This document shows positions 1 to 64,000 of a stretch of 64,000 bases of DNA, piece after piece. This DNA comes from an uncultured Marinoscillum sp. Its GTDB lineage: Bacteria; Bacteroidota; Bacteroidia; Cytophagales; MED-G16. The notes below the pieces were generated by a model. It was given only the letters and a program-made list of their open reading frames with translations. It had not been told where the DNA came from and did not search any database. How positions within the stretch are numbered: position 1 is the stretch's first letter; each line of letters starts with the position of its first letter. The position numbers and the translations under genes are program-made. The DNA is taken from the NCBI GenBank assembly GCA_902529805.1, contig CABZXU010000007.1, positions 877 to 64,876 on the forward strand. The letters are read 5' to 3'.

Positions 1-93
1 AGATAGAGATTTTATTAGTATTTCTGGACCAATACCATTTATGTCTCCAATGCTAAATCCAATAATCGGTTTCTTCTTATTTAGTTTTTTCAT
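1..93 (-). CDS. pdxA: 4-hydroxythreonine-4-phosphate dehydrogenase PdxA, N-terminal fragment (runs off the left window edge)
   Basis: Reverse-strand ATG at 93-91, open to the edge. The translation MKKLNKKKPIIGFSIGDINGIGPEILIKSLS carries the GD..GIGPEI N-terminal motif of PdxA. Only 31 codons are visible. Confidence 0.6.
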   Translation of the reverse strand, partial: MKKLNKKKPIIGFSIGDINGIGPEILIKSLS

Positions 94-119
94 TAATTTA
101 AAGAATTAACTAAAATCAA

Positions 120-881
120 GTGAATATAATTAAATCTAAGAAAAAATTTGGTCAACATTTTTTAAAAGATTTATCTATTGCAAAAATTATTGTTCAAGAA
201 TTTGATTCCAAACATGAAATTCTTGAAATAGGACCTGGAGATGGTGTTTTAACAAACTTTTTAGTAGAACAAAAATTTGATAAGATAGTTGCAATTGATA
301 TTGATAATAGGTCAATTGAATATCTAAAAAGTAAAAAAAGATTTAGTAAAATTCATTTAATTAATAATGATATTTTAAAAATTAATTTTTCTAATTTATT
401 TAAAGATCATTTTTCAATTATTGGAAACTTACCTTATAATATTTCTAGTCAGATCTTATTTAAGATTTTAGAATATAGAGATAGAATTGGTTTGGTTGTT
501 ATTATGTTACAAAAAGAAGTAGCTGATAGAATAATTTCTTCAAGTCATTCAAAGAAATATGGTATTTTATCTGTCTTAATTCAGACATTTTTTGAAGTTA
601 GAAAGATTGTTGATGTTGAATCTAAATCATTTGATCCACCTCCTAAAGTTCAATCTTCTGTAATAAAATTAATTAGGAATGGTGTATTAAATATTGGAGT
701 TGAATTTTCTTTTTTCAAAACAGTTGTAAAATCTTCCTTTCAAAGAAGAAGAAAAATATTGAGAAATTCATTAAAAAATCTAAATTTGCAAGATAAATTT
801 CATCATGATATTTTTTCAAAAAGAGCTGAAGAATTATCTTCAGATGATTTTATTTGGCTTTCGAAATACTTAAAAAATTAA
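120..881 (+). CDS. rsmA: 16S rRNA (adenine1518/1519-N6)-dimethyltransferase RsmA/KsgA
   Basis: GTG start. Motifs KKKFGQHFLKD, EIGPGDG (SAM site) and GNLPYNISS; 253 aa. Confidence 0.9.
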   Translation: MNIIKSKKKFGQHFLKDLSIAKIIVQEFDSKHEILEIGPGDGVLTNFLVEQKFDKIVAIDIDNRSIEYLKSKKRFSKIHLINNDILKINFSNLFKDHFSIIGNLPYNISSQILFKILEYRDRIGLVVIMLQKEVADRIISSSHSKKYGILSVLIQTFFEVRKIVDVESKSFDPPPKVQSSVIKLIRNGVLNIGVEFSFFKTVVKSSFQRRRKILRNSLKNLNLQDKFHHDIFSKRAEELSSDDFIWLSKYLKN

Positions 882-885
882 TTTA

Positions 886-2253
886 ATGAAGTTTTCACTA
901 ACAAATAAGTTTAAAGAAAGGTTTTATGATGCTATTAAATCAAAAGATGAAAATTTCATATTTAATTCACTAAATGAAATAAGTCCAGCAGATATAACTA
1001 TTCTTCTTAATGAATTTAATTCAAGCGATTCAAAATATGTTTTGGATATAATTGATTCATCACTTTCATCTAAAATAATAAGTGAATTGGATCAGGATAC
1101 TAGAATCAGTTTTTTAAAAGTTTTTTCTGATGAAGAAATTGCCAAATATATTGAAAAAATGGATTCTGATGATGGTGCAGATATTCTCTCGGAATTAGAT
1201 ATTGAATTTAGAAACTCAGTAATTAGGTGTATAAAAGACAAAGAAAAATCGTTAAATCTTAAGGATTTAATTAGATATGATGATAATGTTGCTGGTGGAT
1301 TGATGGCTAAGGAATTGGTCAGATGTAATTTAAATTGGAATACTATTCAATGTATAAATCAAATTAGAAAACAAGCTGGAGAAGTTTCTAAGCTATATAG
1401 TGTTTATGTGACAGATGACTATGGTGAATTAATAGGAAAAGTTTCACTTAAAAAAATAATTATTTCTAAAGATAAAACTAAAATTAAGGAAATATATGAT
1501 GACTATGTTATTTCGGTAAATACTTCCACCAAAGCTGAAGAAGTTGTAATTATTATGCAAAAATATGCTTTAGATGCATTACCTGTTGTCAATAAAAGAG
1601 GAAAATTAGTTGGAAGAATAACTATTGATGATGTTGTTGATTATATCACAGAATCAGCTGATGAGGAAAGACAAATTATGTCTGGTATTTCGTCTGATGT
1701 TGAAGAGGATGATTCAATTTGGAAATTATCTAATGCAAGATTACCTTGGTTAGTAATTGGTATTTTTGGAGGATTTTTTGGTGCATTTTTTCTAGAATCA
1801 TTTCAAAATAATTTCATAGATAATTATAAGTTTTTTATCTCTTTGTCTTTTTTCATACCATTAATTATGGCAACTGGAGGTAATGTGGGAATCCAATCAT
1901 CATCTTTGGTTATTCAATCCCTATCAAACCCTAATGTATTTCAAGGCTCAGTTTTGACTCGTTTATTTAAAGTATCAATAATTGCAATTATCAATGGTCT
2001 TTTTTTAGCTTTAATTGTTTATTTAGGTATTAGTTTTTTAATTCCAGATAATAATAAAATTTCATTTATTGTTTCATTTTCATTATTTACAGTTGTTATA
2101 ATTTCTTCATTAATGGGAACTTTAACCCCTATAATACTTGACAAATTAGGATTTAATCCAGCATTAGCTTCTGGACCATTTATAACTACTTCAATAGATA
2201 TATTAGGTTTAGCAATATATTTCGTGGTAGCAATTTTTCTAAATAATTATTGA
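886..2253 (+). CDS. mgtE: magnesium transporter MgtE
   Basis: Acidic N-terminal domain, tandem CBS-like region, C-terminal multi-TM domain with GGNVGIQSSS; 455 aa. Confidence 0.9.
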   Translation: MKFSLTNKFKERFYDAIKSKDENFIFNSLNEISPADITILLNEFNSSDSKYVLDIIDSSLSSKIISELDQDTRISFLKVFSDEEIAKYIEKMDSDDGADILSELDIEFRNSVIRCIKDKEKSLNLKDLIRYDDNVAGGLMAKELVRCNLNWNTIQCINQIRKQAGEVSKLYSVYVTDDYGELIGKVSLKKIIISKDKTKIKEIYDDYVISVNTSTKAEEVVIIMQKYALDALPVVNKRGKLVGRITIDDVVDYITESADEERQIMSGISSDVEEDDSIWKLSNARLPWLVIGIFGGFFGAFFLESFQNNFIDNYKFFISLSFFIPLIMATGGNVGIQSSSLVIQSLSNPNVFQGSVLTRLFKVSIIAIINGLFLALIVYLGISFLIPDNNKISFIVSFSLFTVVIISSLMGTLTPIILDKLGFNPALASGPFITTSIDILGLAIYFVVAIFLNNY

Positions 2254-2300
2254 TTACTTTAACTATATTTGTTTTTATTGATTAAAAAAAATAATTTATT

Positions 2301-2774
2301 ATGTCTGATGTTTCTTATTTTACTGAGGAAGGATTATCTAAATTAAAAGATGAACTTCATTTGCTTAAAACAGTTGGCAGGAAAAAAATTGCTCAGCAAA
2401 TTGCTGAAGCTAGAGATAAAGGTGATTTGAGTGAAAATGCTGAATACGATGCTGCAAAAGAAGCACAAGGATTACATGAACTTAAAATTTCAAAATTAGA
2501 AACATCACTAAGTAATGCAAAAGTCATAGATAAAAAAAATATAGATGCTTCTAAGGTATCCATTTTATCCAAGGTTGATATAAAAAATTTACAAAATAAT
2601 ATGAAATTCACATATCAAATTGTAGCTGAAGAAGAGTCGGATTTAAAATCTGGAAAATTATCTGTAAAGTCTCCTATTGGAAGTAGTTTACTTGGTAAAA
2701 TAAAAGGTGATAGAGTATTAATAAATACTCCATCTGGAAATATAAAATTTGAAATTTTAAATATTTCACTATAG
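2301..2774 (+). CDS. greA: transcription elongation factor GreA
   Basis: 157 aa. GDLSENAEYDAAKE coiled-coil motif and C-terminal SPIGSSLLGK. Confidence 0.9.
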   Translation: MSDVSYFTEEGLSKLKDELHLLKTVGRKKIAQQIAEARDKGDLSENAEYDAAKEAQGLHELKISKLETSLSNAKVIDKKNIDASKVSILSKVDIKNLQNNMKFTYQIVAEEESDLKSGKLSVKSPIGSSLLGKIKGDRVLINTPSGNIKFEILNISL

Positions 2775-2777
2775 ATT

Positions 2778-3176
2778 ATGAGTTCTATTTTTTCTAAAAT
2801 TATTAATAGGGAAATTCCATCTTATATTATTGCTGAAAATGAAAATTTTTTAGCATTCCTTGATATTTTTCCTTTAACTAAAGGTCATACTTTGGTTATT
2901 CCTAAATTAGAAATTGATTATTATTTTGACATTCAAGATGAATTATTTAATGAGATAAATATTTTTTCTAAAAAAGTAGCAATTGGAATTGAAAAAGTAA
3001 TCCCATGTAAAAGAATTGGAGTTTCTGTAGTTGGTTTAGAAGTTCCTCATGCGCACATTCATTTAATCCCAATTAATTCTATTTCTGATATGAATTTTTC
3101 AAATCCAAAATTAGAATTAAGTAAAAATGAATTTTTATCTATTGCTGAAGAAATTAAGAAAGAAGTTAATTTATAA
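2778..3176 (+). CDS. HIT (histidine triad) family protein
   Basis: Histidine triad HAHIHLIP; 132 aa HinT-like size. Confidence 0.85.
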   Translation: MSSIFSKIINREIPSYIIAENENFLAFLDIFPLTKGHTLVIPKLEIDYYFDIQDELFNEINIFSKKVAIGIEKVIPCKRIGVSVVGLEVPHAHIHLIPINSISDMNFSNPKLELSKNEFLSIAEEIKKEVNL

Positions 3177-3714
3177 TTCTTGCTTTATTTTTTGATACAA
3201 ATTTTTTCCAAGAGGAAGATTCTTTACTTTTTAAGTTTGTCTGAAAGTGATGACATAATGCAGCTCCAAGCGCATCAGTAGCATCAAATTTATTTTTAGA
3301 TTCATGTTTAAATTTGAGAAAGTTCATAAGAAATTTTGCGAGTTGTTCTTTAGATGCATTTCCATTTCCTGTAATAGATTTTTTGATTTTTTTTGGTGCA
3401 TATTCAAATATTGGTACATCTTTTTGAAGTCCTGCTGCCATTGCAACTCCTTGTGCTCTTCCAAGTTTTAACATTGATTGAACATTTTTCCCAAAAAATG
3501 GTGATTCAATAGCTATTTCGTCTGGTTTATAATCACCAATTAGTTCAGTTACCCTAGTGAAAATTTTTTTTAACTTCATTTCATGATTTGGCTCTTTTGA
3601 TAAGGTAATTATTCCATATTGAAGTAGTTTGATTTCAGATTTAATACATTTAATTAATCCAAATCCCATAATGTTAGTTCCTGGATCAATTCCTAATATA
3701 ACCTTATCAATCAT
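3166..3714 (-). CDS. ruvC: crossover junction endodeoxyribonuclease RuvC
   Basis: ILGIDPGTNIMGFGLI N-terminus and DATDALGAALCH near the C-terminus; 182 aa. Its 3' end overlaps the convergent HIT gene by 11 nt. Confidence 0.9.
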   Translation of the reverse strand: MIDKVILGIDPGTNIMGFGLIKCIKSEIKLLQYGIITLSKEPNHEMKLKKIFTRVTELIGDYKPDEIAIESPFFGKNVQSMLKLGRAQGVAMAAGLQKDVPIFEYAPKKIKKSITGNGNASKEQLAKFLMNFLKFKHESKNKFDATDALGAALCHHFQTNLKSKESSSWKKFVSKNKARIIN

Positions 3715-3806
3715 ATTGTAATTTAATTAAAATTCAAAATTTTTCATTTTGCTCATTTAAAACTCTTTTAATAATCCTTAAATTTGATCTTATAATAATA
3801 ATTTAA

Positions 3807-4574
3807 ATGAATTTTATTGATACCCATGCTCATATATATTTTCATCAATATGAAAAAGATATTGATTCTGTAATTAATAATTCATTGGAAAATCTAGTTA
3901 ACAAAATCTTAATGCCTAACATAAATTCTTCTTCAATTAATAAATTATATAAAATTTCAGATTTATATAAAAATATTTGTTATCCAATGATAGGTCTTCA
4001 TCCCTGCTATGTTGATGAAGGCTATGAAAATGAACTTAAAAAAATTAAAAATCATTTAAATAAAAAAAAAGTAATTGCAATAGGTGAAATAGGTATTGAT
4101 TTGTATAGAGAAAAAAAATTCTTTGAACAACAATTAGATGCATTTGAAACTCAATGTTATTGGGCTTTAGAAAATAAGTTACCTGTTGTAATTCATACTA
4201 GAAATTCATTAAAAGAAACAATTAATATTATAAGTAAACCACATTTTAAAGATTTAAATGGAATTTTTCATTGTTTTGATAGTAGTTATGAAGATGCTAT
4301 GAAATTGATAGATTTAGGATTTCTAATTGGTATAGGAGGAATATTAACTTTTAAAAACTCTAATTTACGTGAAACAATATCTAAAATTGGGATAGAAAAA
4401 TTAGTTTTAGAAACAGATAGTCCTTATTTATCTCCAGAACCTTATAGAGGAAAAAGAAATGAACCAGCAAATATTTTATATATAGCAGAAATGCTACAAA
4501 AAATCACATCAATTCCATTAGCAAAAATTTCACAAATTACAACAAAAAATGCTAACGAATTATTTGATTTGTAA
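3807..4574 (+). CDS. TatD family metal-dependent hydrolase/DNase
   Basis: FIDTHAH start, GEIGIDL and ETDSPYL motifs; 255 aa. Confidence 0.85.
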   Translation: MNFIDTHAHIYFHQYEKDIDSVINNSLENLVNKILMPNINSSSINKLYKISDLYKNICYPMIGLHPCYVDEGYENELKKIKNHLNKKKVIAIGEIGIDLYREKKFFEQQLDAFETQCYWALENKLPVVIHTRNSLKETINIISKPHFKDLNGIFHCFDSSYEDAMKLIDLGFLIGIGGILTFKNSNLRETISKIGIEKLVLETDSPYLSPEPYRGKRNEPANILYIAEMLQKITSIPLAKISQITTKNANELFDL

Positions 4575-4605
4575 CATAATAATTTTAGTATAATATTTAC
4601 TATAA

Positions 4606-4696
4606 AGAGAGGTGGCCGAGTGGTCGAAGGCGCGCGCTTGGAAAGCGTGTATACGGATTAATCTTCGTATCGAGGGTTCGAATCCCTTCCTCTCTG
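4606..4696 (+). tRNA. tRNA-Ser (anticodon GGA)
   Basis: Hand-folded cloverleaf. Acceptor agagagg/cctctct; anticodon stem cgcgc/gcgtg with loop ttGGAaa; long variable arm (class II); T-arm gaggg-ttcgaat-ccctt. CCA is not encoded. Confidence 0.85.
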
Positions 4697-4804
4697 CATG
4701 ATGTGATTTAAAAAAAATTGATAATATTTTTATATTACTCTTATAAATTATATTTTTGACAAATTTGAATCAAATTAAACTTAACTAAATAATCAAAAAT
4801 TATT

Positions 4805-5644
4805 ATGAAAAAATTATTATCATTAATCCTTTTTTTATCTTTTCTCACACTCGGAAACATCACTTTTGCTCAGGATGAAGTTATTGAAGATTCAGTTGAA
4901 TCTGTTTCAGACACATCCGCAGTTGTTGAAGAAGATTTAACTTCAGAATTTGTTGAAACTAATGAAGATGAAGAAGAAGAAATTATTTTTGAAGAAGAAG
5001 AATCACAAGGTTTCCATCAAGCAATTAAAGAACAGTTTATTCAAGGTGGATGGCAATTTATGGGTATTGTACTTTTATGCCTTATACTAGGTTTAGCAGT
5101 ATCAATAGAGAGAATTATTACTTTAAATTTAGCTACTACAGATACCAAGAAGTTATTATCAGATGTTGATGATGCTTTAAAAAACAAAGGTGGTGTAAAT
5201 GCTGCTAAAGAGATATGTAAAAATACTAGAGGTCCTGTAGCTTCAATTTTTACTCAGGGTCTTATGAGAGCTTCTGAGGGAATTGATATGGTAGAAAAAT
5301 CAATTATTTCATATGGTTCTGTTGAAATGGGAAAACTTGAAAAAGGAATGGTATGGATTTCACTCTTTATATCATTGGCACCTATGCTAGGTTTCATGGG
5401 TACAGTAATTGGTATGATTGGCGCTTTTGATGCTATTGCTGAAGCAGGAGATGTTTCTCCTTCATTAGTAGCGGGTGGAATTAAAATAGCATTATTGACA
5501 ACTGTAGGTGGTCTTATAGTTGCAGTTATACTTCAGTTATTTTACAATTATCTTGTATCTAAAATAGATTCTCTTGTAAATAATATGGAGGATGCATCAA
5601 TTTCATTAGTTGATATTTTAGTTAAAAATAAACTTTCTAAGTAA
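4805..5644 (+). CDS. MotA/TolQ/ExbB proton-channel family protein with a signal peptide and an acidic N-terminal extension
   Basis: C-terminal half has the ExbB-type TM region (LAPMLGFMGTVIGMI ... GGIKIALLTTVGGLIVA). After the signal peptide the N-terminus is about 50 residues rich in D/E. Confidence 0.8.
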   Translation: MKKLLSLILFLSFLTLGNITFAQDEVIEDSVESVSDTSAVVEEDLTSEFVETNEDEEEEIIFEEEESQGFHQAIKEQFIQGGWQFMGIVLLCLILGLAVSIERIITLNLATTDTKKLLSDVDDALKNKGGVNAAKEICKNTRGPVASIFTQGLMRASEGIDMVEKSIISYGSVEMGKLEKGMVWISLFISLAPMLGFMGTVIGMIGAFDAIAEAGDVSPSLVAGGIKIALLTTVGGLIVAVILQLFYNYLVSKIDSLVNNMEDASISLVDILVKNKLSK

Positions 5645-5983
5645 ATGTTATTTTTAGATATGATTGATATTGCACTATTCTCTGCTTATGGGTTAGTTAT
5701 AGTTGGAGCTCTTTTAGCTGTTGGGTTTCCTATCTACTTATCTTCAAAGAATCCAGCAAGCTTAAAAGAATCTGCTATGGCTTTTGCAGGATTACTTATC
5801 ATGTTTTTGGTTGGTTATTTGATATCTGGAAATGAAGTATTACCTACCTACATTGAATTTGGAGTAGATGCAGGATTATCAAAATTTATTGGTGGAATGA
5901 TTATTCTTGTTTATTTATTAGCTGGTGTAGCTATTGGAGGTATAATTTATTCTGAGTTTTCTAAAACTTTCAAAAATGGCTAG
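5645..5983 (+). CDS. small integral membrane protein, function unknown, inside the ExbB/ExbD cluster
   Basis: 112 aa with three hydrophobic segments. It abuts the exbB stop and overlaps the next gene by 8 nt. No recognisable motif. Confidence 0.5.
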   Translation: MLFLDMIDIALFSAYGLVIVGALLAVGFPIYLSSKNPASLKESAMAFAGLLIMFLVGYLISGNEVLPTYIEFGVDAGLSKFIGGMIILVYLLAGVAIGGIIYSEFSKTFKNG

Positions 5984-6614
5984 AAAAAATAGACCTACTG
6001 CAGAAATCCCAAATGGATCAATGGCTGATATTGCATTTCTACTATTGATTTTCTTTTTAGTTACTACAACTATAGCAACCGATAAGGGTATTGCAATGCT
6101 ATTGCCACCTAAACCAGATCCAAATCAACCCCCTCCTGAAGTAACAAAAAATGATAGAAATATTTTTAAAATTTTGGCTAATTCTCAGGATAAATTACTT
6201 GTTGAAGATGAACCATTAACAGATGTTTTTGAATTAAAGGAAATGGTTAAAAGTTTTGTCTTAAATTTTGGAAATCCTGGAGAAGAAGGCGTTGCAATTT
6301 ACAATAGTCTTCCTTCTTCAATGAAATCATATGTTTCATTGAATGGGAGAAGAGTTGATTTTTCAGATGACCCAACAGAAGCTGTAGTTTCTTTCAAAGC
6401 TGATAGAGGTACTTCTTATGAACTTTTTGTTCAAGTTTTAGATCAAATTAATGGTGCTTATAATGATATTTATGGTTCCAGAGTTGGTATTACTGCTTCT
6501 GATTTCTTACAGCTTGATAGAGATGATCCAATTCAAAAAAGAAAATATAATAATGCTAGAGATGGTATTCCAAGAGCAATATCAATCGCAGAACCAAATA
6601 AAATAGGAGGATAA
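5976..6614 (+). CDS. ExbD/TolR family biopolymer transport protein
   Basis: N-terminal SMADIAFLLLIFFLVTT anchor typical of ExbD/TolR; 212 aa. Confidence 0.8.
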   Translation: MARKNRPTAEIPNGSMADIAFLLLIFFLVTTTIATDKGIAMLLPPKPDPNQPPPEVTKNDRNIFKILANSQDKLLVEDEPLTDVFELKEMVKSFVLNFGNPGEEGVAIYNSLPSSMKSYVSLNGRRVDFSDDPTEAVVSFKADRGTSYELFVQVLDQINGAYNDIYGSRVGITASDFLQLDRDDPIQKRKYNNARDGIPRAISIAEPNKIGG

Positions 6615-6615
6615 G

Positions 6616-7077
6616 ATGGCAAAATTTGGAAAAAAATCGAATACTTCTCAAAATATACCTACTGCTGCTTTGCCAGATATAATTTTTATGTTATTATTCT
6701 TTTTTATGGTAACAACTGTATTAAGAGAAACAGATATTTTGGTTAAACAACAATTACCTAGAGCTGTTCAACTAACGAAGTTAGAAAGGAAATCACTTGT
6801 AAGTTATATTTATATAGGAGAACCTAAACAGATTAATTTATATGGTAAAGAGCCAAAAATACAGGTAAATGATGTTTTTGTTGAAGTTTCTGATATTGTT
6901 CAATTTGTCAGTCAAGAAAAAGATAAATTAAACGAGGCCGAGAGAGACCAAATTACAATGTCAATGAAAGTTGATGTTGAATCTAAAATGGGTATAGTTT
7001 CAGATGTTCAACAAGAACTTAGAGAAGCCAATGCTAGAAAAGTTCTTTATAGTTCTATTAAGTCTGTAAATTTATAA
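6616..7077 (+). CDS. ExbD/TolR family biopolymer transport protein
   Basis: ALPDIIFMLLFFFMVTT anchor; 153 aa; second ExbD paralogue in the cluster. Confidence 0.8.
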   Translation: MAKFGKKSNTSQNIPTAALPDIIFMLLFFFMVTTVLRETDILVKQQLPRAVQLTKLERKSLVSYIYIGEPKQINLYGKEPKIQVNDVFVEVSDIVQFVSQEKDKLNEAERDQITMSMKVDVESKMGIVSDVQQELREANARKVLYSSIKSVNL

Positions 7078-7111
7078 ATTAAAAAATATAATTTTTTAAT
7101 TTATAAATCTG

Positions 7112-8389
7112 ATGATGAAAAATAATAGAGTAATTAATGCCTGGTGTATGTATGACTGGGCTAATTCGGTATACTCATTAGTAATTACTACTGCAATTTT
7201 TCCAATATATTATAATGCTGTTACAACTTCTTCTTCTGGTTCAGATTTAGTTAATTTCTTTGGAATTGAAATTGTAAACTCAGTATTATATTCTTATTCC
7301 TTATCATTTTCTTTTTTAATTCTTACTTTTTTTCAGCCTATATTATCAGGAATTGCTGATTTTTCGGGAAATAAAAAATTATTTTTAAGATTATTTATGT
7401 ATTTGGGATCATTTGCTTGTATGTCCCTATATTTTTTTGATGGTAATAATGTTGAATTTGGTATAATTTGTTCAGTTATAGCTAGCATTGGATTTACTGG
7501 AAGTTTAGTGTTTTATAATGCATTTTTACCTGAAATAGCTTCAGAAGATGATTATGATAAAATAAGTGCAAGAGGGTATACTTTTGGATATATTGGAAGT
7601 GTTATTTTATTAGTTATTTGTCTGATTTTGATTCAAATGTTTGATTTTTTTGGTTTTAAAGATTCCAAATCAGCAACAAAATTTACCTTTTTATTAGTTG
7701 GAATATGGTGGATTGTTTTTTCACAGATAACTTTATATTTTTTACCTCAAAATGCTAAAAAAATTAAACTCAATTCAAAAATTTTATCACATGGAATAAA
7801 TGAATTAATTAAAGTTTGGAATTACATTAAAAATGTTAGAAATCTTAAGCTCTATTTATTTTCTTATTTTTTTTATAGCATGGGTGTTCAAACAATTATG
7901 TTAGTTGCTTCTTATTTTGGCAGCAAGGAATTGAATTTAGATCAAGATAAACTGATATTTACAATTTTAATCATTCAGATTATTGCAATTTTTGGAGCAT
8001 ATTTTTTTGCTTATGTATCTAAAATGAAGGGAAATAAGTTTTCATTAGTTGTTATGAATATTGCATGGATATTTATTTGTTTTTCAGCTTACTTTACAAC
8101 AAATGAAAGTCAATTTTATTTTTTAGCTGCTGCAGTTGGTATTTTGATGGGAGGAATTCAATCTCTTTCTAGATCTACATTTTCTAAACTAATTCCTTCT
8201 GAAATTAACGATAACGCCTCCTTTTTTAATTTTTATGCTATTTCATATAATATTTCTGTAGTTATTGGAACATTTTCTTATGGTTATATTGAACAAATAA
8301 CTGGAAGTATGAGAACTAGTATATTAGCTTTAATGTTCTTTTTTATTATTGGATTATTAATCTTGTTATTTACAAGAATTAAAAGATAA
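7112..8389 (+). CDS. MFS transporter (UMF1/Atg22-like family)
   Basis: N-terminal NAWCMYDWANSVYSLVI motif and about 12 hydrophobic segments; 425 aa. Confidence 0.7.
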   Translation: MMKNNRVINAWCMYDWANSVYSLVITTAIFPIYYNAVTTSSSGSDLVNFFGIEIVNSVLYSYSLSFSFLILTFFQPILSGIADFSGNKKLFLRLFMYLGSFACMSLYFFDGNNVEFGIICSVIASIGFTGSLVFYNAFLPEIASEDDYDKISARGYTFGYIGSVILLVICLILIQMFDFFGFKDSKSATKFTFLLVGIWWIVFSQITLYFLPQNAKKIKLNSKILSHGINELIKVWNYIKNVRNLKLYLFSYFFYSMGVQTIMLVASYFGSKELNLDQDKLIFTILIIQIIAIFGAYFFAYVSKMKGNKFSLVVMNIAWIFICFSAYFTTNESQFYFLAAAVGILMGGIQSLSRSTFSKLIPSEINDNASFFNFYAISYNISVVIGTFSYGYIEQITGSMRTSILALMFFFIIGLLILLFTRIKR

Positions 8390-8396
8390 ATATTTA

Positions 8397-8849
8397 ATGT
8401 ATAAGCTTAATCTTCCAACTTTTGACTTTAAATTATCATCCAAAGACTCAAAAAATTTTATTTTTGATATTATTCGAAAAAAACATTACGTATTAACTCC
8501 AGAAGAGTGGGTTAGACAAAACTTAATACACTATCTAGTATTAAACTTGAATTATCCTAAATCATTAATAAAAGTTGAAGCAAAATTAAAGTATAATAAT
8601 TTAACTAAGCGAGCAGATATTTTGGTTTATGATAATAATTTTGCAATTAAATTATTGGTCGAATGTAAATCATATAAGATAAAATTGAATAAATCAGCTT
8701 TTGATCAAGCTTCTGTTTATAATAAGATCTTCAAAAGTGAATATTTAATGATTTCAAACGGAATTAATCACTTTTGTTGTAAATATGATTGGAAGAATAA
8801 AAAAATAATTTATATAGATTCTTTTCCTAAGTATAAAATCACTAAATAA
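8397..8849 (+). CDS. type I restriction enzyme HsdR N-terminal (PD-(D/E)xK-like) domain protein, stand-alone
   Basis: 150 aa. The EEWVRQNLIHYL ... KRADILVY ... LVECK pattern resembles the stand-alone HSDR_N-type domain proteins common in Bacteroidota. There are no neighbouring R-M genes. Confidence 0.6.
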   Translation: MYKLNLPTFDFKLSSKDSKNFIFDIIRKKHYVLTPEEWVRQNLIHYLVLNLNYPKSLIKVEAKLKYNNLTKRADILVYDNNFAIKLLVECKSYKIKLNKSAFDQASVYNKIFKSEYLMISNGINHFCCKYDWKNKKIIYIDSFPKYKITK

Positions 8850-9954
8850 AAGTTGATATATCAGTATATTTTAAATTAAATGCTTCAGAAACTTCTTTAT
8901 AAACTACATTATTAGAAATTATATTTAGCCCTTTTTTCAGTTCTATATTTTCTTTGCATGCTTTTTTCCATCCTTTTTCTGCTATTTCAATTATATAAGG
9001 TAGTGTTTTATTTGTTAGAGCTAGAGTTGATGTATATGGTACAGCACCAGGCATATTTGCTACACAATAATGGAGAATTCCATCAATTAAGTAAGTAGGG
9101 TTTTGGTGGGTTGTAGGTTTAGAAGTTTCAAAACATCCACCTTGATCAATTGCTATATCAACTAAAACACATCCCTTTTTCAAATCTTTCAACATTGTTT
9201 TTTTAATTAATTTTGGTGCCTTTCCACCAGTTACAAGTACTGCTCCAATAATTAGATCACTTTTAACTGCATGATTAAATAAAATATTTTTATTTGATAA
9301 AATGGCTTTAACATTTGCTGGCATTTCTTCATTTAATTTTTTGATTTTAGATTCATCAGTATCTAATATTGTTACATTTGCTTGTAGGCCAGAACACATT
9401 TTTGCTGCTTCAGTACCAGAAATTCCTCCGCCAATTATTAAAACCTTAGCTGGTAATACGTTTTCTACTCCCCCTAATAATATTCCTCTTCCACCCATAG
9501 GTTTTTCAAGATATTTAGCTCCTTCTTGAGCTGCCATTCTTCCTGCTACTTCTGACATTGGTTTTAATAAAGGAAGTACCCCATTTTCTTTTTCAACAGT
9601 TTCATAAGCTATGCATATACTTTTATTATTTAACATAGCTCTTGTAAGGTTTTCATTAGATGCAAAATGAAAATATGTAAAAACAATTTGATTTTCTTTT
9701 ATTTTATTATACTCTATTTCAATAGGTTCTTTTACTTTTAGAATCATATCGGAATTATTGTAAACTTCGTCTGATGTCTTACAAATTTCTGCTCCAGATT
9801 TTTGATACTCTTTATTTGAAAAATTACTTTCTATCCCTGCATTCTTTTCAACAATTACCTCATGGCCTTTATTAATAATTTTTTTTACTCCATTAGGAGT
9901 TATGGCTACTCTAAATTCATTGTTTTTAATTTCTTTTGGTATACCTATTTTCAT
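8842..9954 (-). CDS. ald: alanine dehydrogenase
   Basis: MKIGIPKEIKNNEFRVAITP N-terminus and a Rossmann GGGISG motif; 370 aa. Confidence 0.9.
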   Translation of the reverse strand: MKIGIPKEIKNNEFRVAITPNGVKKIINKGHEVIVEKNAGIESNFSNKEYQKSGAEICKTSDEVYNNSDMILKVKEPIEIEYNKIKENQIVFTYFHFASNENLTRAMLNNKSICIAYETVEKENGVLPLLKPMSEVAGRMAAQEGAKYLEKPMGGRGILLGGVENVLPAKVLIIGGGISGTEAAKMCSGLQANVTILDTDESKIKKLNEEMPANVKAILSNKNILFNHAVKSDLIIGAVLVTGGKAPKLIKKTMLKDLKKGCVLVDIAIDQGGCFETSKPTTHQNPTYLIDGILHYCVANMPGAVPYTSTLALTNKTLPYIIEIAEKGWKKACKENIELKKGLNIISNNVVYKEVSEAFNLKYTDISTFI

Positions 9955-10055
9955 AATTTAAATTCTTTGACAAAAATATTTATAGTTCTCATTATTAATA
10001 TAATATTTTAGTTTTTTTTATTATTTATATTTGTACTTGTATTTCTAATAATTTC

Positions 10056-12473
10056 ATGACAAAATTTTCCAAAATTCTTTCAAATAAAATAAAGCTTTCA
10101 AAGCAAGAGATCTTAAATGATTATTATCTAATGAATAAAAGTAGAAATATAAGTCTTATTGGTAGAAAAGAAGTTTTCATGGGTCGAGCAAAATTTGGAG
10201 TTTTTGGAGATGGTAAAGAATTACCTCAAATAGCTATGTCTAAAGTTTTTAAGAATGGCGACATAAGAGCAGGTTATTATAGAGATCAAACTTTTATGAT
10301 GGCGATTGATCAATTAAACTCTGAACAGTTTTTTGCTCAACTTTATGCAAATACTGATATCTTAAAAGATCCTCATTCTGGAGGTAGACAAATGAACTCT
10401 CATTTTTCGACTAGAATGTTAAATAATAAGGGGGAATGGAAAACATTGACTGATATGAAAAATTCATCTAGTGATGTTTCATGTGTTGCAGGACAAATGC
10501 CACGTCTTATTGGCTTGGCATATGCATCTAAACTTTATAGAAAAAATAAAGAATTAAAAAATTACCATGATTTTTCAATAAACGGTAATGAAATAGCATT
10601 TGGAACAATTGGAAATGCAGCTACATCTGAAGGACACTTTTGGGAAACAATTAATGCTGCAGGTGTATTACAAATACCAATGATTTTATCGATTTGGGAT
10701 GATGATTACGGAATATCAGTGCCCGCAGAATATCATACAACTCGAAATGATTTATCAAAAGTTTTAAGTGGCTTTCAAAGAAAAAATAATAAAGAAAATG
10801 GTTTTGAATTATTTGAAGTATATGGTTGGGATTATTTGGGTTTACTGGAAGCGTATATTAAAGCAGAAGAATTTGCTAGAAAATATCATATTCCATGTAT
10901 AATTCATGTAAAGGAATTGACCCAACCTCAAGGTCATACAACATCAGGTTCCCATGAAAGATATAAAAGTAAAGAAAGGTTAAATTGGGAAAGAGATAAT
11001 GATTGTATAAAATTGATGAGAAAATGGATTTTAGAAAACAAAATTACTGAAGAAAATGAATTGGATAAGATTGAAAATAAAGCAACTCTTGATTCTAAAA
11101 AAAGTAGAGATAAGGCTTGGAAAGAATATAGAAATGAGATAAACGAAGATCTTCAAGAGGCAATTTCTGTATTAACCAGAGTTGCTCAAAATAGTCCTAA
11201 AAATAAGATTGAAATAATTAAATTTAGAAATGAATTAAATTCGGTACTTTTTCCTTTAAAAAGTGATATATATAAGTGTTTAAAAAAAGTTTTAATAATA
11301 ACAAGAGGTGAAGAAAATATCGCTAGAAAGTTTCTTATTGATTTGATAAATGAGAAATCTGAAAAATATACTTTTCAATATAGTTCTCATTTGTATAGTG
11401 AATCAAAGTTTTCGGCACTTAAAATTACAGAAGTAAAACCATCTTATGATGAAAACTCAAAAGTTGTAGATGGTAGAGAAATTATAAATTCTTGTTTTCA
11501 TTCAATTTTTACTAATAATAAGCTGGTTTTTGCAGTTGGCGAAGATGTTGGTTTAATTGGAGGTGTTAATCAAGGATTTGCTGGTATTCAAAAAAAGTTT
11601 GGTAAATTAAGAATTACTGATACCGGCGTTAGAGAAGCATCAATAATTGGTCAAGGTATTGGAGCAGCACTTAGAGGATTAAGACCTATTGTTGAGGTTC
11701 AGTATCTTGATTATATATATTGGGCAATTCAAACACTTTCAGATGATTTAGCTACTCTTCATTATAGAACTAAGGGTGGTCAAAAAGCACCATTAATTAT
11801 TAGGACAAGAGGGCATAGATTGGAAGGTATTTGGCATTCAGGATCACCTATGAGTGTTCTTGTTAATAGTTTAAGGGGAATTCATATTCTTACTCCTAGA
11901 AACTTTGTTCAAGCAACTGGAATGTATAATACAATGCTATTATCTGATGAACCTTCTATAATAGTTGAACCTCTCAATGCATATAGAAAGAAAGAAAAAA
12001 TGCCTAATAATATTTCTAAAGTAAGAGTTTCTTTAGGGATGCCTGAAATTATAACAGAAGGAAGTGATATTACTATTGTAACATATGGTTCTATTATTAA
12101 AATTGCTGAAGAAGCATCTACTATGTTAGAAAAAATTGGAATTTCTTGTGAAATAATTGATGTACAAACACTTCTACCTTTTGATATTAATCATAGTATT
12201 TTGGTATCGATAAAAAAAACAAATAGAGTTGTATTTTTGGATGAAGATGTTCCTGGAGGATGCACTGCTTATATGATGCAAAAAGTTTTAGAAGAACAAA
12301 ATGCATATAAATATTTAGACTCTAAACCTATAACGATATCAGCTAAGGAACATAGACCCTCTTATAGTAGTGATGGTGATTATTTTTCTAAGCCAAATTC
12401 TGAAGAAATTTTTGAAAAAATATACAATTTATTCAACGAAATAGATCCTAGATCTTATCCTAATTTAGTTTGA
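10056..12473 (+). CDS. 2-oxoacid (branched-chain/pyruvate-type) dehydrogenase E1 component, fused alpha+beta subunits
   Basis: One 805-aa ORF. The TPP-binding E1-alpha-like half comes first, followed by an E1-beta/transketolase-like half (GEDVG, TDTGVREASIIGQGIGAA). This fusion is typical of Flavobacteriia. Confidence 0.8.
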   Translation: MTKFSKILSNKIKLSKQEILNDYYLMNKSRNISLIGRKEVFMGRAKFGVFGDGKELPQIAMSKVFKNGDIRAGYYRDQTFMMAIDQLNSEQFFAQLYANTDILKDPHSGGRQMNSHFSTRMLNNKGEWKTLTDMKNSSSDVSCVAGQMPRLIGLAYASKLYRKNKELKNYHDFSINGNEIAFGTIGNAATSEGHFWETINAAGVLQIPMILSIWDDDYGISVPAEYHTTRNDLSKVLSGFQRKNNKENGFELFEVYGWDYLGLLEAYIKAEEFARKYHIPCIIHVKELTQPQGHTTSGSHERYKSKERLNWERDNDCIKLMRKWILENKITEENELDKIENKATLDSKKSRDKAWKEYRNEINEDLQEAISVLTRVAQNSPKNKIEIIKFRNELNSVLFPLKSDIYKCLKKVLIITRGEENIARKFLIDLINEKSEKYTFQYSSHLYSESKFSALKITEVKPSYDENSKVVDGREIINSCFHSIFTNNKLVFAVGEDVGLIGGVNQGFAGIQKKFGKLRITDTGVREASIIGQGIGAALRGLRPIVEVQYLDYIYWAIQTLSDDLATLHYRTKGGQKAPLIIRTRGHRLEGIWHSGSPMSVLVNSLRGIHILTPRNFVQATGMYNTMLLSDEPSIIVEPLNAYRKKEKMPNNISKVRVSLGMPEIITEGSDITIVTYGSIIKIAEEASTMLEKIGISCEIIDVQTLLPFDINHSILVSIKKTNRVVFLDEDVPGGCTAYMMQKVLEEQNAYKYLDSKPITISAKEHRPSYSSDGDYFSKPNSEEIFEKIYNLFNEIDPRSYPNLV

Positions 12474-13217
12474 TCAATTTTCTTTTAAAATAGATGTTAG
12501 CGTAAAATCTTGAGTTTCAATTATATTGCTATTGTTTAAACTTCGATCTTTAATTTTAATTTTTAATTTGAATATTTCGTTTTCTAGAATACTTTTGAAT
12601 CCATAAGAAACCATGGAATATGTTAAGTTTCCAGTTATTGATTGAGAATTAGAACTAATATTAAGTGGTGGAAATCTTGAATCAAAATCAAGTCCACAAG
12701 AGTACTCTTTATCAAATATTTTTTTCCAGTCAATAAACTCATAATTTTCCCCATTTTTAATATAATATTCAATAAAAATATTTTTATTATTTTCATTTTT
12801 TTGAATATAAAATGTATCAAGTTCAGTTGTTTGAAAGACTGTATCAATAATATAATCTTGACAACTAAATGAAGGTCTCGAATCCTCATTACTAAATAGT
12901 GAATATGAACCATTTGGTTTATACAAGTAGAGTGGGGGAGTAACATTGGTAGATCCTAATGTAACCCAATTTAAATTTTCATCAATAATTGCATCATATG
13001 GATTATAAGGAAAATTAATGTCATCGTTAGACAAACCTAGATCTCCATCTCCATCAGTAAATGAAATTGTTAAATTTATCGAGTCTTGATTTATATTATT
13101 ACTACTTTTAACATATTCTAGTTTTTCAAATGATATTGATGGAACATTTGAAAACTCTTCTTTTGGTAAGCAATTTGAAAAAAAAAGATATATAAAAACA
13201 AATAAAAATCTTTTCAT
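12474..13217 (-). CDS. hypothetical lipoprotein
   Basis: Signal peptide with a lipobox-like FFSNC. Contains an acidic DGDGDLGLSNDD stretch. No family recognised. Confidence 0.5.
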   Translation of the reverse strand: MKRFLFVFIYLFFSNCLPKEEFSNVPSISFEKLEYVKSSNNINQDSINLTISFTDGDGDLGLSNDDINFPYNPYDAIIDENLNWVTLGSTNVTPPLYLYKPNGSYSLFSNEDSRPSFSCQDYIIDTVFQTTELDTFYIQKNENNKNIFIEYYIKNGENYEFIDWKKIFDKEYSCGLDFDSRFPPLNISSNSQSITGNLTYSMVSYGFKSILENEIFKLKIKIKDRSLNNSNIIETQDFTLTSILKEN

Positions 13218-13228
13218 AATAAATGGAG

Positions 13229-15244
13229 CTAGTTTAATATATTATTTTTTTCAATCAATTTATTTAACTCAGACATACTATTTACGGGTAATTGACAAAC
13301 TTTGTTTTTACAGAGATACATATTAATTTTTTTTGTAAATAACTTACCTCTCAGAAGTTTCATATTATTTTTTTTTTCAGAAGCTAATATTACCTTATTG
13401 TTTGAATATTTTAAATTAATTTTTCTAATTGAATCTTTTGTGTTTTTACCAGTTAAAATAATTTCATTATACCCTATTCTATAATTTAATAGTACATTTA
13501 ACCAATTTGATAAAAATGAATGTTCTTGTTTACAAATCTTAATAACATTTAGCAGCATATTTTCACTAATTTTAAAATATTCACTTTCATCAAATATTTT
13601 TGATATTTTGATTAAATTTTCTGCCATGATAGAGTTTGATGAAGGTATTACGTTATCAAATATCTCTATTTTTTTTGCAATTAATTTATTTGAATTTTTT
13701 GATGAGTAATAAAAAAATTTTTCTTTTTTAGAATAAAATTTTTGTATTGAAATATCCATTAATTTTTTTGCTATTTTAATATATTCAATTTCTTGAGTAA
13801 CCTCATGATATTTTATAAAACTTTTAATGATTATTGAATAATCATCAAAAAAACCTTCAATATGAGTATCATAGGAATGAAGAAGCTTATTGTTTTTTAT
13901 CAATGATTTTCTAATAAATGAAATATTATTTTTTGCAATTTTAAGAAATTTATCATCGTTTGTTGCTTCATATGTATTTAACAATCCAATAAGTGTTAAT
14001 CCATTCCAAGATGATATTATTTTTTTATCAATTACTGGTTTTTCTTTTTTATTTCTTTTTTTAATTAATTTAAATTTTAGTTTATCTAATTTTTTAAAAA
14101 ATTCTTTTTTATTTATTTTCCATTTTTTTACAAAACTTGAATCATCATATTTTCTGTTTAATGTAGATTCATCTTCATTTGTATTTACTCCATAATAATC
14201 ACCAAACATTTTGTAATCTTTTCCTACTTCTTTAAAAAACTCATCATATTTCCATTTATAATATTTACCCTCTTCTCCTTCTGAATCTGCATCAATTGAG
14301 GAATAAAAACCACCATTTGGATCTATCATATTATTTTTTAACCATTCTGTTGTTTCATAAAGAATCCTTTTATAGTAATTATCGTTCGTTATTTTATAAA
14401 AATTTGAATATAAATTTAATAGCTGACCATTATCATATAACATTTTTTCAAAATGAGGAATTTTCCATTTTTCATCAACTGAATATCTACAAAAACCTCC
14501 TTCTATTTGATCATAAATCCCACCTTTAGAAATTTTATTTAATGTTAATGACAAATGATTTTTAATTTTTTTATCATTAAAAAAATATAAAAAATTTATT
14601 AAAAACTCCCAGATTGATGGCATTGGAAATTTAGGTGATCCAATTAAACCTCCATTAACTTTATCAAATTTTGATTTTAAATTCTCAATAATATTATCAA
14701 AGTAGTTTTTATTTATTTTTTCATTAGTTTTTGTAAGATTATATTTATCAATTTCACTTTTTTTTAAAGATTTTGTAAAGTTTGTTGCTGATTTTTCAAT
14801 TTCTTTTTTATTATTTTTATAGGCATTTGACACACTAATTAAAAGATTTTTCCAATTTTTTTTATCAAAATATGTTCCACCATAAAAAGGCTTTTGATTC
14901 GGTGTTAAAAAAATATTTAATGGCCAACCTCCATTTATTCCCATGGTTTGAATAGATTCCATATAGATTTTATCTATATCAGGCCTTTCTTCTCTATCTA
15001 CTTTTATATTAATAAAGTGATAATTCATTATTTCAGCTATTTCTTTATCCATAAATGATTCTTTTTCCATAACATGGCACCAGTGACATGAAGAGTACCC
15101 AATACTTAAAATAATTGGTATTTTTTCTTTTTTTGCTTTATTAAGAATTTCTTCATTCCAAGAAAACCAATTAACAGGATTTTTTGAATGACTTCTTAAG
15201 TATAGGCTATTTTCTTGTTTTAAAGAATTGTATGTTTTATTCAT
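13229..15244 (-). CDS. thioredoxin-domain protein (DUF255 / YyaL / SPATA20-like)
   Basis: N-terminal thioredoxin-like region with SCHWCHVMEKESF, then a long alpha-helical C-terminal region; 671 aa. Confidence 0.8.
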   Translation of the reverse strand: MNKTYNSLKQENSLYLRSHSKNPVNWFSWNEEILNKAKKEKIPIILSIGYSSCHWCHVMEKESFMDKEIAEIMNYHFINIKVDREERPDIDKIYMESIQTMGINGGWPLNIFLTPNQKPFYGGTYFDKKNWKNLLISVSNAYKNNKKEIEKSATNFTKSLKKSEIDKYNLTKTNEKINKNYFDNIIENLKSKFDKVNGGLIGSPKFPMPSIWEFLINFLYFFNDKKIKNHLSLTLNKISKGGIYDQIEGGFCRYSVDEKWKIPHFEKMLYDNGQLLNLYSNFYKITNDNYYKRILYETTEWLKNNMIDPNGGFYSSIDADSEGEEGKYYKWKYDEFFKEVGKDYKMFGDYYGVNTNEDESTLNRKYDDSSFVKKWKINKKEFFKKLDKLKFKLIKKRNKKEKPVIDKKIISSWNGLTLIGLLNTYEATNDDKFLKIAKNNISFIRKSLIKNNKLLHSYDTHIEGFFDDYSIIIKSFIKYHEVTQEIEYIKIAKKLMDISIQKFYSKKEKFFYYSSKNSNKLIAKKIEIFDNVIPSSNSIMAENLIKISKIFDESEYFKISENMLLNVIKICKQEHSFLSNWLNVLLNYRIGYNEIILTGKNTKDSIRKINLKYSNNKVILASEKKNNMKLLRGKLFTKKINMYLCKNKVCQLPVNSMSELNKLIEKNNILN

Positions 15245-15449
15245 TATAAAGCTATAATTAATGATAAAGTTATAATTATTAATAAAGTTTAATATCTTTG
15301 CGTAAGAAAATTGAATTTTAAAATGATTAGAATCATTTATATTTTCCTTTTTACATTAATAATTTCTTGTCAACAGAAGTTATGTCCTACCTATTCATCA
15401 ATTGATAATTCATTAATAGAATCTTCTGAGATTAAATCTATAAAAAAAC

Positions 15450-15823
15450 AAAAAGTAAGTTTATAAGCCGGATTCTGTATTTAATTTTTTTTTAAATTAA
15501 ATTCTTATCATTTATCTAGACTTAATATTGCTATTAAGTTCTATCAGTCTACCCGTTCAAAAAATAGCGAGCAGCTATTAGTGAAAATCACATTTGAACT
15601 ACTTGACCTTTCAGTTTATAAGGTTTACAAAACATTTAATATCACTATTAAACTGGTAAGCTTTTACCTTACCTTTTCACCCTTACCTAAAATAGGCGGT
15701 TTATTTTCTGTTGCACTTTCTGTTCTCAAATAAGAGACCTTCCAGTTAGGAAGTATAATGCTCTATACTGTCCGGACTTTCCTCTTCATAATTATTTATG
15801 AAGCGATAAGACAACTTACTTTG
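15450..15823 (-). ncRNA. rnpB: RNase P RNA, bacterial type A
   Basis: The reverse strand carries the conserved blocks GAGGAAAGTCCGGAC, GCAACAGAAA, AGGGTGAAAAGGTAAGGTAAAAGCTTACC, AGATAAATGAT and ACAGAATCCGGCTTA. The terminal P1 pairing is AAAGTAAGTT (15822-15813) with AACTTACTTT (15461-15452). Ends are approximate to a few nt. Confidence 0.85.
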
Positions 15824-15863
15824 ACAAAAGTATGTATATTTTTGTAACAAATTATATTTTGAA

Positions 15864-16868
15864 ATGAAAGAAGTTATTTTAGCAATTGAAACTTCATGTG
15901 ATGATACATCTGCTGCAATTGCAATAAATGGTATCATTAAAAGCAATATTATAAAATCTCAAGGTGTTCATTCCAATTACGGTGGAGTAGTTCCTGAAAT
16001 TTCATCAAGAGAACATCAAAAAAACATAATTTTAGTTGTTGAAGAAGCATTAAAGTCAGCAAAAGTTAAAAAAAATGATCTCAATGCTATTTCTTTTACA
16101 ATAGGTCCGGGTTTATTGGGATCTTTACTGGTTGGATGTTCTTTTGCTAAATCTCTTTCCTTTGCATTAAATCTCCCACTAATTGGAGTTGATCATATGA
16201 AAGCTCATGTTTTATCAAATTTTATTGATAATCCTATTCCTGATTTTCCTTTTATTTGTTTAACAGTTAGCGGAGGGCATACACAATTAGTCTTAGTTAA
16301 AGATTTTCTTAATATGAAAATAATTGGAGAAACACTTGATGATGCAGTAGGAGAAGCTTTTGATAAATCAGCAAAAATATTAGGAATTGAGTATCCTGGA
16401 GGTCCTATAATTGATAAGCTTTCTCAAAAAGGAAATCCTCTAAAATTCAAATTTTCAAAACCTAAAGTTTCAGACTTAAATTTTTCTTTTAGTGGTATTA
16501 AAACTTCAATATTATATTTTGTAAAATCACAAATGGAAAAAGATCCTGAGTTTATAGAGAAAAATTTAAATGATATCTCAGCAAGCATTCAATATTCATT
16601 AGTTGAAATTTTAATCGAAAAACTCATTAAAGCAGCTAATAAATATAAAATTTCAAATATTGCTATTGCTGGTGGAGTTTCAGCAAATTCATTATTGAGA
16701 ATAGAAATAGAAAAAGTTAAAAAAATTTATAATTGGACAACTTTCATCCCAAAAATTGAATATTGTACAGACAATGCGGCCATGATAGCTATTGGTGCTC
16801 ATTACTATATTAAGGAAAAAAGATTTGATGATATTAATGTATGTCCTAATCCTAGATTAAATTTTTAA
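15864..16868 (+). CDS. tsaD: tRNA N6-adenosine threonylcarbamoyltransferase TsaD
   Basis: ILAIETSCDDTSAAI, VDHMKAH and AGGVSAN motifs; 334 aa. Confidence 0.92.
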   Translation: MKEVILAIETSCDDTSAAIAINGIIKSNIIKSQGVHSNYGGVVPEISSREHQKNIILVVEEALKSAKVKKNDLNAISFTIGPGLLGSLLVGCSFAKSLSFALNLPLIGVDHMKAHVLSNFIDNPIPDFPFICLTVSGGHTQLVLVKDFLNMKIIGETLDDAVGEAFDKSAKILGIEYPGGPIIDKLSQKGNPLKFKFSKPKVSDLNFSFSGIKTSILYFVKSQMEKDPEFIEKNLNDISASIQYSLVEILIEKLIKAANKYKISNIAIAGGVSANSLLRIEIEKVKKIYNWTTFIPKIEYCTDNAAMIAIGAHYYIKEKRFDDINVCPNPRLNF

Positions 16869-17317
16869 TGAAAGAGAAAAATAAAATAAAAATCATTAAT
16901 AGAAAAGCTTCATTTAATTATGAATTGATAGAATCATTTATTGCTGGAATTTGCTTAAAAGGAACTGAAATTAAATCTATAAAGGAATCTAATGCATCAT
17001 TTAATAATGGTTTCTGTTTTTTTAAAAAAAATGAAATTTATATAAAGGGATTATACATCTCTGAATATTCATATGGAAATACTAATAATCATGATCCAAT
17101 GAGAGATAAAAAATTATTATTAAATAAAAATGAAATTATTAAACTAAAAAAAAACCTTGAAGAAAAAAATATGTCAATTGTTCCAAAGAAACTATTTGTA
17201 AATAATAAAGGGTTAGCTAAAATTGAAATATCATTAGCAAAGGGAAAAAAATTAGTTGATAAAAGGGAAAGTATAAAAAAGAAAGATATTGAAAGAAAAT
17301 TAAAACAAAATTATTAA
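16868..17317 (+). CDS. smpB: SsrA-binding protein SmpB
   Basis: INRKASFNYELIESFIAGICLKGTEIKS N-terminus; 149 aa. TAATG overlap with tsaD. Confidence 0.92.
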   Translation: MKEKNKIKIINRKASFNYELIESFIAGICLKGTEIKSIKESNASFNNGFCFFKKNEIYIKGLYISEYSYGNTNNHDPMRDKKLLLNKNEIIKLKKNLEEKNMSIVPKKLFVNNKGLAKIEISLAKGKKLVDKRESIKKKDIERKLKQNY

Positions 17318-18714
17318 AACCATTTAATTGAAAAATCAATTAACTTTTGTTTTAAGTCATTATATGGTGGCATCATTAAATCTGTAGCACTAGGTAAATT
17401 TTGTTTTAAAACACTTTTTTTGTTTGAAAACTCTTCAAATCCATATATTCCTTTAGATTTTCCTACTCCACTATTGTTTATTCCTCCAAAGGGTAAATTA
17501 CTGTTTGAATAATGCATTGCGCTATGATTAATACAAACTCCTCCAGAGGATGTATTATTTATAATCTTGTTTATATTATTTTTATTTCTACTGTATATAT
17601 ATAGTGCTAATGGTTTTTCTTTATTATTAATAAAATTTATAGCTTCATCTATAGATTCATATTCAAATAAAGGTAGAAGTGGACCAAAAATTTCTTCATG
17701 ATTTACGATTGATTTTTCTGAAACTTTTTCAATTATAGTAGGTTCAATAAAATTTTCTTTTTCAATACAATTTCCTCCATAAATTACCTTATCACCATTC
17801 TTTATTGAATCATCTAATAAAAGTTTTACTCGATTGAAGTGCTTTTTATTAACAATTCTACAGTATGATGATGATTTTGATACGTCTTCGTTATAGTATT
17901 CCTTAATCTTTGAGATAATAATTTTCTTAAATTTTTCTTTAATTGACTTATGGACTAAAACATAGTCAGGTGCAATACATATCTGGCCATTATTAATAAA
18001 TTTAGACCAAGCTATTCTTTTTGCTGCATTTTCAATTGAACAACTATTATCTATAATTGTAGGTGATTTTCCACCCAACTCTAACGTAACTGATGCTAAG
18101 TTTTTTGCTGCTGCTTCCATTACAACTTTCCCTATTACTGGCGAACCTGTAAAATAAATATGATTAAATGGAATCTTAAGTAAATTTTTTGCAACATCTG
18201 GCCCTCCAAGGATTACTTGTACTTCATTACTTTTAAATGTTTTTTCAACAATTAACTTTATAACTTTTGATGTATTTTCAGTTATTTCAGATGGTTTTAA
18301 AACAATAGAATTTCCAGCAGAAACAGCACTAATTAAAGGGATAAGTGAAAGGTTAACTGGAAAATTCCAAGGAGTAATTATAAGGACAACTCCTTTTGCT
18401 TCATTCTTTATATATGAATTTGATCCAAGAAGTGCTGCTGGTGTTTTTACTTTTTTATCTTTAAGCCAATTTTTAAGATTTTTAATATTATGTTTAATTT
18501 CAGATGTAACAGGGTAGATTTCAGTTAAATCAACTTCAGAAGGGTGCTTTTTAAAGTCTTCATACAAAGCTTTATGAATTTGTTTTTTGTATTCAATTAA
18601 AATTTTATTTAATTTTTTTAATTTTATAATTCTTTCTTTATAGGAAGTATTGGCTATTCTATTTTGATTTTTTTTTAATTCTAAAAAAACATTGTTTAAT
18701 TCTAATTTGTTCAT
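17314..18714 (-). CDS. aldehyde dehydrogenase family protein (ALDH3-like)
   Basis: ELGGKSP and the catalytic-Cys context GQICIAPDY. I prefer the start at 18714 (MNKLEL...) because it forms an ATGA overlap with the crcB stop. Confidence 0.85.
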   Translation of the reverse strand: MNKLELNNVFLELKKNQNRIANTSYKERIIKLKKLNKILIEYKKQIHKALYEDFKKHPSEVDLTEIYPVTSEIKHNIKNLKNWLKDKKVKTPAALLGSNSYIKNEAKGVVLIITPWNFPVNLSLIPLISAVSAGNSIVLKPSEITENTSKVIKLIVEKTFKSNEVQVILGGPDVAKNLLKIPFNHIYFTGSPVIGKVVMEAAAKNLASVTLELGGKSPTIIDNSCSIENAAKRIAWSKFINNGQICIAPDYVLVHKSIKEKFKKIIISKIKEYYNEDVSKSSSYCRIVNKKHFNRVKLLLDDSIKNGDKVIYGGNCIEKENFIEPTIIEKVSEKSIVNHEEIFGPLLPLFEYESIDEAINFINNKEKPLALYIYSRNKNNINKIINNTSSGGVCINHSAMHYSNSNLPFGGINNSGVGKSKGIYGFEEFSNKKSVLKQNLPSATDLMMPPYNDLKQKLIDFSIKWF

Positions 18715-19085
18715 AATGATTTGATAAATATTATTCCAAAATAACAAAATAATAATCCAAAACCAATGCTAGAAATTATATATAAAAACATTAAAAATAA
18801 TTTACCATCATTTATTAAGTTAAGACTTTCCATTGAAAAAGCAGAAAATGTTGTTAAGCCTCCACAAAATCCAACACCAACAAAAAGATATAATTTATTT
18901 AATAATAAATTATTTTCTTTAGCTAATGATGTAATCAATAATCCCAATAAAAAACAACCAATTATATTAACAAGAAAAGTGCCAAATGGAAAAAAAAATA
19001 TATTTTTTTCAAATATTTTTCCAATTCCATATCTAAAAATAGTTCCAATAAATCCCCCTAAACCAATCAAAATGATATTTTTCAT
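18711..19085 (-). CDS. crcB: fluoride ion channel CrcB/FluC
   Basis: 124 aa, 4 [26 protein letters not shown] and [12 protein letters not shown] motifs. Confidence 0.85.
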
Positions 19086-19531
19086 TTTTTTGATTTAGGA
19101 TAGAACTCTAAAGCAGCAGAATTTATACAATATCTTAATCCAGTTGGATTTGGACCATCATTAAAAAGATGACCCAAATGTCCTTTGCAATTTGAACAAA
19201 TAACTTCAATTCTTTTCATTCCATAACTGTTATCTTGTTGAAAACTTACATAATTATCATCGGATACATCATAAAAACACGGCCATCCAGTACCTGAATT
19301 AAATTTTGTATTTGAAATAAATAATTCTTGGTCACAGCCAGCACACTTATATGTTCCCTCTTTTTTATTATTCCAATATTTTCCAGTAAATGCTCTTTCT
19401 GTACCTTTTTCTCTTAATACGTAATATTGCATATCTGAAAGTTTTTCTTTCCAAAGATCGTTATCATTTTTTTTATCTTGACTTTTACAATTATAGAAGC
19501 AGAAAAAAATTATGATTAATATATATCTCAT
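19082..19531 (-). CDS. msrB: peptide-methionine (R)-S-oxide reductase MsrB, with an N-terminal export/lipoprotein signal
   Basis: SelR motifs: two CxxC pairs ([18 protein letters not shown]), GTGWPCF and RYCINS. The N-terminal [18 protein letters not shown] looks like a lipoprotein signal. Confidence 0.88.
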
Positions 19532-19538
19532 AAAATAA

Positions 19539-20351
19539 TTATTTATTTAGGTTTACATCCAGTTGTGGGTAAGGTATATTTAATCCTTTTTTAGGAAATT
19601 CTTTGTAAACTTTTTCATTAAAGTCAAATTTTACAGGTTGAAAATCTTTTTTCTTAACCCATACTCTAACTCTAATATTTACTGAACTATCTGCTAGTTC
19701 AGATAGTACTATATCTGATTTTTCATCACTAAGAATTCTAGAATCTTTTTCAATCCATTCTGAAATTAGAGTTTTTGCTAGATCATAGTCATCACCATAT
19801 GCAATACAAAATATCCATTCAATTCTTCTTTTATCTTCAGCAGAAAAATTTATTAATGTTGAAGACTGAAGTAATCCATTTGGAACTATTACCCTTTTAT
19901 TTTCTATTGTTGTAAGCATGGTATTAAAGATTTGAATTTCTTTAACAGTTCCAGATATTCCTTCAAACTCAATCCAATCTCCAACCTTATAAGGTTTAAA
20001 AAATAAAATCATTACTCCTGCAGCAAAATTTTGAAGTGTATCTTTTAATGCTAAACCAACTGCTAAACCTGCCGCACCGAGAATAGCAAGAAATGAAGTC
20101 ATTTCTACTCCAATCATAGATAAAACGGATATAATTAAAGCTACTTGAAGAGAAATTGACAATAATGATTTTAAGAATGATACTAAAGAAGGATCAATAT
20201 TTTTTTTCTTGAGTAATTTTTCAAGACCAACTATGAATTTTTTAATGATCCATATACCAAAAATTAAAAAGACTAAACCCAAAATAATTTCAAGGCTCTT
20301 ACTTATAAGAAAGTCATAATCATTCAAATTAAAATCTATTTTACTATTCAT
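19539..20351 (-). CDS. small-conductance mechanosensitive channel (MscS family)
   Basis: Three N-terminal TM segments, then the MscS beta-domain region ([27 protein letters not shown]); 270 aa. Confidence 0.85.
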
Positions 20352-20360
20352 TTTATTTAT

Positions 20361-20729
20361 TTATTCAAATTTATAAGGAACAAAAACAAATTTTGCATTT
20401 TTCTCAATAGATAACAACAAAGAACAAAAAATATTTGGATCCTTAAAGTTTTTTATAAATGTTTCTTTATCTATTATCAATTTATTTTTATGTAAGTTTT
20501 CAAAATAACTTGCATAATATTTCCATTGATTATTATTTATTTCATGAAAATCTATTAGTAGAGATCCTATATCTGTATTTTCTTTTGTCATAATGAAGAT
20601 TGGATATTTAGAAAAACCTTTCTTAATAATTTGATTTGAAGCAAAATATAAATTTTTATATACTCTATTAAAATCTTCAGTTATTAGATTAATTAATTCA
20701 GAGTTTATTTCATCTTTATTTTCTGTCAT
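20361..20729 (-). CDS. hypothetical cytoplasmic protein
   Basis: 122-aa ORF, first gene of a co-directional run. No recognisable motif. Confidence 0.45.
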   Translation of the reverse strand: MTENKDEINSELINLITEDFNRVYKNLYFASNQIIKKGFSKYPIFIMTKENTDIGSLLIDFHEINNNQWKYYASYFENLHKNKLIIDKETFIKNFKDPNIFCSLLLSIEKNAKFVFVPYKFE

Positions 20730-20775
20730 AAAAAGATATTCTTAGATATATTTAATATATAATCAAAATTAGTTA

Positions 20776-23427
20776 ATGAGGAATCTTATTTTACTTTTTT
20801 TTCTATTTTTATTTTGTACCCAAAATATTATTGCAAATCATATTGTTGGGGGTGAAATTGAAATGAAATTTATTGGTGATTCATTAGGTGATTATAAATA
20901 TCGAATCTCTTTAATTCAATATTTTGATTGTTATCAAGATGGGGAGGTTCCGCTGCCAAATCCAGGGCCTGATAATAGTGTCACGTATTCAATCTTTAAA
21001 AGATCAGATGGATCACTTGTAGAAAATAGAACAATGTTTATTACATCTCAGACATTTGTTCCATATACTAATCCAGCATGCGCAGTTGGTTTTATTTGTA
21101 CTATTCGTGTAGTTTACTCACACGAAATATATTTAAATCCTAATAAATTTGATGATCCTGAAGGTTATGATATATCATGGGCAAGATGTTGTAGAAATAA
21201 GAATACTAAAAATTTAGTTAATCCAAGATATACAGGTATGGTTTATTCATTACATTTTCCACCTATAAGAAAAGATGGTAAACATTTTATTAATTCTTCT
21301 CCTAGACTTTTTCCTCCATTGAGTGATTATGCTTGTGTAAATCAATTATTTTATACTGATTTTGCTGGAAGTGATGATGATGGAGATTCAATTGTTTATT
21401 CACTTTCTCATCCATTAGATGATAACCAACCTAATCAACTACCAGGACTTGTAGCTTTACCAGGAAATTATCCTCCTCCATATCAATTGGTTGAGTTTGG
21501 ACCAGACTATTCAGTTGATAATATGATACCTGGTAATCCAAAACTTAATATTTCAAATGATGGTTTTATTACAGTAAAACCTTCTTCACTTGGATTGTTC
21601 GTTTTTTCAATAAAATATGAAGAATTTAGAAATGGAACAAAATTGGGAGAGGGAAGAAGAGATTTTCAAATGTTAGTTGTAGATGGATGCGATCCTCCTA
21701 TTCCTCCAGATGCAGTAGTAAAACTACCTAGTGAATCAGATTTTTATAATGAAGTAGATACAATAAGATTTACTGTTTCTGAATCAAAATGTTTTGACTT
21801 TTATGTTACTGACCAAAATGAAGGAACTAATATAAAACTTGAAGCACAAGGAGTCAATTTTAAATTAGCGGATGATATTTTTAGTTTTACAGAAGGACAA
21901 ATAAATGAAGCTGGAGATACTTTAAAAGTAGAAGTTTGCGTTTCTGATTGTCCATATGTTGAGAATAATGAACCTTATCTTATTGATTTAATTGCTTCTG
22001 ATGATGCATGTCCACTACCTCAAAAAGATACGGTAAGATTAATTATTGAAATAAAATCACCAGAAAATCAAAACCCCTATTTTGTTAATAAAAAGGATAC
22101 TACAAAAGTTAAAATTTTATGGAATTCAAATTATTCAGAAATAATTCAAGGAATAGATCCAGATAATGATAGTTTGGTCCTAAAGTATTTATATGATGGA
22201 TACATTCCTGAAGAAAACGGTATATTTATTACCAATAATTTTAATATACCAGGTAGTTTAGAAAGTACATTAACTTTTGATGCAAATTGTAAAAAATATA
22301 ATTATAATGAAAAAAATAAGTTTTTATTTGGACTTGTTTTAGATGATTTAGATACATGTAATTTATTAAATACTGACACTATTTTTTATGAATTTGAGGT
22401 GGAATTACCGGAAAATACAAATCCAGATCTTACATCAGATTTAAGTATTACAAATCCTTTACCTGATAGGCCTAATTACTCAGAAATCGTAAGAAATGTT
22501 GATCTTTCTGGTGTTTTTTCTATGCAATTGTTTTCAGATGATGTAGATAATGATACCCTTGTTATTTCTGCTCAAGGTGTTGATTTTGATTACCAAAATA
22601 GAGGGGCTGCCTTTTCAGCAAATAATTTTGAAAGAGGACATGTTGAAGGATCTTTTAATTGGGATATGGAATGTATTAATTTTAGATATGATGGAACAAA
22701 CACATATAAAATTAATTTTATTACTGAAGATATTGATCAATGTCAAGAGGTAAACTCAGACACTATTCAATTGACATTAAATATAGACTTACCAGAAAAT
22801 AAAGCACCTGAAATAACTAATTTAGATACTTATAAATTAATTGTTAATAATGAATTTAAAATTGATATTAATGCAATTGAACCGGACAATCAATTGGTAT
22901 TTTTGGACTTAATTTCAACTAGTCCAAAAGGAAATTTTTCTTTTTTATCTAGCTCAGGCATTGGCTCAACTTCTAGTACATTATCATGGACACCTACATG
23001 TGAATTTTTGGATGATAATTTTTCTGAAAAAAGTTATAATTTAACTTTCATGGCTACAGATAACAGTTGCCCTATTCCAGAAAAGAAACTTAAAACAATC
23101 AAATTTTTAGTATCTATTCCTGATTCTATCGAATATAACTTTTCTCCTCCCAATGCTTTTAGCCCAAATGGTGATGGAAAAAATGATACTTATAAGTTAT
23201 CAGGATTATCTAACGAACAACAAAATTTACCTAAAGATCAATGTGATGATAAATTTGATTATATAGCATTTTATGATAGAAATGGATTAGAAGTATTTAG
23301 ATCTTATGATAGAAATTTTGAATGGAATGGTAGTGGTTTAGAATCTGGAACCTATTATTATTATATAAAATATAGTAAAACTAATAGTAGGCATAATTAT
23401 AAAGGAAATGTATCTTTAATATATTAA
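20776..23427 (+). CDS. large exported multi-domain adhesin-like protein with a T9SS type-B (gliding-motility-associated) C-terminal domain
   Basis: Signal peptide. N-terminal HIVGGEIEM...YKYRISL module. Repeated domain boundaries PENQNPYF, PENTNPDL and PENKAPEI. C-terminal FSPNGDGKNDTY ... YDRNGLEVF ... WNG ... GTYYYYI is characteristic of the CHU_C / type-B sorting domain. Confidence 0.8.
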   Translation: MRNLILLFFLFLFCTQNIIANHIVGGEIEMKFIGDSLGDYKYRISLIQYFDCYQDGEVPLPNPGPDNSVTYSIFKRSDGSLVENRTMFITSQTFVPYTNPACAVGFICTIRVVYSHEIYLNPNKFDDPEGYDISWARCCRNKNTKNLVNPRYTGMVYSLHFPPIRKDGKHFINSSPRLFPPLSDYACVNQLFYTDFAGSDDDGDSIVYSLSHPLDDNQPNQLPGLVALPGNYPPPYQLVEFGPDYSVDNMIPGNPKLNISNDGFITVKPSSLGLFVFSIKYEEFRNGTKLGEGRRDFQMLVVDGCDPPIPPDAVVKLPSESDFYNEVDTIRFTVSESKCFDFYVTDQNEGTNIKLEAQGVNFKLADDIFSFTEGQINEAGDTLKVEVCVSDCPYVENNEPYLIDLIASDDACPLPQKDTVRLIIEIKSPENQNPYFVNKKDTTKVKILWNSNYSEIIQGIDPDNDSLVLKYLYDGYIPEENGIFITNNFNIPGSLESTLTFDANCKKYNYNEKNKFLFGLVLDDLDTCNLLNTDTIFYEFEVELPENTNPDLTSDLSITNPLPDRPNYSEIVRNVDLSGVFSMQLFSDDVDNDTLVISAQGVDFDYQNRGAAFSANNFERGHVEGSFNWDMECINFRYDGTNTYKINFITEDIDQCQEVNSDTIQLTLNIDLPENKAPEITNLDTYKLIVNNEFKIDINAIEPDNQLVFLDLISTSPKGNFSFLSSSGIGSTSSTLSWTPTCEFLDDNFSEKSYNLTFMATDNSCPIPEKKLKTIKFLVSIPDSIEYNFSPPNAFSPNGDGKNDTYKLSGLSNEQQNLPKDQCDDKFDYIAFYDRNGLEVFRSYDRNFEWNGSGLESGTYYYYIKYSKTNSRHNYKGNVSLIY

Positions 23428-23436
23428 ACTATTTAT

Positions 23437-24777
23437 ATGCGGGTATTAGTTTTACTTTTTTTTATTCATATTAGTTATTTATCATTTTCAAATGATAATA
23501 TTAAAGTATTGATGGGTGGTACCTTAATAGATGGATATGGATCTCATACAATAAAAAATAGTGTTATTATTATTCAGGACGATGTCATAAAAGAAGTTGG
23601 TTCAATAGGTAATATTGAAATTCCTCAAGAAGCCGAGATAATTTCAACAGAAGGAATGTCGGTTTTACCAGGTTTATGGGATATGCATGTCCATTTAGAT
23701 ATAAATGGTCATACTGATTATTCGCATTGGCATGATGTATATCCTGTAATTTTTGAAGATGTAATTATGCCTTCTTCTGCTCATCAACTTTTATTAGCTG
23801 GAGTAACTAGTGCAAGGGATTGTGGCGCACCATTAAATGACATAATATCTGTTAGAGAAAAAATTAATAAAAACATTATTCCTGGACCAAATTTATATGT
23901 TTCTGGCCCTTTTCTTCAACATAAACCTTATCCAAACACTGAATTATATAGATGGGGTATAAATGGTATTGAAGATGCAAAAAGGAAGGTTAAAAAACTT
24001 GTTAATGCTGGTGTTGATTTTATTAAATTAATTGATCAAGATCAGATGACAATGGATGAGTTATATGCTGTTGTTAAAGAATCACATAAACATGGATTAA
24101 AAGTTGTTGCACATGGACATAGGCCTGAAGAAATAAGAAGAGGCTTAAAAGTTGGTGTTGATTGTTTTGAGCATACAGGATTATCTAGTGCACCAGGTTA
24201 TCCTGAAGATGTGATGAGCATGATTAAAGAAAGAACTGCTCAAATGAATTTAGGTCCTCTTTTTTGGACTCCAACGGTATCACCATTATATAATTATGAA
24301 TACATTAGAGATAATATGGAAATTTTAGATAATGATTCTTGGCATTTAGGATTACCTGATTCCATAATTCAAGATATTAGAAACTCTTTTAAACATCCAG
24401 ATAGACTTCCGTATTATCAATTGACTCCATCTAGAAAACCTACTTTAAAAAGAAAAATCAATCAGTTAATAGATGCAGGAGTAGTTTTAATGATAGGTAC
24501 TGATAGCGGCGTGCCATTAACTTTTCACAGTCAATCTACTTGGAATGAACTTGAAATTTGGGTAAATGAATTTGGCATTGATCCAATGTATGCAATTAGA
24601 GCAGCAACGTATTGGCCCTCTCTTTGGATGGGTGTATCTGAAAAAGTTGGCACAATAACTCCTGGAAAAAAAGCAGACATAATTGCAGTTAAAGGTGATA
24701 TTTTAAGAAATATTTCAATACTTCAAAGAATAGATATAGTATTAAAAGATGGTAAAATAGTTGAAAAACCTAACTAA
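23437..24777 (+). CDS. exported amidohydrolase family protein
   Basis: Signal peptide. PGLWDMHVHL metal-binding HxH motif and GTDSG near the C-terminus; 446 aa. Confidence 0.8.
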   Translation: MRVLVLLFFIHISYLSFSNDNIKVLMGGTLIDGYGSHTIKNSVIIIQDDVIKEVGSIGNIEIPQEAEIISTEGMSVLPGLWDMHVHLDINGHTDYSHWHDVYPVIFEDVIMPSSAHQLLLAGVTSARDCGAPLNDIISVREKINKNIIPGPNLYVSGPFLQHKPYPNTELYRWGINGIEDAKRKVKKLVNAGVDFIKLIDQDQMTMDELYAVVKESHKHGLKVVAHGHRPEEIRRGLKVGVDCFEHTGLSSAPGYPEDVMSMIKERTAQMNLGPLFWTPTVSPLYNYEYIRDNMEILDNDSWHLGLPDSIIQDIRNSFKHPDRLPYYQLTPSRKPTLKRKINQLIDAGVVLMIGTDSGVPLTFHSQSTWNELEIWVNEFGIDPMYAIRAATYWPSLWMGVSEKVGTITPGKKADIIAVKGDILRNISILQRIDIVLKDGKIVEKPN

Positions 24778-25927
24778 GAGCTTTTTCTATATCTTTTATT
24801 AAAAATTTAGAATCTTCCAATCCTACATAGAATCTTACAAAATTAAGTGGTAATGCTTCCAATTCATCAAAATATTCATTTCCAAAATTTGCGATTTCAG
24901 GAAATATTAAAGACTCATGACCACCCCATGAACATGCCATTTTAAAATATTTTAGTTTATTACAAAACCTTTCAATTTCATTTTTATCTGAAGTTTTAAG
25001 TTGTATAGAGAATTGACCACAAGGTTTTTTTAAATATTTATTAACCAGATCTTTTTGTTTAAAGTCTTTTCCATGTGGATAAATTACTTTATTTATTTTT
25101 GGATGTTTTTCAAGATATCTAACAACTTTTGGAGTATTTTCAGCTATAAATTTCATCCTCATTTCTAAAGTTCTAAGCCCTCTTATAAAAAGCCAAGAGT
25201 TAAATGGTGACATTATTCCTCCATTAACCTTGTATTGATGACCAAAAATTTGATCAATTATTTTTTTTGAACTACAAACTATACCTCCCATAATATCACC
25301 ATGTCCACTAATATATTTTGTTGCTGAGTGAACTACAATATCAATCCCCCAAACATGTGGATTACAATTTATTGGTGAAGCATAGCTATTATCAATTATT
25401 GTGACCAATTTATTTTTTTTTGCAAAATCTGCTATCTCTTCAAGATCTTGCATTTCAAAAGTCCATGAATTTGGGCTTTCTAAATAAATAAGTTTTGTAT
25501 TTTTTTTAATTGCATCTTCAAAGTCTTTAATATTATTTCCCTTAACAAATGTTGTTGAAATATTGAAATTAGGTAAAATTTCTTTCATAAGTTTATTTGT
25601 TCCAATGTAGGGTTTATTAATAGAAATAATATTTTCACCCGATTTCAATTGAGAAAATATAGCGGCACTTATTGCACTCATTCCACTAGAAAATGCTAGG
25701 GCACTTTCAGTTTTTTCTAGAGCAGCTATTTTTTTTTCTAGTATTTTAGTTGTTGGATTTACACCTCTTGTATAAAACGGTATTCCATTTTTGTAACTAA
25801 GTGCATTTCGAATCTCTTCAACAGAATTAAATAAAAAATTGCTAGTTGCAATTATTGGAGGAGCACCTGCATTGAAATAATCTTCACGATCCTCTCCCAG
25901 GTGATTGTAAATTTCTGACTTATCCAT
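24770..25927 (-). CDS. Cys/Met-metabolism PLP-dependent enzyme (cystathionine beta-lyase / gamma-synthase family)
   Basis: PLP-lysine context SATKYISGHGD; 385 aa. Confidence 0.8.
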   Translation of the reverse strand: MDKSEIYNHLGEDREDYFNAGAPPIIATSNFLFNSVEEIRNALSYKNGIPFYTRGVNPTTKILEKKIAALEKTESALAFSSGMSAISAAIFSQLKSGENIISINKPYIGTNKLMKEILPNFNISTTFVKGNNIKDFEDAIKKNTKLIYLESPNSWTFEMQDLEEIADFAKKNKLVTIIDNSYASPINCNPHVWGIDIVVHSATKYISGHGDIMGGIVCSSKKIIDQIFGHQYKVNGGIMSPFNSWLFIRGLRTLEMRMKFIAENTPKVVRYLEKHPKINKVIYPHGKDFKQKDLVNKYLKKPCGQFSIQLKTSDKNEIERFCNKLKYFKMACSWGGHESLIFPEIANFGNEYFDELEALPLNFVRFYVGLEDSKFLIKDIEKALS

Positions 25928-26001
25928 TTTTAGGTTAATTTTGACTACAAAAATACTAAATAATATATATTATCAGTTAATAATTTATATTTGAAAGAAT
26001 T

Positions 26002-26814
26002 ATGGAAAAAAAAGTTGCAATTATAACTGGAGCTTCTTCAGGCATAGGTGAAGCACTTGCTTATAGGTTTGGTAAAGAGGGTTTTAGATTATTAATTACA
26101 GGAACCAGTGAGGATAGAATTAAGATTGTATCAAATAATCTAAATAAATATAATATTGAATATAAGAGTCTTATCCATGATGTTTCAAAAGAAAATGATA
26201 ATAAAAAAATGGTTGATTTTGCTATAAAATCTTTTGGAAGAATTGATGTTTTAATTTGTAACGCTGGTATTTCAATAAGATCTTTATTTGAAAATGTTGA
26301 TCTCAAAATTTTTAAAAAGCTTTTTAATATCAATTTCTTTGGTGCAATATATGGCACTAAATTTTCCTTGCCATATTTAGAAAAAACAAAAGGCACTATT
26401 ATCGCTATTTCCTCTCTAAATGGTTTCATAGCGACACCTACTCGATCAGCATATGTAGCATCTAAACATGCCATGCAGGGATTTTATGATTCTCTAAGGT
26501 TAGAACTATTAAATAAACAAATAAATGTAATGGTTATTTCTCCTGGATATGTAAAAAGTAATTTTAGATTAAATACATTAAAAAGTAATGGTCGAAAGGA
26601 AGGTCCTTCATCAAGAGATAGTAAAAAAATGATGGATCCTGAATTTTTGGCAAAAAAAATTTTTATTGGTTACTCAAAGAAAAAGAGAAATATGATTTTT
26701 ACTTTTAAGGGAAAATTAGCTCATTTAATTAAAAATTGGTTTCCAAAATTATCTGATAGATTGGCATATAAAGAGATTCTTAATGAGAAAGAATCATTAT
26801 TAAAAAGAGATTAA
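26002..26814 (+). CDS. SDR family oxidoreductase
   Basis: TGASSGIGEA cofactor motif, NAGI, and catalytic YVASKHA. Confidence 0.85.
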   Translation: MEKKVAIITGASSGIGEALAYRFGKEGFRLLITGTSEDRIKIVSNNLNKYNIEYKSLIHDVSKENDNKKMVDFAIKSFGRIDVLICNAGISIRSLFENVDLKIFKKLFNINFFGAIYGTKFSLPYLEKTKGTIIAISSLNGFIATPTRSAYVASKHAMQGFYDSLRLELLNKQINVMVISPGYVKSNFRLNTLKSNGRKEGPSSRDSKKMMDPEFLAKKIFIGYSKKKRNMIFTFKGKLAHLIKNWFPKLSDRLAYKEILNEKESLLKRD

Positions 26815-27518
26815 TTAATTAAAGAAATATTTTTTTTTCTAATATATTTTTTTTTATTTTCAAAAATTACCTCATACCATATAGAGTTATCATTAGATAT
26901 CTTTAATTTATTTCCCTTATTAATTATTGAATAAACATCTGATCCAGATGATGGTCCATTCATAATATATGTATTTTCTTTAGATATTATCCCCTCTTTT
27001 TTCATAAGATTTGTATTCATTACAATCAAAATAAGTGCTGAAATCATAATAAATCTTGTAAGACTACTTACAGATCGTATTTTTCCAATAATCAGATATA
27101 TTATTAGAAATACAACTAAAAGTGTATGAGTCAAATAAATATTTTTATTATAAAAATTAAGAATTAATGATAGGTCATTTTGTTCAAATCCAATAAGGTT
27201 ATTTTTTTTTGCAATAGATTTTATTTTAGTTGAAGTTTCTTTATTATGTGTTTGATTATAATGTTTTGATAAATAAATTAATGCTTTATCATAATTTCCT
27301 ATACCTTCTTCTATGAATGATAATTTTAATAACATAGCATCTGAAAAATAATTTTTTTCATAAAATAAATTTTCATATACTTTTTTAGCGTCAACATATT
27401 TTTTGAATTTAAACAATGAATCTCCTTTATTTAAAAGATCTTTTTCATTAGCAAAAATGTCCATCGAAATGAATATTAAAAAAAATATAAAAATTATAGT
27501 CTTAATTATCGAATTCAT
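26811..27518 (-). CDS. membrane protein with a TPR-like N-terminal region and a C-terminal SH3-like region
   Basis: Start moved to MNSIIKTIIF... (signal/anchor). TPR-like helices, two central TM segments, and a C-terminal SH3b-like GSDVYSIINKGNKLKI..WYEV. Start is uncertain; it still overlaps the upstream stop by 17 nt. Confidence 0.5.
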   Translation of the reverse strand: MNSIIKTIIFIFFLIFISMDIFANEKDLLNKGDSLFKFKKYVDAKKVYENLFYEKNYFSDAMLLKLSFIEEGIGNYDKALIYLSKHYNQTHNKETSTKIKSIAKKNNLIGFEQNDLSLILNFYNKNIYLTHTLLVVFLIIYLIIGKIRSVSSLTRFIMISALILIVMNTNLMKKEGIISKENTYIMNGPSSGSDVYSIINKGNKLKISNDNSIWYEVIFENKKKYIRKKNISLIN

Positions 27519-30102
27519 ATACGTTAAATGATTCTTCAAAATTTTCATTGGTTAATTTAAGATTTAATTTATACTTTCCTGCTGGAAGGTATTTGTTGTA
27601 ATGAATAAAGTAAGGTAAATCACTTTTGTTTTTTTCATATATAATATCCCATCTAAACTCATTGAATCCTTTTTTTGCATCAAATTTATATCTCCAAATC
27701 AAATCATTTTTATCATTATAAACCTCAGTTAAAACTTTTTCATTTTTGTTAATAAAAAATGAAATAGATAACTTTTCTGCTGTACTTGAAATTGGCTCTT
27801 TATGAGTATCATTTATTAAAGGTCTAGTTATATCACTTATAGGAAATAAAATATTTTTTTCTACTGATATTCCTTTTTTTATAGAATAATGAATCGGATT
27901 TAGATTTAGTTTGTAAATTCCTCTTCCATGAGTAGCAGCAATTAGATCCCCAGATTTTTCATCAATTATTAAATCTGAAATACTTACTGTAGGAAGATTT
28001 TTTCCAAGTATTGACCAAGAATTTCCTTTATCAAAAGAAATATAAACTCCTCTGTATAGCCCAGCATATAATATGTTTTCGAATTTTAAATCTTCTATAA
28101 TAATATTAGCAGGTTCATTTGGAAGGTTTGATTTTATACTTTTCCAATCTTTTCCATAATTTTCTGACATGTAGATATAATTTCCTAAATCATCGTAATT
28201 TATCCCGCTCATAGCCATATAAACTCTTGATTTAGAAAATTTTGAAGGATAAATACTTCTAATATAGTTGTCTTTAATATTTTTTGAATTTTCACTCCAA
28301 TTTTTACCATCGTCTTTGCTAACCCAAAAACTACCTTTATCCGAACCATAATATAATAATCCTTTTTGTAGTGATGACTCAGCTATAGCTCCAGCAGAAA
28401 ATGAATTTTTTTCTAAAATTTTTGATTTGGTAAGGTCTGGGCTAATTGAACTCCACGAATTTCCTTGATCAATTGTTTTCATTACGAAATTTCCGCCATG
28501 ATATAAGGTTTTATTATCATGAGGAGAGATAAAATAAGGTGTGATGAAATTATAATTTAATACATTTATATTTTCTTTTGATAGTTTAGGTTTTATAGAA
28601 ACTGACTTTCCGGTTTTCATATTTTTTCTTCTAATTGCGCCATTTTGCATGCTGAAGTAAACAATGCTAGGATCTATTGGGTCTACTTCAGTAACACATC
28701 CATCTCCTCCATCCCAAGCATCAATCCAAAGATATTTCCATTTATCTGAATATTTATTATTCCATTCTTTTGCTGGACCATAAACTGTTGCATCGTCTTG
28801 TGTTCCACCATAAATAAGATATGGTTCTTCATTACTAATTGTTATATCATAAAATTCACCGGCAGGTATGTTGTTATAGTGCATCCAACTTTCTCCTTTA
28901 TCATAACTTACAAATAGTCCTCCATCATTGCCTAAAGCAATATGTTTTGGATTTTTTGGATTAATCCATAATTCACAATGGTCAAGATGAAGAAACTTTG
29001 CATCACTTGGATTAATTCTTTTAACAGTTCCATAAAGATTGTTAAAAGTTTTACCACCATCCATGCTTTTTGCTATTCTTACTCCTAAAGAATAAATTTC
29101 CTCATCATCTTTCGGATTAACATAAATATCAGCAAAATACCAACCAATTCCAGGAAATATCATTAATTCATCTTCGTGTGTTCTTTTCCATAATTTTCCT
29201 CCATCTATAGTTTTATATACTTCTGCAGCTTCACTTCTATTTTTTGACAAATTATCTATTAAAGCGTATACTTTATTTGGATTTGAATATGAAACTGCTA
29301 ATCCTATTCTACCCATTTTTTTACCATAGGGTAATCCATTAATTAATTTTTCCCAATTATCACCGCCATCTGAACTTTTATAGATTCCACTATTCAATCC
29401 ACTTATTCCTGGATTATTTTCCCACATAGAAGCATATATTACTTCTGGATTAGAGTTAGAAATAACGATATCATTGGATCCAGTATTCTCATCAATATAT
29501 AGGACATGTTTCCATGATTTTCCACCATCTTCAGTTTTGTAAATACCTCTATTTACATTTTTTGACCAAAAATGGCCTAATACACTTACTAATACTATAT
29601 CTGGATTTGTAGGATGAACACTTATTTCTCCTATATGCCAAGAATCCTCTAACCCAATATGTTCCCATGTGTCACCTCCATTAGTAGACCTATACATCCC
29701 AGTTCCTGGCATTGTAAAGTTTCTTGCTTTTTTTAAACTTTCCCCAGTTCCAACATATATAATATTGGAATTTGATGGAGCTAGAGCTATATCTCCAATT
29801 CCAAGTGATGGTTGATTTTCAAATATTGGCTTCCACGTTATTCCATTATTTACAGTTTTCCATAAATTACCAGATCCAAATGCTACATACATTGTCCCTG
29901 GATTTTTTTCATCAACTTGAATTGATTCTACTCTTGCAGAATTTAAAACTGGCCCTAGGCTAATCCAATCTAAATGTATATTACTTTGATTTTTTAACTT
30001 AATATGTTCATGAAAAGAATTCACTAATGGTGATTCTTTTTGCTGAGAGTAAGAAGAATACAAATTAAAAAGAAGAATAGAAAGTATAATCAATCGTTTC
30101 AC
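27502..30102 (-). CDS. exported BNR/Asp-box repeat protein (VPS10/sortilin-like beta-propeller; often annotated as a glycosyl hydrolase)
   Basis: Signal peptide plus about 10 Asp-box motifs S-x-D-x-G-x-[ST]-W (STNGGDTWEH, TEDGGKSWKH, SSDGGDNWEK, SKDDGKNWSE and others); 866 aa. Confidence 0.8.
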   Translation of the reverse strand: MKRLIILSILLFNLYSSYSQQKESPLVNSFHEHIKLKNQSNIHLDWISLGPVLNSARVESIQVDEKNPGTMYVAFGSGNLWKTVNNGITWKPIFENQPSLGIGDIALAPSNSNIIYVGTGESLKKARNFTMPGTGMYRSTNGGDTWEHIGLEDSWHIGEISVHPTNPDIVLVSVLGHFWSKNVNRGIYKTEDGGKSWKHVLYIDENTGSNDIVISNSNPEVIYASMWENNPGISGLNSGIYKSSDGGDNWEKLINGLPYGKKMGRIGLAVSYSNPNKVYALIDNLSKNRSEAAEVYKTIDGGKLWKRTHEDELMIFPGIGWYFADIYVNPKDDEEIYSLGVRIAKSMDGGKTFNNLYGTVKRINPSDAKFLHLDHCELWINPKNPKHIALGNDGGLFVSYDKGESWMHYNNIPAGEFYDITISNEEPYLIYGGTQDDATVYGPAKEWNNKYSDKWKYLWIDAWDGGDGCVTEVDPIDPSIVYFSMQNGAIRRKNMKTGKSVSIKPKLSKENINVLNYNFITPYFISPHDNKTLYHGGNFVMKTIDQGNSWSSISPDLTKSKILEKNSFSAGAIAESSLQKGLLYYGSDKGSFWVSKDDGKNWSENSKNIKDNYIRSIYPSKFSKSRVYMAMSGINYDDLGNYIYMSENYGKDWKSIKSNLPNEPANIIIEDLKFENILYAGLYRGVYISFDKGNSWSILGKNLPTVSISDLIIDEKSGDLIAATHGRGIYKLNLNPIHYSIKKGISVEKNILFPISDITRPLINDTHKEPISSTAEKLSISFFINKNEKVLTEVYNDKNDLIWRYKFDAKKGFNEFRWDIIYEKNKSDLPYFIHYNKYLPAGKYKLNLKLTNENFEESFNVYEFDN

Positions 30103-30142
30103 ACTTAAAAATTAATAATTTTTAAATTATTATTTTACATTA

Positions 30143-30173
30143 TTGTAATTTGATTAACATCTTTCTACTTTTG
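30143..30173 (+). promoter_or_regulatory. candidate Bacteroidota-type promoter for tRNA-Lys (-33 TTG, -7 TAnnTTTG)
   Basis: TTG at 30143-30145 and TACTTTTG at 30166-30173, with a 20-nt spacer. The -7 element ends 20 nt before the tRNA 5' end. This is motif matching only. Confidence 0.35.
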
Positions 30174-30192
30174 CGCGTAATATAAATTTATT

Positions 30193-30265
30193 GAGTCGCT
30201 AGCTCAGTTGGTAGAGCACATCCCTTTTAAGGATGGGGTCCTGGGTTCGAGGCCCAGGCGACTCA
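30193..30265 (+). tRNA. tRNA-Lys (anticodon TTT)
   Basis: Hand-folded. Acceptor gagtcgc/gcgactc; D-arm gctc-agttggta-gagc; anticodon stem catcc/ggatg with loop ctTTTaa; T-arm ctggg-ttcgagg-cccag. Confidence 0.9.
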
Positions 30266-30270
30266 CATTG

Positions 30271-30296
30271 ACCTCTCAAAATGAGAGGTTTTTTTA
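30271..30296 (+). terminator. rho-independent terminator after tRNA-Lys
   Basis: Perfect 7-bp stem acctctc/gagaggt with loop aaaat, followed by a run of 7 T. Confidence 0.7.
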
Positions 30297-30304
30297 TCTA
30301 AGTT

Positions 30305-31975
30305 ATGTGTGGAATATTTGCTTTATTTGATATAAATGATTCTCCTAATGATCTTATGAGAAAAAGATCTTTAGAAATGATCAAGTTAGTAAGACATAGA
30401 GGTCCTGATTGGTCTGGCATTTTCACTTCTCCTAATGCTATCTTAGCTCATGAGAGGTTATGTATTGTAGATATAAATTCAGGAAAACAACCTATAAAAT
30501 CTGAAAGTGAGGATATAATACTTTCAGTAAATGGTGAAATTTATAATCATAAAAACATTAGAAAAAATAAAAATATAAAATACAATTATCTTACTAATTC
30601 TGATTGTGAAGTTATTCTGTCACTATACCAAAATAAAGGTGTTAATTTTTTAAATGACTTGAATGGTATTTTTGCATTTGCTCTTTATGATGCGAAAAAA
30701 AATGAATACTTAATTGCTAGAGATCCTATTGGAGTCATTCCATTATATATTGGTTGGGATGAATATGACAATTTAAATGTTGCATCAGAGATGAAATCTC
30801 TTGTTAAATACTGTAAAAAAATAGAAGAGTTTCCTCCCGGACATTATTATTCAAGTAGAGATAAAAAATATACCAAATACTATAAAAAAGATTGGATGAG
30901 CTATAGTAATATTTCAGAAAATAAAACCTCTATCAGTTCTTTAAAACAAGCTCTTGAACAATCTGTAAAAAATCAGTTGATGTCAGATGTTCCTTTTGGC
31001 GTCCTTCTTTCAGGGGGATTAGACTCATCAATTATTGCTGCACTTGTGAAAAAGTTTTCTAAGAAAAGGATAGAATCTGATGATAAGAAAGATGCTTGGT
31101 GGCCACAAATACATTCTTTTGCAATTGGACTTGAAAACTCTCCTGACCTTGAAGCTTCCAGAGAGGCTGCAAATTATATTGGAACTGTTCACCATGAAAA
31201 AACCTTTACAATTCAAGAAGGTTTCGATGCAATAAGGGATGTGATTTATTTTCTTGAAACCTATGATGTTACAACAGTCAGAGCTTCGACTCCAATGTAT
31301 TTATTAGCAAGAATTATAAAATCTATGGGAATAAAAATGGTATTGTCAGGTGAAGGTGCTGATGAAATTTTTGGAGGATATCTTTATTTTCATAAGGCAC
31401 CAAATGCTAAAGAATTTCATGAAGAAACAGTAAGAAAATTGAATAAGTTACATTTATATGATTGTTTAAGGGCTAATAAATCAATGGCTGCGTGGGGTGT
31501 AGAGTGTAGAGTCCCATTTTTAGATAAAGATTTTCTAGATGTATCTATGGCTATAAACCCAAAAGACAAGATGATTGGATCAGAAAAAATGGAAAAATGG
31601 ATTTTAAGAAAAGCATTTGAAAATGAATTACCAAAAAATATTTTATGGAGACAAAAAGAACAGTTTTCTGATGGAGTAGGATATGGATGGATTGATTTTT
31701 TGAAAGAATATGTTGAATCAAATATATCTGATAAAGAATTTGATATAAGAAATAAAAAGTTTCCTATTAATACACCAAAGACAAAAGAAGAATATTATTA
31801 TAGAAATATCTTTGAGGAGTTTTATAAATCTAAATCTGCTATTAAAACTGTTCCTTCATCAAAATCTGTTGCTTGTAGTACAGAAGAAGCATTATTGTGG
31901 GATAAAGACTTTCAAAATCTTAATGATCCGTCTGGAAGAATTATATCTAATGTTCATAAAAAATCATATTTTTGA
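30305..31975 (+). CDS. asnB: asparagine synthase (glutamine-hydrolysing)
   Basis: MCGIF N-terminal nucleophile, and SGGLDSS pyrophosphatase loop (LLSGGLDSSIIAA); 556 aa. Confidence 0.92.
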   Translation: MCGIFALFDINDSPNDLMRKRSLEMIKLVRHRGPDWSGIFTSPNAILAHERLCIVDINSGKQPIKSESEDIILSVNGEIYNHKNIRKNKNIKYNYLTNSDCEVILSLYQNKGVNFLNDLNGIFAFALYDAKKNEYLIARDPIGVIPLYIGWDEYDNLNVASEMKSLVKYCKKIEEFPPGHYYSSRDKKYTKYYKKDWMSYSNISENKTSISSLKQALEQSVKNQLMSDVPFGVLLSGGLDSSIIAALVKKFSKKRIESDDKKDAWWPQIHSFAIGLENSPDLEASREAANYIGTVHHEKTFTIQEGFDAIRDVIYFLETYDVTTVRASTPMYLLARIIKSMGIKMVLSGEGADEIFGGYLYFHKAPNAKEFHEETVRKLNKLHLYDCLRANKSMAAWGVECRVPFLDKDFLDVSMAINPKDKMIGSEKMEKWILRKAFENELPKNILWRQKEQFSDGVGYGWIDFLKEYVESNISDKEFDIRNKKFPINTPKTKEEYYYRNIFEEFYKSKSAIKTVPSSKSVACSTEEALLWDKDFQNLNDPSGRIISNVHKKSYF

Positions 31976-32057
31976 TCAGTGAAAAATTATTTTGCTTTCT
32001 TATTATTATTTTTTTCTTTTAATTTATTTTCTCAAATATCATTACCAACTTTTCATG
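31939..32057 (+). repeat. direct repeat copy A: last ~37 nt of asnB, its stop, a GTG start and the signal-peptide/leader coding region
   Basis: Aligns by eye at about 85% identity with 32988-33106. Example: cataaaaaatcatatttttgatcagtgaaa versus cgataaaaaattatatttttgatatgtgaaa. The block ttttcttttaatttattttctcaaata is identical, followed by one mismatch (t vs g) and the identical block cattaccaactttt. Confidence 0.7.
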
Positions 32058-32971
32058 CTACCCAAAATCTAAAGTCAGTAGTTAATAATTTTCAAGTAGG
32101 TGATCCTTTAATTGTTGCTGGTGGTGGTGGTGGAGTTATTTATCAAGTTAACCCACATTCAGGAATGCATGCATCTATATCAGAAACTGGAAATAGTGGA
32201 AAAAATGGAACTGCTGGCGGTTCGAACGGCAATGGAGGAAGTTCTACTCGAGGAGGAGGGGGAGGAGGATTTCTGACTGATGGTGGACAGGATTCTAGAA
32301 GACCCGGAACTAAAGGAATAAGTTTTACTAATGGTGGTTTAGGAGGTAATGCGACTGATACAAATACAGGTGATGGAGGATTTGGAGGTGGAGGAGCTTC
32401 AATTCGAGTAAATAATAATATTGGTGATCAAGGTGCTGGAGGAGGAGGAGGTTACTCTGGAGGAGGAGGAGCGGGAGCAAATAATCAAAGTCACGGTGGT
32501 GGAGGTGGATCTTATAATAATGGAGCTAATCAAGTAAATGTGACTCATCCTAATGGAAATGTTGGACATGGAAAAGTTATTATAACTCAAGGTGGTTCGA
32601 CATGGACATTTACTACTTGTGGTGTGTCTGGAAGAACTGGACCCACTCAAAATCAATGTAACTCTTCTTATTCTGGTACTAATTTAACAGGAAATGTTAC
32701 TTTAGTTGATGGAATTCAACATTGGACTATTCCAGCTACTGCAACTTATACTATAAAAGCTTACGGAGCCTCTGGTGGCGATAATGGAAAAGACCCTAAT
32801 TGGAGTAGTTGTCCATATTTTTGTAGAGATGGGGGTCATGGTGCAATTATTCAAGGAGACTTTACTTTAGCTTCTGGTACAGTACTAAAAATACTTGTTG
32901 GTCATCACCCTGAAAATGTTAACTGGCTTAATGGAGGAGGAGGAGGAACCTTTGTAGTGTTATCAAATTAG
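31979..32971 (+). CDS. exported glycine-rich protein, ALK/LTK-type TNF-like/glycine-rich module in circularly permuted order
   Basis: GTG start 3 nt after the asnB stop, then a signal peptide. Residues ~41-203 look like the C-terminal half of the module (LIVAGGGGG ... GGFGGGG ... GGGGGYSGGG ... GHGKVIIT). Residues ~208-330 look like the N-terminal half (WTFTTCGVSGRTGPTQNQCNSSYSGTNL ... GIQHWTIPATATYTIKAYGASGG ... GTVLKILVG ... GGGGGTFVV). Confidence 0.75.
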   Translation: MKNYFAFLLLFFSFNLFSQISLPTFHATQNLKSVVNNFQVGDPLIVAGGGGGVIYQVNPHSGMHASISETGNSGKNGTAGGSNGNGGSSTRGGGGGGFLTDGGQDSRRPGTKGISFTNGGLGGNATDTNTGDGGFGGGGASIRVNNNIGDQGAGGGGGYSGGGGAGANNQSHGGGGGSYNNGANQVNVTHPNGNVGHGKVIITQGGSTWTFTTCGVSGRTGPTQNQCNSSYSGTNLTGNVTLVDGIQHWTIPATATYTIKAYGASGGDNGKDPNWSSCPYFCRDGGHGAIIQGDFTLASGTVLKILVGHHPENVNWLNGGGGGTFVVLSN

Positions 32972-32987
32972 TTATCTGTTATTTTCA

Positions 32988-33106
32988 AATTATATCAAAT
33001 TTCGATAAAAAATTATATTTTTGATATGTGAAACTTTATTTAATTCACTTATTATTATTATTTTCTTTTAATTTATTTTCTCAAATAGCATTACCAACTT
33101 TTTATG
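32988..33106 (+). repeat. direct repeat copy B: non-coding fossil of the asnB 3' end, then a GTG start and leader of the second glycine-rich gene
   Basis: See copy A. It retains an ...aaaaaattatatttttga... remnant of the asnB terminal codons and stop, just upstream of GTG 33028. Confidence 0.7.
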
Positions 33107-34011
33107 GAGCTTTAAGAGTATCAAATCAAAACCAGTTTCAAGGAACTTCTGCTACTTTTACAAATTGCGGTAAAACAGGTAAATTTGGTCCTTCTCAAGG
33201 AGATTGTAATTCTGAATATAGTGGAACAAACTTAGATGGGTTTGTTACCGTTTCTGGTGGTATTCAAGAATGGGAAGTTCCTGTAACCGGAACATACATC
33301 ATTACGGCATATGGAGCTCAAGGGGGTGGTCTTAGTGGGGGTAGTGATAGTGGAGGCAAAGGTGCTAAAATATCTGGAGAATTTAATTTAACTGCAGGAA
33401 CAGTATTAAAAATACTTGTAGGTCAGAAAGGTCTCACTGTTAATAAAGAAGCTTCTGGTGGTGGGGGAACTTTTGTAACTAAAAGTCCACATAATAATAA
33501 TGCTTCTATTCTTGTTGTAGCAGGTGGTGGTGGTGGTTCCTGGAATAACCATACAACTTCTCATGGTCAAGCAGGAGAATCAGGAAATGCTGGGTGTTGT
33601 GGTACTTCAAAAGGTCAAGGAGGATCAAATGGTAATGGAGGAGGTGGACAAGCTACATGTGCTTCAGATGGGGGAGCCGGTTTTTTTACTAATAATAATG
33701 TACTTACACATTGTGGTAATGGTGCTGAAAGAGAAGCTTTTGCATATGTTAATGGTGGAAGAGGTGGTCAAAATTATTGGTGTAGTGGCGCTGTTGGTGG
33801 TTTTGGTGGAGGAGGAGGAACAGCAAGATGTGCAGGTAATACTTATACTGGAGGAGGAGGAGGAGGATATTCAGGAGGAGGAATGGATTATCCTTATCAA
33901 AATGGTACACCAGGAGGAGCTGGAGGAGCTGGATCTAAAAATAATGGTAGCAATGCTACAAATGTCTCTGGGAATAATCCAGGCCATGGAAAAGTAGAAA
34001 TATCATGGTAA
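33028..34011 (+). CDS. exported glycine-rich protein, canonical-order ALK/LTK-type TNF-like + glycine-rich (polyglycine-II) module
   Basis: GTG start and a signal peptide. The ordered motifs are TFTNCGKTGKFGPSQGDCNSEYSGTNL, GIQEWEVPVTGTYIITAYGAQGG, GTVLKILVGQKG, SGGGGTFV, LVVAGGGGGS, GGFGGGGG, GGGGGGYSGGG and GHGKVEISW. Confidence 0.8.
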   Translation: MKLYLIHLLLLFSFNLFSQIALPTFYGALRVSNQNQFQGTSATFTNCGKTGKFGPSQGDCNSEYSGTNLDGFVTVSGGIQEWEVPVTGTYIITAYGAQGGGLSGGSDSGGKGAKISGEFNLTAGTVLKILVGQKGLTVNKEASGGGGTFVTKSPHNNNASILVVAGGGGGSWNNHTTSHGQAGESGNAGCCGTSKGQGGSNGNGGGGQATCASDGGAGFFTNNNVLTHCGNGAEREAFAYVNGGRGGQNYWCSGAVGGFGGGGGTARCAGNTYTGGGGGGYSGGGMDYPYQNGTPGGAGGAGSKNNGSNATNVSGNNPGHGKVEISW

Positions 34012-34018
34012 GAATATA

Positions 34019-36028
34019 TTAATTATTATCAGGTAGTGTGCTATATCTTTTTGCATATTCAATCATTTGTATTGCAAAACTTTCAGGTTGTTCTACTTTA
34101 ATATCTATAATTTCACCTTTATCATCTAATTCAGGAGTGAGAACTGGATTGATAAATCCACTATATGGAGCTGAAGTAAATTTTTCATTTCTTTTAAGGA
34201 TTTCTTTGTGTAGTTCTTGATCTATTTTTACTCCATAATTTTCAATTAAACTTTTTCCTGCTTCATAATCTCCTTCAGATTTAATCCTTTGGATTTCTCT
34301 TAAAAGCTCTCCAAATAAATCTCTTAATTTTTCATAATCGTTAATAACAAAATAAGTTTTATCATTTTCAACTATCTTTTCTATAACATTATCACTAAGT
34401 CCTTTTTCATAAACCCACTTGGAAACAGTTTGTCTATTTCTCATATGTGCTTGTTCTAAATCGTTACCAAGTTTGATTCTAATTAGCTGAGTCATTAACC
34501 CATTTCTTATATAACCATCATAACTTGTCCTACCCATATCTTTTGATGAAGGTGATATTCCGAGCTCTTCCATTTTTTTATCAACTATGAAATATAAGCC
34601 TACAAGATCTGCTCTAGCTTCTTCTAGAGATGATGCATAATTTTTTAATGTTTCTTTAGGTGTTCCAACCCCTTCAACTATTTGTCCACTAGCATGACCT
34701 ATAACTTCATGGAGTGCGGTATGAAGGTTATCTGCGTCTTTTCCATATTTTTTTTCTAATTCAATTTCTTCTTTGCTATATGCAAACTCTTCTAACCTAC
34801 CTGAGCTGCCTGCATTTCCGTAAGCATATAGTATATTTCCAAGGGATATTGACTTTGATCCATGATTTGCTCTAATCCAATTTGCATTAGGTAAATTAAT
34901 TCCAATTGGAGTTGAAGGTGATGCATCACCAGCTTCACCTGCTACGTTTACTGTGTTATAAGAAATACCTACAACATTCTTTTTCTTATGAGCATCCATA
35001 ATCGTTGAATTGTCTTCAAACCATTGAGCTTCACCAGAAATAGCTGACATTTTTTTGCTCATTTCAAAATCCTTTATTTGAACAACAGATTCATATGAGC
35101 CTCTATACCCTTTTGGATCATTATATACCTCTATGAATCCATTTATATAATCAACATCTCCATCTGTAGTTTCCACCCATGCAACATTGTAATCATCCCA
35201 AATTTTTAGATCACCAGTTTCATAATATTTAACAAGTAAATCTAAAGCATCAGCTTGTTTTTTGTTTTCAGCATATTTTTTTGCTAATTCAAGGTTATCA
35301 ATAATTTTTTCTATAGACTCACTATACATACCTCCCTTTTTCCAAACTTTTTCTTTCAAAACGCCATCCTCTTTTACAAGTTTAGAGTTTAATCCAAGTG
35401 ATATGGGTTTATTAGAATCTGGAACTTTAATATTATTATAGAAATTATCAACATCTTCCTCTGTAACATCTGAACCATAAAAATTAACTGAAGATCCGAG
35501 AACAATTCCTTTACTCTTATTTTTATTAACCTTTTTAGAATCAACGTCATTAAATATTAAATCAAATACTTCATCATTTAATTTGGTATTGGTTTCATCC
35601 ATTAAATTTTTTAAATATTCTACAGAAAAATCAGGGTCAAATTTATCATTTGAATAGTGATGATGAATTCCATTAGAAAACCATATTCGTTTTAAATATA
35701 TCTTAAAAGATTCCCATCTTTTATCATTTTTATCACCATTATAGATCAAATAAATATTTTCTAGGGCTCTTCTTATTTTTAAATTGTGCCTGTAATTCTG
35801 ATCATACATTATATCTCTTCCATAAAGTCCAGCTTCAGTCAAATAATAGACGAACTTTTTTTGATTTAAAGTTAATTTATCAAAACCTGGAATTTTATAT
35901 CTTAAAATTTTTAAATCAGAAAATTGCTCTGAAAAATGAGAAAACTCACTTTTTTCTTCTTGACTGATATTACAAGAAAATATTAAAAAAAAGATAACAA
36001 ATGAGAAAACTAATTTTTTTGATTTCAT
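34019..36028 (-). CDS. dipeptidyl-peptidase III-like metallopeptidase (family M49), exported
   Basis: HEVIGH zinc motif and downstream EEARADLVGLY second motif. Signal/lipoprotein N-terminus (FLIFSC); 669 aa. Confidence 0.85.
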   Translation of the reverse strand: MKSKKLVFSFVIFFLIFSCNISQEEKSEFSHFSEQFSDLKILRYKIPGFDKLTLNQKKFVYYLTEAGLYGRDIMYDQNYRHNLKIRRALENIYLIYNGDKNDKRWESFKIYLKRIWFSNGIHHHYSNDKFDPDFSVEYLKNLMDETNTKLNDEVFDLIFNDVDSKKVNKNKSKGIVLGSSVNFYGSDVTEEDVDNFYNNIKVPDSNKPISLGLNSKLVKEDGVLKEKVWKKGGMYSESIEKIIDNLELAKKYAENKKQADALDLLVKYYETGDLKIWDDYNVAWVETTDGDVDYINGFIEVYNDPKGYRGSYESVVQIKDFEMSKKMSAISGEAQWFEDNSTIMDAHKKKNVVGISYNTVNVAGEAGDASPSTPIGINLPNANWIRANHGSKSISLGNILYAYGNAGSSGRLEEFAYSKEEIELEKKYGKDADNLHTALHEVIGHASGQIVEGVGTPKETLKNYASSLEEARADLVGLYFIVDKKMEELGISPSSKDMGRTSYDGYIRNGLMTQLIRIKLGNDLEQAHMRNRQTVSKWVYEKGLSDNVIEKIVENDKTYFVINDYEKLRDLFGELLREIQRIKSEGDYEAGKSLIENYGVKIDQELHKEILKRNEKFTSAPYSGFINPVLTPELDDKGEIIDIKVEQPESFAIQMIEYAKRYSTLPDNN

Positions 36029-36144
36029 AATTTTTTTTTAGCAAATATAATTTTTTTAATCTTTTTTAAGTTTATTATATTTTAAATAAAAAAAATAATT
36101 TGTACATTTATGATTATACAGTATTAACCAAAAATTTAAAAATT

Positions 36145-36540
36145 ATGAAAAATTATTTATTTACAATATTTATTGTAGTGTTTATGGCAAGTAGTTGTAC
36201 AGTTACTCGTCAATTTTATGAATTTCAACATCATGGAACAACTTCAATTAAGACAGATTCTGATTATAAATATGTTGCAAGAAATGTTATGGGTAAAGCT
36301 AAAACAACAATTAAATTAAGTGCATGGAAAAAAATGAAACAAAGTGTTGTTTCAGATGGGATGTTAGCTGATGCGAAAAGAGAGTTACCAGCTCTAAAAG
36401 ATAATCAGGCTTTTGCTAATTTATCAATTGATGTTCTTAGAACTGAAACAGGTTCTGCTGCTGGTGCTAGTGGTATAAGTATTAAGGAAATTGTAATTGA
36501 AGTTATTGTTAGTGCAGATATTATAGAGTATACAAACTAA
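36145..36540 (+). CDS. hypothetical lipoprotein
   Basis: Start moved to MKNYLFTIFIVVFMASSC (lipobox). 131 aa, no family recognised. Confidence 0.5.
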   Translation: MKNYLFTIFIVVFMASSCTVTRQFYEFQHHGTTSIKTDSDYKYVARNVMGKAKTTIKLSAWKKMKQSVVSDGMLADAKRELPALKDNQAFANLSIDVLRTETGSAAGASGISIKEIVIEVIVSADIIEYTN

Positions 36541-36574
36541 TCATATATACCATTTTTTATTATTAAAATCCAAT

Positions 36575-37201
36575 ATGATTAAATATCTGTTAGAATTATT
36601 CCTTTCTCTATTTTTTTTACATATTAGTTTTATTTCTTTTTCTCAAATTAAAGTAGTTGAACGCTCACACACAAATGTATCTTTAGTTGGAAAGATAAGT
36701 CATACTGCAGCTTTTCAAACTGGTGGTCTTTCAAGAAAATTACCTACTGCTGATGCCTTAAAAGTAATTATTGATGAAGATATAGATGCATATAAACATG
36801 AAAACTATACCAACAATTTAAGAAAAGAGGCAAATGATACTTATAAATCTGTAGGTGTTAGAGGTATGGCTTGGGCTGCTGGTGAAGAGTTTTCAGCAAG
36901 TTTATTACATTTCAAGGATAGAGATAAATTTTTACTAAGCTTTCAGAATAGCTCATATAATTATCAAATGGAAAGTTTTTGGCTATCTGAACAAACTAAA
37001 ATGGATTTACATGAACTAATTAAGGGAGAATTAGAAGAGAAAATTAAATTTAAGCAAATCGAGGTAATATTAGATAATAATATTGTATTAGTACTTTCCA
37101 TTAATAAAAAGAAGGTGAGTTTAAATTTTTGGGATGGATATAATTGGGTTCAAAGTTATTGGTATAGACTTTTTAAGATAAACAATCTATTTGGTGAATA
37201 G
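36575..37201 (+). CDS. hypothetical exported protein
   Basis: Signal peptide ending ISFSQ. 208 aa, no family recognised. Confidence 0.5.
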   Translation: MIKYLLELFLSLFFLHISFISFSQIKVVERSHTNVSLVGKISHTAAFQTGGLSRKLPTADALKVIIDEDIDAYKHENYTNNLRKEANDTYKSVGVRGMAWAAGEEFSASLLHFKDRDKFLLSFQNSSYNYQMESFWLSEQTKMDLHELIKGELEEKIKFKQIEVILDNNIVLVLSINKKKVSLNFWDGYNWVQSYWYRLFKINNLFGE

Positions 37202-37268
37202 AATAAAATATTGCTTTAAAAAACTTCATATTTAAATCTACAAACATCTAAAAAAATAAGTTGAATTA

Positions 37269-37964
37269 TTAGCTCATCAATTGAATTATGGAATAGCAAG
37301 CAATAATGCTTGCTGTTTCTGTTTTTAAGGTATTTTTTCCTAAACTAATGCTTTTAAATTTCTTTTTATGGGCATCTATAATTTCATTTGAAGAGAAATC
37401 TCCCTCTGGTCCTATCAAAATTGTATAGGTTTTGTTTATTTTAAAAATAGTTTTTATTGTTTTGTTTTCCTTATCCATATGGGCAATGAACTTTTCACCA
37501 CTTTTATTAAAATTTTTAAGGAAATTTTGATATGAAGTTATTTCTTCAATTTTTAATTTTTTAAAAGAATTAGATTGTTTCATAGAAGCAATAGAAATCT
37601 TTTCTAGTCTATCCAATTTTATTTTTCTCCTTTCGGAGTGTTGGCTATAAATAAAAGTTACTTTGTCAACACCTATCTCGGATATTTTTTCAATCATCCA
37701 TTCGGATTTTTCAATACGTTTTGGAGGGGCAACTACTAGATGTATTTTATATTTAGATTTTTTACTAAGTAATTTTTTTACTTTTCTCAGTGAACAAGCT
37801 TCTAAGTTTTCATCATCAATTATTGCTGAGAATAAATTACCTTTTCCATCAGTTAAATGTATTAATTGATCTTTTTTACATCTTAGTACTTTTAAGCAAT
37901 GAAAAGACTCTTCTTTTGAAAGTATTGCTTTGTTTGTAATATCTGGTAGATAAAATAATTGCAT
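37269..37964 (-). CDS. rsmE: 16S rRNA (uracil1498-N3)-methyltransferase RsmE
   Basis: MQLFYLPDI N-terminus and C-terminal ILIGPEGDFSSNEI ... LGKNTLKTETA motif; 231 aa. Confidence 0.85.
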   Translation of the reverse strand: MQLFYLPDITNKAILSKEESFHCLKVLRCKKDQLIHLTDGKGNLFSAIIDDENLEACSLRKVKKLLSKKSKYKIHLVVAPPKRIEKSEWMIEKISEIGVDKVTFIYSQHSERRKIKLDRLEKISIASMKQSNSFKKLKIEEITSYQNFLKNFNKSGEKFIAHMDKENKTIKTIFKINKTYTILIGPEGDFSSNEIIDAHKKKFKSISLGKNTLKTETASIIACYSIIQLMS

Positions 37965-38023
37965 TAATAATAAATAAGTTCTAATTTAATAATTAAAATA
38001 ATTTTTAACCCATAATTGTTACT

Positions 38024-40867
38024 TTGAAAATTTATTTATTCATATTAATTCTTTTTTTTGTTTATTCTACTAACATTTTTTCTCAAAGGAAAAAAAATAA
38101 TAAAGCTGACTTTGTTAAATCTACTCCTGCAGCCTTAAGAATTGATGATTATAAAAAAAGATTAGAATTAGAAACAAATTCAATAGTTAAGAATATACAC
38201 TTTAGAAATATTGGACCAACTGTTATGAGTGGAAGAGTAGTTGATTTTGCAGTTAATCCAAATGACCCCACTCATTTTTATGTTGCTTATGCTTCTGGTG
38301 GATTGTGGGAAACAAAAAATCACGGAAATACTTTTACTCCAATTTTTGATAACAATATTGTTATGACTTTAGGAGACGTGGAAGTAGACTGGAAAAATAA
38401 GATAATTTATGCAGGAACAGGAGAAAATAATTCTAGCAGGTCATCTTATTCTGGAGTGGGAATATTTAGATCATCTGATAATGGAAAATCTTGGAGACAT
38501 ATAGGATTAGATGATTCTCATCATATAGGTAGAATCATTGTTCATCCAGAAAATCCAGATATAATATGGGTAGCAGCTTTAGGTCATCTTTATTCTGAAA
38601 ATGAAGAACGTGGAGTTTTTAAATCAACTGATGCAGGGCAAACATGGTCTAAAACATTATTTGTAAATAATAGAACTGGAGCAATTGATCTTGTAATTGA
38701 TAAGAAATCTCCAGATATATTATATGCTTCTATGTGGGAGAAAGATAGAAAAGCTTGGAACTTTGATGGTTCTGGATTTGGTTCTGGAATATATAAGTCA
38801 ATGGATGGAGGAAATACTTGGAATGAAATATCAGGGAAAAAAAGTGGTTTTCCAGATACGAGAGGTACTGGCAGAATAGGTTTGGCAATATCAAATACAA
38901 ATTCAAATATTCTTTATGCAATTCTTGATAATCAAGATAGAAAAGAGAAAAAAAATACTACGAACGAAGCATTAATTGATAAAGATGTTTTGAGAAATAT
39001 AAGTAATGAAGATTTTTTAAAATTAAAAGATTCTGACCTTAACTCTTTTTTAAGAGATAATCGTTTTCCTAGAGAATATAATGCTAAGTCAGTTAAAGAA
39101 TTAGTTGAAAACAATAGCATATCAGCAATTGCTCTGGTTGAGTATTTAGAAGACTCTAACACTTTATTGTATGATACTCCAGTAAAAGGCGCAGAAGTCT
39201 ATAGGTCTGATGATGCTGGTATTAGTTGGTACAAAACACATGAGAACTATATAGATAATCTTTTTTATTCATATGGCTACTACTTTGGTGAAATTAGAAT
39301 AGATGGTATAAACCCAGATAAAGTATATACAATGGGAGTACCAATGATTAAGTCAGATGATGGTGGTAAAAATTGGAAATCTATTGATTATCCAAATATG
39401 CATGGAGATCACCATGCTCTTTGGATAAATCCAAATAGGTCTGGGCATATGATAGCTGGTAATGATGGAGGCATAAACATAACATATGATGATGGTAAAA
39501 ACTGGATGAAATATAATAGCACTTCGGTTGGACAGTTCTATGATATAAATATTGATATGAAAAAACCATATAATGTTTATGGTGGTTTTCAAGACAATGG
39601 AGTTTGGATGGGGCCATCAGATTATCAGTCGAGCATGAGATGGCACAGTACAGGTCAATATCCTTGGAAGTCTATTTTTGGAGGAGATGGAATGCAAACT
39701 GAAATAGATTTTAGAGATAATGAGACTGTATATACTGGTTCACAATTTGGAAATTATGCAAGATTGAATACAAGAACTGGCGAAAGAAAAAGAATAACTC
39801 CATCTCATAAATTAGGAGAAAGACCTTATAGATGGAATTGGGAGACTCCTATATATTTATCAAGACATCAGCAAGATATATTATATATGGGATCAAATAA
39901 ATTTCATAGATCATTGGATAAGGGAAATAATTTTGAAACACTATCAGGTGATTTAACCAAAGGAGGTATAAAAGGAAATGTAAGTTATGGGACTTTAACA
40001 ACCATTATGGAATCACCTTTAAAGTTTGGTCTTATATATGTAGGTAGCGATGATGGTTTAGTGCATGTAAGTCATGATGGAGGAAATAACTGGAAAAATA
40101 TTTCTTCTTCTTTACCTGAAAATATGTGGATTAGTAGTGTTTATCCTTCAAAATTTTATGAAAATAGAGTTTATGTATCATTAAATGGCTATAGATGGGA
40201 TAATTTTGATCCTATGATATATATATCTGATGATTATGGTGCTAATTGGAGTAAAATAGGACATAATCTCCCAAAAGAACCAATTAACGTAATAATAGAA
40301 GATTTAGAAAATCAGAAACTGGTTTATGTTGCTACTGATCATGGGGTTTATGCATCTTTAGATTATGGTAATAATTTCTTTGCTTTTTCAAGTGGATTAT
40401 CTAATGCTCCAGTTCATGATTTAGTTCTGCATCCAAGAGAAAGAGATTTGATTGTTGGAACGCATGGAAGATCAGTATATGTTGCTAATGTTAAGCATCT
40501 ACAAATGCTTAGTGAAAAAATTCTTTCAAAGAACATCCATGTTTTTGAGTTAGAAAAAATAAAATTTTCACCACGATGGGGTAGTAAAGGATGGGGATCA
40601 AACTTTTATACACCTGAAATTAAAATTGTATATTATTCCGCTTCTGATTTACCTGCTAAAATAAATGTAAGCCATAAAAATAATACACTTAAAACTTTAG
40701 ATTTTAATGCTACTTCAGGGTTAAATTTTATTTCCTATGATCTATCAATTGATAGAAAAGAACAAAGTTCCAATGACAATGGTTTACACTACTTGACTAA
40801 GGGAGAATATTCTGTTGAGGTTATTCAAAATAATAACATTTCAAATGTTAAACTTATTATAAACTAA
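38024..40867 (+). CDS. exported BNR/Asp-box repeat protein (VPS10/sortilin-like), paralogue of 27502-30102
   Basis: TTG start as in the ORF track, then a signal peptide ending IFSQ. Many Asp-boxes (SSDNGKSWRH, STDAGQTWSK, SMDGGNTWNE, SDDGGKNWKS, SHDGGNNWKN, SDDYGANWSK). Collinear with the other BNR protein; 947 aa. Confidence 0.8.
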   Translation: MKIYLFILILFFVYSTNIFSQRKKNNKADFVKSTPAALRIDDYKKRLELETNSIVKNIHFRNIGPTVMSGRVVDFAVNPNDPTHFYVAYASGGLWETKNHGNTFTPIFDNNIVMTLGDVEVDWKNKIIYAGTGENNSSRSSYSGVGIFRSSDNGKSWRHIGLDDSHHIGRIIVHPENPDIIWVAALGHLYSENEERGVFKSTDAGQTWSKTLFVNNRTGAIDLVIDKKSPDILYASMWEKDRKAWNFDGSGFGSGIYKSMDGGNTWNEISGKKSGFPDTRGTGRIGLAISNTNSNILYAILDNQDRKEKKNTTNEALIDKDVLRNISNEDFLKLKDSDLNSFLRDNRFPREYNAKSVKELVENNSISAIALVEYLEDSNTLLYDTPVKGAEVYRSDDAGISWYKTHENYIDNLFYSYGYYFGEIRIDGINPDKVYTMGVPMIKSDDGGKNWKSIDYPNMHGDHHALWINPNRSGHMIAGNDGGINITYDDGKNWMKYNSTSVGQFYDINIDMKKPYNVYGGFQDNGVWMGPSDYQSSMRWHSTGQYPWKSIFGGDGMQTEIDFRDNETVYTGSQFGNYARLNTRTGERKRITPSHKLGERPYRWNWETPIYLSRHQQDILYMGSNKFHRSLDKGNNFETLSGDLTKGGIKGNVSYGTLTTIMESPLKFGLIYVGSDDGLVHVSHDGGNNWKNISSSLPENMWISSVYPSKFYENRVYVSLNGYRWDNFDPMIYISDDYGANWSKIGHNLPKEPINVIIEDLENQKLVYVATDHGVYASLDYGNNFFAFSSGLSNAPVHDLVLHPRERDLIVGTHGRSVYVANVKHLQMLSEKILSKNIHVFELEKIKFSPRWGSKGWGSNFYTPEIKIVYYSASDLPAKINVSHKNNTLKTLDFNATSGLNFISYDLSIDRKEQSSNDNGLHYLTKGEYSVEVIQNNNISNVKLIIN

Positions 40868-40875
40868 TTTTAACT

Positions 40876-41787
40876 ATGAGTTTTAATTTCAGATTAATAT
40901 TTTTTCTTTTCTTTCCGCTTATTATGTATTCTCAGAGCCAGCTGGATAATGGTTTGGAAGATAGGGATTCTGCTCTAAATTATGCTTACTATTTGAACTG
41001 TAATGGTGCATTTGAAAAAAAAATAGATGGAAAAATTTATTTTTTTCCTTGTAAGGACGAAGAAGAACTAAAAATTAAAAAAATGCAAATGCAGGTTAGG
41101 CCTGAAGTAACTGAAGTATGGGATCCAGAACCTAAAATAGTTACACCAGGAAATTCTTACGGTTTGCCACCTTCAGATGCAATAATTTTATTTGATGGAA
41201 CTAATTTAGATAGTTGGATTCAAGAAAATGGAAAACCTAAATGGAATTTAAATGATGGTTATATGACCGTTAAGCCTGGATCAGGTGGTTTATTTACAAA
41301 ACAATCATTTGGAGACTGTCAGTTACATATAGAGTTTAGAACTCCTTCTAAGATTAAAGGAGAAGGTCAGGGAAGAGGTAATAGTGGTATTTATTTCATG
41401 CAAGAAATGGGAGATAGACGTGATACTGGTTATGAAGTTCAGGTACTAGATTCATATGAAAACAGAACTTACTCTAACGGTCAAGCATCAAGTATTTATA
41501 AACAACACATTCCACTTGTAAATGCTTCAAAAAAGCCTGGTGAATGGCAATCATATGATATTTTTTTTAAAGCTCCCTTATATAATGAAAAAGGAAAATT
41601 ATTAAGAAAAGCGTATGTTACTGTAATACACAATGGAATACTGGTTCAAAATCATGTTCAGATTCAAGGTTCAACAAAATTTATAGGATATCCTAGCTAT
41701 AAAAAAGACAATAAAAAAGAACCTATTATGCTGCAAGATCATGGAGACTTAGTTAGTTATAGAAATATTTGGATTAGAGAGCTCTGA
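40876..41787 (+). CDS. DUF1080 (3-keto-disaccharide hydrolase-like) domain protein, exported
   Basis: Signal peptide, then NSGIYF, YEVQVLDS, GEWQSYDIFF and C-terminal LQDHGDLVSYRNIWIREL, all typical of DUF1080. Confidence 0.8.
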   Translation: MSFNFRLIFFLFFPLIMYSQSQLDNGLEDRDSALNYAYYLNCNGAFEKKIDGKIYFFPCKDEEELKIKKMQMQVRPEVTEVWDPEPKIVTPGNSYGLPPSDAIILFDGTNLDSWIQENGKPKWNLNDGYMTVKPGSGGLFTKQSFGDCQLHIEFRTPSKIKGEGQGRGNSGIYFMQEMGDRRDTGYEVQVLDSYENRTYSNGQASSIYKQHIPLVNASKKPGEWQSYDIFFKAPLYNEKGKLLRKAYVTVIHNGILVQNHVQIQGSTKFIGYPSYKKDNKKEPIMLQDHGDLVSYRNIWIREL

Positions 41788-41842
41788 TATTATTTTTATT
41801 TTATTTTATTTGTTAATATATTACAATTATAATTTAATAACC

Positions 41843-42289
41843 ATGAGTTTTATAAAATCTAAAAATTTGTTCTTTTTAATTCTAATCGTGCTTATTTCTT
41901 GTAAGAAAAAAGATGATGATGTAGCACCTGCTGATGATCCACTTGATGTTCAAGCAAAAAAGATTGAGGCTTTGTGGGATTTAAAAGATGCTTCTTCTGC
42001 TACAAAAGATGGTTCAGTGGTTGCTGATTTTGCAGATTTGACCTTAACTTTTTCTGCTGGATCTAAAGCTGGGGGTAATTTTAATACTTCAAACTCTGCT
42101 AACGCAAGTGTATGGGCTAATTCTGGTTCTTGGCTTTTTGATGGTGGAGATAAAAATAAACTTAAAAGAAACGATAATGTAGTGATGACAATTTCACTTA
42201 CAAATAATGATAATGACCTTAAAGTTTCTTTTAATGTTGCTTCAGGAGTTAAACAGGGAAATTGGGTATTTGACTTTGTTAAGAAATAA
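41843..42289 (+). CDS. hypothetical lipoprotein
   Basis: Start moved to MSFIKSKNLFFLILIVLISC (lipobox). 148 aa, no family recognised. Confidence 0.5.
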   Translation: MSFIKSKNLFFLILIVLISCKKKDDDVAPADDPLDVQAKKIEALWDLKDASSATKDGSVVADFADLTLTFSAGSKAGGNFNTSNSANASVWANSGSWLFDGGDKNKLKRNDNVVMTISLTNNDNDLKVSFNVASGVKQGNWVFDFVKK

Positions 42290-42294
42290 TACCT

Positions 42295-42834
42295 TTAATC
42301 TATAGTTTCTAAAATTATATTATGGTTAGTATAAATGCAGATATCACCTGCTATTTTTAAACTTTTTTTGACCATCTCTTTTGCGGTAAGTTTTTTCACA
42401 TTTTCTTTTAAAGCAATAGCTGCTGATTGAGCATAATTACTTCCTGATCCAATGGTTGCAATTTCATTATCTGGCTCCAATACATCTCCAGTTCCAGATA
42501 CTATTAATATTTGATTTTTATTTGCAACAATCATCATAGCCTCTAACCTTCTTAAGTATCTATCCATTCTCCAGTCTTTAGCAAGTTCAATAGCAGACCT
42601 TTTCATATTTCCACCGTATTTGCTAAGCTTTTCTTCAAACCTGTCAATAAGTGTAAAAGCATCAGCAGTAGATCCAGCAAAACCCGCAAGAATTTTTCCT
42701 TCGTGTAATTTTCTTATTTTTTTTACATTACTTTTTGCAACAGTACTCCCCATTGTTGCTTGACCATCAGCTCCAATAGCAAGCTGACCATTATGAATTA
42801 TTGCACATACGGTTGTAGACTTAAATTTTTTCAT
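42295..42834 (-). CDS. hslV: ATP-dependent protease subunit HslV (with a short N-terminal propeptide)
   Basis: TTVCAIIHNGQLAIGADGQATMGSTV...KKIRKL matches the HslV N-terminal nucleophile region. The Thr-Thr is preceded by MKKFKS. Confidence 0.85.
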   Translation of the reverse strand: MKKFKSTTVCAIIHNGQLAIGADGQATMGSTVAKSNVKKIRKLHEGKILAGFAGSTADAFTLIDRFEEKLSKYGGNMKRSAIELAKDWRMDRYLRRLEAMMIVANKNQILIVSGTGDVLEPDNEIATIGSGSNYAQSAAIALKENVKKLTAKEMVKKSLKIAGDICIYTNHNIILETID

Positions 42835-42835
42835 T

Positions 42836-44116
42836 TTATACTAATATTTTAATTGGATCTTCTAAAAGTTCTTTTAATGTTTTTAAAAATGCGGCACCAG
42901 TAGCACCATCAACTAATCTGTGGTCACATGACATTGTTACTTTCATTATATTTCCAGGAACAATTTCTCCATTTTTAACAATTGGGGTATTTTTAATTCC
43001 CCCCACTGCTAAGATACAGGAATCATTAGGATTTATTATAGCAGTAAATTCTTCTATGCCAAACATTCCAAGATTAGAGATTGTAAAAGTATTTCCTTCC
43101 CAATCAGATGGTTGCAGTTTTTTTTCTTTTGCTTTTCCTGCAAGTTCTTTGACTTCCAATGAAATATGAGATAAAGTTTTATTATCAGCAAATCTAATAA
43201 CAGGAACAAGGAGTCCTTCATCTACAGCTACAGCAACTCCAATATGAATATGATGATTTTTTCTAATATTATTTTCTATAAGACTTGAGTTAACCATAGG
43301 ATGTTTTCTCAATGCAGAAGCACAAGCTTTTAAAATAATATCATTAAATGATATTTTTACATCTGAGCTTTCATTAATTTTTTTTCTACCACTTACGCAA
43401 TTATCCATATTTATTTCCATAGTAAGATAAAAATGTGGAGCAGTAAATTTACTTTCTGAAAGTCTTTTTGATATGGTTTTTCTCATTTGACTAACGGGAA
43501 TTTCATCATAAGATTCTTCAGCAATTACTTTTGGAAGATCAATTTTTTGGGATGGGATATTAGAATCCCCAGATGGAAGAGAATCTAAGTCTTTTTTAGT
43601 TATTCTTCCTCCTTCACCAGTTCCTTTAACATTTTTTAGATCAATACCTTTTTCTAAAGCAATTTTTTTTGCTAAAGGAGAAGCTTTTATTCTTCCGTTG
43701 GATGAAATATTTTCAGTGCTTTCAATTTTATTAATAGGATCTATGACATCTTCATTTATTTCTATATCTTTCTCTTCTTCTTTTATATCTTTTTCTTCTT
43801 CAACAAGTAGTTCTTTTTTATCCTCTTCATCAGATGGGTTTCTATTTGCTTCATTTAATATTTCAGATATATCCTCATCCTTTTCACCAATAATTGCAAT
43901 AATCCCATTTACTGGTACTGATTCTCCATCTTTGATTCCTATATGTAAAAGTATTCCATCATCATAAGATTCTAGCTCCATTGTTGCTTTATCTGTTTCA
44001 ACTTCTGCTAAAATATCTCCTGATTTAATCTCATCACCAACCTTTTTTAACCAAGATGCAATTACACCTTCTTCCATGGTATCGCTCATCTTGGGCATTC
44101 TAATTATTTCTGCCAT
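42836..44116 (-). CDS. dihydrolipoamide acetyltransferase (E2) of a pyruvate/2-oxoacid dehydrogenase complex
   Basis: Lipoyl domain (VETDKATMELE), acidic linker, E3-binding region (ASPLAKKIA), and catalytic DHRLVDGA; 426 aa. Confidence 0.9.
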   Translation of the reverse strand: MAEIIRMPKMSDTMEEGVIASWLKKVGDEIKSGDILAEVETDKATMELESYDDGILLHIGIKDGESVPVNGIIAIIGEKDEDISEILNEANRNPSDEEDKKELLVEEEKDIKEEEKDIEINEDVIDPINKIESTENISSNGRIKASPLAKKIALEKGIDLKNVKGTGEGGRITKKDLDSLPSGDSNIPSQKIDLPKVIAEESYDEIPVSQMRKTISKRLSESKFTAPHFYLTMEINMDNCVSGRKKINESSDVKISFNDIILKACASALRKHPMVNSSLIENNIRKNHHIHIGVAVAVDEGLLVPVIRFADNKTLSHISLEVKELAGKAKEKKLQPSDWEGNTFTISNLGMFGIEEFTAIINPNDSCILAVGGIKNTPIVKNGEIVPGNIMKVTMSCDHRLVDGATGAAFLKTLKELLEDPIKILV

Positions 44117-44197
44117 AAAAGTTTAAAATATTATACCAAATTTAATTCCAAAATTTAATATAAAGGATTTAAGATAAGAAAATATTAATTTTGAGTT

Positions 44198-44896
44198 ATG
44201 ATTGATAGATATGTTATTGAATACAATTCGAATTTGATTAAAAAAATAATTAATTCAGAGAAAATTAATTCATTTGATTCAGAATATAATGCAGCTCCGA
44301 CAAAATCACTGCCAATTGTATCAATAAAATCGCCGAATAAAGTTGATTTTGTTCATTGGGGTGCAACATCAGATTATGCCAAAAAAAAGCCTTTAGCTGA
44401 TAAGTTGATTAGTTTAGATTTATCTACTTTTTCTAAAAGTAATATGCACTATAATCTTTTAATTTCTCAAAGGTGTATTATTTTATGTAATGGTTTTTAT
44501 TTATGGAAAAAAACCTCTAAAAATCAAAAAACCCCTTATTATTTCAATTATATGAAAGATAAAATCATGTTATGTGTAGGCATAAAAGAAAAATATGAGG
44601 ATTTTGAAGGAAATACTTTTAATTATTTTTCTTTTATTTCTAAAAAATCCAGTAATGAGTGGAAAGAATTTTCTGATACTATTCCATTTGTTCTTGATTT
44701 TAATAATATCAATTTATGGTTTGATAAAAATAAAAGATTTGATGAAATATTAGATTTAATTTATCAGCCTGAAATATCATCTTTTAATTATTATACTGTA
44801 TCTCCATTTATTAAAGATTTGTCATATAACGATAAAAAATTGATAAGCCCAAAAAACACTTCAAATCAACATGGCAATTACAGTCTTTTTGATTGA
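44198..44896 (+). CDS. SRAP (SOS-response associated peptidase / YedK / DUF159)-like protein lacking the catalytic residues
   Basis: Collinear SRAP-like blocks: EYNAAPTKSLPIV, VHWG, RCIILCNGFYLWKK....KTPYYF. The N-terminus is MIDR rather than MCGR, and an in-frame stop lies 2 codons upstream of the ATG. Confidence 0.55.
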   Translation: MIDRYVIEYNSNLIKKIINSEKINSFDSEYNAAPTKSLPIVSIKSPNKVDFVHWGATSDYAKKKPLADKLISLDLSTFSKSNMHYNLLISQRCIILCNGFYLWKKTSKNQKTPYYFNYMKDKIMLCVGIKEKYEDFEGNTFNYFSFISKKSSNEWKEFSDTIPFVLDFNNINLWFDKNKRFDEILDLIYQPEISSFNYYTVSPFIKDLSYNDKKLISPKNTSNQHGNYSLFD

Positions 44897-44938
44897 TTCA
44901 AATTAATCATAAAATTTGATTATAATTACTTAAAAAAT

Positions 44939-45946
44939 ATGAAAACATCAATAATAAAAGGAATTGGTTATTATGTGCCAGAAAACATTGTTAAAAATAA
45001 AGATTTAGAAAAAATTATGGATACCTCTGATGAATGGATTCAAGAAAGGACTGGGATCAGAGAAAGAAGATGGGTTTTGGAGGATAGTGATGAATCTACA
45101 TCTTCAATGGGAACAGAAGCAGCAAAAAAAGCAATCAAAAACGCACAAATATCTCCTGATGAAATTGACTTTATAATTTTTGCTACTTTAAGTCCAGATT
45201 ATTTTTTTCCTGGATCTGGAGTTTTAATTCAAAGAAATTTAGGTTTAAAGGAAGTAGGTGCTTTGGATATAAGGAATCAATGTTCTGGTTTTATTTATGC
45301 ATTATCTATTGCAGATCAATACATTAAATCTGGAATGTACAAAAACATCTTAATAGTTGGATCTGAACTTCACTCAGGTGGACTTGAAAAGTCTACAAGA
45401 GGAAGAAATGTTTCAGTTATATTTGGTGATGGAGCAGGTGCCGTTATAATTCAAGCTTCTGATGATTCTGGAAAAGGAATTATGTCTACTCACCTTCATT
45501 CTGAAGGGAAGCATGCTGAAGAACTTGCAGTAATTAGTCCAGCAACAAAAAAATGGATAGATAAATTAGTTGAAGATCCTAATGAAGATGGATCAAGTTA
45601 TGCACCATATATGAATGGTAATTTTGTTTTTAAAAATGCTGTTGTAAGATTTATGGAAGTTATTAATGAGGCTCTTATTAAAAATAATTTAACTAAAGAA
45701 GATATTAACTTGTTAATACCTCATCAAGCTAATTTAAGAATTAACCAATTTGTACAAAAACAACTTTCACTACCTGATGAAAAAGTTTATAATAATATTA
45801 TGAAATATGGCAACACAACTGCAGCATCAATTCCAATAGCTTTGGCTGAGGCTATTGAAAAGGGTAAGCTAAATGATGGGGATATTTTATGTTTAGCTGC
45901 TTTTGGAGCAGGTTTCACGTGGGGTTCAGCATTAATTAGATGGTAA
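44939..45946 (+). CDS. fabH: 3-oxoacyl-ACP synthase III
   Basis: DTSDEWIQERTGIRERR; active-site context NQCSGFIYAL; HQANLRI; GNTTAASIP; 335 aa. Confidence 0.9.
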   Translation: MKTSIIKGIGYYVPENIVKNKDLEKIMDTSDEWIQERTGIRERRWVLEDSDESTSSMGTEAAKKAIKNAQISPDEIDFIIFATLSPDYFFPGSGVLIQRNLGLKEVGALDIRNQCSGFIYALSIADQYIKSGMYKNILIVGSELHSGGLEKSTRGRNVSVIFGDGAGAVIIQASDDSGKGIMSTHLHSEGKHAEELAVISPATKKWIDKLVEDPNEDGSSYAPYMNGNFVFKNAVVRFMEVINEALIKNNLTKEDINLLIPHQANLRINQFVQKQLSLPDEKVYNNIMKYGNTTAASIPIALAEAIEKGKLNDGDILCLAAFGAGFTWGSALIRW

Positions 45947-47448
45947 TGAATAAATCCATTATTAATGTGATTTATTTTTTTAATTTTTTCCCTTTAGTAA
46001 CTTTTTCACAAAAAATATTCATTCCTATTTCAGATCCCTATGTAGTAAGTATATATACTAAAGGAGATAAGGATATAGATGGAGGTTATATTTCAAAAGA
46101 TTCTTTGGGAAATATTATTATATCAGGCAAATTCAATCATATTACTCCTGTTGGGGAGTGGATTATATACTTTAATAATGGGAGAAAAAAAGCAAATTAT
46201 TTCTATAATAATGGGAAATTAGATGGAGAATTCATAGAGTATTATTGGAATGGAAATGTTAAAATTAAGGGCACATATTTAAAGAATAAACCTTCTCTTA
46301 TTTGGAAGTCTTATTTTCTGGATGGATCAATGGAGTCAATTGGACAAATGTTTGAGGGTAAAAAATTCAATGAATGGAGTGAATATCATTTAAATGGAAG
46401 AATTAGTATTATATCAAATTATAATAATCAGGGTAAATTAAATGGTAATTATTATAAATATGATAATAATGGAAAAATAATTTATTCAGCAACTTATTTT
46501 AAAGATAAACTGGATGGGCCATATAAGGAATATTATTTAGATGGAGAAGTAGCTCTTGAGGGTAATTACAAAATGGGATCAAAAAATGGTATTTGGAAAG
46601 AATTTACAATTTGGAAAAACTTATCTTTTGTTAAAGAATATAAAGATGACAAGCCTCACTTAACATGGAAGTACTATTATGATAACAAAAAAACTCAGAA
46701 AATAGAATCTTATTATGAAGGAGTTAGAAATGGTAATTTTATAGAATTTTATGAAAATGGGATCGTTTCAAAATCTTATTATTATAAAAATAATCTATTA
46801 GATAGTTCATATTATGAATTTCTTCCTAACGGATCAATCAGCGTTGAAGGATATTTTGATAATGGATTAAAAAATGGTGAATGGGCTACTTTTACTGAAG
46901 AAGGCAAGTTATTTTCTATAGGGTTTTATTTAAATGATTATAAAGATGGTGTTTGGAAGTACTTTTATGAATCTGGATATTTAAAGTCTGAAGGTATTTA
47001 TTCTACAGGATTTAAAAATGGTCAATGGATATTTTTTTATGAAAACAAAAATATTGATGAAATTGGCAGTTATTATAATGATTTAAAAGATGGATTATGG
47101 GGTAGGTTTTACTCAAATGGACAGTTAAAACAAGAAGAATTGTATAATAAAGGAAAATTAATTTCTATTTCGGAGTATTATTTGGAAAATGGAAAAATAG
47201 CTGATAAAGGTAATTTTAAAAATGGTAAAGGAGATGTATTTGATTATTATGAAAATGGAAAAATATTTTCAATAAAAAATTATAATAATGGATTTTTAAA
47301 TGGAAAATCTATTTTTTATTATTCAAATGGTAAAATTGCAGAAGAAGGTAATTATAAAAATAATATAAAAGTTGGGGTTTGGAAAAAATATAATAAAAGA
47401 GGTTTAGAAATACCTCAAAGTATTGATTATAAAGTAAATGAAAAATAA
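45946..47448 (+). CDS. exported MORN-variant (YwqK-like) repeat protein
   Basis: Signal peptide ending VTFSQ. About 16 tandem ~23-aa units of the form Y..NG....EG.Y..G...G.W..Y. The start could be 45940 or 45946; 45946 gives a TAATG junction with fabH. Confidence 0.7.
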   Translation: MNKSIINVIYFFNFFPLVTFSQKIFIPISDPYVVSIYTKGDKDIDGGYISKDSLGNIIISGKFNHITPVGEWIIYFNNGRKKANYFYNNGKLDGEFIEYYWNGNVKIKGTYLKNKPSLIWKSYFLDGSMESIGQMFEGKKFNEWSEYHLNGRISIISNYNNQGKLNGNYYKYDNNGKIIYSATYFKDKLDGPYKEYYLDGEVALEGNYKMGSKNGIWKEFTIWKNLSFVKEYKDDKPHLTWKYYYDNKKTQKIESYYEGVRNGNFIEFYENGIVSKSYYYKNNLLDSSYYEFLPNGSISVEGYFDNGLKNGEWATFTEEGKLFSIGFYLNDYKDGVWKYFYESGYLKSEGIYSTGFKNGQWIFFYENKNIDEIGSYYNDLKDGLWGRFYSNGQLKQEELYNKGKLISISEYYLENGKIADKGNFKNGKGDVFDYYENGKIFSIKNYNNGFLNGKSIFYYSNGKIAEEGNYKNNIKVGVWKKYNKRGLEIPQSIDYKVNEK

Positions 47449-48121
47449 AAAAATAATTATTGCAATTGATGGGTTATCTGGTTGTGGTAAAAGTTCCACT
47501 GCTAAATTATTAGCTAAAGAAATGAATTATAAATATTTAGATTCTGGAGCAATGTATAGAGCTGCTACATTGTATATAATTGAAAACTCTATTGATTACA
47601 AAAATTTGAAAAAGTTAAAAAATATTCTTGATGAAATCAGATTAGAATTTATAAAAGAAAATACATCTGATTCTTATCAAATATTTTTAAATAATAAGAA
47701 TGTAGAAAAAAAGATTAGATCAAAGAAAGTTTCTGAATTAGTAAGTGAGATAAGTAAAATATCTATAATAAGAAAAAAACTAGTGAAAATGCAAAGAACT
47801 ATTGGTGATAATAAGGGTATAGTTATGGAAGGAAGGGATATTGCAACTGTAGTTTTTCCAGATGCTGAATTAAAAATTTTCATGCAAGCTGATATAAATG
47901 TTCGTGCAAAAAGAAGACTTAAAGAGTTTGAAAAAATTGGTAAAAAAATATCGTTGAAAGAAGTAAAATTAAATCTACTTGAAAGAGATAATAAAGATTC
48001 TAGTAGAAAGGATAGTCCACTAAAGATAACTTCTGATTCTTTAATATTGGATACCACTTCAATTTCTCTAAAAGATCAAATTGAATTTATTAAAAAAGAA
48101 GCAAAAAAAATTATTAATTAA
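47438..48121 (+). CDS. cmk: cytidylate kinase
   Basis: IIAIDGLSGCGKSSTAKLLA P-loop, DSGAMYRA and GRDIATVVFPDA; 227 aa. Confidence 0.9.
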   Translation: MKNKKIIIAIDGLSGCGKSSTAKLLAKEMNYKYLDSGAMYRAATLYIIENSIDYKNLKKLKNILDEIRLEFIKENTSDSYQIFLNNKNVEKKIRSKKVSELVSEISKISIIRKKLVKMQRTIGDNKGIVMEGRDIATVVFPDAELKIFMQADINVRAKRRLKEFEKIGKKISLKEVKLNLLERDNKDSSRKDSPLKITSDSLILDTTSISLKDQIEFIKKEAKKIIN

Positions 48122-48208
48122 TTTTTTAAAAATCATATAATTTTGATTTTATAATTCATAATTTATTAGTTTTACCAATAATTTATTTTCTTTACAGCTT
48201 ATAAAAAA

Positions 48209-49564
48209 ATGGCTTTAAAAATAGGTATTAAGAAGGGTTTTGATATTAATCTTCAAGGAAGTATCACTGATGATATTGTAAATAATATACCTTCTTCTTC
48301 TTTTGCTATTAAACCTGAAGATTTTATAGGAATATCACGTCCAAAATTATTAGTAAAACCAGGCGATGAAGTTGTTGCTGGTACCCCATTAATGTATGAT
48401 AAACTCTTTGAAGATATAATGTATACCTCACCAGTTAGTGGAGAAATTGCTGAAATTATTAGAGGAGAAAAAAGAAAAATCGAAGAAATTAGAATTCTTG
48501 CTGATAAAAAAAATAGATATTTAGAGTTTAAAAAATTTTCTGAAAATGAGATTGAAAAAATGTCTAAAGATGATGCTTCAGAGATTTTAAAAAAATCGGG
48601 TTGTTGGTTAAATATTATTCAAAGACCTTATGGCATTGTTGCAGAACCAAATGCAAATCCTAAAGCAATTTTTGTTTCTTGTTTTGACACACATCCATTA
48701 GCTCCTTCATATAAAGAATTAATTAAAGAAAATAAGAATTATATTCAATCAGGAATAAACATCATAAAAAAATTCACTGATGGTGAGGTACATCTAAATT
48801 GCAATCAAACCATTTATGATGATTGTGATTTTATAGGTGTTCAAAAAAATATATTTTCTGGACCGCATCCTTCTGGAAATGTTGGAATACAAATACATCA
48901 CATTGATCCAATTAATAAAGGTGATATTATTTGGACAATAAACCCCTATGGTTTATCTCAGATAGGTAGACTATTTTTAAGAGGCATGTATGATACATCT
49001 AAAGTAATTGCTGTAGTTGGTTCTCAAGTAAATAATCCAGGGTATTTTAGAGTTAATATTGGAACAAATGTTTCTGAAATTTTGAAAGCAAATTTAAAGA
49101 GTGACCATTCAAGAGTAATTTCTGGAAATGTATTAACAGGTACATCGATTTCATCAAGTGGTTACTTAGGATTTTATGATAACATGATTACAGTAATTCC
49201 TGAAGGAAACCATCATGATTTTTTAGGTTGGATAAAGCCAGTTTTTAATAAGTTAAGTTTTCATCGTGCTTTTGGTTTATTTTCATTTTTAAATGGAAAA
49301 AAGAAATATATTTTGGATTCAAATACAAATGGAGAATTAAGAGCTTTTGTTCAAACCGGTGAGTTTGAGAAGGTTCTTCCTATGGATATTTTGCCTACTT
49401 ATCTTTTTAAATCTATTATGGCTAATGATTATGATGAGATGGAAGAATTAGGAATATATGAATTAATAGAAGAAGATATAGCCTTATGTGAGTTTATTGA
49501 TGTATCAAAAAATGACTTGCAAAATCTTTTAAGAAAAGGATTAAATTTATTAAAGGAAGGATAA
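48209..49564 (+). CDS. nqrA: Na+-translocating NADH:quinone oxidoreductase subunit A
   Basis: 451 aa with the NqrA-type N-terminus (IKKGFDINLQG). First of a contiguous run of five genes with Nqr sizes and order. Confidence 0.88.
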   Translation: MALKIGIKKGFDINLQGSITDDIVNNIPSSSFAIKPEDFIGISRPKLLVKPGDEVVAGTPLMYDKLFEDIMYTSPVSGEIAEIIRGEKRKIEEIRILADKKNRYLEFKKFSENEIEKMSKDDASEILKKSGCWLNIIQRPYGIVAEPNANPKAIFVSCFDTHPLAPSYKELIKENKNYIQSGINIIKKFTDGEVHLNCNQTIYDDCDFIGVQKNIFSGPHPSGNVGIQIHHIDPINKGDIIWTINPYGLSQIGRLFLRGMYDTSKVIAVVGSQVNNPGYFRVNIGTNVSEILKANLKSDHSRVISGNVLTGTSISSSGYLGFYDNMITVIPEGNHHDFLGWIKPVFNKLSFHRAFGLFSFLNGKKKYILDSNTNGELRAFVQTGEFEKVLPMDILPTYLFKSIMANDYDEMEELGIYELIEEDIALCEFIDVSKNDLQNLLRKGLNLLKEG

Positions 49565-49565
49565 T

Positions 49566-50777
49566 ATGAAGTTTTTAAGAAATATACTTGATAAACAAAA
49601 ACCTCAATTTCAAAAAGATGGAAAATTTGAGAATTTCCATTATTTATTTGAAGCTGCTGAAACATTTTTATATGTTCCAAATTTAGTTACTAAAAAGAAA
49701 GGTGCTCAAATAAAGGATATGATTGATCTTAAAAGAATGATGATGACAGTTGTTATTGCAATGTTACCTTGTCTCCTTTTTGGGATTTGGAATGTAGGTC
49801 ACCAACACTTTCTTGCTATTGGAAATTCAGCATCATTCTTAGAAAAAATTATAGTTGGTTCAAAAGTAGTACTTCCAATTGTTTTGGTTTCATATACTGC
49901 TGGAGGTTTGGTTGAAGTAATTTTTTCCACTATTAGAAAACATCCAATTAATGAAGGTTTTTTAGTTTCTGGCATGCTTATACCTTTAATTATGCCACCT
50001 ACCATTCCTTTGTGGCAAGTTGCTTTAGCTACAGTTTTTGCAATTTTAATTGCAAAAGAAGTTTTTGGGGGTACAGGAATGAATATACTAAATGTAGCTT
50101 TAACAGCTAGAGTTTTCTTATATTTTGCTTACCCATCTGATATTTCTGGTGATGTATGGACGTATTATGGAGATAAAACGGAACTAATTAGTGGGTATTC
50201 TGGAGCTACGCCTTTGGCTTTAGGTGCTACAACTGTAGATGGAACAAATACTGATGAAGTTGTTTCTTTATTTGATCAATATTCAGCTACTATAAATCAA
50301 GATGGTTTTTATTCTTTAATAAATATGTTTATTGGGATAATACCTGGATCTATTGGTGAAACTTCCACTTTAATGTGTTTGATTGGTGCATTAATTTTAA
50401 TTATTACTGGTGTTGGTAGTTGGAAAATAATTTTAAGTGTTTTTATTGGATCATATTTTATGAGTTTTATTTTTAATTTGGTTGGACTAAATCAATTTAT
50501 GCTCTTGCCACCTGAATATCATTTGATCATAGGTGGTTTAGCTTTTGGTGCCGTCTTTATGGCTACTGATCCTGTCACAGCTGCTCAAACAGAAACAGGA
50601 AAATGGATTTATGGATTTTTGATAGGTATACTTACTATAATTGTTAGATTATTTAATCCAGCTTATCCAGAAGGTATAATGTTAGCAGTATTATTTATGA
50701 ATGTTTTTGCTCCATATATTGATCATTATGTTATTTTAGCAAATAAAAAAAGAAGATTAAATCGTGCAACAGTCTAA
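49566..50777 (+). CDS. nqrB: Na+-translocating NADH:quinone oxidoreductase subunit B
   Basis: 403-aa polytopic membrane protein. GYSGATPL FMN-attachment context and MATDPVT. Confidence 0.9.
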   Translation: MKFLRNILDKQKPQFQKDGKFENFHYLFEAAETFLYVPNLVTKKKGAQIKDMIDLKRMMMTVVIAMLPCLLFGIWNVGHQHFLAIGNSASFLEKIIVGSKVVLPIVLVSYTAGGLVEVIFSTIRKHPINEGFLVSGMLIPLIMPPTIPLWQVALATVFAILIAKEVFGGTGMNILNVALTARVFLYFAYPSDISGDVWTYYGDKTELISGYSGATPLALGATTVDGTNTDEVVSLFDQYSATINQDGFYSLINMFIGIIPGSIGETSTLMCLIGALILIITGVGSWKIILSVFIGSYFMSFIFNLVGLNQFMLLPPEYHLIIGGLAFGAVFMATDPVTAAQTETGKWIYGFLIGILTIIVRLFNPAYPEGIMLAVLFMNVFAPYIDHYVILANKKRRLNRATV

Positions 50778-51522
50778 TTTATATATTATAACTTTTACTG
50801 TATTAATGACCATTTTTTTTGGTACACTATTGTCATTAACTAGGATGACATTAGAACCTAGACAAAAGAAACAAGAAGAAATTGATACAAAGAAAAAAAT
50901 ACTTGGGGCAGTAGTTAATGTTTCAGAATATGATCCGGAAAAGATACTTTCAATTTATAATGAAAGAATGCAATCAATGGTATTAAATTATGATAATGAA
51001 GTTGTTGAAATCGATTCTAAAGGAAATAAAATAATTGCTGAAAATATTAACATTCAAAAAAATTATAAACTAGATCCTGAAGAGAGGATGTATCCTATTT
51101 TTATGTATAAAAATATTGAATCAGGTGATACTGAAGCATATATTTTTCCTATGTTTGGTAATGGACTTTGGGATTGGATAAGTGCATATGTAGCTTTAGA
51201 AAAAGATTTAAATACTGTTATGGGCATTTCATTTGATCATAAAATAGAGACTCCTGGACTTGGTGCTAGAATAGCATCTAATGAAATCCAAGATAGATAT
51301 AAAAAGAAAAAGATTTTTGACGATACTGGTAATTTTATTTCTATAACCATGTTAAAAGGAGAAAATAATAAAGGAATTAATGTTCATCAAGTTGATGGGA
51401 TGAGTGGAGCAACTATAACAGGTAATGGTGTTAATAAAATGATTTTTCATTATCTTGAATGTTACAGTAGTTTCATTGAAGAAAAAAAATTAGACCAAGC
51501 AATTAAAATTTCTAAAAATTAA
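50764..51522 (+). CDS. nqrC: Na+-translocating NADH:quinone oxidoreductase subunit C
   Basis: GTG start, single N-terminal TM, ETPGLGARI, and the FMN-binding context VDGMSGATITGNGV. Confidence 0.88.
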   Translation: MQQSNLYIITFTVLMTIFFGTLLSLTRMTLEPRQKKQEEIDTKKKILGAVVNVSEYDPEKILSIYNERMQSMVLNYDNEVVEIDSKGNKIIAENINIQKNYKLDPEERMYPIFMYKNIESGDTEAYIFPMFGNGLWDWISAYVALEKDLNTVMGISFDHKIETPGLGARIASNEIQDRYKKKKIFDDTGNFISITMLKGENNKGINVHQVDGMSGATITGNGVNKMIFHYLECYSSFIEEKKLDQAIKISKN

Positions 51523-51526
51523 ATTT

Positions 51527-52198
51527 ATGAGTACTGAAGTTTTAGATAAAGAAATAAAAAAAAATAAGGTATCAGAACCTCTTTTATCAAAAAGAAGAAA
51601 AAAAATTATTTCTGATCCTTTTAATGATGATAATCCAATAACAATTCAAGTTTTGGGTATATGTTCAGCGTTGGCAGTAACAATTAAAATGGAACCAACA
51701 ATTATTATGGCAATAAGTGTTGTTTTTGTTATGATTTTTTCTAGTTTGATTACATCTGTTATTAGAAATTATATTCCAACAAGAGTAAGGATCATTGTTC
51801 AAATGGCAATTATTGCAAGCCTTGTTACATTAGTTTCAGAGTTTCTAAGAGCATTTAATTATGAAATGTTTAAAACTCTAGGGGCTTTTGTTGGTTTGAT
51901 AATTACAAATTGTATAGTTATGGGTCGATTGGAGGCATATGCTATGGGAAATAAACCATATGATAGTGTTTTAGATGCTTTTGGAAATGCTATAGGATAT
52001 GGATGGATAATTATCACTGTTGCTTTTTTTAGAGAACTTCTTGGCTCCGGTTCAGTTTTAGGCTTTAAAGTTTTTGAATTTATAGGTTGGGAAAATTTTC
52101 CTACAAATGGATTAATGGTAGATAGTGTTGGTGCATTCATAATAATAGGCTTAATAATTTGGGTTCAAAGATCGATAAGTGGTTACGTTGAAAATTAG
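51527..52198 (+). CDS. nqrD: Na+-translocating NADH:quinone oxidoreductase subunit D
   Basis: 223 aa; NPITIQVLGICSALAV and LIITNCIVMGR (NqrD/RnfE type). Confidence 0.9.
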   Translation: MSTEVLDKEIKKNKVSEPLLSKRRKKIISDPFNDDNPITIQVLGICSALAVTIKMEPTIIMAISVVFVMIFSSLITSVIRNYIPTRVRIIVQMAIIASLVTLVSEFLRAFNYEMFKTLGAFVGLIITNCIVMGRLEAYAMGNKPYDSVLDAFGNAIGYGWIIITVAFFRELLGSGSVLGFKVFEFIGWENFPTNGLMVDSVGAFIIIGLIIWVQRSISGYVEN

Positions 52199-52206
52199 TA
52201 TAAATT

Positions 52207-52824
52207 ATGGATGATATCATAAATTTGATTCTTAAAAGTGTTTTTGTTGATAATATGGTTTATACTTATTTTCTTGGTATGTGTAGTTATTTGGCCGTAT
52301 CTAAAAAGTTAACAACCGCAAATGGTTTAGGTATTGCTGTTATTTTTGTTTTGACATTTACTGCTCCTTTAAATTGGTTAATTCAAGAGAACATTTTAAA
52401 AGAAGGCGCATTGGTTAAATATTTTGGTGAGCAATATGCTAATGTTAATTTAGATTTTCTTCAATTATTAATGTTTATTGCTGTAATTGCTTCATTTGTC
52501 CAATTTGTTGAAATGGTAATTGAAAAATTTTCTCCTACCTTATATGGTTCATTAGGAATATTTCTCCCTTTAATAACTGTAAATTGTAGTATTTTAGGTG
52601 GTTCAATATTTATGATTCAAAAAGATTTAACTTTAGTAGAAGCAACAGCATTTGGATTTGGAAGTGGTGTTGGTTTTTATCTAGCAATTGTAGCTCTTGC
52701 AGCTATTAGAGAAAAATTAAAGTACAGTAATGTTCCAAAAGGTTTAAGAGGACTAGGAATTACATTTTTATTAACAGGCCTATTAGCTCTTGCTTTTAAA
52801 ACATTTATTGGAATGTCTTTTTAA
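52207..52824 (+). CDS. nqrE: Na+-translocating NADH:quinone oxidoreductase subunit E
   Basis: 205 aa; DNMVYTYFLGMCSYLAVS and LITVNCSILGG (NqrE/RnfA type). Confidence 0.9.
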   Translation: MDDIINLILKSVFVDNMVYTYFLGMCSYLAVSKKLTTANGLGIAVIFVLTFTAPLNWLIQENILKEGALVKYFGEQYANVNLDFLQLLMFIAVIASFVQFVEMVIEKFSPTLYGSLGIFLPLITVNCSILGGSIFMIQKDLTLVEATAFGFGSGVGFYLAIVALAAIREKLKYSNVPKGLRGLGITFLLTGLLALAFKTFIGMSF

Positions 52825-52865
52825 AAAATTAGATATATTCTAACCCTTTTCTTATATTTATTTTT

Positions 52866-53411
52866 ATGAATAGATACATAGGTTATTTTATTAGTGGATT
52901 ACTTTTTGTTGTACCATTAGCAGTAAGTTTGTGGACTGTTTATCTTTTATATACTTTTATTGATGGATTAATTCCTCTACCAATCCCTGGAATTGGTTTT
53001 TTGTTAGTTATTTTAATAATAACTACGATTGGTTTTTTCTTTAAAAAATTTTCTATTGCTTCATCAGTCTTAGGAATTGAAACCATTATAAAAAAAGTTC
53101 CTTTACTAAATTTAGTTTATTCATCTGTTCAAGATTTAATGACTTCATTAGTTGGAAGTAAGAAAAAATTTGATAAACCGGTTCTTGTAAAAATGAATAA
53201 TAATTTAATGAAACCTGGTTTTGTTACTACTGAAGATTTAACTAAAAATGGACTTTCTGGTTATTCAACAGTTTATTTTCCTCATTCCTATAATTTTTCT
53301 GGAAATGTATTTTTAGTTGATAGAAAACATATTAAACCGATCAAAAGTTCTACAGCTGATGTTATGAAATATATTGTTTCTGGAGGTGTGTCTGGTTCAA
53401 TAAAAGTATAA
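52866..53411 (+). CDS. DUF502-like membrane protein
   Basis: Two N-terminal TM segments followed by a soluble domain; 181 aa. The family assignment is from general resemblance only. Confidence 0.55.
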   Translation: MNRYIGYFISGLLFVVPLAVSLWTVYLLYTFIDGLIPLPIPGIGFLLVILIITTIGFFFKKFSIASSVLGIETIIKKVPLLNLVYSSVQDLMTSLVGSKKKFDKPVLVKMNNNLMKPGFVTTEDLTKNGLSGYSTVYFPHSYNFSGNVFLVDRKHIKPIKSSTADVMKYIVSGGVSGSIKV

Positions 53412-53414
53412 TAT

Positions 53415-53732
53415 ATGAAAGAAATCACTCCATCTGAGCTAAAATCAATGATTGATAATAATGAAGAATTTCAACTTATTGATGTAAGGGATCAATATGA
53501 AATTGATTTGTGTAATATAGGAGGAACTAATATAAATTTCTATGATATTCTTGATAGAAAAATGGAAATTGATAAAAATAAAAAGGTTATTGTATATTGT
53601 AGAAGTGGAAAGAGGAGTGCTACAGCTATAAATATATTAGAAAAAGATTCTGAATTTGGAAATCTATACAATCTTAAGGGTGGTATAAATCAGTGGGCAA
53701 AAGAAGTTGATTCTTCCATATCACCATATTAG
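53415..53732 (+). CDS. rhodanese-like domain protein
   Basis: Single rhodanese domain with active-site loop CRSGKRS; 105 aa. Confidence 0.8.
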   Translation: MKEITPSELKSMIDNNEEFQLIDVRDQYEIDLCNIGGTNINFYDILDRKMEIDKNKKVIVYCRSGKRSATAINILEKDSEFGNLYNLKGGINQWAKEVDSSISPY

Positions 53733-53735
53733 TTT

Positions 53736-54434
53736 ATGAATAAAAATTTTAAAAAATATTCTTTAGAATTTTTAGTTATTATTTTTGGAATCCTTATATC
53801 TTTTTTTTTAGAAGAAAGAAGACAAAATGCAATAGAAATATCTAAAAAAAATGATTCTATTAAACAGTTATTAAAAGTAATCAAAGAAGATTTAAATCAG
53901 ATTGATAGATTTATAGACTTACAAAGTTTTTCCTTAAATAGCTGTGATTTGATTTTTAAAAATCTAAAGAATAATAATACAATGTCAAATGATAGTATTA
54001 TTTATCATTTATCTTCAGTTGGTAGAGGTTTAAGATCTTTTTTTCCTCAAGAAGGTGTTTTTAATCAACTTATTAGTTCGGATCTAATAAAAAGAATTGA
54101 TTCAGAAGATCTTAAAATTAATTTATTTAAATTATTTAATGAGGATTTGAAAAGACATGAAGTACATACCAAAGAATATGATGTTTTTTTTCTTGATTTT
54201 AATTATAAGTTATCAGTTAATTTCTTTTTAGAAGATGAATGGTCAATTGGAGTTGATCCAATAAAGATTCAAAGTTATAGGTTTAACCAAAAATATTATT
54301 TTAGCGATTCTATGTATGGTGATTTAATAGAATTGAAATCTTCAATGATTTCTTATTTAAAAGAACTTAATGAATTAAAAAAAACGTATTTAACATTACA
54401 AAATTTATGTAATGAGGAATTAAAAATTACTTAA
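53736..54434 (+). CDS. hypothetical membrane-anchored protein
   Basis: One N-terminal TM (LEFLVIIFGILISFFL), the rest helical. No family recognised. Confidence 0.45.
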   Translation: MNKNFKKYSLEFLVIIFGILISFFLEERRQNAIEISKKNDSIKQLLKVIKEDLNQIDRFIDLQSFSLNSCDLIFKNLKNNNTMSNDSIIYHLSSVGRGLRSFFPQEGVFNQLISSDLIKRIDSEDLKINLFKLFNEDLKRHEVHTKEYDVFFLDFNYKLSVNFFLEDEWSIGVDPIKIQSYRFNQKYYFSDSMYGDLIELKSSMISYLKELNELKKTYLTLQNLCNEELKIT

Positions 54435-55568
54435 TTATTCAAAAAATTTTCGTGGTATATTTGGGAAAAGTTTGAGAGCATTTTTATAGTAAAGCTTTTT
54501 GAGAACTGTATCAGGTAGATTTAATCCATACATTTTCCAATTTCCATGTCTTTTTCTATAATAATCAAAATATTCATCATCTGTTTCAAGAACTCTAAAG
54601 TATGTATAGTATTCTGACAAATTGTGTGCATCTTTTCCAAATAAAATTCTATCTTGATGTTCAACAAAAAATTCTCTTGCTCTCTTTGGTTGTCTACCTA
54701 TTTCAGCAAGTATAGCTCCAATTTCTGTAACTACATTTGGGTTATTATCAAGATGTGAAGAAAGTCTATCCAAATCGTTTGCCATCCATCCCATATGTGC
54801 ATTTATAAAAGTAGTATTTGGATGTTTTTTAAACATTGCATGTTGTTCAGATAAAATTTCTTCAAAAGATGCATTACTTTTAGGATCACGATATCTCCCA
54901 GGCTTTTGTCTTAATTCTAACCATCTTTCATTGAATTTGTCTTTTGGTTTCCAAAATGAAGAAGGGTCTGCGCTATGAATTAAAACAGGAATATTTAGAT
55001 CTCCACAAATTGACCATATTGGGTCAAGTCTTTCATCATTAACTTTTATTCTATTATTATTTTTGTCTTTATCTGTTAATCCTAAAGATTTATATACTTT
55101 AAGTCCTATTACACCATTACTTACCGCTTCTGTAATAAGTTGTATGTTATTTTTAGCAAAATTTTGTTCATCTATTTTCTCAAAATCTATATTAAGAAAT
55201 AACCCAAATCTATTTGGAAAATTATTATTAATATTTTCTAATGATTTTTCTAAGTATATACCTCTAAAACCACTTAAATTAACCATATATGCCATATTCA
55301 TTGAATCCATTTCTTCAATAAGTTTTGATAAATCTTTTAAAGGCATATCAAATTGATGGTTATGAACATCTATAAATGGATATTTTGCTTTTGTGATGAT
55401 ATTCTCTTTTACAACAAGAGTTGATATAGGTTCATATTCTTCTATATCCATTAAATTATATTTATACTGAATTGTATCTATAGTAAAGTAACATACTATT
55501 CCGATAATTAATATGAAGAATATCGTTTTAAGAAAATTTCTAAAATTTATCCAAGAAAAAAATTTCAT
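54435..55568 (-). CDS. membrane-anchored amidohydrolase (TIM-barrel metal-dependent hydrolase, amidohydrolase-2-like)
   Basis: N-terminal TM. FIDVHNH metal motif, later HSADP and NAHMG histidines; 377 aa. Confidence 0.7.
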   Translation of the reverse strand: MKFFSWINFRNFLKTIFFILIIGIVCYFTIDTIQYKYNLMDIEEYEPISTLVVKENIITKAKYPFIDVHNHQFDMPLKDLSKLIEEMDSMNMAYMVNLSGFRGIYLEKSLENINNNFPNRFGLFLNIDFEKIDEQNFAKNNIQLITEAVSNGVIGLKVYKSLGLTDKDKNNNRIKVNDERLDPIWSICGDLNIPVLIHSADPSSFWKPKDKFNERWLELRQKPGRYRDPKSNASFEEILSEQHAMFKKHPNTTFINAHMGWMANDLDRLSSHLDNNPNVVTEIGAILAEIGRQPKRAREFFVEHQDRILFGKDAHNLSEYYTYFRVLETDDEYFDYYRKRHGNWKMYGLNLPDTVLKKLYYKNALKLFPNIPRKFFE

Positions 55569-56101
55569 TCAATTGGTATTGAAATTTCCGTAGTATCCCA
55601 TCTTAATCTCAAATATAATTTTGATTCGTTTTCAACAAAATCAATAGTGAATTGTTCAATGGAATTTTCTAAAGAACTGGAAGAAACTTCTATTTCTAAA
55701 ACATCTTTTGTTTTATCTGGCTCAAAAAAACCAAAACTTCCATCTTCCTCATTCAAAAATACCTTCCAAGAAGACGGATTGGGTATCGTATAAAGCCAAT
55801 ATTTTCCATTTTTAAGTTCTTTTCCCCCAAAATTTATGTCTTTATTTACTGAAAAGTCAGTAGAAAAATTAGCTCCCGTTCTCCAATACTGATCGAATGG
55901 AACTAAAGCGCTGTCGGATTTCAATCCAAAGATAAGTCTACCTTTTTTTAATGGTCGACTATATTGTACTTCTAATTCAGTATTCTTATAAGAATAAGTT
56001 ACTTTATCCAAAGGGCTTACTGGGAAAAGAAAGACATTAAAAGTAACGAATCCAACAATTAAAATCAATAACCCTATTAAAGCGTATTTAATATATTTCA
56101 T
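55565..56101 (-). CDS. DUF2911 domain protein
   Basis: YSRPLKKGRLIFG...VPFDQYWRTGANFST...GKELKNGKYWLYTIP pattern typical of DUF2911; 178 aa. Confidence 0.7.
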   Translation of the reverse strand: MKYIKYALIGLLILIVGFVTFNVFLFPVSPLDKVTYSYKNTELEVQYSRPLKKGRLIFGLKSDSALVPFDQYWRTGANFSTDFSVNKDINFGGKELKNGKYWLYTIPNPSSWKVFLNEEDGSFGFFEPDKTKDVLEIEVSSSSLENSIEQFTIDFVENESKLYLRLRWDTTEISIPIE

Positions 56102-56176
56102 ATTTCTAATTTTAGTTTTAAGGAATAATTTTTAGTTGACCTGCTAAAGGTAATAAAATATAAGATTGATTAGTAA

Positions 56177-56599
56177 CTATTCTGATATATTAACAGGTAT
56201 TGTTATAGTTCTTGGAAAAAATCTATCTACTGTACTTATTTCATTTTTAGAATTTGCCCTCAAAACTTTTTGAATTTTAATGATAATAAGATCACCGTAT
56301 TCTCTATGGCCTAATCTATTTAAAAGTATATTATTTGATTTTATTAAAGTATAATTTATAGTCCTATCTTTTCTATATAAACTAACCTCAGCATCAGAAA
56401 TTTTATATTTATTTCCTTCTACAGTAGAAAAAGGTCTTAGTTTCAAAAATTTGGTTGAAGTATCAATAGGAATATAGCACTCAGTTGAGCAAGTTAATCC
56501 ATCAAATGGTAGCATTAACTCAATTCTAACGTCTTCTTGAGCTTCGGTAATTTTAGAAAATAAAATAAAAAAGAAAATAAAAGATAAAGTCATTTTCAT
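56177..56599 (-). CDS. hypothetical exported protein
   Basis: Signal peptide ending TEAQ. 140 aa, no family recognised. Confidence 0.45.
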   Translation of the reverse strand: MKMTLSFIFFFILFSKITEAQEDVRIELMLPFDGLTCSTECYIPIDTSTKFLKLRPFSTVEGNKYKISDAEVSLYRKDRTINYTLIKSNNILLNRLGHREYGDLIIIKIQKVLRANSKNEISTVDRFFPRTITIPVNISE

Positions 56600-56658
56600 C
56601 TACTCAATCTATATAATTTAAAAATAATGTCCAATAATTCACTTGATAGATATCATAA

Positions 56659-58869
56659 TTAAAACCTATGGGTATAAGTAATTTTACTTGCACCTAAAAT
56701 CGAAGAGGTTTTATATTTTCCTGCATCATCAAACCAATTGTGATTATAAACAATATATATATCTGACCCAGGAGTGATAGTGTATTTAAATCTATTGTTC
56801 ATTCCTATTTGTTTGCTTACATCATCATATTGAATATTTGAAGAAAATGATATGAAAGGAGAAAAGTCAAAATCACCTAAAAAACGAATTAAGTTAGTTT
56901 TAAAATCTCCCTCATTTAAGTTAACTTTAGAATGTATATAACCTAAATTTAAATTTATTCCTGGAAAAGGTCTTACAGTTAAATTATTTTGATATTCAGT
57001 TCGATTACCAGACCAAAACCCTTCAATGTTTAGTTCAATTTCATAAACTAATTTTCTTTGATTTGCTGTTTCGAATTCAATTTGATGTGACCAATTTGAG
57101 TAGTTTCCAACAGGAATGATTACAGAGCTATCTCCTAAAATATTAAAATTATATTCAAGTACTTCGTAGTTTTTAATTATCTGATAAGATACTTCATCAC
57201 CACTTTCAAAGCGTATTGATAATGGGGTTAATCTAATATTTTGAGTTAACTTTTTCCAATTCAAACTCATAAGGTTTTCAAAACTAATTTCCCATGAAAA
57301 TTCTCTTATAAGTGAGCTTTTTTCTTGAAGTGGGGAAAACCTTATCCTTGGTTCAACTCTTCTAAATGAGTTTCTCCTAGAAAACCCAACTGCAGGGTCA
57401 TATGAGTTGCCAAATTCTCTGTAAGATAAACTTCCTGACCAAGGTTGATTTGGAAAATTTAATCGAAGACCTCTTGCCGATCTATCCCATATGCTATTAT
57501 TTAAATCATTTGGAGATTCTGGATTATGCATTATAGCAAATGCTTGAAATTGAAGGTTTTGATTTGACAGGAATGAAGATGTATTTAATGTTAAATCAAT
57601 ACCAAATGTATTTCTATCTTGTACCGGTTCTGTAAGTTGCTCTCCATTTTTGGTATGTCTTCTAGTATACAATATTCCAATGCTACTCTCTTTTAAAAAA
57701 TTTTGTTTTAGTCTAAGGACTGAAAATTCTTCACTATTAACCAAGTCTGTCTTTCTTGTCTTTACCTGTTGAGCTGCAATTTCAACTTTACCAATTTTTC
57801 CAATTATTCTTCCGCCATATAAAACCGGTATAGGACTTCCGGATTGAAGACCAATTTTTCTTGAAAAATATGGATATACTCCACTTCTAGGAGCAAACTG
57901 ATAGATATTTGCTCCTTCTAAAAAAAAATCTCTTTTTTCAGGAAATCGAATAGCAAACCTTGTAAGATTGATTTGTCTATCGTCTACCTCTGTTTCAGCA
58001 AAATCAGTATTAAGTGTAAGGGAAGCTTTCAATCCTGGTGTTAGATTATAATTAATATCTATTCCACCATCAATATTAGCATCTTTATTATATCCTATTC
58101 CTGAATCTTTTTCAACTTTAGAAGCTTCTGTTTTTCCATATCCTACAATTTCAAGACCTAATCCTTGTGAGATATCATTAAGATTTGTTAGTCTTCCTGC
58201 ATTTTGTGGTCTGAATAGCCCTTGATTTCTTTTGTGTCCTGACCATAATATTTCTTCATTTTTTCTTCTTACTGTTCTTTGAAAGTTTATTCCCCATGTA
58301 CTAATTTTTGGATCAAAATTCAAAGTATGAAAAGGTATACGTATTTCTGTTGACCACCCAAAATCACCAATAAACGTCCAAGGCCTCCAAATTCCATCCC
58401 AATTTTTATTTAAACTTAAGCCTTGACCTATTGTTAGTAGTCCATCTCCCATCAACCCTTTAGGGTTTATTTCAAAAAAATATGCATTTCTTCCATCAAG
58501 ATACGTATCAAGTATCCACATGAACCTATCATCAGTATTTAAAGGGGAATCTTTTCTCATTTTAAAAGATTTGATTCCATCAGGGTTGGAATCATATAAA
58601 ACTGCACCTATATAAAGGTAGTTTTGATCATAAGCTACCTTAATTACTGTATTTTCTGTAGGTTCACCTCCTTGGATAGGTTCTTGCATCAAAAAATCTT
58701 TAATTCCAATGATGTTATTCCAAAATGGTTCATCAAGTTTACCATCAAGTTTTATTTCTTCAGAATTAATTCTTATTGCTTCGAAAGACTTTTGAGTAAC
58801 ATTTTGAGATTGACTATGAAGATTTATTGAAAAAAAAATTAGAAAGATAGTATGGAAAAATCTTTTCAT
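56659..58869 (-). CDS. DUF5916 / carbohydrate-binding family 9-like domain protein (probable outer-membrane beta-barrel)
   Basis: Signal peptide ending HSQ. N-terminal IKLDGKLDEPFWN CBM9-like region, a long beta-rich C-terminal part, and a terminal aromatic residue (TYTHRF). Confidence 0.7.
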   Translation of the reverse strand: MKRFFHTIFLIFFSINLHSQSQNVTQKSFEAIRINSEEIKLDGKLDEPFWNNIIGIKDFLMQEPIQGGEPTENTVIKVAYDQNYLYIGAVLYDSNPDGIKSFKMRKDSPLNTDDRFMWILDTYLDGRNAYFFEINPKGLMGDGLLTIGQGLSLNKNWDGIWRPWTFIGDFGWSTEIRIPFHTLNFDPKISTWGINFQRTVRRKNEEILWSGHKRNQGLFRPQNAGRLTNLNDISQGLGLEIVGYGKTEASKVEKDSGIGYNKDANIDGGIDINYNLTPGLKASLTLNTDFAETEVDDRQINLTRFAIRFPEKRDFFLEGANIYQFAPRSGVYPYFSRKIGLQSGSPIPVLYGGRIIGKIGKVEIAAQQVKTRKTDLVNSEEFSVLRLKQNFLKESSIGILYTRRHTKNGEQLTEPVQDRNTFGIDLTLNTSSFLSNQNLQFQAFAIMHNPESPNDLNNSIWDRSARGLRLNFPNQPWSGSLSYREFGNSYDPAVGFSRRNSFRRVEPRIRFSPLQEKSSLIREFSWEISFENLMSLNWKKLTQNIRLTPLSIRFESGDEVSYQIIKNYEVLEYNFNILGDSSVIIPVGNYSNWSHQIEFETANQRKLVYEIELNIEGFWSGNRTEYQNNLTVRPFPGINLNLGYIHSKVNLNEGDFKTNLIRFLGDFDFSPFISFSSNIQYDDVSKQIGMNNRFKYTITPGSDIYIVYNHNWFDDAGKYKTSSILGASKITYTHRF

Positions 58870-58945
58870 AATTTTATCTTTTCAATATTTTAAATGATCT
58901 TTTTTATTAGCTTAAGTCGTCAATTTGGATATAATTTTTACAAAA

Positions 58946-59119
58946 TTATTTTTTTCCAACAAAGAATGAACTTATGATCATACCAACACCTACAAATAAT
59001 AGTCCAATAGCAATAGTAATTGAATTATCATCAGTTCCTCCAATTGATTGAGAGCTAAAATACATACTTAAAAGATTTACTGGAACACTTCCCAGCATCA
59101 ATATTGATCTAATATCCAT
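58946..59119 (-). CDS. possible small membrane protein (57 aa), unannotated in the ORF track
   Basis: ATG...TAA ORF: MDIRSILMLGSVPVNLLSMYFSSQSIGGTDDNSITIAIGLLFVGVGMIISSFFVGKK, with one clear C-terminal TM. No homology recognised; support is length and hydrophobicity only. Confidence 0.25.
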   Translation of the reverse strand: MDIRSILMLGSVPVNLLSMYFSSQSIGGTDDNSITIAIGLLFVGVGMIISSFFVGKK

Positions 59120-59296
59120 ACAACTAAACTACATAAACTTTGATTAACAACCAATTATTTTTATTAATTCAAGATATTAAGCTTGTTGTTTAATAACAAT
59201 TATTTAACACATTGATAACGATTTTCTAATCAGATAAATATTGCATACAAAAAATTAAATTCTACATTGCAACTCGATTTTGGGTTAATGTTGTTT

Positions 59297-59327
59297 AGGG
59301 GGTCATTTATTGACCCTCTTTCTTTTA
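59297..59327 (+). terminator. orphan GC-rich hairpin with a T-rich tail (terminator/attenuator-like) in the leader of the next gene
   Basis: agggggtca-tttat-tgaccctct forms a 9-bp stem with one G-U, followed by ttcttttac. It is the only GC-rich hairpin in an otherwise AT-only intergenic region, and no plus-strand gene lies upstream. Confidence 0.35.
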
Positions 59328-59362
59328 CTAATACAATCATTAATTGTTTATATTTAGACTTT

Positions 59363-60793
59363 ATGAAAAAATCTTACGCTATAATTTTAATATTTTTTTT
59401 CTTTTTACTTTTTGGATGTAATGATCAAAAACCTGTTGATCTTAGTTCCTTACTTAAAGAATACGTTTCAAAAGAGGACCCCTCTTTTGGATATGAAATT
59501 ACTGATACAATTCAAGGAGATAACTGGAATGAATATAGAATAAAAATGGTTTCAGGAACATGGCTTAGTCCTGATGACTTTGATGACGATTCAAATGAAT
59601 GGTGGCATTGGGTTTCTATGATTGTCCCAGACGAGATTGAACAATCTGAATCAATAATCATTATAGGGGCTGGATCTAAAGATGATTATAAAGGAATGAA
59701 AAGTGAGGATATTGAAACCAATAAAGAAAATCTTAAAATAGCACTAAATACCAAATCTATCGTTACTGAAATCACGAATATTCCTTTTCAACCTATTGAC
59801 TTTTCAAATGATGGTAAGGGTATTCGATATGAAGATGATTTAATTGCTTATGGGTGGAGGCAGTTTTTAGAAAAGGGTGCAAAAGTTGAATATACAGAAT
59901 GGCTTGCTCGTTTTCCTATGACAAGAGCTGTTGTTAAAGCTATGGATGTTGTACAGGAGTTAACTCAAGGTTTAGAAATCTCTATTGATAGTTTTTTTGT
60001 AACTGGCGCATCCAAAAGAGGATGGGCTACATGGACTACTGCAATTGCTGATGATCGAGTGATGGGAATAGCGCCAGTGGTTATAGATATTTTGAATTTA
60101 TTTCCTTCTTTTCAGCATCACTGGAGAGTGTATGGAGAGTGGTCTCCTGCAGTTGAAGACTATGTAAATGAGATGATCATGGATTGGACAGGTTCTAAAG
60201 AATATGAGGTAATAATAGATATTACAGATCCTTATTCTTACAGAGAGCAGCTTACATTACCTAAGTTTATTGTAAATGCTACTAGCGATGAATTTTTTGT
60301 TACAGACTCATGGCAATTCTATTGGGATGATCTTATAGGCAAAAAACATTTGCAATACCTTCCCAATACCGGACATGGCCTTTATGGAACCTATAAAACA
60401 CCAAGTATGGTTTCTTATTATAATCATTTGATCTCTGATATAGAAATTCCTAAATATAATTGGAATATTAGTGGGGATACAATTAATATTTCAATCAATA
60501 CTTCTAATGATTATGAGTTAAGAAAATGGGAGGTTATTAATGAAACGGAGCGTGATTTTAGAATATATAAGATAGGGGAGAGTTGGGCTTCAGAGGCAAT
60601 TGAAAAAACTGATGATGGGAATTACTCTATAGTCATTGAAAAACCTGAAAATGGTTATAAAGCGGCTTTTATAGAGGTATTATTTAATCCTGAATCCAAA
60701 TTTCCTCTTGGTTTTAGCTCAGGAACGTTAGTTACCCCAAATACTTACCCTTTTTCAGAATTTATCTCAAAAAACCCTAAGGGGACTTATTAA
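59363..60793 (+). CDS. PhoPQ-activated pathogenicity-related (PqaA-type) family protein, lipoprotein
   Basis: Start moved to MKKSYAIILIFFFFLLFGC (lipobox). WWHWVSMIVPD and GASKRGWATWTTA motifs, as I recall them for the PhoPQ_related alpha/beta-hydrolase-like family. Confidence 0.65.
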   Translation: MKKSYAIILIFFFFLLFGCNDQKPVDLSSLLKEYVSKEDPSFGYEITDTIQGDNWNEYRIKMVSGTWLSPDDFDDDSNEWWHWVSMIVPDEIEQSESIIIIGAGSKDDYKGMKSEDIETNKENLKIALNTKSIVTEITNIPFQPIDFSNDGKGIRYEDDLIAYGWRQFLEKGAKVEYTEWLARFPMTRAVVKAMDVVQELTQGLEISIDSFFVTGASKRGWATWTTAIADDRVMGIAPVVIDILNLFPSFQHHWRVYGEWSPAVEDYVNEMIMDWTGSKEYEVIIDITDPYSYREQLTLPKFIVNATSDEFFVTDSWQFYWDDLIGKKHLQYLPNTGHGLYGTYKTPSMVSYYNHLISDIEIPKYNWNISGDTINISINTSNDYELRKWEVINETERDFRIYKIGESWASEAIEKTDDGNYSIVIEKPENGYKAAFIEVLFNPESKFPLGFSSGTLVTPNTYPFSEFISKNPKGTY

Positions 60794-60804
60794 AAAAGTA
60801 ATTA

Positions 60805-61995
60805 CTACAGACCATTATTTTGTGTTACCCCTATACAATAATATCCATCATTTAGGTTAACACTTGAAAACACAACATTATCGCTATTGATTATGTTGTT
60901 AGCAGTTCTCACGATAGAAAAATCTCCTGAAGTATTAGATCTATATAATAATTTGTAATGTGTTACTGGGTTTACTGTTAATAAATTATTTCCTGTAACA
61001 TCTCTAATATCAAATATCATTGTTGTTGAATTGACCGCACCAGTTTCATCGGTATTCCAAATTCTTTTTGATCGTCTAACTACTCCAGCAGGAAGATCAG
61101 AAGTAGAAGAGCTAGATAGATTGTTATTTCCAAAAACAACAAAGTTTTCTTCTGCCAAAATACTTGATACACTCATAGTCAATCCATTTGAAGGTTGAGA
61201 AGCATTTGTTCCTGTCATCCTCCACAACCCTTCAATATCTGTTTCATAATCATCATTTAAGAAACCTATTGGAACGTATGAATCTACCCAATCATTGCTG
61301 TTCATTCCACCTGTCATCGATCCATTTTTTGAATTAGTACTATTATCTGTTAGTGTAGTTCCTGAACCATTACTCATTTTATAATATGCTTTGAGATTAC
61401 TTTCATTACCTTCTAATTCTTTGAACATATTCGATTTTATTTCTGTTGCAGTTCTTGCATCATTCCAAATTCTCAGTTCATCAATTTTCCCATCTATAGT
61501 AAGGCTTCCATTAGCTTTACCAATATACTTCCAATATAATTTTGCATTTGAAAGATTTTTTGTTCCTTTAGATGCTCCATTTACAAACAATTCAACATTG
61601 TTATTTTTACCAACCCATACAACATGCTCCCACTTACCAATTGATGTAATATAATTCCATTTCCAATCGGTATTTCCAAATTTTGTGATGCCAAGTTTAT
61701 GAGTATTATTCCACTGCTCTAGTTTTAGAGCCCAACATCCTGAACCACATCTCCAAAGAAGATTAGCTCCATTATTATTTGATGCTCTTTCATACCAAAC
61801 TTCTACAGTCCATGGAGGGTTCAAATCTGAACCATTGATTTGAATATTATCTCCATTTCCATCAAATTCTAGAGCATAATTAACAAATGGAATTGGCGGA
61901 TCGGGTTTTTGTATTCCATGAAATGTTGGAAGAGAAATTTGAGATAACAGATTATTGAATGTTAATAAAAATAAAAATATAATATAATATTTCAT
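60805..61995 (-). CDS. exported LamG/concanavalin-A-like (Laminin_G_3) domain protein sharing the QISLPTFHG leader
   Basis: Signal peptide. ALEFDGNGDNIQI ... GKIDELRIWNDARTATEI is typical of LamG-type lectin folds. The C-terminal ~170 aa are unassigned. Confidence 0.7.
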   Translation of the reverse strand: MKYYIIFLFLLTFNNLLSQISLPTFHGIQKPDPPIPFVNYALEFDGNGDNIQINGSDLNPPWTVEVWYERASNNNGANLLWRCGSGCWALKLEQWNNTHKLGITKFGNTDWKWNYITSIGKWEHVVWVGKNNNVELFVNGASKGTKNLSNAKLYWKYIGKANGSLTIDGKIDELRIWNDARTATEIKSNMFKELEGNESNLKAYYKMSNGSGTTLTDNSTNSKNGSMTGGMNSNDWVDSYVPIGFLNDDYETDIEGLWRMTGTNASQPSNGLTMSVSSILAEENFVVFGNNNLSSSSTSDLPAGVVRRSKRIWNTDETGAVNSTTMIFDIRDVTGNNLLTVNPVTHYKLLYRSNTSGDFSIVRTANNIINSDNVVFSSVNLNDGYYCIGVTQNNGL

Positions 61996-62094
61996 TTTTG
62001 GAAGAATAATAAAACAAAGATATTAATTAATCAATACTTAATTTTATTATTATAAAATCCTTAATTTTAGAACACTTAATACATTAACCGAGTA

Positions 62095-62784
62095 ATGAGA
62101 TTTTTTGTTTTTATTGTATGTGCCCTTACTTCACAAGTCATACTTTCAAATTATGTGAATGCCCAAATGATGATTAATTTAAATAAGTATAAGGAGGAAA
62201 ATTCAAGTCTTGGTCTACCAAAGCAAGGAGAAAATAGAATTGTATTTATGGGGAATTCTATTACTGAGGATTGGAAATCTCTTAGTCCAAATTTTTTTTT
62301 AGATAATAATTATGTAAACAGGGGAATAGGAGGTGAAACTTCTACTCAAATGTTACTTAGATTTAGATCTGATGTTATAAATCTTAAACCTAGTGCAGTA
62401 GTTATATTAGCAGGTATAAATGATATTGCAGAGAACCAAGGTCCAATATCTATTCCTAATATAGCAAGAAATATTTTTTTTATGAGTCAATTAGCCTCTG
62501 AAAATAATATTAAAGTTATTTTATGTTCTGTACTTCCTGCTTATGATTTTCCATGGAGACCAGGATTAAATCCAAAAGATAAGGTTATATCTTTAAATGA
62601 TCTTATTCAAAAACATTCACAAGAAAATAGTTTTGAATATGTTGATTATTTTTCAAGTATGGTAGATGAAAGAAAGGGATTGATCAAAGAGTATGGCAAT
62701 GACGAGGTTCATCCAAATTTGGAAGGGTATAAGGTTATGGAATCTATAATTCAGAAATCAATAAATAAAGTCCTAAAAAAATAA
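62095..62784 (+). CDS. SGNH/GDSL hydrolase family protein, exported
   Basis: Block I FMGNSITEDW, block III GINDI, block V DEVHPN; signal peptide ending NAQ. Confidence 0.8.
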   Translation: MRFFVFIVCALTSQVILSNYVNAQMMINLNKYKEENSSLGLPKQGENRIVFMGNSITEDWKSLSPNFFLDNNYVNRGIGGETSTQMLLRFRSDVINLKPSAVVILAGINDIAENQGPISIPNIARNIFFMSQLASENNIKVILCSVLPAYDFPWRPGLNPKDKVISLNDLIQKHSQENSFEYVDYFSSMVDERKGLIKEYGNDEVHPNLEGYKVMESIIQKSINKVLKK

Positions 62785-64000
62785 TTAGTTTCTGTACTTA
62801 TTAAACCATGCAAGTACATGATCAACTTTTGTTATTAGCTGACTAGGTCTATTGGAAATATTATGATAGGATTCAGGAATTTCTACATAAACTGTTTCTA
62901 TTTTCCTAAGTTTCAAAGCATGATAAAGCTGTTTTGCTTCTGAAGGCGGTGTTCTTAAATCTTTTAAACCAACCATAACCATTGTAGGCGTTTTTACATT
63001 TCCAACTAATGAAATAGGAGAAAACTTCCAATACTCTTCAAAATTTTCCCATGGCTGGTCTTTGTATCTAGAATTTGCATATCCATAATAATTATCTGCA
63101 GTTAAAGTCTTTGAAATCCAATTCATAACAGGTTTAGCAACTACAGCAGCTTTAAACCTATCATTTTTCCCAATAATCCAAGCAGTCATAATTCCACCGG
63201 CACTTCCTCCAGTTACAAATAAATTATTTTCATCTATATATCCTGTTTTAATCATTTCATCAACTCCATCCATTACATCATGATAATCATCTCCAGGATA
63301 ATTTCTATATAATAGATTTCCAAATTCCTCACCATAACTTGTACTACCTCTTGGGTTTGGATAAAAAACTACATAATCGCTTGCTGAATAAAGGAGAATT
63401 TCAGGTGAAAATCTATCTCCATAATTGCTAATTGGTCCGCCATGATTTTCAACAATCAATGGGTATTTAATATTTTTATTAAAATTTGGGGGTTTAGCTA
63501 TCCATCCTTGAATCTTTCTTCCGTCTACTGAAGACTTATACCAAATTTCTTCAACTGTTCCTAGGTCTCTATTACCTAACAAATCCTTATTAAGATTAGT
63601 AACTTTTTTTACAGTTTTACCATCAAAATAAGCTACGTCTGATGGGTGATATGGTGAAGTTATGGTATAAGCAATTTTACCATTGCTGGAAACAGAATAT
63701 GAACCTCCCCCATATGGTCTTCCAATTGTAGTACCTCCAAGGTCATCACATAGTTTTTTAGTATTTCCTTTTAAATTAATGTACCCAATTTTAGTATTTC
63801 CATTATCATCATAAGTAAAGTATAGCCCAATATTATCTTCAGACCAATTTAAATTGGAAATGTCTCTATCTAAAGTTGTTTTGATTTCAGTTTTATTTGA
63901 ACCATCGACATTCATAACATACAACTTTGATATTTGATATGTTTGAACCTTATCATCATAACCTAGGTAAGCTATTTTTTTTCCATCAGGGGAAATAGAA
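62785..64000 (-). CDS. S9 family serine peptidase (prolyl oligopeptidase / acylaminoacyl-peptidase type), 5' end beyond the window
   Basis: C-terminal alpha/beta-hydrolase domain with nucleophile GGSAGG. The reading frame stays open upstream of the track's TTG to the window edge (…SISPDGKKIAYLGYDDKVQTYQISKLYVMNVDG…), which is typical beta-propeller sequence. Confidence 0.85.
   Translation of the reverse strand, partial: SISPDGKKIAYLGYDDKVQTYQISKLYVMNVDGSNKTEIKTTLDRDISNLNWSEDNIGLYFTYDDNGNTKIGYINLKGNTKKLCDDLGGTTIGRPYGGGSYSVSSNGKIAYTITSPYHPSDVAYFDGKTVKKVTNLNKDLLGNRDLGTVEEIWYKSSVDGRKIQGWIAKPPNFNKNIKYPLIVENHGGPISNYGDRFSPEILLYSASDYVVFYPNPRGSTSYGEEFGNLLYRNYPGDDYHDVMDGVDEMIKTGYIDENNLFVTGGSAGGIMTAWIIGKNDRFKAAVVAKPVMNWISKTLTADNYYGYANSRYKDQPWENFEEYWKFSPISLVGNVKTPTMVMVGLKDLRTPPSEAKQLYHALKLRKIETVYVEIPESYHNISNRPSQLITKVDHVLAWFNKYRN

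What the first reader, a model, noticed from the sequence alone, without database searches (positions are those of the whole stretch)
31979..34011. Tandem pair of exported bacterial proteins collinear with the ALK/LTK TNF-like + glycine-rich (polyglycine-II) ligand-binding module
Seen in sequence: two adjacent ~330-aa ORFs with signal peptides and very high Gly content.

The second (33028-34011) reads, in order: TFTNCGKTGKFGPSQGDCNSEYSGTNL / GIQEWEVPVTGTYIITAYGAQGG / GTVLKILVGQKG / SGGGGTFV / LVVAGGGGGS / GGFGGGGG / GGGGGGYSGGG / GHGKVEISW.

From memory, the human ALK ectodomain reads: [26 protein letters not shown] / [23 protein letters not shown] / DMLYILVGQQG / GGGGGGGATYVF / LIIAAGGGGR / GGFGGGGGGC / GGGGGGYIGG / GHGEVNIKHY.

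The order and approximate spacing are the same, including the Cys-bracketed CG..G..GP.Q..C opening. In animals this TNF-like/Gly-rich supradomain is the cytokine (ALKAL)-binding unit of the receptor kinases ALK and LTK, and its Gly runs form a lattice of polyglycine-II helices. Glycine-rich relatives exist in bacteria (Pfam Gly_rich / ALK-LTK GRD family), but as far as I know their function is uncharacterised.

Here the module is the whole mature protein, with no kinase, anchor or T9SS tag visible. It is duplicated and sits in an operon-like position 3 nt after asnB. Inference: a secreted or periplasmic binding or structural protein. A PGII-lattice surface could also act as an ice- or surface-binding face, which is speculative.
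Basis: partly seen in the sequence, partly recalled or inferred. Interest (0 to 1): 0.85.

Follow-up and report, generated by a model that had tools for sequence, protein, structure and literature searches.

The report
ALK-like binding modules, one circularly permuted
Two neighbouring genes of a marine Bacteroidota bacterium encode small exported proteins predicted to share the fold of the ligand-binding part of the human ALK receptor; one has its two halves in swapped order (a natural circular permutation), and both carry an N-terminal tag shared with many lectin-like proteins.

Summary
Both ORFs are real, intact and under purifying selection. They have signal peptides and are 24-25% glycine.

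ORF2 (33028-34011) is a full-length, collinear homologue of the ALK/LTK TNF-like + glycine-rich (TG) module. It matches ALK/LTK chains by sequence at E about 1e-14. Its AlphaFold2 model (pLDDT 89) hits only ALK/LTK in the PDB (E 3.5e-15, TM 0.5-0.68).

ORF1 (31979-32971) is not collinear. It is an exact circular permutant: signal peptide, then the glycine-rich C-half, then the TNF-like N-half. This order is kept in nine other 90%-identity protein clusters (64-96% identity, dN/dS 0.2-0.4). It also occurs without ORF2 in a single-cell genome, and the model is confident (pLDDT 88, pTM 0.84). The closest unpermuted relatives are 74-84% identical, and one sits at the same osmC-adjacent position as a permuted one.

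The family itself is already catalogued (Pfam PF12810). It is very large: 3663 clusters at 50% identity, including phage virion proteins and giant tandem arrays.

Both proteins begin with a conserved mature N-terminus, Q-I-A-L-P-T-F-Q-A-V-H. In marine metagenomes the same tag precedes PA14, LamG, SPRY, fibrinogen-like, FG-GAP and DUF4082 domains.

Best reading: tagged, exported binding heads encoded in a strain-variable cassette locus. I found no evidence for a link to asnB or for ice binding.

The parts
31979..32971 (+). ORF1 (330 aa, GTG start): exported, circularly permuted TG module (order C-half then N-half)
   Evidence: ORF listed. Half-by-half match to ALK. HMM architecture 'CN'. Conserved in P0121-P0129. 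AF2 model pLDDT 87.7, pTM 0.84. dN/dS 0.20-0.39.
31979..32098 (+). ORF1 signal peptide (res 1-18) and leader tag QISLPTFHATQNLKSVVNNFQVGD (res 19-40)
   Evidence: Sequence. Leader statistics. Predicted helix 2-16, then pLDDT <50 for residues 19-35.
32099..32593 (+). ORF1 C-half (res 41-205). It runs from PLIVAGGGGG through GGFGGGG and GGGGGYSGGGG to GHGKVIITQ, i.e. the glycine-rich subdomain plus the last TNF-like strand. Here it is placed first.
   Evidence: Matches C-half HMM positions 5-166. Aligns to ALK chain residues 188-313. tblastn coordinates.
32594..32968 (+). ORF1 N-half (res 206-330). It runs from GSTWTFTTCG..GP.Q..C through GIQHW and KILVG to GGGGGTFVVLSN, then the stop codon. This is the TNF-like half, here placed last.
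   Evidence: Matches N-half HMM positions 2-113. E = 3.6e-18 to ALK 7nwz residues 35-134. Foldseek aligns this half to ALK at rmsd 1.9-3.6 A and 40-44% identity.
33028..34011 (+). ORF2 (327 aa, GTG start): exported, collinear TG module. Signal peptide res 1-18; leader QIALPTFYGALRVSNQNQFQ res 19-38; N-half res 39-155 (33142-33492); C-half res 156-327 (33493-34008).
   Evidence: AF2 pLDDT 89.3, pTM 0.86. Foldseek PDB hits are exclusively ALK/LTK. dN/dS 0.15-0.42.
31939..32057 (+). Copy 1 of a 119-nt direct repeat: last ~40 nt of asnB, the GTG start and the signal-peptide/leader codons of ORF1
   Evidence: Family D2, 86% identity, spacing 1049 nt. Alignment.
32988..33106 (+). Copy 2 of the 119-nt repeat: a relic of the asnB 3' end in the ORF1-ORF2 spacer plus the ORF2 start/signal peptide/leader. 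It marks how ORF2 was added to the locus.
   Evidence: ORF2 and this copy are absent in L008, where the order is asnB-CN-M49.
60805..61995 (-). Third gene in the window with the same signal peptide plus leader tag (MKYYIIFLFLLTFNNLLSQISLPTFHGIQKP...). Its passenger is a Laminin_G_3 (ConA-like lectin) domain.
   Evidence: Pfam PF13385 E = 1e-16.

Best explanation
ORF1 and ORF2 are functional genes for small Sec-exported proteins of a streamlined, low-GC marine Bacteroidota. The closest genome is labelled 'uncultured Marinoscillum sp.' SAG AH-324-A18.

Build of the mature proteins (shown). Each consists of (i) a conserved N-terminal peptide that begins at the Gln exposed by signal peptidase I, (ii) a short low-complexity linker, and (iii) one TG module. 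The TG module is a TNF-like beta-sandwich packed on a glycine-rich array predicted to form polyglycine-II helices, homologous to the ligand-binding unit of ALK/LTK.

Topology (shown). ORF2 has the ancestral order, N-half then C-half. ORF1 is a natural circular permutant of a sister paralogue. The chain starts in the loop between '...GGGGGTFVxxS' and 'PLIxAGGGGG'. It runs through the glycine-rich half to the old C-terminal strand (GHGKVIIT), crosses a 4-5 residue turn (QGGS) into the old N-terminal strand (TWTFTTCG), and ends after 'GGGGGTFVVLSN'.

Origin (inferred). The permutation arose by the duplication/fusion-then-truncation route. Tandem genes and tandem NCNC modules, which already contain a contiguous C-to-N junction, are common in the family.

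Function (inferred). The modules are binding heads (adhesin or lectin-like) that share one export or tethering route specified by the N-terminal tag. They sit in a strain-variable cassette locus that evolves by recombination at the conserved 5' leader region.
For: Homology and fold:
- Sequence match to ALK/LTK chains at E 1e-14 to 4e-18.
- PF12810 scores above the Pfam cutoff for ORF1.
- The ORF2 model has pLDDT 89.3, and its only significant PDB neighbours are 21 ALK/LTK chains.

Permutation:
- Both half-HMMs match ORF1 at full length in the order C then N.
- Ten CN proteins share identical break points and the junction GHGKVIITQGGSTWTFT.
- The secondary-structure order of the ORF1 model is a cyclic rotation of ORF2's, with a C-strand/N-strand hairpin at residues 199-211.
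- Foldseek, a sequential aligner, recovers ALK over only half the length.

ORF1 is functional:
- dN/dS is 0.20-0.39 with dS up to 1.1.
- It was assembled independently in a Tara metagenome, an NCBI metagenome assembly and a SAG.
- The CN gene stands alone between asnB and the M49 peptidase gene in L008.

Recent origin:
- The unpermuted relatives P0022 and P0052 are 74-84% identical. The clade CN + P0022 + P0052 has 200/200 bootstrap support.
- P0127 (CN) and P0052 (NC) both follow osmC; the OsmC proteins are 77% identical.
- NCNC arrays with 3-5 residue C-to-N junctions exist.

Export:
- Both proteins have signal peptides ending before Gln, which fits the Bacteroidetes Q-rule (PMC5837995).
- ORF1 has 4 and ORF2 has 8 cysteines.

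Binding role:
- The same tag precedes PA14/GLEYA, Laminin_G_3, SPRY, Fibrinogen_C, FG-GAP and DUF4082 passengers.
- Elsewhere the module is fused to T9SS C-terminal domains, pilin N-termini, and cadherin, PKD or HYR domains.
- It also occurs in phage proteins. One is annotated 'virion structural protein', and another lies beside structural genes.

Cassette behaviour:
- The 119-nt repeat.
- Presence/absence and order changes between strains.
- Mosaic alleles: the N-half of P0124 is 99% identical to ORF1 but its C-half only 69%.
Against: - No ligand, localisation or expression data exist. The binding role rests on association.
It is inferred from full-length Foldseek alignments and high pLDDT in regions that are neither helix nor strand.
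- ORF2 scores below the Pfam gathering cutoff (17.6 vs 24.5 bits).
- The ORF1 model rests on a shallow alignment for its N-half (11-18 sequences).
- A single origin of the permutation is not resolved by the tree. The CN proteins are monophyletic in only 46 of 200 bootstraps.
- The tag has no demonstrated function and is low-confidence in both models.
Confidence: 0.6

Rival explanations
1. ORF1 is a non-functional rearrangement product, either a pseudogene left by recombination between tandem paralogues or an assembly chimera. Only ORF2 would be a real gene.
For: - The halves are in an unusual order.
- A 119-nt repeat flanks the gene.
- Repetitive GGN-rich DNA is prone to misassembly.
- ORF1 ends only 16 nt before the repeat.
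Against: - The same order, break points and stop are present in nine other 90%-identity clusters, representing 1-89 member sequences each, down to 64% identity.
- dN/dS is 0.20-0.39 at dS up to 1.1.
- Independent assemblies include a SAG in which ORF1 is the only family gene at the locus.
- Both half-HMMs are complete.
- The single-domain model is confident.
Confidence: 0.04
2. The CN protein does not fold on itself. Instead, the C-half of one chain pairs with the N-half of the next (run-on domain swap), building filaments or a surface lattice.
For: - A permuted order with a very short (4-5 residue) C-to-N connection is also what tandem arrays have.
- The monomer model cannot exclude intermolecular pairing.
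- The break point lies between two adjacent structural elements.
Against: - The AF2 monomer closes the domain with pTM 0.84 and forms a tight hairpin at the junction.
- All elements of one module are present exactly once.
- No multimer prediction could be run.
Confidence: 0.1
3. The proteins are ice-binding or antifreeze proteins that use the flat polyglycine-II face, as in snow-flea antifreeze protein.
For: - There is a predicted PGII-rich region.
- The sequences come from marine samples.
- PGII bundles can bind ice (snow-flea AFP is listed among PPII-bundle proteins in PMC13243192).
Against: - The family is fused to adhesin-type domains and occurs in phage proteins.
- Proteins sharing the tag carry lectin-type domains.
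- From my own knowledge of the ALK structures, one face of the lattice is covered by the TNF-like sandwich.
Confidence: 0.04
4. The genes form a functional operon with asnB, for example in a role linked to asparagine or cell-wall metabolism.
For: - A 3-nt gap separates the asnB stop from the ORF1 start, and both are on the same strand.
- This synteny is kept in L005, L007 and L008.
Against: - Close relatives sit after osmC (L006, L016) or after cpn10/LamG (L001-L004).
- The asnB tail was copied along with the leader in front of ORF2, which suggests that it carries the genes' own 5' control region.
- The neighbours are unrelated housekeeping genes.
Confidence: 0.05
5. The pair is phage-derived (tail-fibre or receptor-binding genes of a prophage remnant) rather than cellular.
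For: - PHROG families match at E 8e-32.
- 66 viral models match at E<=1e-3.
- A cyanophage homologue lies next to structural genes.
Against: - Both proteins have Sec signal peptides with the Bacteroidetes Q-rule site.
- The flanking genes are asnB, an M49 peptidase and a BNR/sortilin protein, with no phage genes among the neighbours examined.
- Apart from the Gly-codon effect, base composition matches the host.
- The tag is shared with many cellular proteins.
Confidence: 0.03

Closest known systems
ALK / LTK TNF-like + glycine-rich (TG) supradomain (PDB 7nwz, 7nx0, 7nx1, 7n00, 7lrz, 7mzy; C. elegans SCD-2 7lir)
   Same: - Same motif order in ORF2.
- About 45% identity in the N-terminal ~100 residues and 26-29% over the full structural alignment.
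- The Cys-bracketed CG..G..GP.Q..C loop is present.
- It is the unique structural neighbour in the PDB.
   Different: - No EGF-like, transmembrane or kinase parts, and no MAM/LDLa domains.
- A stand-alone ~300-residue exported protein.
- ORF1 has permuted chain connectivity.
- The ligand is certainly different; no ALKAL-like gene is involved.
Pfam PF12810 (ALK_LTK_GRD), i.e. the 'glycine-rich domain-containing protein' of bacteria, phages and giant viruses
   Same: - ORF1 passes the gathering cutoff.
- Many homologues carry the precomputed PF12810 annotation.
- NCBI names one homologue 'glycine rich domain-containing protein' (Psychroflexus planctonicus).
   Different: - This subfamily also has the complete TNF-like N-half with the Cys loop.
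- More typical members (for example the 318-aa gene at L001 3814-4770) lack that loop.
- The CN order was seen only in one 50%-identity cluster among the best 150 of 3663 matching clusters.
Natural circular permutants of beta-sandwich or lectin folds. From my own knowledge: C2-domain topologies I and II, concanavalin A versus favin, swaposin.
   Same: - Termini that are neighbours in the fold are joined.
- A new break is opened in a surface loop.
- The route via tandem duplication is plausible.
   Different: - Here the unpermuted form is still 74-84% identical.
- It occurs at the same osmC-adjacent position as a permuted form.
- Tandem-array intermediates coexist in the same family.
Other polyglycine-II bundle proteins: phage S16 gp38 adhesin tip and snow-flea antifreeze protein
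   Same: - Gly-rich PGII helices serve as a rigid scaffold.
- gp38 is a receptor-binding tip (PMC13243192; PMC12892980, listed).
   Different: No sequence or fold match was detected. The PDB search returned only ALK/LTK. These are analogues, not homologues.
Bacteroidota sorting signals: the T9SS C-terminal domain (PF18962) and the Q-rule at signal peptidase I sites
   Same: - Some relatives (P0130 and others) carry a T9SS C-terminal domain.
- The window proteins obey the Q-rule.
   Different: - The window proteins have no C-terminal domain.
- Instead they have a conserved N-terminal peptide, QIALPTFQAVH.
- NCBIfam and Pfam returned no match over this peptide, and the motif string ALPTFQ was found in no paper.

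Membership tests
ALK/LTK TG supradomain (homologous superfamily) | Significant sequence similarity to ALK/LTK ectodomains outside the glycine runs | tested here: met
   ORF2 gives E = 1.3e-14 and ORF1 gives E = 3.6e-18. The best stretch covers the non-Gly N-terminal ~100 residues.
ALK/LTK TG supradomain (homologous superfamily) | Predicted fold: TNF-like beta-sandwich plus glycine-rich subdomain, superposable on solved ALK/LTK structures | tested here: met
   ORF2 model (pLDDT 89.3) versus the PDB gives 21 hits, all ALK/LTK/SCD-2. E is 3.5e-15 to 9e-8, TM 0.47-0.68, over 324-359 aligned columns. The next hit is at E>2.
ALK/LTK TG supradomain (homologous superfamily) | Hexagonal lattice of polyglycine-II helices (14 PPII segments listed for ALK in PMC13243192) | tested here: inconclusive
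   The Gly-rich region is modelled with pLDDT 84-98 and almost no helix or strand, and it aligns to the ALK glycine-rich region in Foldseek.
ALK/LTK TG supradomain (homologous superfamily) | Chain order: N-terminal TNF-like strands, then the glycine-rich insert, then the C-terminal TNF-like strand | tested here: not met
   Met for ORF2 and not met for ORF1, which has the order C-half then N-half. ORF1 is therefore filed as a permuted variant, not a canonical member.
ALK/LTK receptor tyrosine kinases (the receptors themselves) | EGF-like module, transmembrane helix and intracellular kinase; activation by ALKAL cytokines | tested here: not met
   The proteins are 327 and 330 aa and end at the module boundary. 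Pfam finds nothing else. Ligand binding is not testable with these tools.
Pfam PF12810 ALK_LTK_GRD | Whole-protein score at or above the gathering cutoff of 24.5 bits | tested here: met
   ORF1 scores 29.0 bits (met). ORF2 scores 17.6 bits (below the cutoff), although it is clearly homologous by the other tests.
Natural circular permutation | All structural elements present once, in cyclically rotated order relative to homologues, with old termini joined by a short linker | tested here: met
   C-HMM positions 5-166 are followed by N-HMM positions 2-113 with a 4-residue gap. The break points match the P0022 sequence ...FVVLSD|NTPLII.... The secondary-structure order of the two models is rotated.
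Natural circular permutation | The permuted form is a stable, selected gene rather than an accident | tested here: met
   Ten proteins at 64-96% identity share the order. dN/dS is 0.20-0.39. The gene was recovered from a metagenome, an NCBI metagenome assembly and a SAG.
Natural circular permutation | Three-dimensional superposition of the permuted and unpermuted forms with a permutation-aware aligner | not testable with these tools
   Model coordinates cannot be exported. Foldseek is sequential and aligns only one half.
T9SS cargo | C-terminal sorting domain (PF18962 or type B) | tested here: not met
   No match in ORF1 or ORF2. The domain is present in the relative P0130.
Sec/SPI substrates obeying the Bacteroidetes Q-rule | Signal peptide followed by Gln at +1 | tested here: met
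   ...NLFS|QISLPTF and ...NLFS|QIALPTF. The Gln lies at residue 16-20 in 86 of the 96 family proteins that carry the tag. The rule is described in PMC5837995. The cleavage itself is inferred.

The most novel reading that the evidence does not exclude
The conserved mature N-terminus (pyro)Q-I-A-L-P-T-F-Q-A-V-H-K-P, with the variant Q-I-L-P-S-x-H-G-V-H-x-K-K, followed by a Ser/Thr/Gly linker, may be a previously undescribed N-terminal sorting or tethering signal of planktonic marine Bacteroidota.

It would mark a whole repertoire of small secreted single-domain binding proteins: TG modules in both chain orders, divergent glycine-rich domains, PA14/GLEYA, LamG, SPRY, fibrinogen-like, FG-GAP and DUF4082. 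On this reading the tag delivers or docks them to the cell surface by a route distinct from T9SS C-terminal domains and lipoprotein export signals.

Its conserved 5' DNA would also serve as the recombination handle that shuffles, duplicates and, in one case, permuted these cassettes.
Probability: 0.35. Interest if true: 0.75.

Novelty: new variant of a known kind. Interest (0 to 1): 0.55.

Why it matters
1. Protein evolution. The fold known from the ALK/LTK cytokine-binding unit appears to tolerate circular permutation in nature. The unpermuted form (74-84% identical), the tandem-array intermediates and the permuted product are all still present. One permuted and one unpermuted gene even occupy the same osmC-adjacent position. 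That makes a compact model for how permutations arise, and it suggests where the TG scaffold can be opened for engineering.

2. ALK biology. The module is placed in its wider context: thousands of bacterial, phage and giant-virus members, typically in adhesin or virion settings. This is relevant to the ancestral function and origin of the ALK ligand-binding domain.

3. Microbiology. The shared N-terminal tag on many lectin-like passengers, if it proves to be a sorting or tethering signal, would be a new export or display route in abundant ocean Bacteroidota. It would also be a practical handle for cataloguing their surface-recognition repertoire.

Tried and rejected
- A fragment alignment (A4), meant to deepen the ORF1 alignment, was misaligned by MAFFT. 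Glycine-rich tails were pulled onto the N-half, so it was discarded.
ORF1 was therefore modelled from A3, which is shallow over the N-half.
- A profile search with the leader alone returned only 47-77 aa fragments (the first attempt was too short).
- My first regex-based split of the halves was too strict. I replaced it with half-HMMs.
- The sigma-70 promoter and terminator scan was uninformative, at or near shuffled expectation. Bacteroidota promoters are not covered by that tool.
- Literature searches found no description of bacterial ALK-like TG proteins, of their permutation, or of the motif string ALPTFQ. The two 2021 Nature structure papers looked up (De Munck et al., Reshetnyak et al.) are not held. 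Statements about strand neighbours in ALK are therefore from my own knowledge.
- NCBIfam returned nothing.
- Rejected readings: pseudogene or assembly artefact, asnB operon, prophage origin and ice binding (see the rival explanations).


Full report
**1. The observation**

The window holds two + strand ORFs at exactly the stated coordinates: 31979-32971 (330 aa) and 33028-34011 (327 aa). Both start with GTG. They lie downstream of an asparagine synthase gene (30305-31975) and converge on an M49 peptidase gene (34019-36028, minus strand).

Both proteins begin with a typical signal peptide (MKNYFAFLLLFFSFNLFS|Q and MKLYLIHLLLLFSFNLFS|Q). They are 24.2% and 25.4% glycine, and carry 4 and 8 cysteines respectively. 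GC content rises to 38.5% over 32-34 kb, against 23-33% in the other 2-kb bins of the window, which I attribute to the GGN codons. The window holds only these two copies of the module.

**2. Is the ALK resemblance real?**

Yes.
- phmmer against all PDB chains returns ALK, LTK and the worm homologue SCD-2 as the only significant matches. ORF2 reaches E = 1.3e-14 and ORF1 E = 3.6e-18.
- The scoring stretch is the non-glycine N-terminal ~100 residues (TFTxCG..G..GP.Q..C ... GIQxW.VP.T.TY ... KILVGQ), so this is not a composition artefact.
- Pfam PF12810 (ALK_LTK_GRD) is the only family hit. ORF1 scores 29 bits, above the 24.5-bit cutoff. ORF2 scores 17.6 bits, below it.
- An AlphaFold2 model of ORF2 built from 114 homologues has mean pLDDT 89.3 and pTM 0.86. 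The glycine-rich part has pLDDT 84-98 but almost no helix or strand, as expected for polyglycine-II segments.
- Foldseek against the PDB gives 21 significant hits, every one an ALK, LTK or SCD-2 ectodomain. E ranges from 3.5e-15 to 9e-8, TM from 0.47 to 0.68, over 324-359 aligned columns. The next hit has E>2.

**3.

In ORF1, residues 41-205 align with the C-terminal half of ALK/ORF2 (PLIVAGGGGG ... GGFGGGG ... GGGGGYSGGGG ... GHGKVIIT). Residues 206-330 align with the N-terminal half (TWTFTTCG ... GIQHW ... KILVG ... GGGGGTFVVLSN, then the stop).

With half-HMMs built from the collinear family, ORF1 matches C-positions 5-166 and then N-positions 2-113, with four residues between them. Nothing is missing and nothing is duplicated.

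Comparison with the closest unpermuted relative P0022 (...GGGGGTFVVLSD|NTPLIIGGGGGG...GHGKIEISW*) shows three things:
- The new termini lie in one loop.
- The old C-terminal strand is joined to the old N-terminal strand through 'QGGS'.
- The N-half was removed in frame right after the leader.

**4. The permutant is a real, selected protein**

- Nine further 90%-identity clusters (P0121-P0129, representing 1 to 89 member sequences each) have the same order, the same junction and the same C-terminal end, at 64-96% identity.
- Pairwise dN/dS between the window gene and orthologues from a Tara metagenome contig (L005), an NCBI metagenome-assembly contig (L007), a single-cell genome (L008) and a more distant contig (L006) is 0.20-0.39, with dS up to 1.1. 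ORF2 gives 0.15-0.42.
- The AF2 model of ORF1 has pLDDT 87.7 and pTM 0.84 as one compact domain. It was built from whole natural sequences only, with a depth of 11-18 over the N-half. Its secondary-structure elements are a cyclic rotation of those of ORF2. The old last strand (199-204) and the old first strand (207-211) form a hairpin.
- As expected for a permutant searched with a sequential aligner, Foldseek again finds only ALK as significant, but over 105-139 columns (rmsd 1.9-3.6 A, 40-44% identity).
- I could not run a permutation-aware superposition because coordinates are not exposed.

**5. How and when the permutation arose**

Among the 207 family proteins collected at that point, 184 are NC, 10 are CN and about a dozen are multi-module (NCNC, NCN, CNC). 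An exhaustive search of 1.84 billion representative proteins finds 3663 clusters at 50% identity (1655 at E<=1e-10). Many are giant proteins of 2000-5500 aa with up to 12 matched stretches. In these, ORF1 aligns contiguously across a C-to-N junction. Among the 150 best hits listed, the only full-length stand-alone CN protein is P0125, which represents that one cluster.

The raw material for 'permutation by duplication' is therefore abundant, and the stand-alone permutant looks like a rare and probably recent product.
- The clade CN + P0022 + P0052 has 200/200 bootstrap support. The unpermuted pair is 74-76% (N-half) and 79-84% (C-half) identical to ORF1.
- Monophyly of the CN proteins is not resolved (46 of 200 bootstraps). 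Identical break points argue for one event. Mosaic alleles show that recombination blurs the tree: P0124 has an N-half 99% identical to ORF1 but a C-half only 69% identical.
- One CN gene (P0127, L006) and one NC gene (P0052, L016) both lie directly downstream of osmC. The OsmC proteins are 77% identical.

**6. The locus is a variable cassette site, not an asnB operon**

- Window, L005 and L007: asnB - CN - NC - M49 peptidase.
- SAG contig L008 ('uncultured Marinoscillum sp. AH-324-A18', ORF1 95% identical): asnB - CN - M49, with no ORF2.
- L015: another NC gene - mosaic CN - M49.
- L001-L003: cpn10 - LamG - glycine-rich domain gene - P0002 - P0022. L004 lacks two of these genes.

In the window, a 119-nt direct repeat (31939-32057 and 32988-33106, 86% identical) copies the last ~40 nt of asnB plus the start, signal peptide and leader in front of ORF2. 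The passenger parts of the two genes are only 36-52% identical. I infer that ORF2 was added, or its 5' end converted, by recombination through the conserved leader region.

**7. The shared N-terminal tag**

Directly after the predicted cleavage site, both proteins read Q-I-(S/A)-L-P-T-F. The site has Gln at +1, which fits the Bacteroidetes Q-rule (PMC5837995).

- Of 149 stand-alone-sized family members, 96 carry this motif within their first 60 residues, 86 of them at residue 16-20. The consensus is INA|QIALPTFQAVHKP, or GYS|QILPxxHGVHxKK. Only 2 of 158 larger proteins carry it.
- Neighbouring genes with unrelated passengers carry the same signal peptide and tag: an SPRY protein in L006, a LamG protein in L001, and a third gene in the window (60805-61995, minus strand, Laminin_G_3).
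These gave 84 motif-containing ORFs. Twenty-eight are TG-type (21 NC, 2 CN, the rest truncated). Forty-nine ORFs with at least 60 residues after the motif have no TG match; most of these have other passengers and a few look like chance motif matches.
- Ten of the non-TG passengers were scanned against Pfam. The hits were PA14/GLEYA, FG-GAP, DUF4082, Fibrinogen_C, Laminin_G_3, a divergent ALK_LTK_GRD and a weak, below-cutoff ThuA match. Three had no Pfam match.
- Synonymous codons vary at every position: 57 distinct DNA versions among the 77 matches that read QI[A/S]LPTF. The two residues beyond the search pattern are still conserved (V in 52 of 77; H or Q in 71 of 77). Conservation is therefore at the peptide level.
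- The tag is low-confidence in both models. NCBIfam and Pfam returned no match over it, and the motif string ALPTFQ was found in no paper.

**8. What the proteins most likely do**

Shown:
- Both proteins have Sec signal peptides and an intact TG fold.
- Both genes are under purifying selection.
- The genes are strain-variable.

Inferred: they are exported binding heads.
- The tag is shared mostly with classical lectin or recognition domains.
- In other bacteria the module is fused to T9SS sorting domains, pilin-type N-termini, and cadherin, PKD, HYR or Ig domains.
- In phages it matches three or four PHROG families per protein, all of unknown function, and 66 BFVD models. One of those models is annotated 'virion structural protein'. 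A Synechococcus phage homologue lies beside structural genes.
- In ALK the same unit binds a protein ligand (established knowledge of the solved complexes 7nwz, 7n00 and 7nx0, which were listed).

The ligand here is unknown. I found nothing that supports ice binding or a metabolic link to asnB.

**9. Comparison with what is known, and novelty**

ORF2 is a new member of a catalogued but uncharacterised family (PF12810; the 'glycine-rich domain-containing proteins'). It is a homologue of the ALK/LTK TG supradomain, not a receptor kinase. ORF1 fails the chain-order criterion of that supradomain while keeping every element, so I file it as a circularly permuted variant.

I found no published description of bacterial TG proteins, of a permuted form, or of the leader motif string in the library searched.

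**10. Verdict**

The homology is right. 'Collinear pair' is wrong for ORF1.
- The natural permutation, with its close unpermuted relatives, and the widely shared N-terminal tag are the new and testable points.
- Overall interest is 0.55, and the novelty class is 'new variant of a known kind'.

Noticed in passing
window 31979-32098, 33028-33141 and 60805-61995 (-); loci L001, L006, L017-L096: A conserved mature N-terminal peptide, Q-I-(A/S)-L-P-T-F-(Q/H)-(A/G)-V-H, follows the signal peptide and precedes a Ser/Thr/Gly linker. It is shared by proteins with many unrelated passenger domains: TG, divergent glycine-rich domain, PA14/GLEYA, LamG, SPRY, fibrinogen-like, FG-GAP and DUF4082. NCBIfam and Pfam returned no match over it. 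It may be a sorting or tethering tag.
   Followed up: partly
window 31939-32057 and 32988-33106: A 119-nt direct repeat (86% identity) places a relic of the last asnB codons in the ORF1-ORF2 spacer. Both copies contain TATTTTTG about 4 nt (5 nt in the ORF2 copy) before the GTG start, which fits the Bacteroidetes -7 promoter consensus TAnnTTTG (consensus from my own knowledge). In a 27% GC genome this may be chance.
   Followed up: partly
L008 4001-4993 vs window; L015; L001-L004: Gene content at the locus differs between close strains. The SAG AH-324-A18 has asnB-CN-M49 with no ORF2. L015 has a different NC gene upstream of a mosaic CN allele. L004 lacks two of the three family genes present in L001. 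This is typical of a flexible surface-protein island.
   Followed up: yes
proteins P0206-P0319: The family includes giant proteins of 2000-5500 aa with up to 12 matched stretches, i.e. long tandem arrays of TG modules.
   Followed up: no
proteins P0046, P0175, P0191, P0194, P0202: Reef-coral proteins (Pocillopora, Porites, Oculina, Stylophora), some with EGF or PAN domains, are 38-44% identical to the bacterial module over the part that aligns (36-50% of the query). These are non-ALK metazoan members, which bears on ancient origin versus horizontal transfer.
   Followed up: no
L014 (Synechococcus phage S-SZBM1, locus 4896-5771) and BFVD hits: Cyanophage and other phage proteins carry the module. 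Several are auto-named 'receptor protein-tyrosine kinase', which looks like annotation transfer from the ALK domain. The S-SZBM1 gene lies two genes downstream of two large 'structural protein' genes.
   Followed up: partly
window 32399-32656 (-) and 33524-33997 (+): Overlapping 85-aa and 157-aa ORFs inside the two genes have low-complexity S/T-rich or V/E-rich translations. They are most likely by-products of the GGN-rich coding frame, not genes.
   Followed up: no
window 31979 and 33028; L005, L006, L007, L008: Both genes start with GTG, as do all four ORF1 orthologues examined (first codon translated as V).
   Followed up: no
window 27502-30102 (-): An 866-aa exported BNR/Sortilin-Vps10 repeat protein lies upstream of asnB, and this arrangement is kept in L005. 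It is another 'animal-like' extracellular domain in this small genome.
   Followed up: no
L096 3344 onward; L017; L019: Among the tag-bearing passengers are a fibrinogen C-terminal-like domain, a PA14/GLEYA lectin domain and an FG-GAP propeller. Three of the ten scanned had no Pfam match at all.
   Followed up: partly

Follow-up and report, generated by a model that had tools for sequence, protein, structure and literature searches.

Natural circular permutants generated by duplication and truncation are classically represented by swaposin and saposin, the C2-domain topologies I and II, the DNA methyltransferases and relatives of the legume lectins. The glycine-rich domain of the ALK/LTK ectodomain (PF12810; human structures 7mzw, 7nwz, 7ls0, 7nx0, 7nx3 and 7mzy) is the described system closest to the protein studied here, with which it shares the sequence family and the glycine motifs. 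Polyglycine-rich domains are also present in the receptor-binding tips of phages, such as gp38 of S16 and gp24 of Pam3, the latter consisting of a TNF-like and a glycine-rich domain that resembles the ALK ectodomain (PMC9608196). Within the searchable literature, nothing relevant was found on circular permutation of the ALK/LTK glycine-rich domain or on PF12810 in bacteria.

The window, i.e., the whole stretch of 64,000 nucleotides analysed, comes from a marine Bacteroidota bacterium and encodes a protein, here P1, in which a leader is followed by a C-module and then by an N-module (Table 1). In terms of the canonical domain, the C-module comprises the glycine-rich part and the final beta-strands, and the N-module the TNF-like N-terminal part. 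The signal peptide is the most variable part of P1 when alleles are compared, and residues 18-33 of the leader had a pLDDT below 50 in the AF2 model. The first-pass annotation had noted a leader common to P1 and its neighbour P2, and in fact residues 1-39 of P1 and 1-38 of P2 are around 51% identical; this type of leader is also found on a LamG_3 protein encoded at 60805..61995, and in the P0006 subgroup the conserved leader/linker motif is swapped for a local leader type, QILPSxHGVHxKK. Neither P1, which ends inside the domain, nor P2 has a T9SS C-terminal sorting domain (Por_Secre_tail, PF18962), and P1 shows no lipobox that could account for its final location. Some relatives, e.g., P0012, carry PF18962. 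A promoter and terminator scan gave promoter-like counts within chance and terminator-like counts slightly above it, with no interpretable site.

Table 1. Features of the P1 locus, in window coordinates.
Feature	Position	Strand	Remarks
asnB	30305..31975	+	Conserved upstream flank; P1 begins 4 nt past its stop codon
P1 ORF	31979..32971	+	GTG start; 330 aa
P1 signal peptide	31979..32035	+	MKNYFAFLLLFFSFNLFS/Q; hydrophobic N-terminus; predicted helix 4-17 (AF2)
P1 conserved leader/linker	32036..32107	+	QISLPTFHATQNLKSVVNNFQVGD; motif common to P2 (QIALPTFYGALRVSNQNQFQ); C-module starts at its end
P1 C-module	32108..32590	+	Residues 44-204 (also the module HMM match): LIVAGGGGG ... GGFGGGG ... GGGGGYSGGG ... 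GHGKVIIT
P1 junction linker	32591..32602	+	QGGS; connects former C-terminus with former N-terminus; aligned to W/GNS of doubled P0005
P1 N-module	32603..32968	+	Residues 209-330: TWTFTTCG ... GIQHWTIP ... VLKILVG ... GGGGGTFVVLSN
P1 stop codon	32969..32971	+	In former hairpin loop; canonical P0005 reads on ...TFVVLSDNTPLIIGGGGGG
P2 cassette	32974..34017	+	54-nt spacer and canonical-order gene
P2 gene	33028..34011	+	327 aa; order leader, N, C
Peptidase M49 gene	34019..36028	-	Conserved flank, downstream of the cassette site

The same annotation had claimed that P1 opens with the segment that is C-terminal in P2 and then runs into the segment that is N-terminal there, and the alignments bear out both parts. 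Residues 41-205 of P1 and 161-327 of P2 gave a Smith-Waterman score of 278, versus 124 ± 11 in 500 composition-preserving shuffles (z = 13.5), so that the match exceeds glycine-run similarity, and the landmarks LxVAGGGGG, GGSNGNGG, GGFGGGG, GGGGGYSGGG and GHGKVxI are colinear in both. The comparison of residues 206-330 of P1 with 39-160 of P2 scored 306 (z = 43, 52% identity), the N-module likewise being 52% identical to residues 39-153 of P2, and the same-order controls between both proteins (N against N-position, C against C-position) gave z values below 2. When mature P2 was doubled, as had been proposed, residues 44-329 of P1 aligned to it as one colinear block of 303 columns with 47% identity. 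Positions 7-240 of the PF12810 profile are matched by residues 87-325 of P2, and positions 7-72 by residues 254-321 of P1, so that P2 keeps the order of the family and P1 is the permutant. The score of P1 was 29.0 bits, above the gathering cut-off of 24.5 and limited to those residues, and that of P2 was 17.6 bits, under the cut-off yet spanning the profile; P2 further matched the ALK/LTK ectodomain PDB chains with E values from 1e-14 to 4e-12. Module HMMs run on the 120 top database matches and five window or locus sequences assigned 103 to the N-C class, 11 to C-N and 6 to multi-module proteins, and the 11 C-N sequences are all P1 homologues, including the copies from the window and from the single-cell genome L006. 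These data confirm that P1 is circularly permuted relative to the canonical module, its C-then-N order making it a permuted variant of PF12810 and not a canonical member.

A derivation of P1 from P2 itself is not supported, as P2 is a different paralogue with 47% identity. The nearest relatives with normal order, P0005 (324 aa, 77% identity) and P0010 (320 aa, 73% when doubled), come from marine metagenomes and are encoded elsewhere. Residues 43-330 of P1 align to head-to-tail doubled P0005 as one colinear block of 288 columns with 77% identity. Module by module, P1 and P0005 are around 81% identical in the C-module and 76% in the N-module. Both relatives share with P1 the leader family and the P1-specific insert GGDNGKD..W.SCP.FCRDGG, but they have the N-C order and end in ...GHGK(I/L)EISW before the stop codon. 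P0010 lies at an OsmC-ValRS locus, and the permutants P0006, P0007 and P0008 occupy this same locus in other genomes. In P1, the old termini are fused through 4-6 residues (GHGKVIIT-QGGS-TWTFT), a linker that retains the QG.S found ahead of the N-module in P0005 (FQGNSATFT), and the hairpin loop TFVVLS(DNT)PLII is opened to give the new termini. The statement that P1 stops exactly where P2 continues into LVVAGGGGG has to be corrected, because its end, ...GGGGGTFVVLSN, lies in the loop about 9 residues earlier, and 2-3 residues ahead of PLII in the closer relative P0005. The fused old termini, the opened hairpin loop and the abundance of tandem relatives support a permutation of the kind expected from duplication and truncation.

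The structure of P1 alone was predicted with AF2, giving one compact domain with a mean pLDDT of 85.8 and a pTM of 0.83 (84-86 in all five models). The input consisted of natural sequences only, in which canonical homologues supplied the C-module columns, so that the confident model depends in part on the canonical fold; with a permutant-only alignment, pLDDT was 48, and around 25 in the glycine-rich part. An alignment in which canonical homologues had been split into N- and C-fragments was discarded, as MAFFT spread the C-fragments over the whole of P1. In the accepted model, the pLDDT of the C-module was around 91-96, and its glycine-rich part shows high values with neither helix nor strand by DSSP, compatible with PGII. 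The junction is placed in a hairpin between strands 199-204 and 207-211, also present in the permutant-only model, and the 10-residue blocks over positions 191-210 had mean pLDDT of 92 and 97. The terminal strands are 44-47 and 324-328. It had been anticipated that a permuted order could fold if the sandwich is assembled from segments at both sides of the glycine-rich part, and the model agrees, with strands 44-47, 183-188 and 199-204 of the C-module accompanying those of the N-module in a beta-sandwich. P1 is thus predicted to be foldable as one domain. Foldseek matched the model to ALK (7nx3_F and 7mzy_A) with a probability of 1.0, an rmsd of 2.4-3.0 Å over 110-120 columns and a TM of around 0.3, covering only the N-module because the aligner is sequential. 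No PDB entry other than ALK is a credible match; phage glycine-rich-domain proteins appear as weak structural matches.

Nine homologues of P1 (P0001-P0004, P0006-P0009 and P0011) with 64-96% identity were found in independent ENA, TARA and NCBI assemblies, and a further copy in the single-cell genome; a scan of a genome collection detected P1 in one genome only, the single-cell AH-324-A18 (uncultured Marinoscillum sp.). The junction GHGKVIIT[QK]G[GA][SLT]TWTFT is kept in 9/9 database homologues and in the single-cell copy. All nine terminate in ...TFV(VLS or IK)N, and the stop position, after TFV..N, is likewise kept in the single-cell copy. The glycine motifs xxAGGGGG, GGxGGGG, GGFGGGG, GGGGGYSGGG and GGGGGS, which align to those of P2 and P0005, are invariant in the window copy and the nine homologues (10/10), and variation among alleles is concentrated in the loops between these glycine runs. 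The dN/dS check suggested for both halves detected purifying selection, with values of 0.07-0.45 across both modules (0.07-0.37 in the C-module) by NG86, taking pairs with enough substitutions to be informative, similar to those of the canonical P2 and P0005 (0.15-0.32). P1 is conserved and under purifying selection.

The flanks of the locus are highly similar among genomes, with 92-98% identity for the asnB protein (L005, L006, L007, L013 and L014) and 93-97% for the M49 protein (the same five and L010). Between them, the P2 cassette is present or absent even among closely related genomes. In the window, L005 and L007, P1 and P2 lie next to each other in the same orientation and with a common leader, the order is asnB-P1-M49 in L006, L013 and L014, whose nucleotide alignment to the window leaves out exactly the cassette, and a different paralogue lies beside P1 in L010. 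Synonymous divergence also differs between the halves of P1: dS was 1.10 in the C-module and 0.023 in the N-module between the window and L010, and the opposite pattern, 0.007 and 0.43, was found between L010 and L014. Between the window and L005, dS was 0.06-0.08 for P1 versus 0.44 for asnB. The two halves of P1 thus recombine independently, producing mosaic genes, and the asnB-M49 interval is a variable, recombination-prone cassette site through which strains exchange entire genes as well as gene halves.

Several alternatives were considered for the unusual order. Glycine-rich repeats can confuse assemblers, but an artefact of assembly or gene calling has a negligible probability, as the same architecture appears in TARA and ENA metagenomes, in an NCBI assembly and in a single-cell genome, with identically arranged conserved flanks and in clusters with 89, 63, 59 and 47 member sequences. 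The non-canonical order and the coverage of just one third of P1 by the Pfam model might also suggest a decaying remnant, which the first-pass annotation had contemplated, or a pseudogene fragment left from the rearrangement of a canonical gene. The ORF, however, is intact in the window, in the nine homologues and in the single-cell copy, and the dN/dS values in both halves, the full invariance of the glycine motifs and the compact domain in AF2 make a remnant extremely improbable; conservation and dN/dS lead us to reject it. A third option, that P1 folds or functions only with P2, through heterodimerisation or complementation, would fit the adjacency, common orientation and common leader of both genes in the window, L005 and L007. 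Such a need is weakened by the fact that P1 stands alone between asnB and M49 in L006, L013 and L014, being independent of P2 in cis, with a paralogue elsewhere in those genomes as a possibility, and is also disfavoured by the different neighbour in L010 and by the full set of domain segments in P1, self-contained in the AF2 model, so that we regard this dependence as very unlikely.

The competitor of greatest weight concerns the origin of the permutation. The family is rich in N-C-N-C and larger arrays (28 NCNC among 134 representatives), with C-to-N linkers from 5 to around 25 residues, and a close tandem intermediate was not found among its multi-module relatives, the best of them being only 50-55% identical to P1. 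NJ trees of 34-taxon subsets placed the canonical P0005 and P0010 within the permutants, whose monophyly had bootstraps of 18/100 (N-module) and 2/100 (C-module), so that the history may be reticulate. Rather than arising in place from a P0005-like gene that was duplicated and truncated, the permuted unit could have been acquired ready-made as a C-N segment, taken from inside a multi-module protein or from a P0201-like insertion protein, followed by piecemeal gene conversion from canonical paralogues, or the permutation could have arisen more than once. In favour of this, a second family (P0201), together with P0255 and P0256, has a C-N unit broken at the same point and embedded in a YCF48-like propeller; the modules of P0201 are nearer to a canonical paralogue of L009 (4467..5423; N 71%, C 58%) than to P1 (45% and 45%), and its junction, GNGT, resembles the residues preceding the N-module in that paralogue, and that of P0256 is P1-like, making it a mosaic. 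The nesting of canonical sisters among permutants and the module-level recombination evident from the dS patterns point in the same direction. On the other hand, all P1-type alleles have one and the same junction, in which the QG.S of the P0005-type leader is retained, and no multi-module donor above 55% identity was found, so we consider a ready-made or multiple origin rather unlikely. P0160, evaluated as a further permutant, was rejected as a fragment of a multi-module protein.

Our preferred interpretation, which we hold with considerable confidence, is that P1 is a functional natural circular permutant of a bacterial ALK/LTK-type glycine-rich domain, formed of a TNF-like beta-sandwich and a glycine-rich lattice, that would have originated through a tandem stage and would act as an exported binding module. 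Following the Sec signal peptide and some 24 residues of flexible linker, the chain would enter the domain at the canonical internal hairpin loop, traverse the glycine-rich part and then the last strands of the sandwich, pass over the 4-residue linker to the former first strand, and finish at the opposite side of the opened hairpin, this re-ordered path leading to the same three-dimensional domain. Such a gene could derive from a tandem N-C-N-C stage by loss of its first N-module and its last C-module, the junction being inherited by all P1-type alleles. The conserved glycine motifs would scaffold hypervariable loops, and P1 may, by analogy, be a variable secreted binding module. More tentatively, and as a possibility that we do not favour, permutation may have been exploited, perhaps repeatedly, to give a self-contained C-N cassette that, having both ends in one hairpin, could sit behind interchangeable leaders (P1 type) or within a loop of a different domain, as in the propeller of P0201, P0255 and P0256. 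Combined with the exchange of leaders and the recombination of half-genes, this could constitute a modular shuffling system diversifying the binding proteins that streamlined marine Bacteroidota export.

Compared with known systems, the permutation of P1 is a variant within a known domain family and not a system of a new kind. In contrast to ALK/LTK, its segments are circularly permuted, it is a small secreted bacterial protein without EGF-like, transmembrane and kinase parts, and no cytokine-like ligand is known for it. The phage tips offer a putative functional analogy, as in S16 gp38 and Pam3 gp24 conserved glycine-rich motifs also scaffold hypervariable loops, but P1 is chromosomal, secreted by means of a signal peptide and outside a tail fibre, with neither trimerisation helices nor a chaperone gene nearby. 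Uncultured low-GC marine Bacteroidota diversify exported proteins at a cassette site in which genes are present or absent, leaders are exchanged and half-genes recombine. Colinear searches (Pfam, Foldseek) reach only one third of permuted proteins, so that permuted members are under-annotated. With the classic permutants P1 shares a short linker between the old termini, new termini in a surface loop and the existence of tandem-repeat relatives, and it differs from them in having an unpermuted sister with 77% identity and many alleles, a polyglycine lattice within the fold, and a permuted unit that also occurs as a domain insertion (P0201). P1 and P0005 are a natural matched pair in which the ALK/LTK fold would be built from differently ordered chains, and which could serve to test the folding of the polyglycine lattice and its tolerance to changes in chain connectivity.

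The first-pass annotation had described the glycine-rich protein P1 as a circular permutant, in which the C-terminal Gly-rich half (C-module) of the ALK/LTK-type domain precedes the TNF-like N-terminal half (N-module), the order of its neighbour P2 being canonical. This was borne out when doubled mature P2, placed head to tail, was aligned with P1 44-329, giving one block with 47% identity over 303 columns. By BLASTP, P1 206-329 matched P2 39-153 with 52% identity, and a weaker match was found between P1 44-144 and P2 162-268. The latter is clearly real, since the alignment of P1 41-205 with P2 161-327 scored 278 against 124 ± 11 for composition-preserving shuffles (z = 13.5), a homology beyond Gly-run similarity that is colinear end to end through every Gly motif; control P1-P2 comparisons in the same order gave z < 2. 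In Pfam, positions 7-240 of profile PF12810 (ALK_LTK_GRD) correspond to P2 87-325 and positions 7-72 to P1 254-321, so P1 is the permuted one of the two. P2 also matched ALK/LTK ectodomain chains in the PDB (E 1e-14 to 4e-12). Gly codons of both genes account for the rise in G+C from about 27% in the window to locally 38.5% at 32-34 kb, and two further ORFs there were rejected as antisense or other-frame by-products of GGN-rich coding.

Features of the window and of related loci, with their positions
Feature	Sequence	Position	Strand	Remark
asnB	window	30305..31975	+	upstream flank of P1/P2
P1	window	31979..32971	+	GTG start, 330 aa
P1 leader	window	32036..32107	+	FSQI[SA]LPTF[HY]
Rejected ORF	window	32399..32656	-	
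P2 cassette	window	32974..34017		gene plus 54-nt upstream spacer
P2	window	33028..34011	+	327 aa, co-oriented with P1
P2 leader	window	33085..33150	+	FSQI[SA]LPTF[HY]
Rejected ORF	window	33524..33997	+	
Peptidase M49 gene	window	34019..36028	-	convergent, downstream flank of P1/P2
Small island	window	about 36070..37249		ORFs 36100..36540 and 36575..37201
LamG_3 protein gene	window	60805..61995	-	same leader, 28 kb away
Gene array	L001	3046..6975		
Gene array	L008	369..2612		
Gene array	L009	3493..5423		

P1 has much nearer relatives of canonical order than P2, namely the database proteins P0005 (324 aa) and P0010 (320 aa). P1 43-330 aligned with doubled P0005 with 77% identity over 288 columns and two small gaps, and with doubled P0010 with 73% identity, the P1-specific insert GGDNGKD..W.SCP.FCRDGG being included in the match. 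The three break points can thus be located by comparison with P0005. The leader runs into the C-module at ...NNFQ-VGD-PLIVAGGGGG (P0005, ...TFVVLSDNT-PLIIGGGGGG), and the C-module runs into the N-module at ...GHGKVIIT-QGGS-TWTFT, where P0005 ends in ...GHGKIEISW and starts with ...FQGNS-ATFT, in such a way that the P1 linker keeps the QG.S preceding the canonical N-module. P1 stops within the hairpin loop TFVVLS/DNT/PLII.

The possibilities that P1 is a decaying remnant, as the annotation had also considered, or an artefact were both rejected. Among 5.8 billion proteins, nine full-length homologues with the C-then-N order were found (P0001-P0004, P0006-P0009 and P0011; 64-96% identity), coming from independent metagenome assemblies, and their clusters number as many as 89 member sequences. 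A further copy, 95% identical, was found in the single-cell genome AH-324-A18. When 120 database hits and five window or locus sequences were classified with module HMMs, 103 showed the N-C order, six were multi-module (N-C-N or C-N-C) and 11 had the C-N order, every one of these a P1 homologue (window and single-cell copies included). The alignment of P1 with its nine homologues showed a common junction, GHGKVIIT-[QK]G[GA][SLT]-TWTFT, a common stop after ...GGGGGTFV(VLS/IK)N and invariant Gly motifs. In pairs with enough substitutions to be informative, pairwise Nei-Gojobori dN/dS was 0.07-0.45 for either half, a purifying range into which the P0005/P0010 pair and canonical P2 also fall (0.15-0.32); asnB gave 0.04.

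It had also been proposed that a permuted chain could still fold, with a sandwich assembled from both segments. From an alignment of only ten natural P1-type sequences, AF2 gave a model of mean pLDDT 48, in which the N-module and the hairpin at the junction were resolved while the Gly-rich part was not. A second alignment of natural sequences, in which 68 canonical proteins were aligned through the C-module with MAFFT and the N-module columns were covered by permutants and natural multi-module proteins, gave a mean pLDDT of 85.8 and a pTM of 0.83 (five models, all 84-86), with the caveat that this model borrows half of its columns from canonical homologues. Only the insert loop and residues 18-33, the linker, were of low confidence. 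A hairpin made of strands 199-204 and 207-211 spans the junction, strands 44-47 and 324-328 are terminal, and C-module strands 44-47, 183-188 and 199-204 accompany N-module strands, which agrees with the predicted sandwich. The only credible Foldseek match in the PDB was ALK (7nx3_F, 7mzy_A, 7ls0_C; probability 1.0, rmsd 2.4-3.9 Å), limited to 110-120 columns, as is expected when a sequential aligner is given a permutant.

The anatomy of P1 is that expected if a tandem N-C-N-C stage had lost its first N and its last C, the duplication and truncation route proposed at first. The family is rich in tandem proteins: when 1.84 billion representatives were searched with the junction segment (P1 133-267), 2148 hits had E <= 0.001, and the best 150 included 134 previously unseen proteins, among them 34 NC, 28 NCNC, 9 NCN and 4 NCNCNC, with giant arrays reaching 5484 aa. 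The break points and these relatives fit the proposed route, but no direct N-C-N-C intermediate was found, none of the matches listed being nearer to P1 than about 50-55% identity. The giant proteins P0121-P0153 (2000-5484 aa) carry up to 11 matched glycine-rich-domain stretches, in architectures such as NCNCNCNCN.

As for the number of events, P0005 and P0010 nest among the permutants in NJ trees of each module, and bootstrap for permutant monophyly was 18/100 and 2/100. Since the junction is common to all P1-type permutants, we read their history as probably one origin followed by recombination. The metagenome protein P0201 (522 aa) and its relatives P0255 (73%) and P0256 (65%), conserved in three clusters, each carry a permuted glycine-rich domain inserted in a propeller: after the same leader family and YCF48/BNR-like propeller repeats comes a C-N unit whose opening lies in the hairpin that is also opened in P1 (TPLIIAGGGGG ... 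GEVIIS-GNGT-TYTFTNC ... GGGGTFVAKGNTHG), and then one further propeller repeat. The P0201 modules are nearest to the canonical paralogue L009 4467..5423 (N 71%, C 58%; 45% and 45% to P1) and its junction resembles the pre-N residues of that paralogue, which suggests a permutation independent of P1. Gene conversion may instead lie behind such units, as P0256 carries a P1-like junction.

Between asnB and the M49 gene lies a cassette site that varies among genomes about 90% identical in DNA. Both genes are present in the window, L005 and L007, P1 alone in L006 (the single-cell locus), L013 and L014, and another canonical paralogue precedes P1 in L010. The P2 cassette is therefore a presence/absence polymorphism, and the suggestion that P1 may need P2 does not hold in cis. 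At each border of the cassette there is a short AT-rich string, and the two are similar (TTAGTTATC / TTAATTATTATC). Flanking proteins are 92-98% identical, whereas identity among the P1 alleles spans 64-96%. Between the window and L010, dS was 1.10 in the C-module and 0.023 in the N-module; between L010 and L014, 0.007 and 0.43; and between the window and L005, 0.06-0.08 for P1, 0.15 for P2 and 0.44 for asnB. The P1 halves thus differ in history, and these values indicate that recombination took place at the module junction or close to it and that P1 and P2 were recently exchanged between lineages. The P1 start follows the asnB stop by 4 nt, which makes co-transcription of the two genes probable. 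Adjoining the M49 gene is a second small variable island, for which neither L005 nor L006 offers a nucleotide match, even though the flanks on both sides align at about 90%; L005 has a different 224-aa gene in its place.

P1 has a signal peptide and a disordered linker; neither a T9SS C-terminal domain nor a lipobox was present. The leader just after the signal peptide is shared with P2 and with an unrelated LamG_3 protein, and leaders of this family also stand before SPRY, LamG_3 and YCF48-like propeller proteins at related loci. The segment may serve as a shared signal for sorting or anchoring, or as a handle for recombination. P0006, P0007, P0008 and P0011 form a second subgroup of permutants; it has the local leader type QILPSxHGVHxKK and sits in an OsmC...ValRS locus, where canonical P0010 occupies the same position in another genome. 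The leader-sharing secreted genes behave like cassettes that can move: elsewhere in related genomes, two to four of them, with LamG_3, SPRY and several glycine-rich-domain paralogues, stand in arrays at Cpn10...aminotransferase and OsmC...ValRS loci.

Circular permutation as a phenomenon and the glycine-rich domain family are already known; no report of permutation in the ALK/LTK glycine-rich family was found in the searchable literature. The main value of this case is a natural permuted/unpermuted pair, together with evidence for modular shuffling. Allelic variation in P1 is concentrated in loops separating invariant Gly runs, and structural matches to phage glycine-rich-domain proteins were weak. 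Phage polyglycine receptor-binding tips show the same pattern of variable loops between Gly runs (PMC9608196), and from this likeness we infer that P1 may be an exported, diversifying binding module.

Follow-up and report, generated by a model that had tools for sequence, protein, structure and literature searches.

The 64,000-nucleotide stretch of DNA analysed here (the window) encodes three exported proteins that share a short peptide, the tag, directly behind the predicted signal peptide. The common pattern Q-I-[SA]-L-P-T-F-[HY]-[GA] was read in all three N-termini as the first-pass annotation had quoted it. The tagged genes of the window and their parts are:

60805-61995, minus strand: LamG gene for a 396-aa exported protein, whose signal peptide, tag and Pro-rich linker precede a LamG domain (residues 45-187) and an uncharacterised C-terminal part (from the ORF, a Pfam match and an orthologue alignment)
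61942-61995, minus strand: signal peptide of the LamG protein, MKYYIIFLFLLTFNNLLS, residues 1-18, with a predicted cut before Gln19
61909-61941, minus strand: tag of the LamG protein, QISLPTFHGIQ, mature +1 to +11 (from the translation)
61885-61908, minus strand: Pro-rich linker KPDPPIPF, leading from the tag to the first LamG strand (from the translation and orthologue alignment)
31979-32971, plus strand: gene for glycine-rich protein 1 (GR1), 330 aa, with signal peptide, tag and an ALK/LTK-type glycine-rich domain
31979-32032, plus strand: signal peptide of GR1
32033-32065, plus strand: tag of GR1, QISLPTFHATQ (from the translation)
33028-34011, plus strand: gene for glycine-rich protein 2 (GR2), 327 aa, with signal peptide, tag and an ALK/LTK-type glycine-rich domain
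33028-33081, plus strand: signal peptide of GR2
33082-33114, plus strand: tag of GR2, QIALPTFYGAL (from the translation)

The LamG domain was recognised by the Pfam model Laminin_G_3 (PF13385, Concanavalin-A-like) at residues 45-187 with E = 9.5e-17 and 62 bits, against a gathering cut-off of 27.6; PF26628 is a precomputed family match on the same protein. The tag peptide takes the form QISLPTFHGIQK. Elsewhere in the window, an untagged 883-aa protein (20776-23427) carries a type B T9SS domain.

The set of three proteins taken from the window proved too small, as the whole 1.65 Mb source genome (estimated to be 89% complete) contains seven tagged ORFs. The organism had at first been placed in the Flavobacteriia; its close relatives are labelled Marinoscillum sp. 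(Cytophagales) at NCBI. This host lineage consists of abundant, streamlined, uncultured ocean bacteria with genomes of ~1.6 Mb that keep few dispensable genes. Among all six-frame genome ORFs of at least 80 aa, QIxLPTF was seen six times with 0.014 matches expected, and the core LP[TS][FY][HQY][GA] occurred seven times in all genome ORFs, compared with 0.23 expected. The core directly follows a signal peptide in 7/7 cases, and a control search with the reversed DNA pattern had no match in the four genomes of the genus. All 42 distinct tagged sequences that we collected have the tag at predicted mature position +1. It is carried by about 4% of the exported proteins, and nothing resembling it was found in the ~160 other signal-peptide-plus-Gln proteins of the genome, in line with its reported absence from the other signal-peptide proteins of the window. 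In these ~160 proteins no residue exceeds ~15% at any position from +2 to +12, and their positions +2 to +5 are polar, whereas +2, +4 and +7 of the tag are hydrophobic. No Pfam or NCBIfam model matched the N-terminus (residues 1-30) of the six tagged proteins scanned. In keeping with the claim that the tag has no known description, it matches no curated family; a literature search for the LPTF motif returned as its sole result lptF, an LPS transporter gene.

Cleavage sites were called with a home-made scoring matrix covering positions -7 to -1, derived from the source genome's own signal peptides. In the six tagged proteins scored, the best or near-best predicted site lies before the Gln, with scores of 4.9-13.9 there versus 0.7-3.5 after the tag; in the LamG protein the top score falls at LLS|QIS. 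The tagged signal peptides are 15-19 residues long, which is ordinary for the source genome. A cut downstream of the motif, which according to the first-pass annotation would make the peptide part of the signal peptide, was not predicted; we rejected this possibility because the matrix scores after the motif are poor and the Phe would fall at -3.

With Gln predicted at +1 behind an ordinary signal peptide, the tagged proteins fall under the Bacteroidetes Q-rule, by which signal peptidase I substrates have Gln at +1 that is cyclised to pyroglutamate (PMC5837995, PMC10653852). The tag thus starts with a Q-rule Gln, and the source genome encodes a glutaminyl cyclase (PF05096, G000 C11:46025-46717, E = 1.5e-87). 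However, the rule covers only +1 and applies to most exported proteins, whereas the tag-specific part is +2 to +11. We considered whether the tag might act during export only, by tuning Sec targeting, signal peptidase I cleavage or glutaminyl cyclase for fast-folding beta-sandwich cargo. The tag adjoins the cleavage site without exception, and the hydrophobic residues at +2, +4 and +7 could lengthen its contact with the translocon or the peptidase. Such a role is nevertheless distinctly unlikely, given that the ~160 untagged exported proteins, including beta-rich ones, do without it, that conservation reaches +11, and in one orthologue group runs through the linker, whilst cleavage-site effects are usually of shorter range, and that a tag found on binding modules alone speaks for a role in what the product does, not in export mechanics.

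Between paralogues, 72% of the tag residues are identical, against 32% for the signal peptide and 8% for the 11 residues behind the tag. The tags are written in different synonymous codons (Ile ATT/ATA/ATC, Ser TCT/TCA, Leu CTT/TTA/CTA, Pro CCA/CCT, Thr ACA/ACT/ACC), which bears out the codon difference first noted between the copies in the window. The DNA upstream of the tagged genes is dissimilar, with the exception of GR1 and GR2, a tandem duplicate with near-identical leaders and ~20 similar upstream bases. Together, the synonymous differences and the unrelated upstream DNA rule out a recent DNA copy or gene conversion for all but this pair. Across 10 orthologues of the LamG protein (61-90% identity) only position +3 of the tag varies, and tag and linker stay unchanged down to an overall identity of 61%. 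Another tagged protein (C1-type) keeps the tag in 12/12 homologues, down to 59% identity; in some orthologues Phe+7 is replaced by Asn or His. Absence of the motif from orthologues had been named as an observation that would speak against the tag; the orthologues retain it. These results support the view that the tag is a discrete add-on under selection at the protein level, with which the mature forms of otherwise unrelated exported proteins are predicted to begin.

The same pattern of selection in effect refutes the notion of a functionless relic of common descent or 5'-end gene conversion. Such a relic would be compatible with the multiplication of tagged genes in tandem and with the GR1/GR2 pair, whose leaders and upstream bases are alike, but the flanks of the tag have drifted while the tag itself was maintained through synonymous changes, it has been retained across species and genera, and it sits on unrelated folds. 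We regard this explanation as hardly credible.

The proteins that carry the tag belong to at least five unrelated Pfam-level binding folds (LamG, ALK/LTK glycine-rich, PA14/GLEYA, SPRY and unassigned folds), with one small module each in ~190-420 aa. The scanned cargo proteins, some of which have no Pfam match at all, contain no recognised enzyme domain. In a single AlphaFold2 model of a 247-aa LamG protein, residues 1-30 have a pLDDT below 50 and a confident jelly roll begins at about residue 38, complete without the tag. The alignment for the 396-aa LamG protein was shallow and the mean pLDDT of its model 50, and the C-terminal region was not interpreted; in this low-confidence model the region of tag and linker again stays below 50. 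Distant homologues without a tag align from the first LamG strand onward and cover the whole domain. The tag is thus an addition to a LamG domain that is complete in these homologues, and with the tag also unpacked in the AlphaFold2 model we ruled it out as the first strand of the LamG fold. The LamG cargo, on which we checked this point, is not short of a strand, and complementation within the cargo fold, as first proposed, is therefore unlikely.

Strands could also be swapped between molecules, with the tags pairing mutually or with the cargo domains of other tagged proteins to form mixed lectin oligomers or fibres, in the manner of the N-terminal donor strands of TasA or chaperone-usher pilins. 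The alternating hydrophobic sequence I-x-L-P-T-F-x-G-I would suit a short strand, the tag is free in the AlphaFold2 model, and related contigs contain tandem runs of up to four tagged genes. Yet +5 is a Pro, which interrupts a regular strand, the LamG fold needs no tag to be complete, and the cargo folds are unrelated and hence offer no common acceptor groove, which makes this kind of self-association improbable.

The distribution of the tag is limited to a single family of marine Cytophagales with small genomes (Marinoscillum sp. in the MAG labels). Each genome of the source genus has 5-6 copies, and those of the sister genus have 0-3 copies of a degenerate form, Q-x-I-L-P-S-F-x-G-V-H-x-K-K. 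Among 185,579 species representatives the strict pattern matched only the source genus, plus one out-of-frame chance match. A tag profile gave only noise outside the family when run on 301 genomes of the order, with no tag found in 281 other genomes of the order, and retrieved 18 true clusters from 1.84 billion protein representatives, all of them from the same clade. A phage origin was rejected on finding no tagged ORF in the IMG/VR viral contigs.

No linked partner gene emerged from the comparison of 7 loci, orthologous loci in three genera and 14 metagenome contigs, whose neighbourhoods share only other tagged genes. The neighbours are housekeeping genes, different at every locus, and several tagged genes abut or overlap the one upstream, namely asnB, an OsmC-like gene and a GroES-like gene (the latter two named from sequence appearance only). 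Scattered in this manner, the tagged genes lend no support to the regulon that had been suggested for them.

The source genome possesses a T9SS, and its proteins include 12 type A (TIGR04183, Por_Secre_tail) and 9 type B (TIGR04131, Bac_Flav_CTERM) C-terminal domains. Searches with both models found neither domain in the 7 tagged ORFs. A lipobox or Cys at +1 is absent from 42/42 tagged N-termini, all of which have Gln at +1 and no charge from +2 to +5; in the C19-type tagged proteins a Cys is found at -1, not +1. The proposed lack of both elements is thus confirmed for the tagged proteins of the window and of the rest of the genome. As the T9SS domains all reside on other proteins and no Cys stands at +1, the other known routes do not fit the tagged proteins. 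Type IV pilin-like proteins are often fused to LamG. In the tagged proteins the hydrophobic segment precedes the motif, the prepilin motif G|F-T-L-I-E is absent, as is G-F-T-L-x-E, and no NCBIfam match was obtained. An O-glycosylation motif D-[ST]-[ALIVMT], an ATCUN metal site and a TonB box were rejected on inspection, as the sequence fits none of them.

We also looked for dedicated machinery. A second, specialised signal peptidase I paralogue was not seen: relatives in which the gene was found have a single ORF of ~350 aa, the gene having been missed in three incomplete relatives and not found in the source genome, and this single gene led us to reject a dedicated SipW-type signal peptidase. 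The source genome gave no match to the CsgG channel (PF03783) or to sortase and exosortase (PF04203, PF09721), and has two rhomboid genes, as many bacteria do. A curli-like, sortase or exosortase system was rejected because the corresponding genes were not found, although absences from a genome that is 89% complete are soft.

These searches bear on the possibility that a machine or enzyme reads the tag for sorting, in which case it would not be a passive docking peptide. It might direct non-lipoprotein, non-T9SS cargo across the outer membrane, or serve an enzyme as a site for cleavage inside the tag or for modification of the new N-terminus, such as lipidation, much as Aat/Cex acylates an N-terminal glycine. 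The layout mirrors that of C-terminal tripartite signals, with a basic n-region, a hydrophobic helix and a motif at the outer face of the inner membrane, and the strict +1 position fits recognition coupled to signal-peptide cleavage. Binding modules, moreover, are useful only at the surface, yet these have neither a T9SS C-terminal domain nor a lipobox. Precedents are the Aat system, which acts at an N-terminus exposed by signal peptidase I (PMC7943197), and the short post-cleavage export motif of Bacteroidota lipoproteins (PMC5080379). What makes a sorting signal unlikely is that sortase, exosortase and CsgG were not found in the source genome, which has just the two usual rhomboids, that relatives have only one signal peptidase I gene, that the compared loci yielded no conserved neighbour gene, and that a pyroglutamate N-terminus would block N-acylation.

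Our preferred reading, plausible but tentative, sees in the peptide an N-terminal tag for addressing or docking that is specific to the family. The tagged proteins would be exported by Sec and cut by signal peptidase I before the Gln, which would then probably be cyclised to pyroglutamate under the Q-rule. This would expose an 11-residue peptide, (pGlu)-I-x-L-P-T-F-[HQY]-[GA]-[IVTA]-[QH], dangling freely from a short linker (polar or Pro-rich) ahead of one ligand-binding beta-sandwich module. The peptide may bind one shared receptor in the cell envelope, probably as a short strand added to a groove, and interchangeable lectin-like heads would in this way be held at, or routed to, one common place. 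Several points count against docking: no receptor candidate for the tag was found, 11 residues are short for a specific docking interaction, and the degenerate form in the sister genus and the replacement of Phe+7 in some orthologues would be odd for a strictly conserved receptor. Strand exchange between molecules of the tagged proteins would also fit a single model with a disordered N-terminus. From the interpretation in the first-pass annotation, the add-on under selection at the predicted mature N-terminus stands, while the regulon is unsupported, the strand role within the cargo fold unlikely and the assignment to Flavobacteriia incorrect.

It is conceivable, though unlikely, that the tag labels cargo for an undescribed Bacteroidota pathway, dependent on Sec but independent of T9SS and lipoproteins, that brings small soluble binding modules to the cell surface and holds them there N-terminally. 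If so, it would be the N-terminal counterpart of the T9SS C-terminal domain and would have a family-specific receptor or transporter. The presence of the tag on lectin-like modules of streamlined genomes suggests a compact mounting of interchangeable binding heads on the cell. Should a receptor exist, the tag would be a direct handle for finding it. The tag is also a simple search key for the adhesin and lectin set of these bacteria in ocean metagenomes, within the limits of its narrow distribution in one family of uncultured organisms and of a function deduced from sequence.

Short shared tags address bacterial exported proteins, and the recognition of each new one has brought to light a sorting enzyme, a transporter or a scaffold. 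The address elements in use in Bacteroidota are the T9SS C-terminal domain and an acidic motif on lipoproteins; to our knowledge, no N-terminal tag on signal peptidase I substrates has been described for this phylum. Like the tag, the T9SS C-terminal domain is a common address element on unrelated, often lectin- or adhesin-like, exported cargo of Bacteroidota, but it is a folded C-terminal domain of 70-100 aa, whereas the tag is an N-terminal peptide of 11 residues. Dockerins, which pair with cohesins, and the curli secretion peptide N22 of CsgA likewise plug many cargo proteins into one scaffold or channel through one short module; dockerins, however, are folded Ca-binding domains of ~70 aa, and N22 requires CsgG, which was not found in the source genome. 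In chaperone-usher pilins, with their N-terminal extensions, and in TasA/TapA, a short conserved peptide at the mature N-terminus adds a beta-strand to another subunit. Bacillus TasA and TapA, different proteins with SipW-type signal peptides, have this donor peptide in common, in which they resemble the tagged proteins. Pilin and TasA subunits, however, are built on a common fold whose groove is open and are served by a dedicated usher, chaperone or SipW peptidase, whereas the tagged folds are unrelated and complete.

Proteins handled by the Aat/Cex system are acylated on a glycine that becomes N-terminal through signal peptidase I cleavage, and are then secreted (Icke et al., 2021; PMC7943197). 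Here, too, the sorting information lies at an N-terminus made by signal peptidase I, but Aat/Cex depends on Gly at +1 and on an operon that encodes a TolC-like channel and an Lnt-like acyltransferase; nothing comparable is linked to the tagged genes. In Bacteroidota, a subset of the exported proteins is directed to the cell surface by the lipoprotein export signal, LES (Lauber et al., 2016; PMC5080379). This acidic motif, K-(D/E)2 or S-D-D-D, comes after the lipidated Cys that signal peptidase II produces (PMC5080379). LES and tag are both short motifs of this phylum that lie right behind a cleavage site and lead into a linker and a globular domain; unlike the LES, the tag stands behind a signal peptidase I site and is an uncharged, hydrophobic-aromatic sequence of 11 residues that begins with Gln and has no Cys at +1.

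Translation confirmed that the three N-termini cited in the first-pass annotation are all present in the window. That annotation had placed the tag, an 11-residue peptide at the predicted mature N-terminus, on three proteins. The three window ORFs stood, but a six-frame scan of the whole assembly containing the window (G000; 1.65 Mb, 55 contigs, 28% G+C, 89% complete) found the motif in seven ORFs, four of them on other contigs.

Tagged ORFs of G000
Window 60805-61995, minus strand: LamG ORF; signal peptide MKYYIIFLFLLTFNNLLS (61942-61995), tag QISLPTFHGIQ (61909-61941)
Window 31979-32971, plus strand: glycine-rich 1 ORF (GR1); signal peptide 31979-32032, tag QISLPTFHATQ (32033-32065)
Window 33028-34011, plus strand: glycine-rich 2 ORF (GR2); signal peptide 33028-33081, tag QIALPTFYGAL (33082-33114)
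Contig C1:108159-108890: 243 aa, no Pfam domain (C1-type protein)
Contig C19:10092-10976: 294 aa, LamG
Contig C31:5995-6738: 247 aa, LamG
Contig C12:1653-2681: 342 aa, glycine-rich; tag shorter by one residue, QILPTYQGFF

The core LP[TS][FY][HQY][GA] was seen seven times in G000 ORFs of at least 80 aa, against 0.23 expected, and immediately behind a signal peptide in 7/7 occurrences. Tagged proteins have signal peptides typical of G000; the FNLFSQ ending, for example, is also found on untagged ones. The ~160 other G000 proteins with a signal peptide and Gln at +1 have no favoured residue at +2 to +12, a stretch that is polar in them.

To place the cleavage site, we derived a matrix for positions -7 to -1, omitting +1, from 162 untagged G000 signal peptides. 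Of six tagged proteins scored, five had their best site before the Gln; the other gave 10.5 for the Gln site versus 10.8 for a site within the signal peptide. Cleavage after the motif scored far lower, and Phe would fall at -3. This own-genome matrix thus favours the site before Gln and does not predict the downstream cleavage that, according to the first-pass annotation, would make the motif merely part of the signal peptide. Under the Q-rule, signal peptidase I products that start with Gln are converted to pyroglutamate (PMC5837995, PMC10653852). Because G000 encodes a glutaminyl cyclase, pyroglutamate formation on the tagged proteins is plausible under this rule. The signal peptidase I gene itself was not found in the 89% complete assembly; it probably lies in the unassembled part, since relatives (among G001, G002 and G004-G023), wherever the gene was found, have one ORF of ~350 aa. 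In the C19 protein and its orthologues at loci L012 and L018, a Cys precedes the tag Gln (SFC/Q, SLC/Q), and in the orthologue of the related genome G001 an Ala does so (MFA/Q); this Cys occupies -1 rather than +1, and its surroundings are not a lipobox.

The tag is under selection. Among six paralogues, identity was 32% over the last 15 signal-peptide residues, 72% over the 11 tag residues and 8% over the following 11. Tag codons vary synonymously at Ile, Ser, Leu, Pro and Thr, in agreement with the earlier claim of conservation at the protein level, and the DNA 5' of the tagged genes is unrelated except in the tandem pair GR1/GR2. These two genes (window 31939-32057 and 32988-33106) both have a GTG start codon and are preceded by ~20 similar bases, ...aaaaaatcatatttttgatcaGTG and ...aaaaaattatatttttgatatGTG, a likeness that would fit a tandem duplication copying the end of asnB. 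Across ten orthologues of the window LamG protein (61-90% overall identity), residues 19-35, comprising the tag and a Pro-rich linker, are invariant save position 21, and the signal peptide is variable. A search of 5.8 billion proteins showed the tag kept in 12/12 homologues of the C1-type protein, down to 59% identity. The loss from orthologues that could have told against the tag was therefore seen in neither the LamG nor the C1-type group, and that it is a functionless relic is hardly credible. The consensus of the main register (31 distinct sequences) reads Q (31/31) at +1, I (23/31) at +2, S/A/I/V at +3, L (31/31) at +4, P (31/31) at +5, T (27/31) or S (3/31) at +6, F (31/31) at +7, Q/H/Y at +8, G (20/31) or A (11/31) at +9, I/T/V/A at +10, and Q (14/31) or H (13/31) at +11.

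The tag is an add-on to its cargo, the protein behind it. An AlphaFold2 model of the 247-aa LamG protein, built on 26 aligned sequences, has a jelly roll that is predicted with confidence (mean pLDDT 82) from about residue 38 on, with residues 1-30 below a pLDDT of 50; Foldseek matched the model to ordinary concanavalin-A-like lectin and carbohydrate-binding domains. This LamG protein also has distant homologues (27-37% identity) with neither signal peptide nor tag, which nonetheless align with it from the first LamG strand through to its end. The stretch between tag and domain is short, polar or Pro-rich, and different in each paralogue. The nearest homologues of the C31 LamG protein outside the clade (P0042-P0051), from marine metagenomes, have the N-terminus MIISGTRLVGGKY... 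followed by LDAGNPASYPGSGTTW and may be viral structural proteins. A tag acting purely at the export stage is a distinctly unlikely reading.

Pfam assigned Laminin_G_3 to the window LamG protein and the ALK/LTK glycine-rich domain to GR1 and GR2; no Pfam or NCBIfam model covered the N-termini of these three proteins. Surveying G000, relatives and metagenome contigs, we found as cargo several LamG and several ALK/LTK-type glycine-rich subfamilies, one PA14/GLEYA protein, one SPRY protein, the C1-type protein and at least two further proteins without a Pfam match. Every cargo is one small module (~190-420 aa) of a ligand-binding kind, and no enzyme domain was recognised among the scanned cargo proteins. 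As first reported, known sorting features are absent: neither T9SS C-terminal domain model matches any tagged protein of the window or its genome, and none has Cys at +1. The 12 type A and 9 type B T9SS C-terminal domains of G000 are all on untagged proteins, including an 883-aa exported protein in the window (20776-23427, plus strand; type B), so that T9SS cargo and tagged cargo are distinct sets within one window. The C-terminal 150 residues of the window LamG protein (~240-396; window 60805-61280; terminus NLNDGYYCIGVTQNNGL) are conserved in orthologues and match neither T9SS model. The AlphaFold model of this region is too poor to name a fold; a protein database lists PF26628 for the protein and its orthologues without giving the region covered.

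Three larger G000 proteins outside the window (QSPYAFNYQGILRNP, QTPNGFNYQAIVRDG, QVPYGFNYQTIVRNT) have a different conserved mature N-terminus behind their signal peptides, Q-x-P-x-x-F-N-Y-Q-x-I-[VL]-R-[ND]. It may be a further N-terminal motif or the beginning of a domain common to the three.

Proteins with the second motif
Contig C1:215355 onward: 605 aa
Contig C1:217260 onward: 162 aa, to contig end
Contig C14:41340 onward: 1645 aa

The tag is restricted to one lineage. A strict DNA pattern occurred 3-6 times in each of the genus's four genomes, and behind a signal peptide in none of the family's other 21. When a profile spanning the end of the signal peptide and the tag was run on 301 genomes of the order (22 families), strong matches were confined to the family. 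Genomes of the genus had 5-6 each and those of the sister genus 0-3; in the sister genus the forms are Q-[ST]-I-L-P-S-F-x-[GA]-V-[HQ]-x-K-K, Q-I-L-P-S-[NH]-H-A-V-H-H and Q-V-M-P-T-S-F-G-I-H-S-K-K. A scan of 185,579 species, one genome apiece, with [LIS][FL][SGC]QI[SAG]LPTF gave confirmed matches in the genus only (NCBI name Marinoscillum sp. MAG or SAG, order Cytophagales), plus one match out of frame. Among 1.84 billion protein representatives the profile had 21 matches, of which 3 were repeat artefacts and 18 the same type of A+T-rich marine sequence. Marine metagenome contigs added 14 tagged loci (31-38% G+C); IMG/VR held no tagged sequence.

Tagged genes are dispersed in G000, and several adjoin or overlap an upstream housekeeping gene: one lies 3 bases past asnB, and two starts overlap an OsmC-like and a GroES-like gene (named by sequence appearance only). 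Neighbours vary by locus and genus, and genomic context yielded no candidate partner gene. The sole recurring neighbour is another tagged gene; that the tag is a self-association handle is nevertheless improbable. Locus L068 (1219-5157; same as L069) has four tagged genes in a row, one LamG and three glycine-rich, flanked on one side by a GroES-like gene and on the other by the gene found after the lone tagged gene of C31, and looks like an insertion hot spot. Pairs occur on other related marine contigs (glycine-rich and LamG, L073 1998-3744; PA14 and LamG, L070 1858-3325). It is unlikely that the tag is a signal read by an export machine or a modifying enzyme: CsgG, sortase and exosortase were not found in the 89% complete G000, and its two rhomboids are of a kind common in many bacteria.

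Together these results show that the N-terminal tag on the exported binding modules is real, under selection and restricted to one lineage. The order of parts is the anatomy of an address or docking tag: an ordinary signal peptide comes first, then the 11 residues that form the new N-terminus, a flexible linker and a single binding module, which can have any of several folds. Our leading, though tentative, reading is that the tag may dock to a shared envelope receptor; we infer both this receptor and the final location of the tagged proteins. Such a tag is of interest to the study of how Bacteroidota sort their proteins and of surface biology in streamlined ocean bacteria, within the limits set by its narrow distribution and uncultured hosts.

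The usual common label of such Bacteroidota cargo, the T9SS C-terminal domain, is folded and C-terminal, and is absent from the tagged proteins. Looser analogies are the donor strands of pilins and TasA, the curli N22 peptide and dockerins. The closest counterpart, both in its logic and in being known from the same phylum, is the lipoprotein export signal, in which a short motif just past the cleavage site directs lipoproteins to the surface (PMC5080379); unlike the tag, it is acidic and stands behind a lipidated Cys. The Aat/Cex system is an example of sorting information carried by an N-terminus that signal peptidase I generates (PMC7943197). Our literature search found no paper describing the tag, in line with the initial impression that no such sequence had been described. 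The tag is undescribed and, lacking the defining feature of each compared family, is a member of none.
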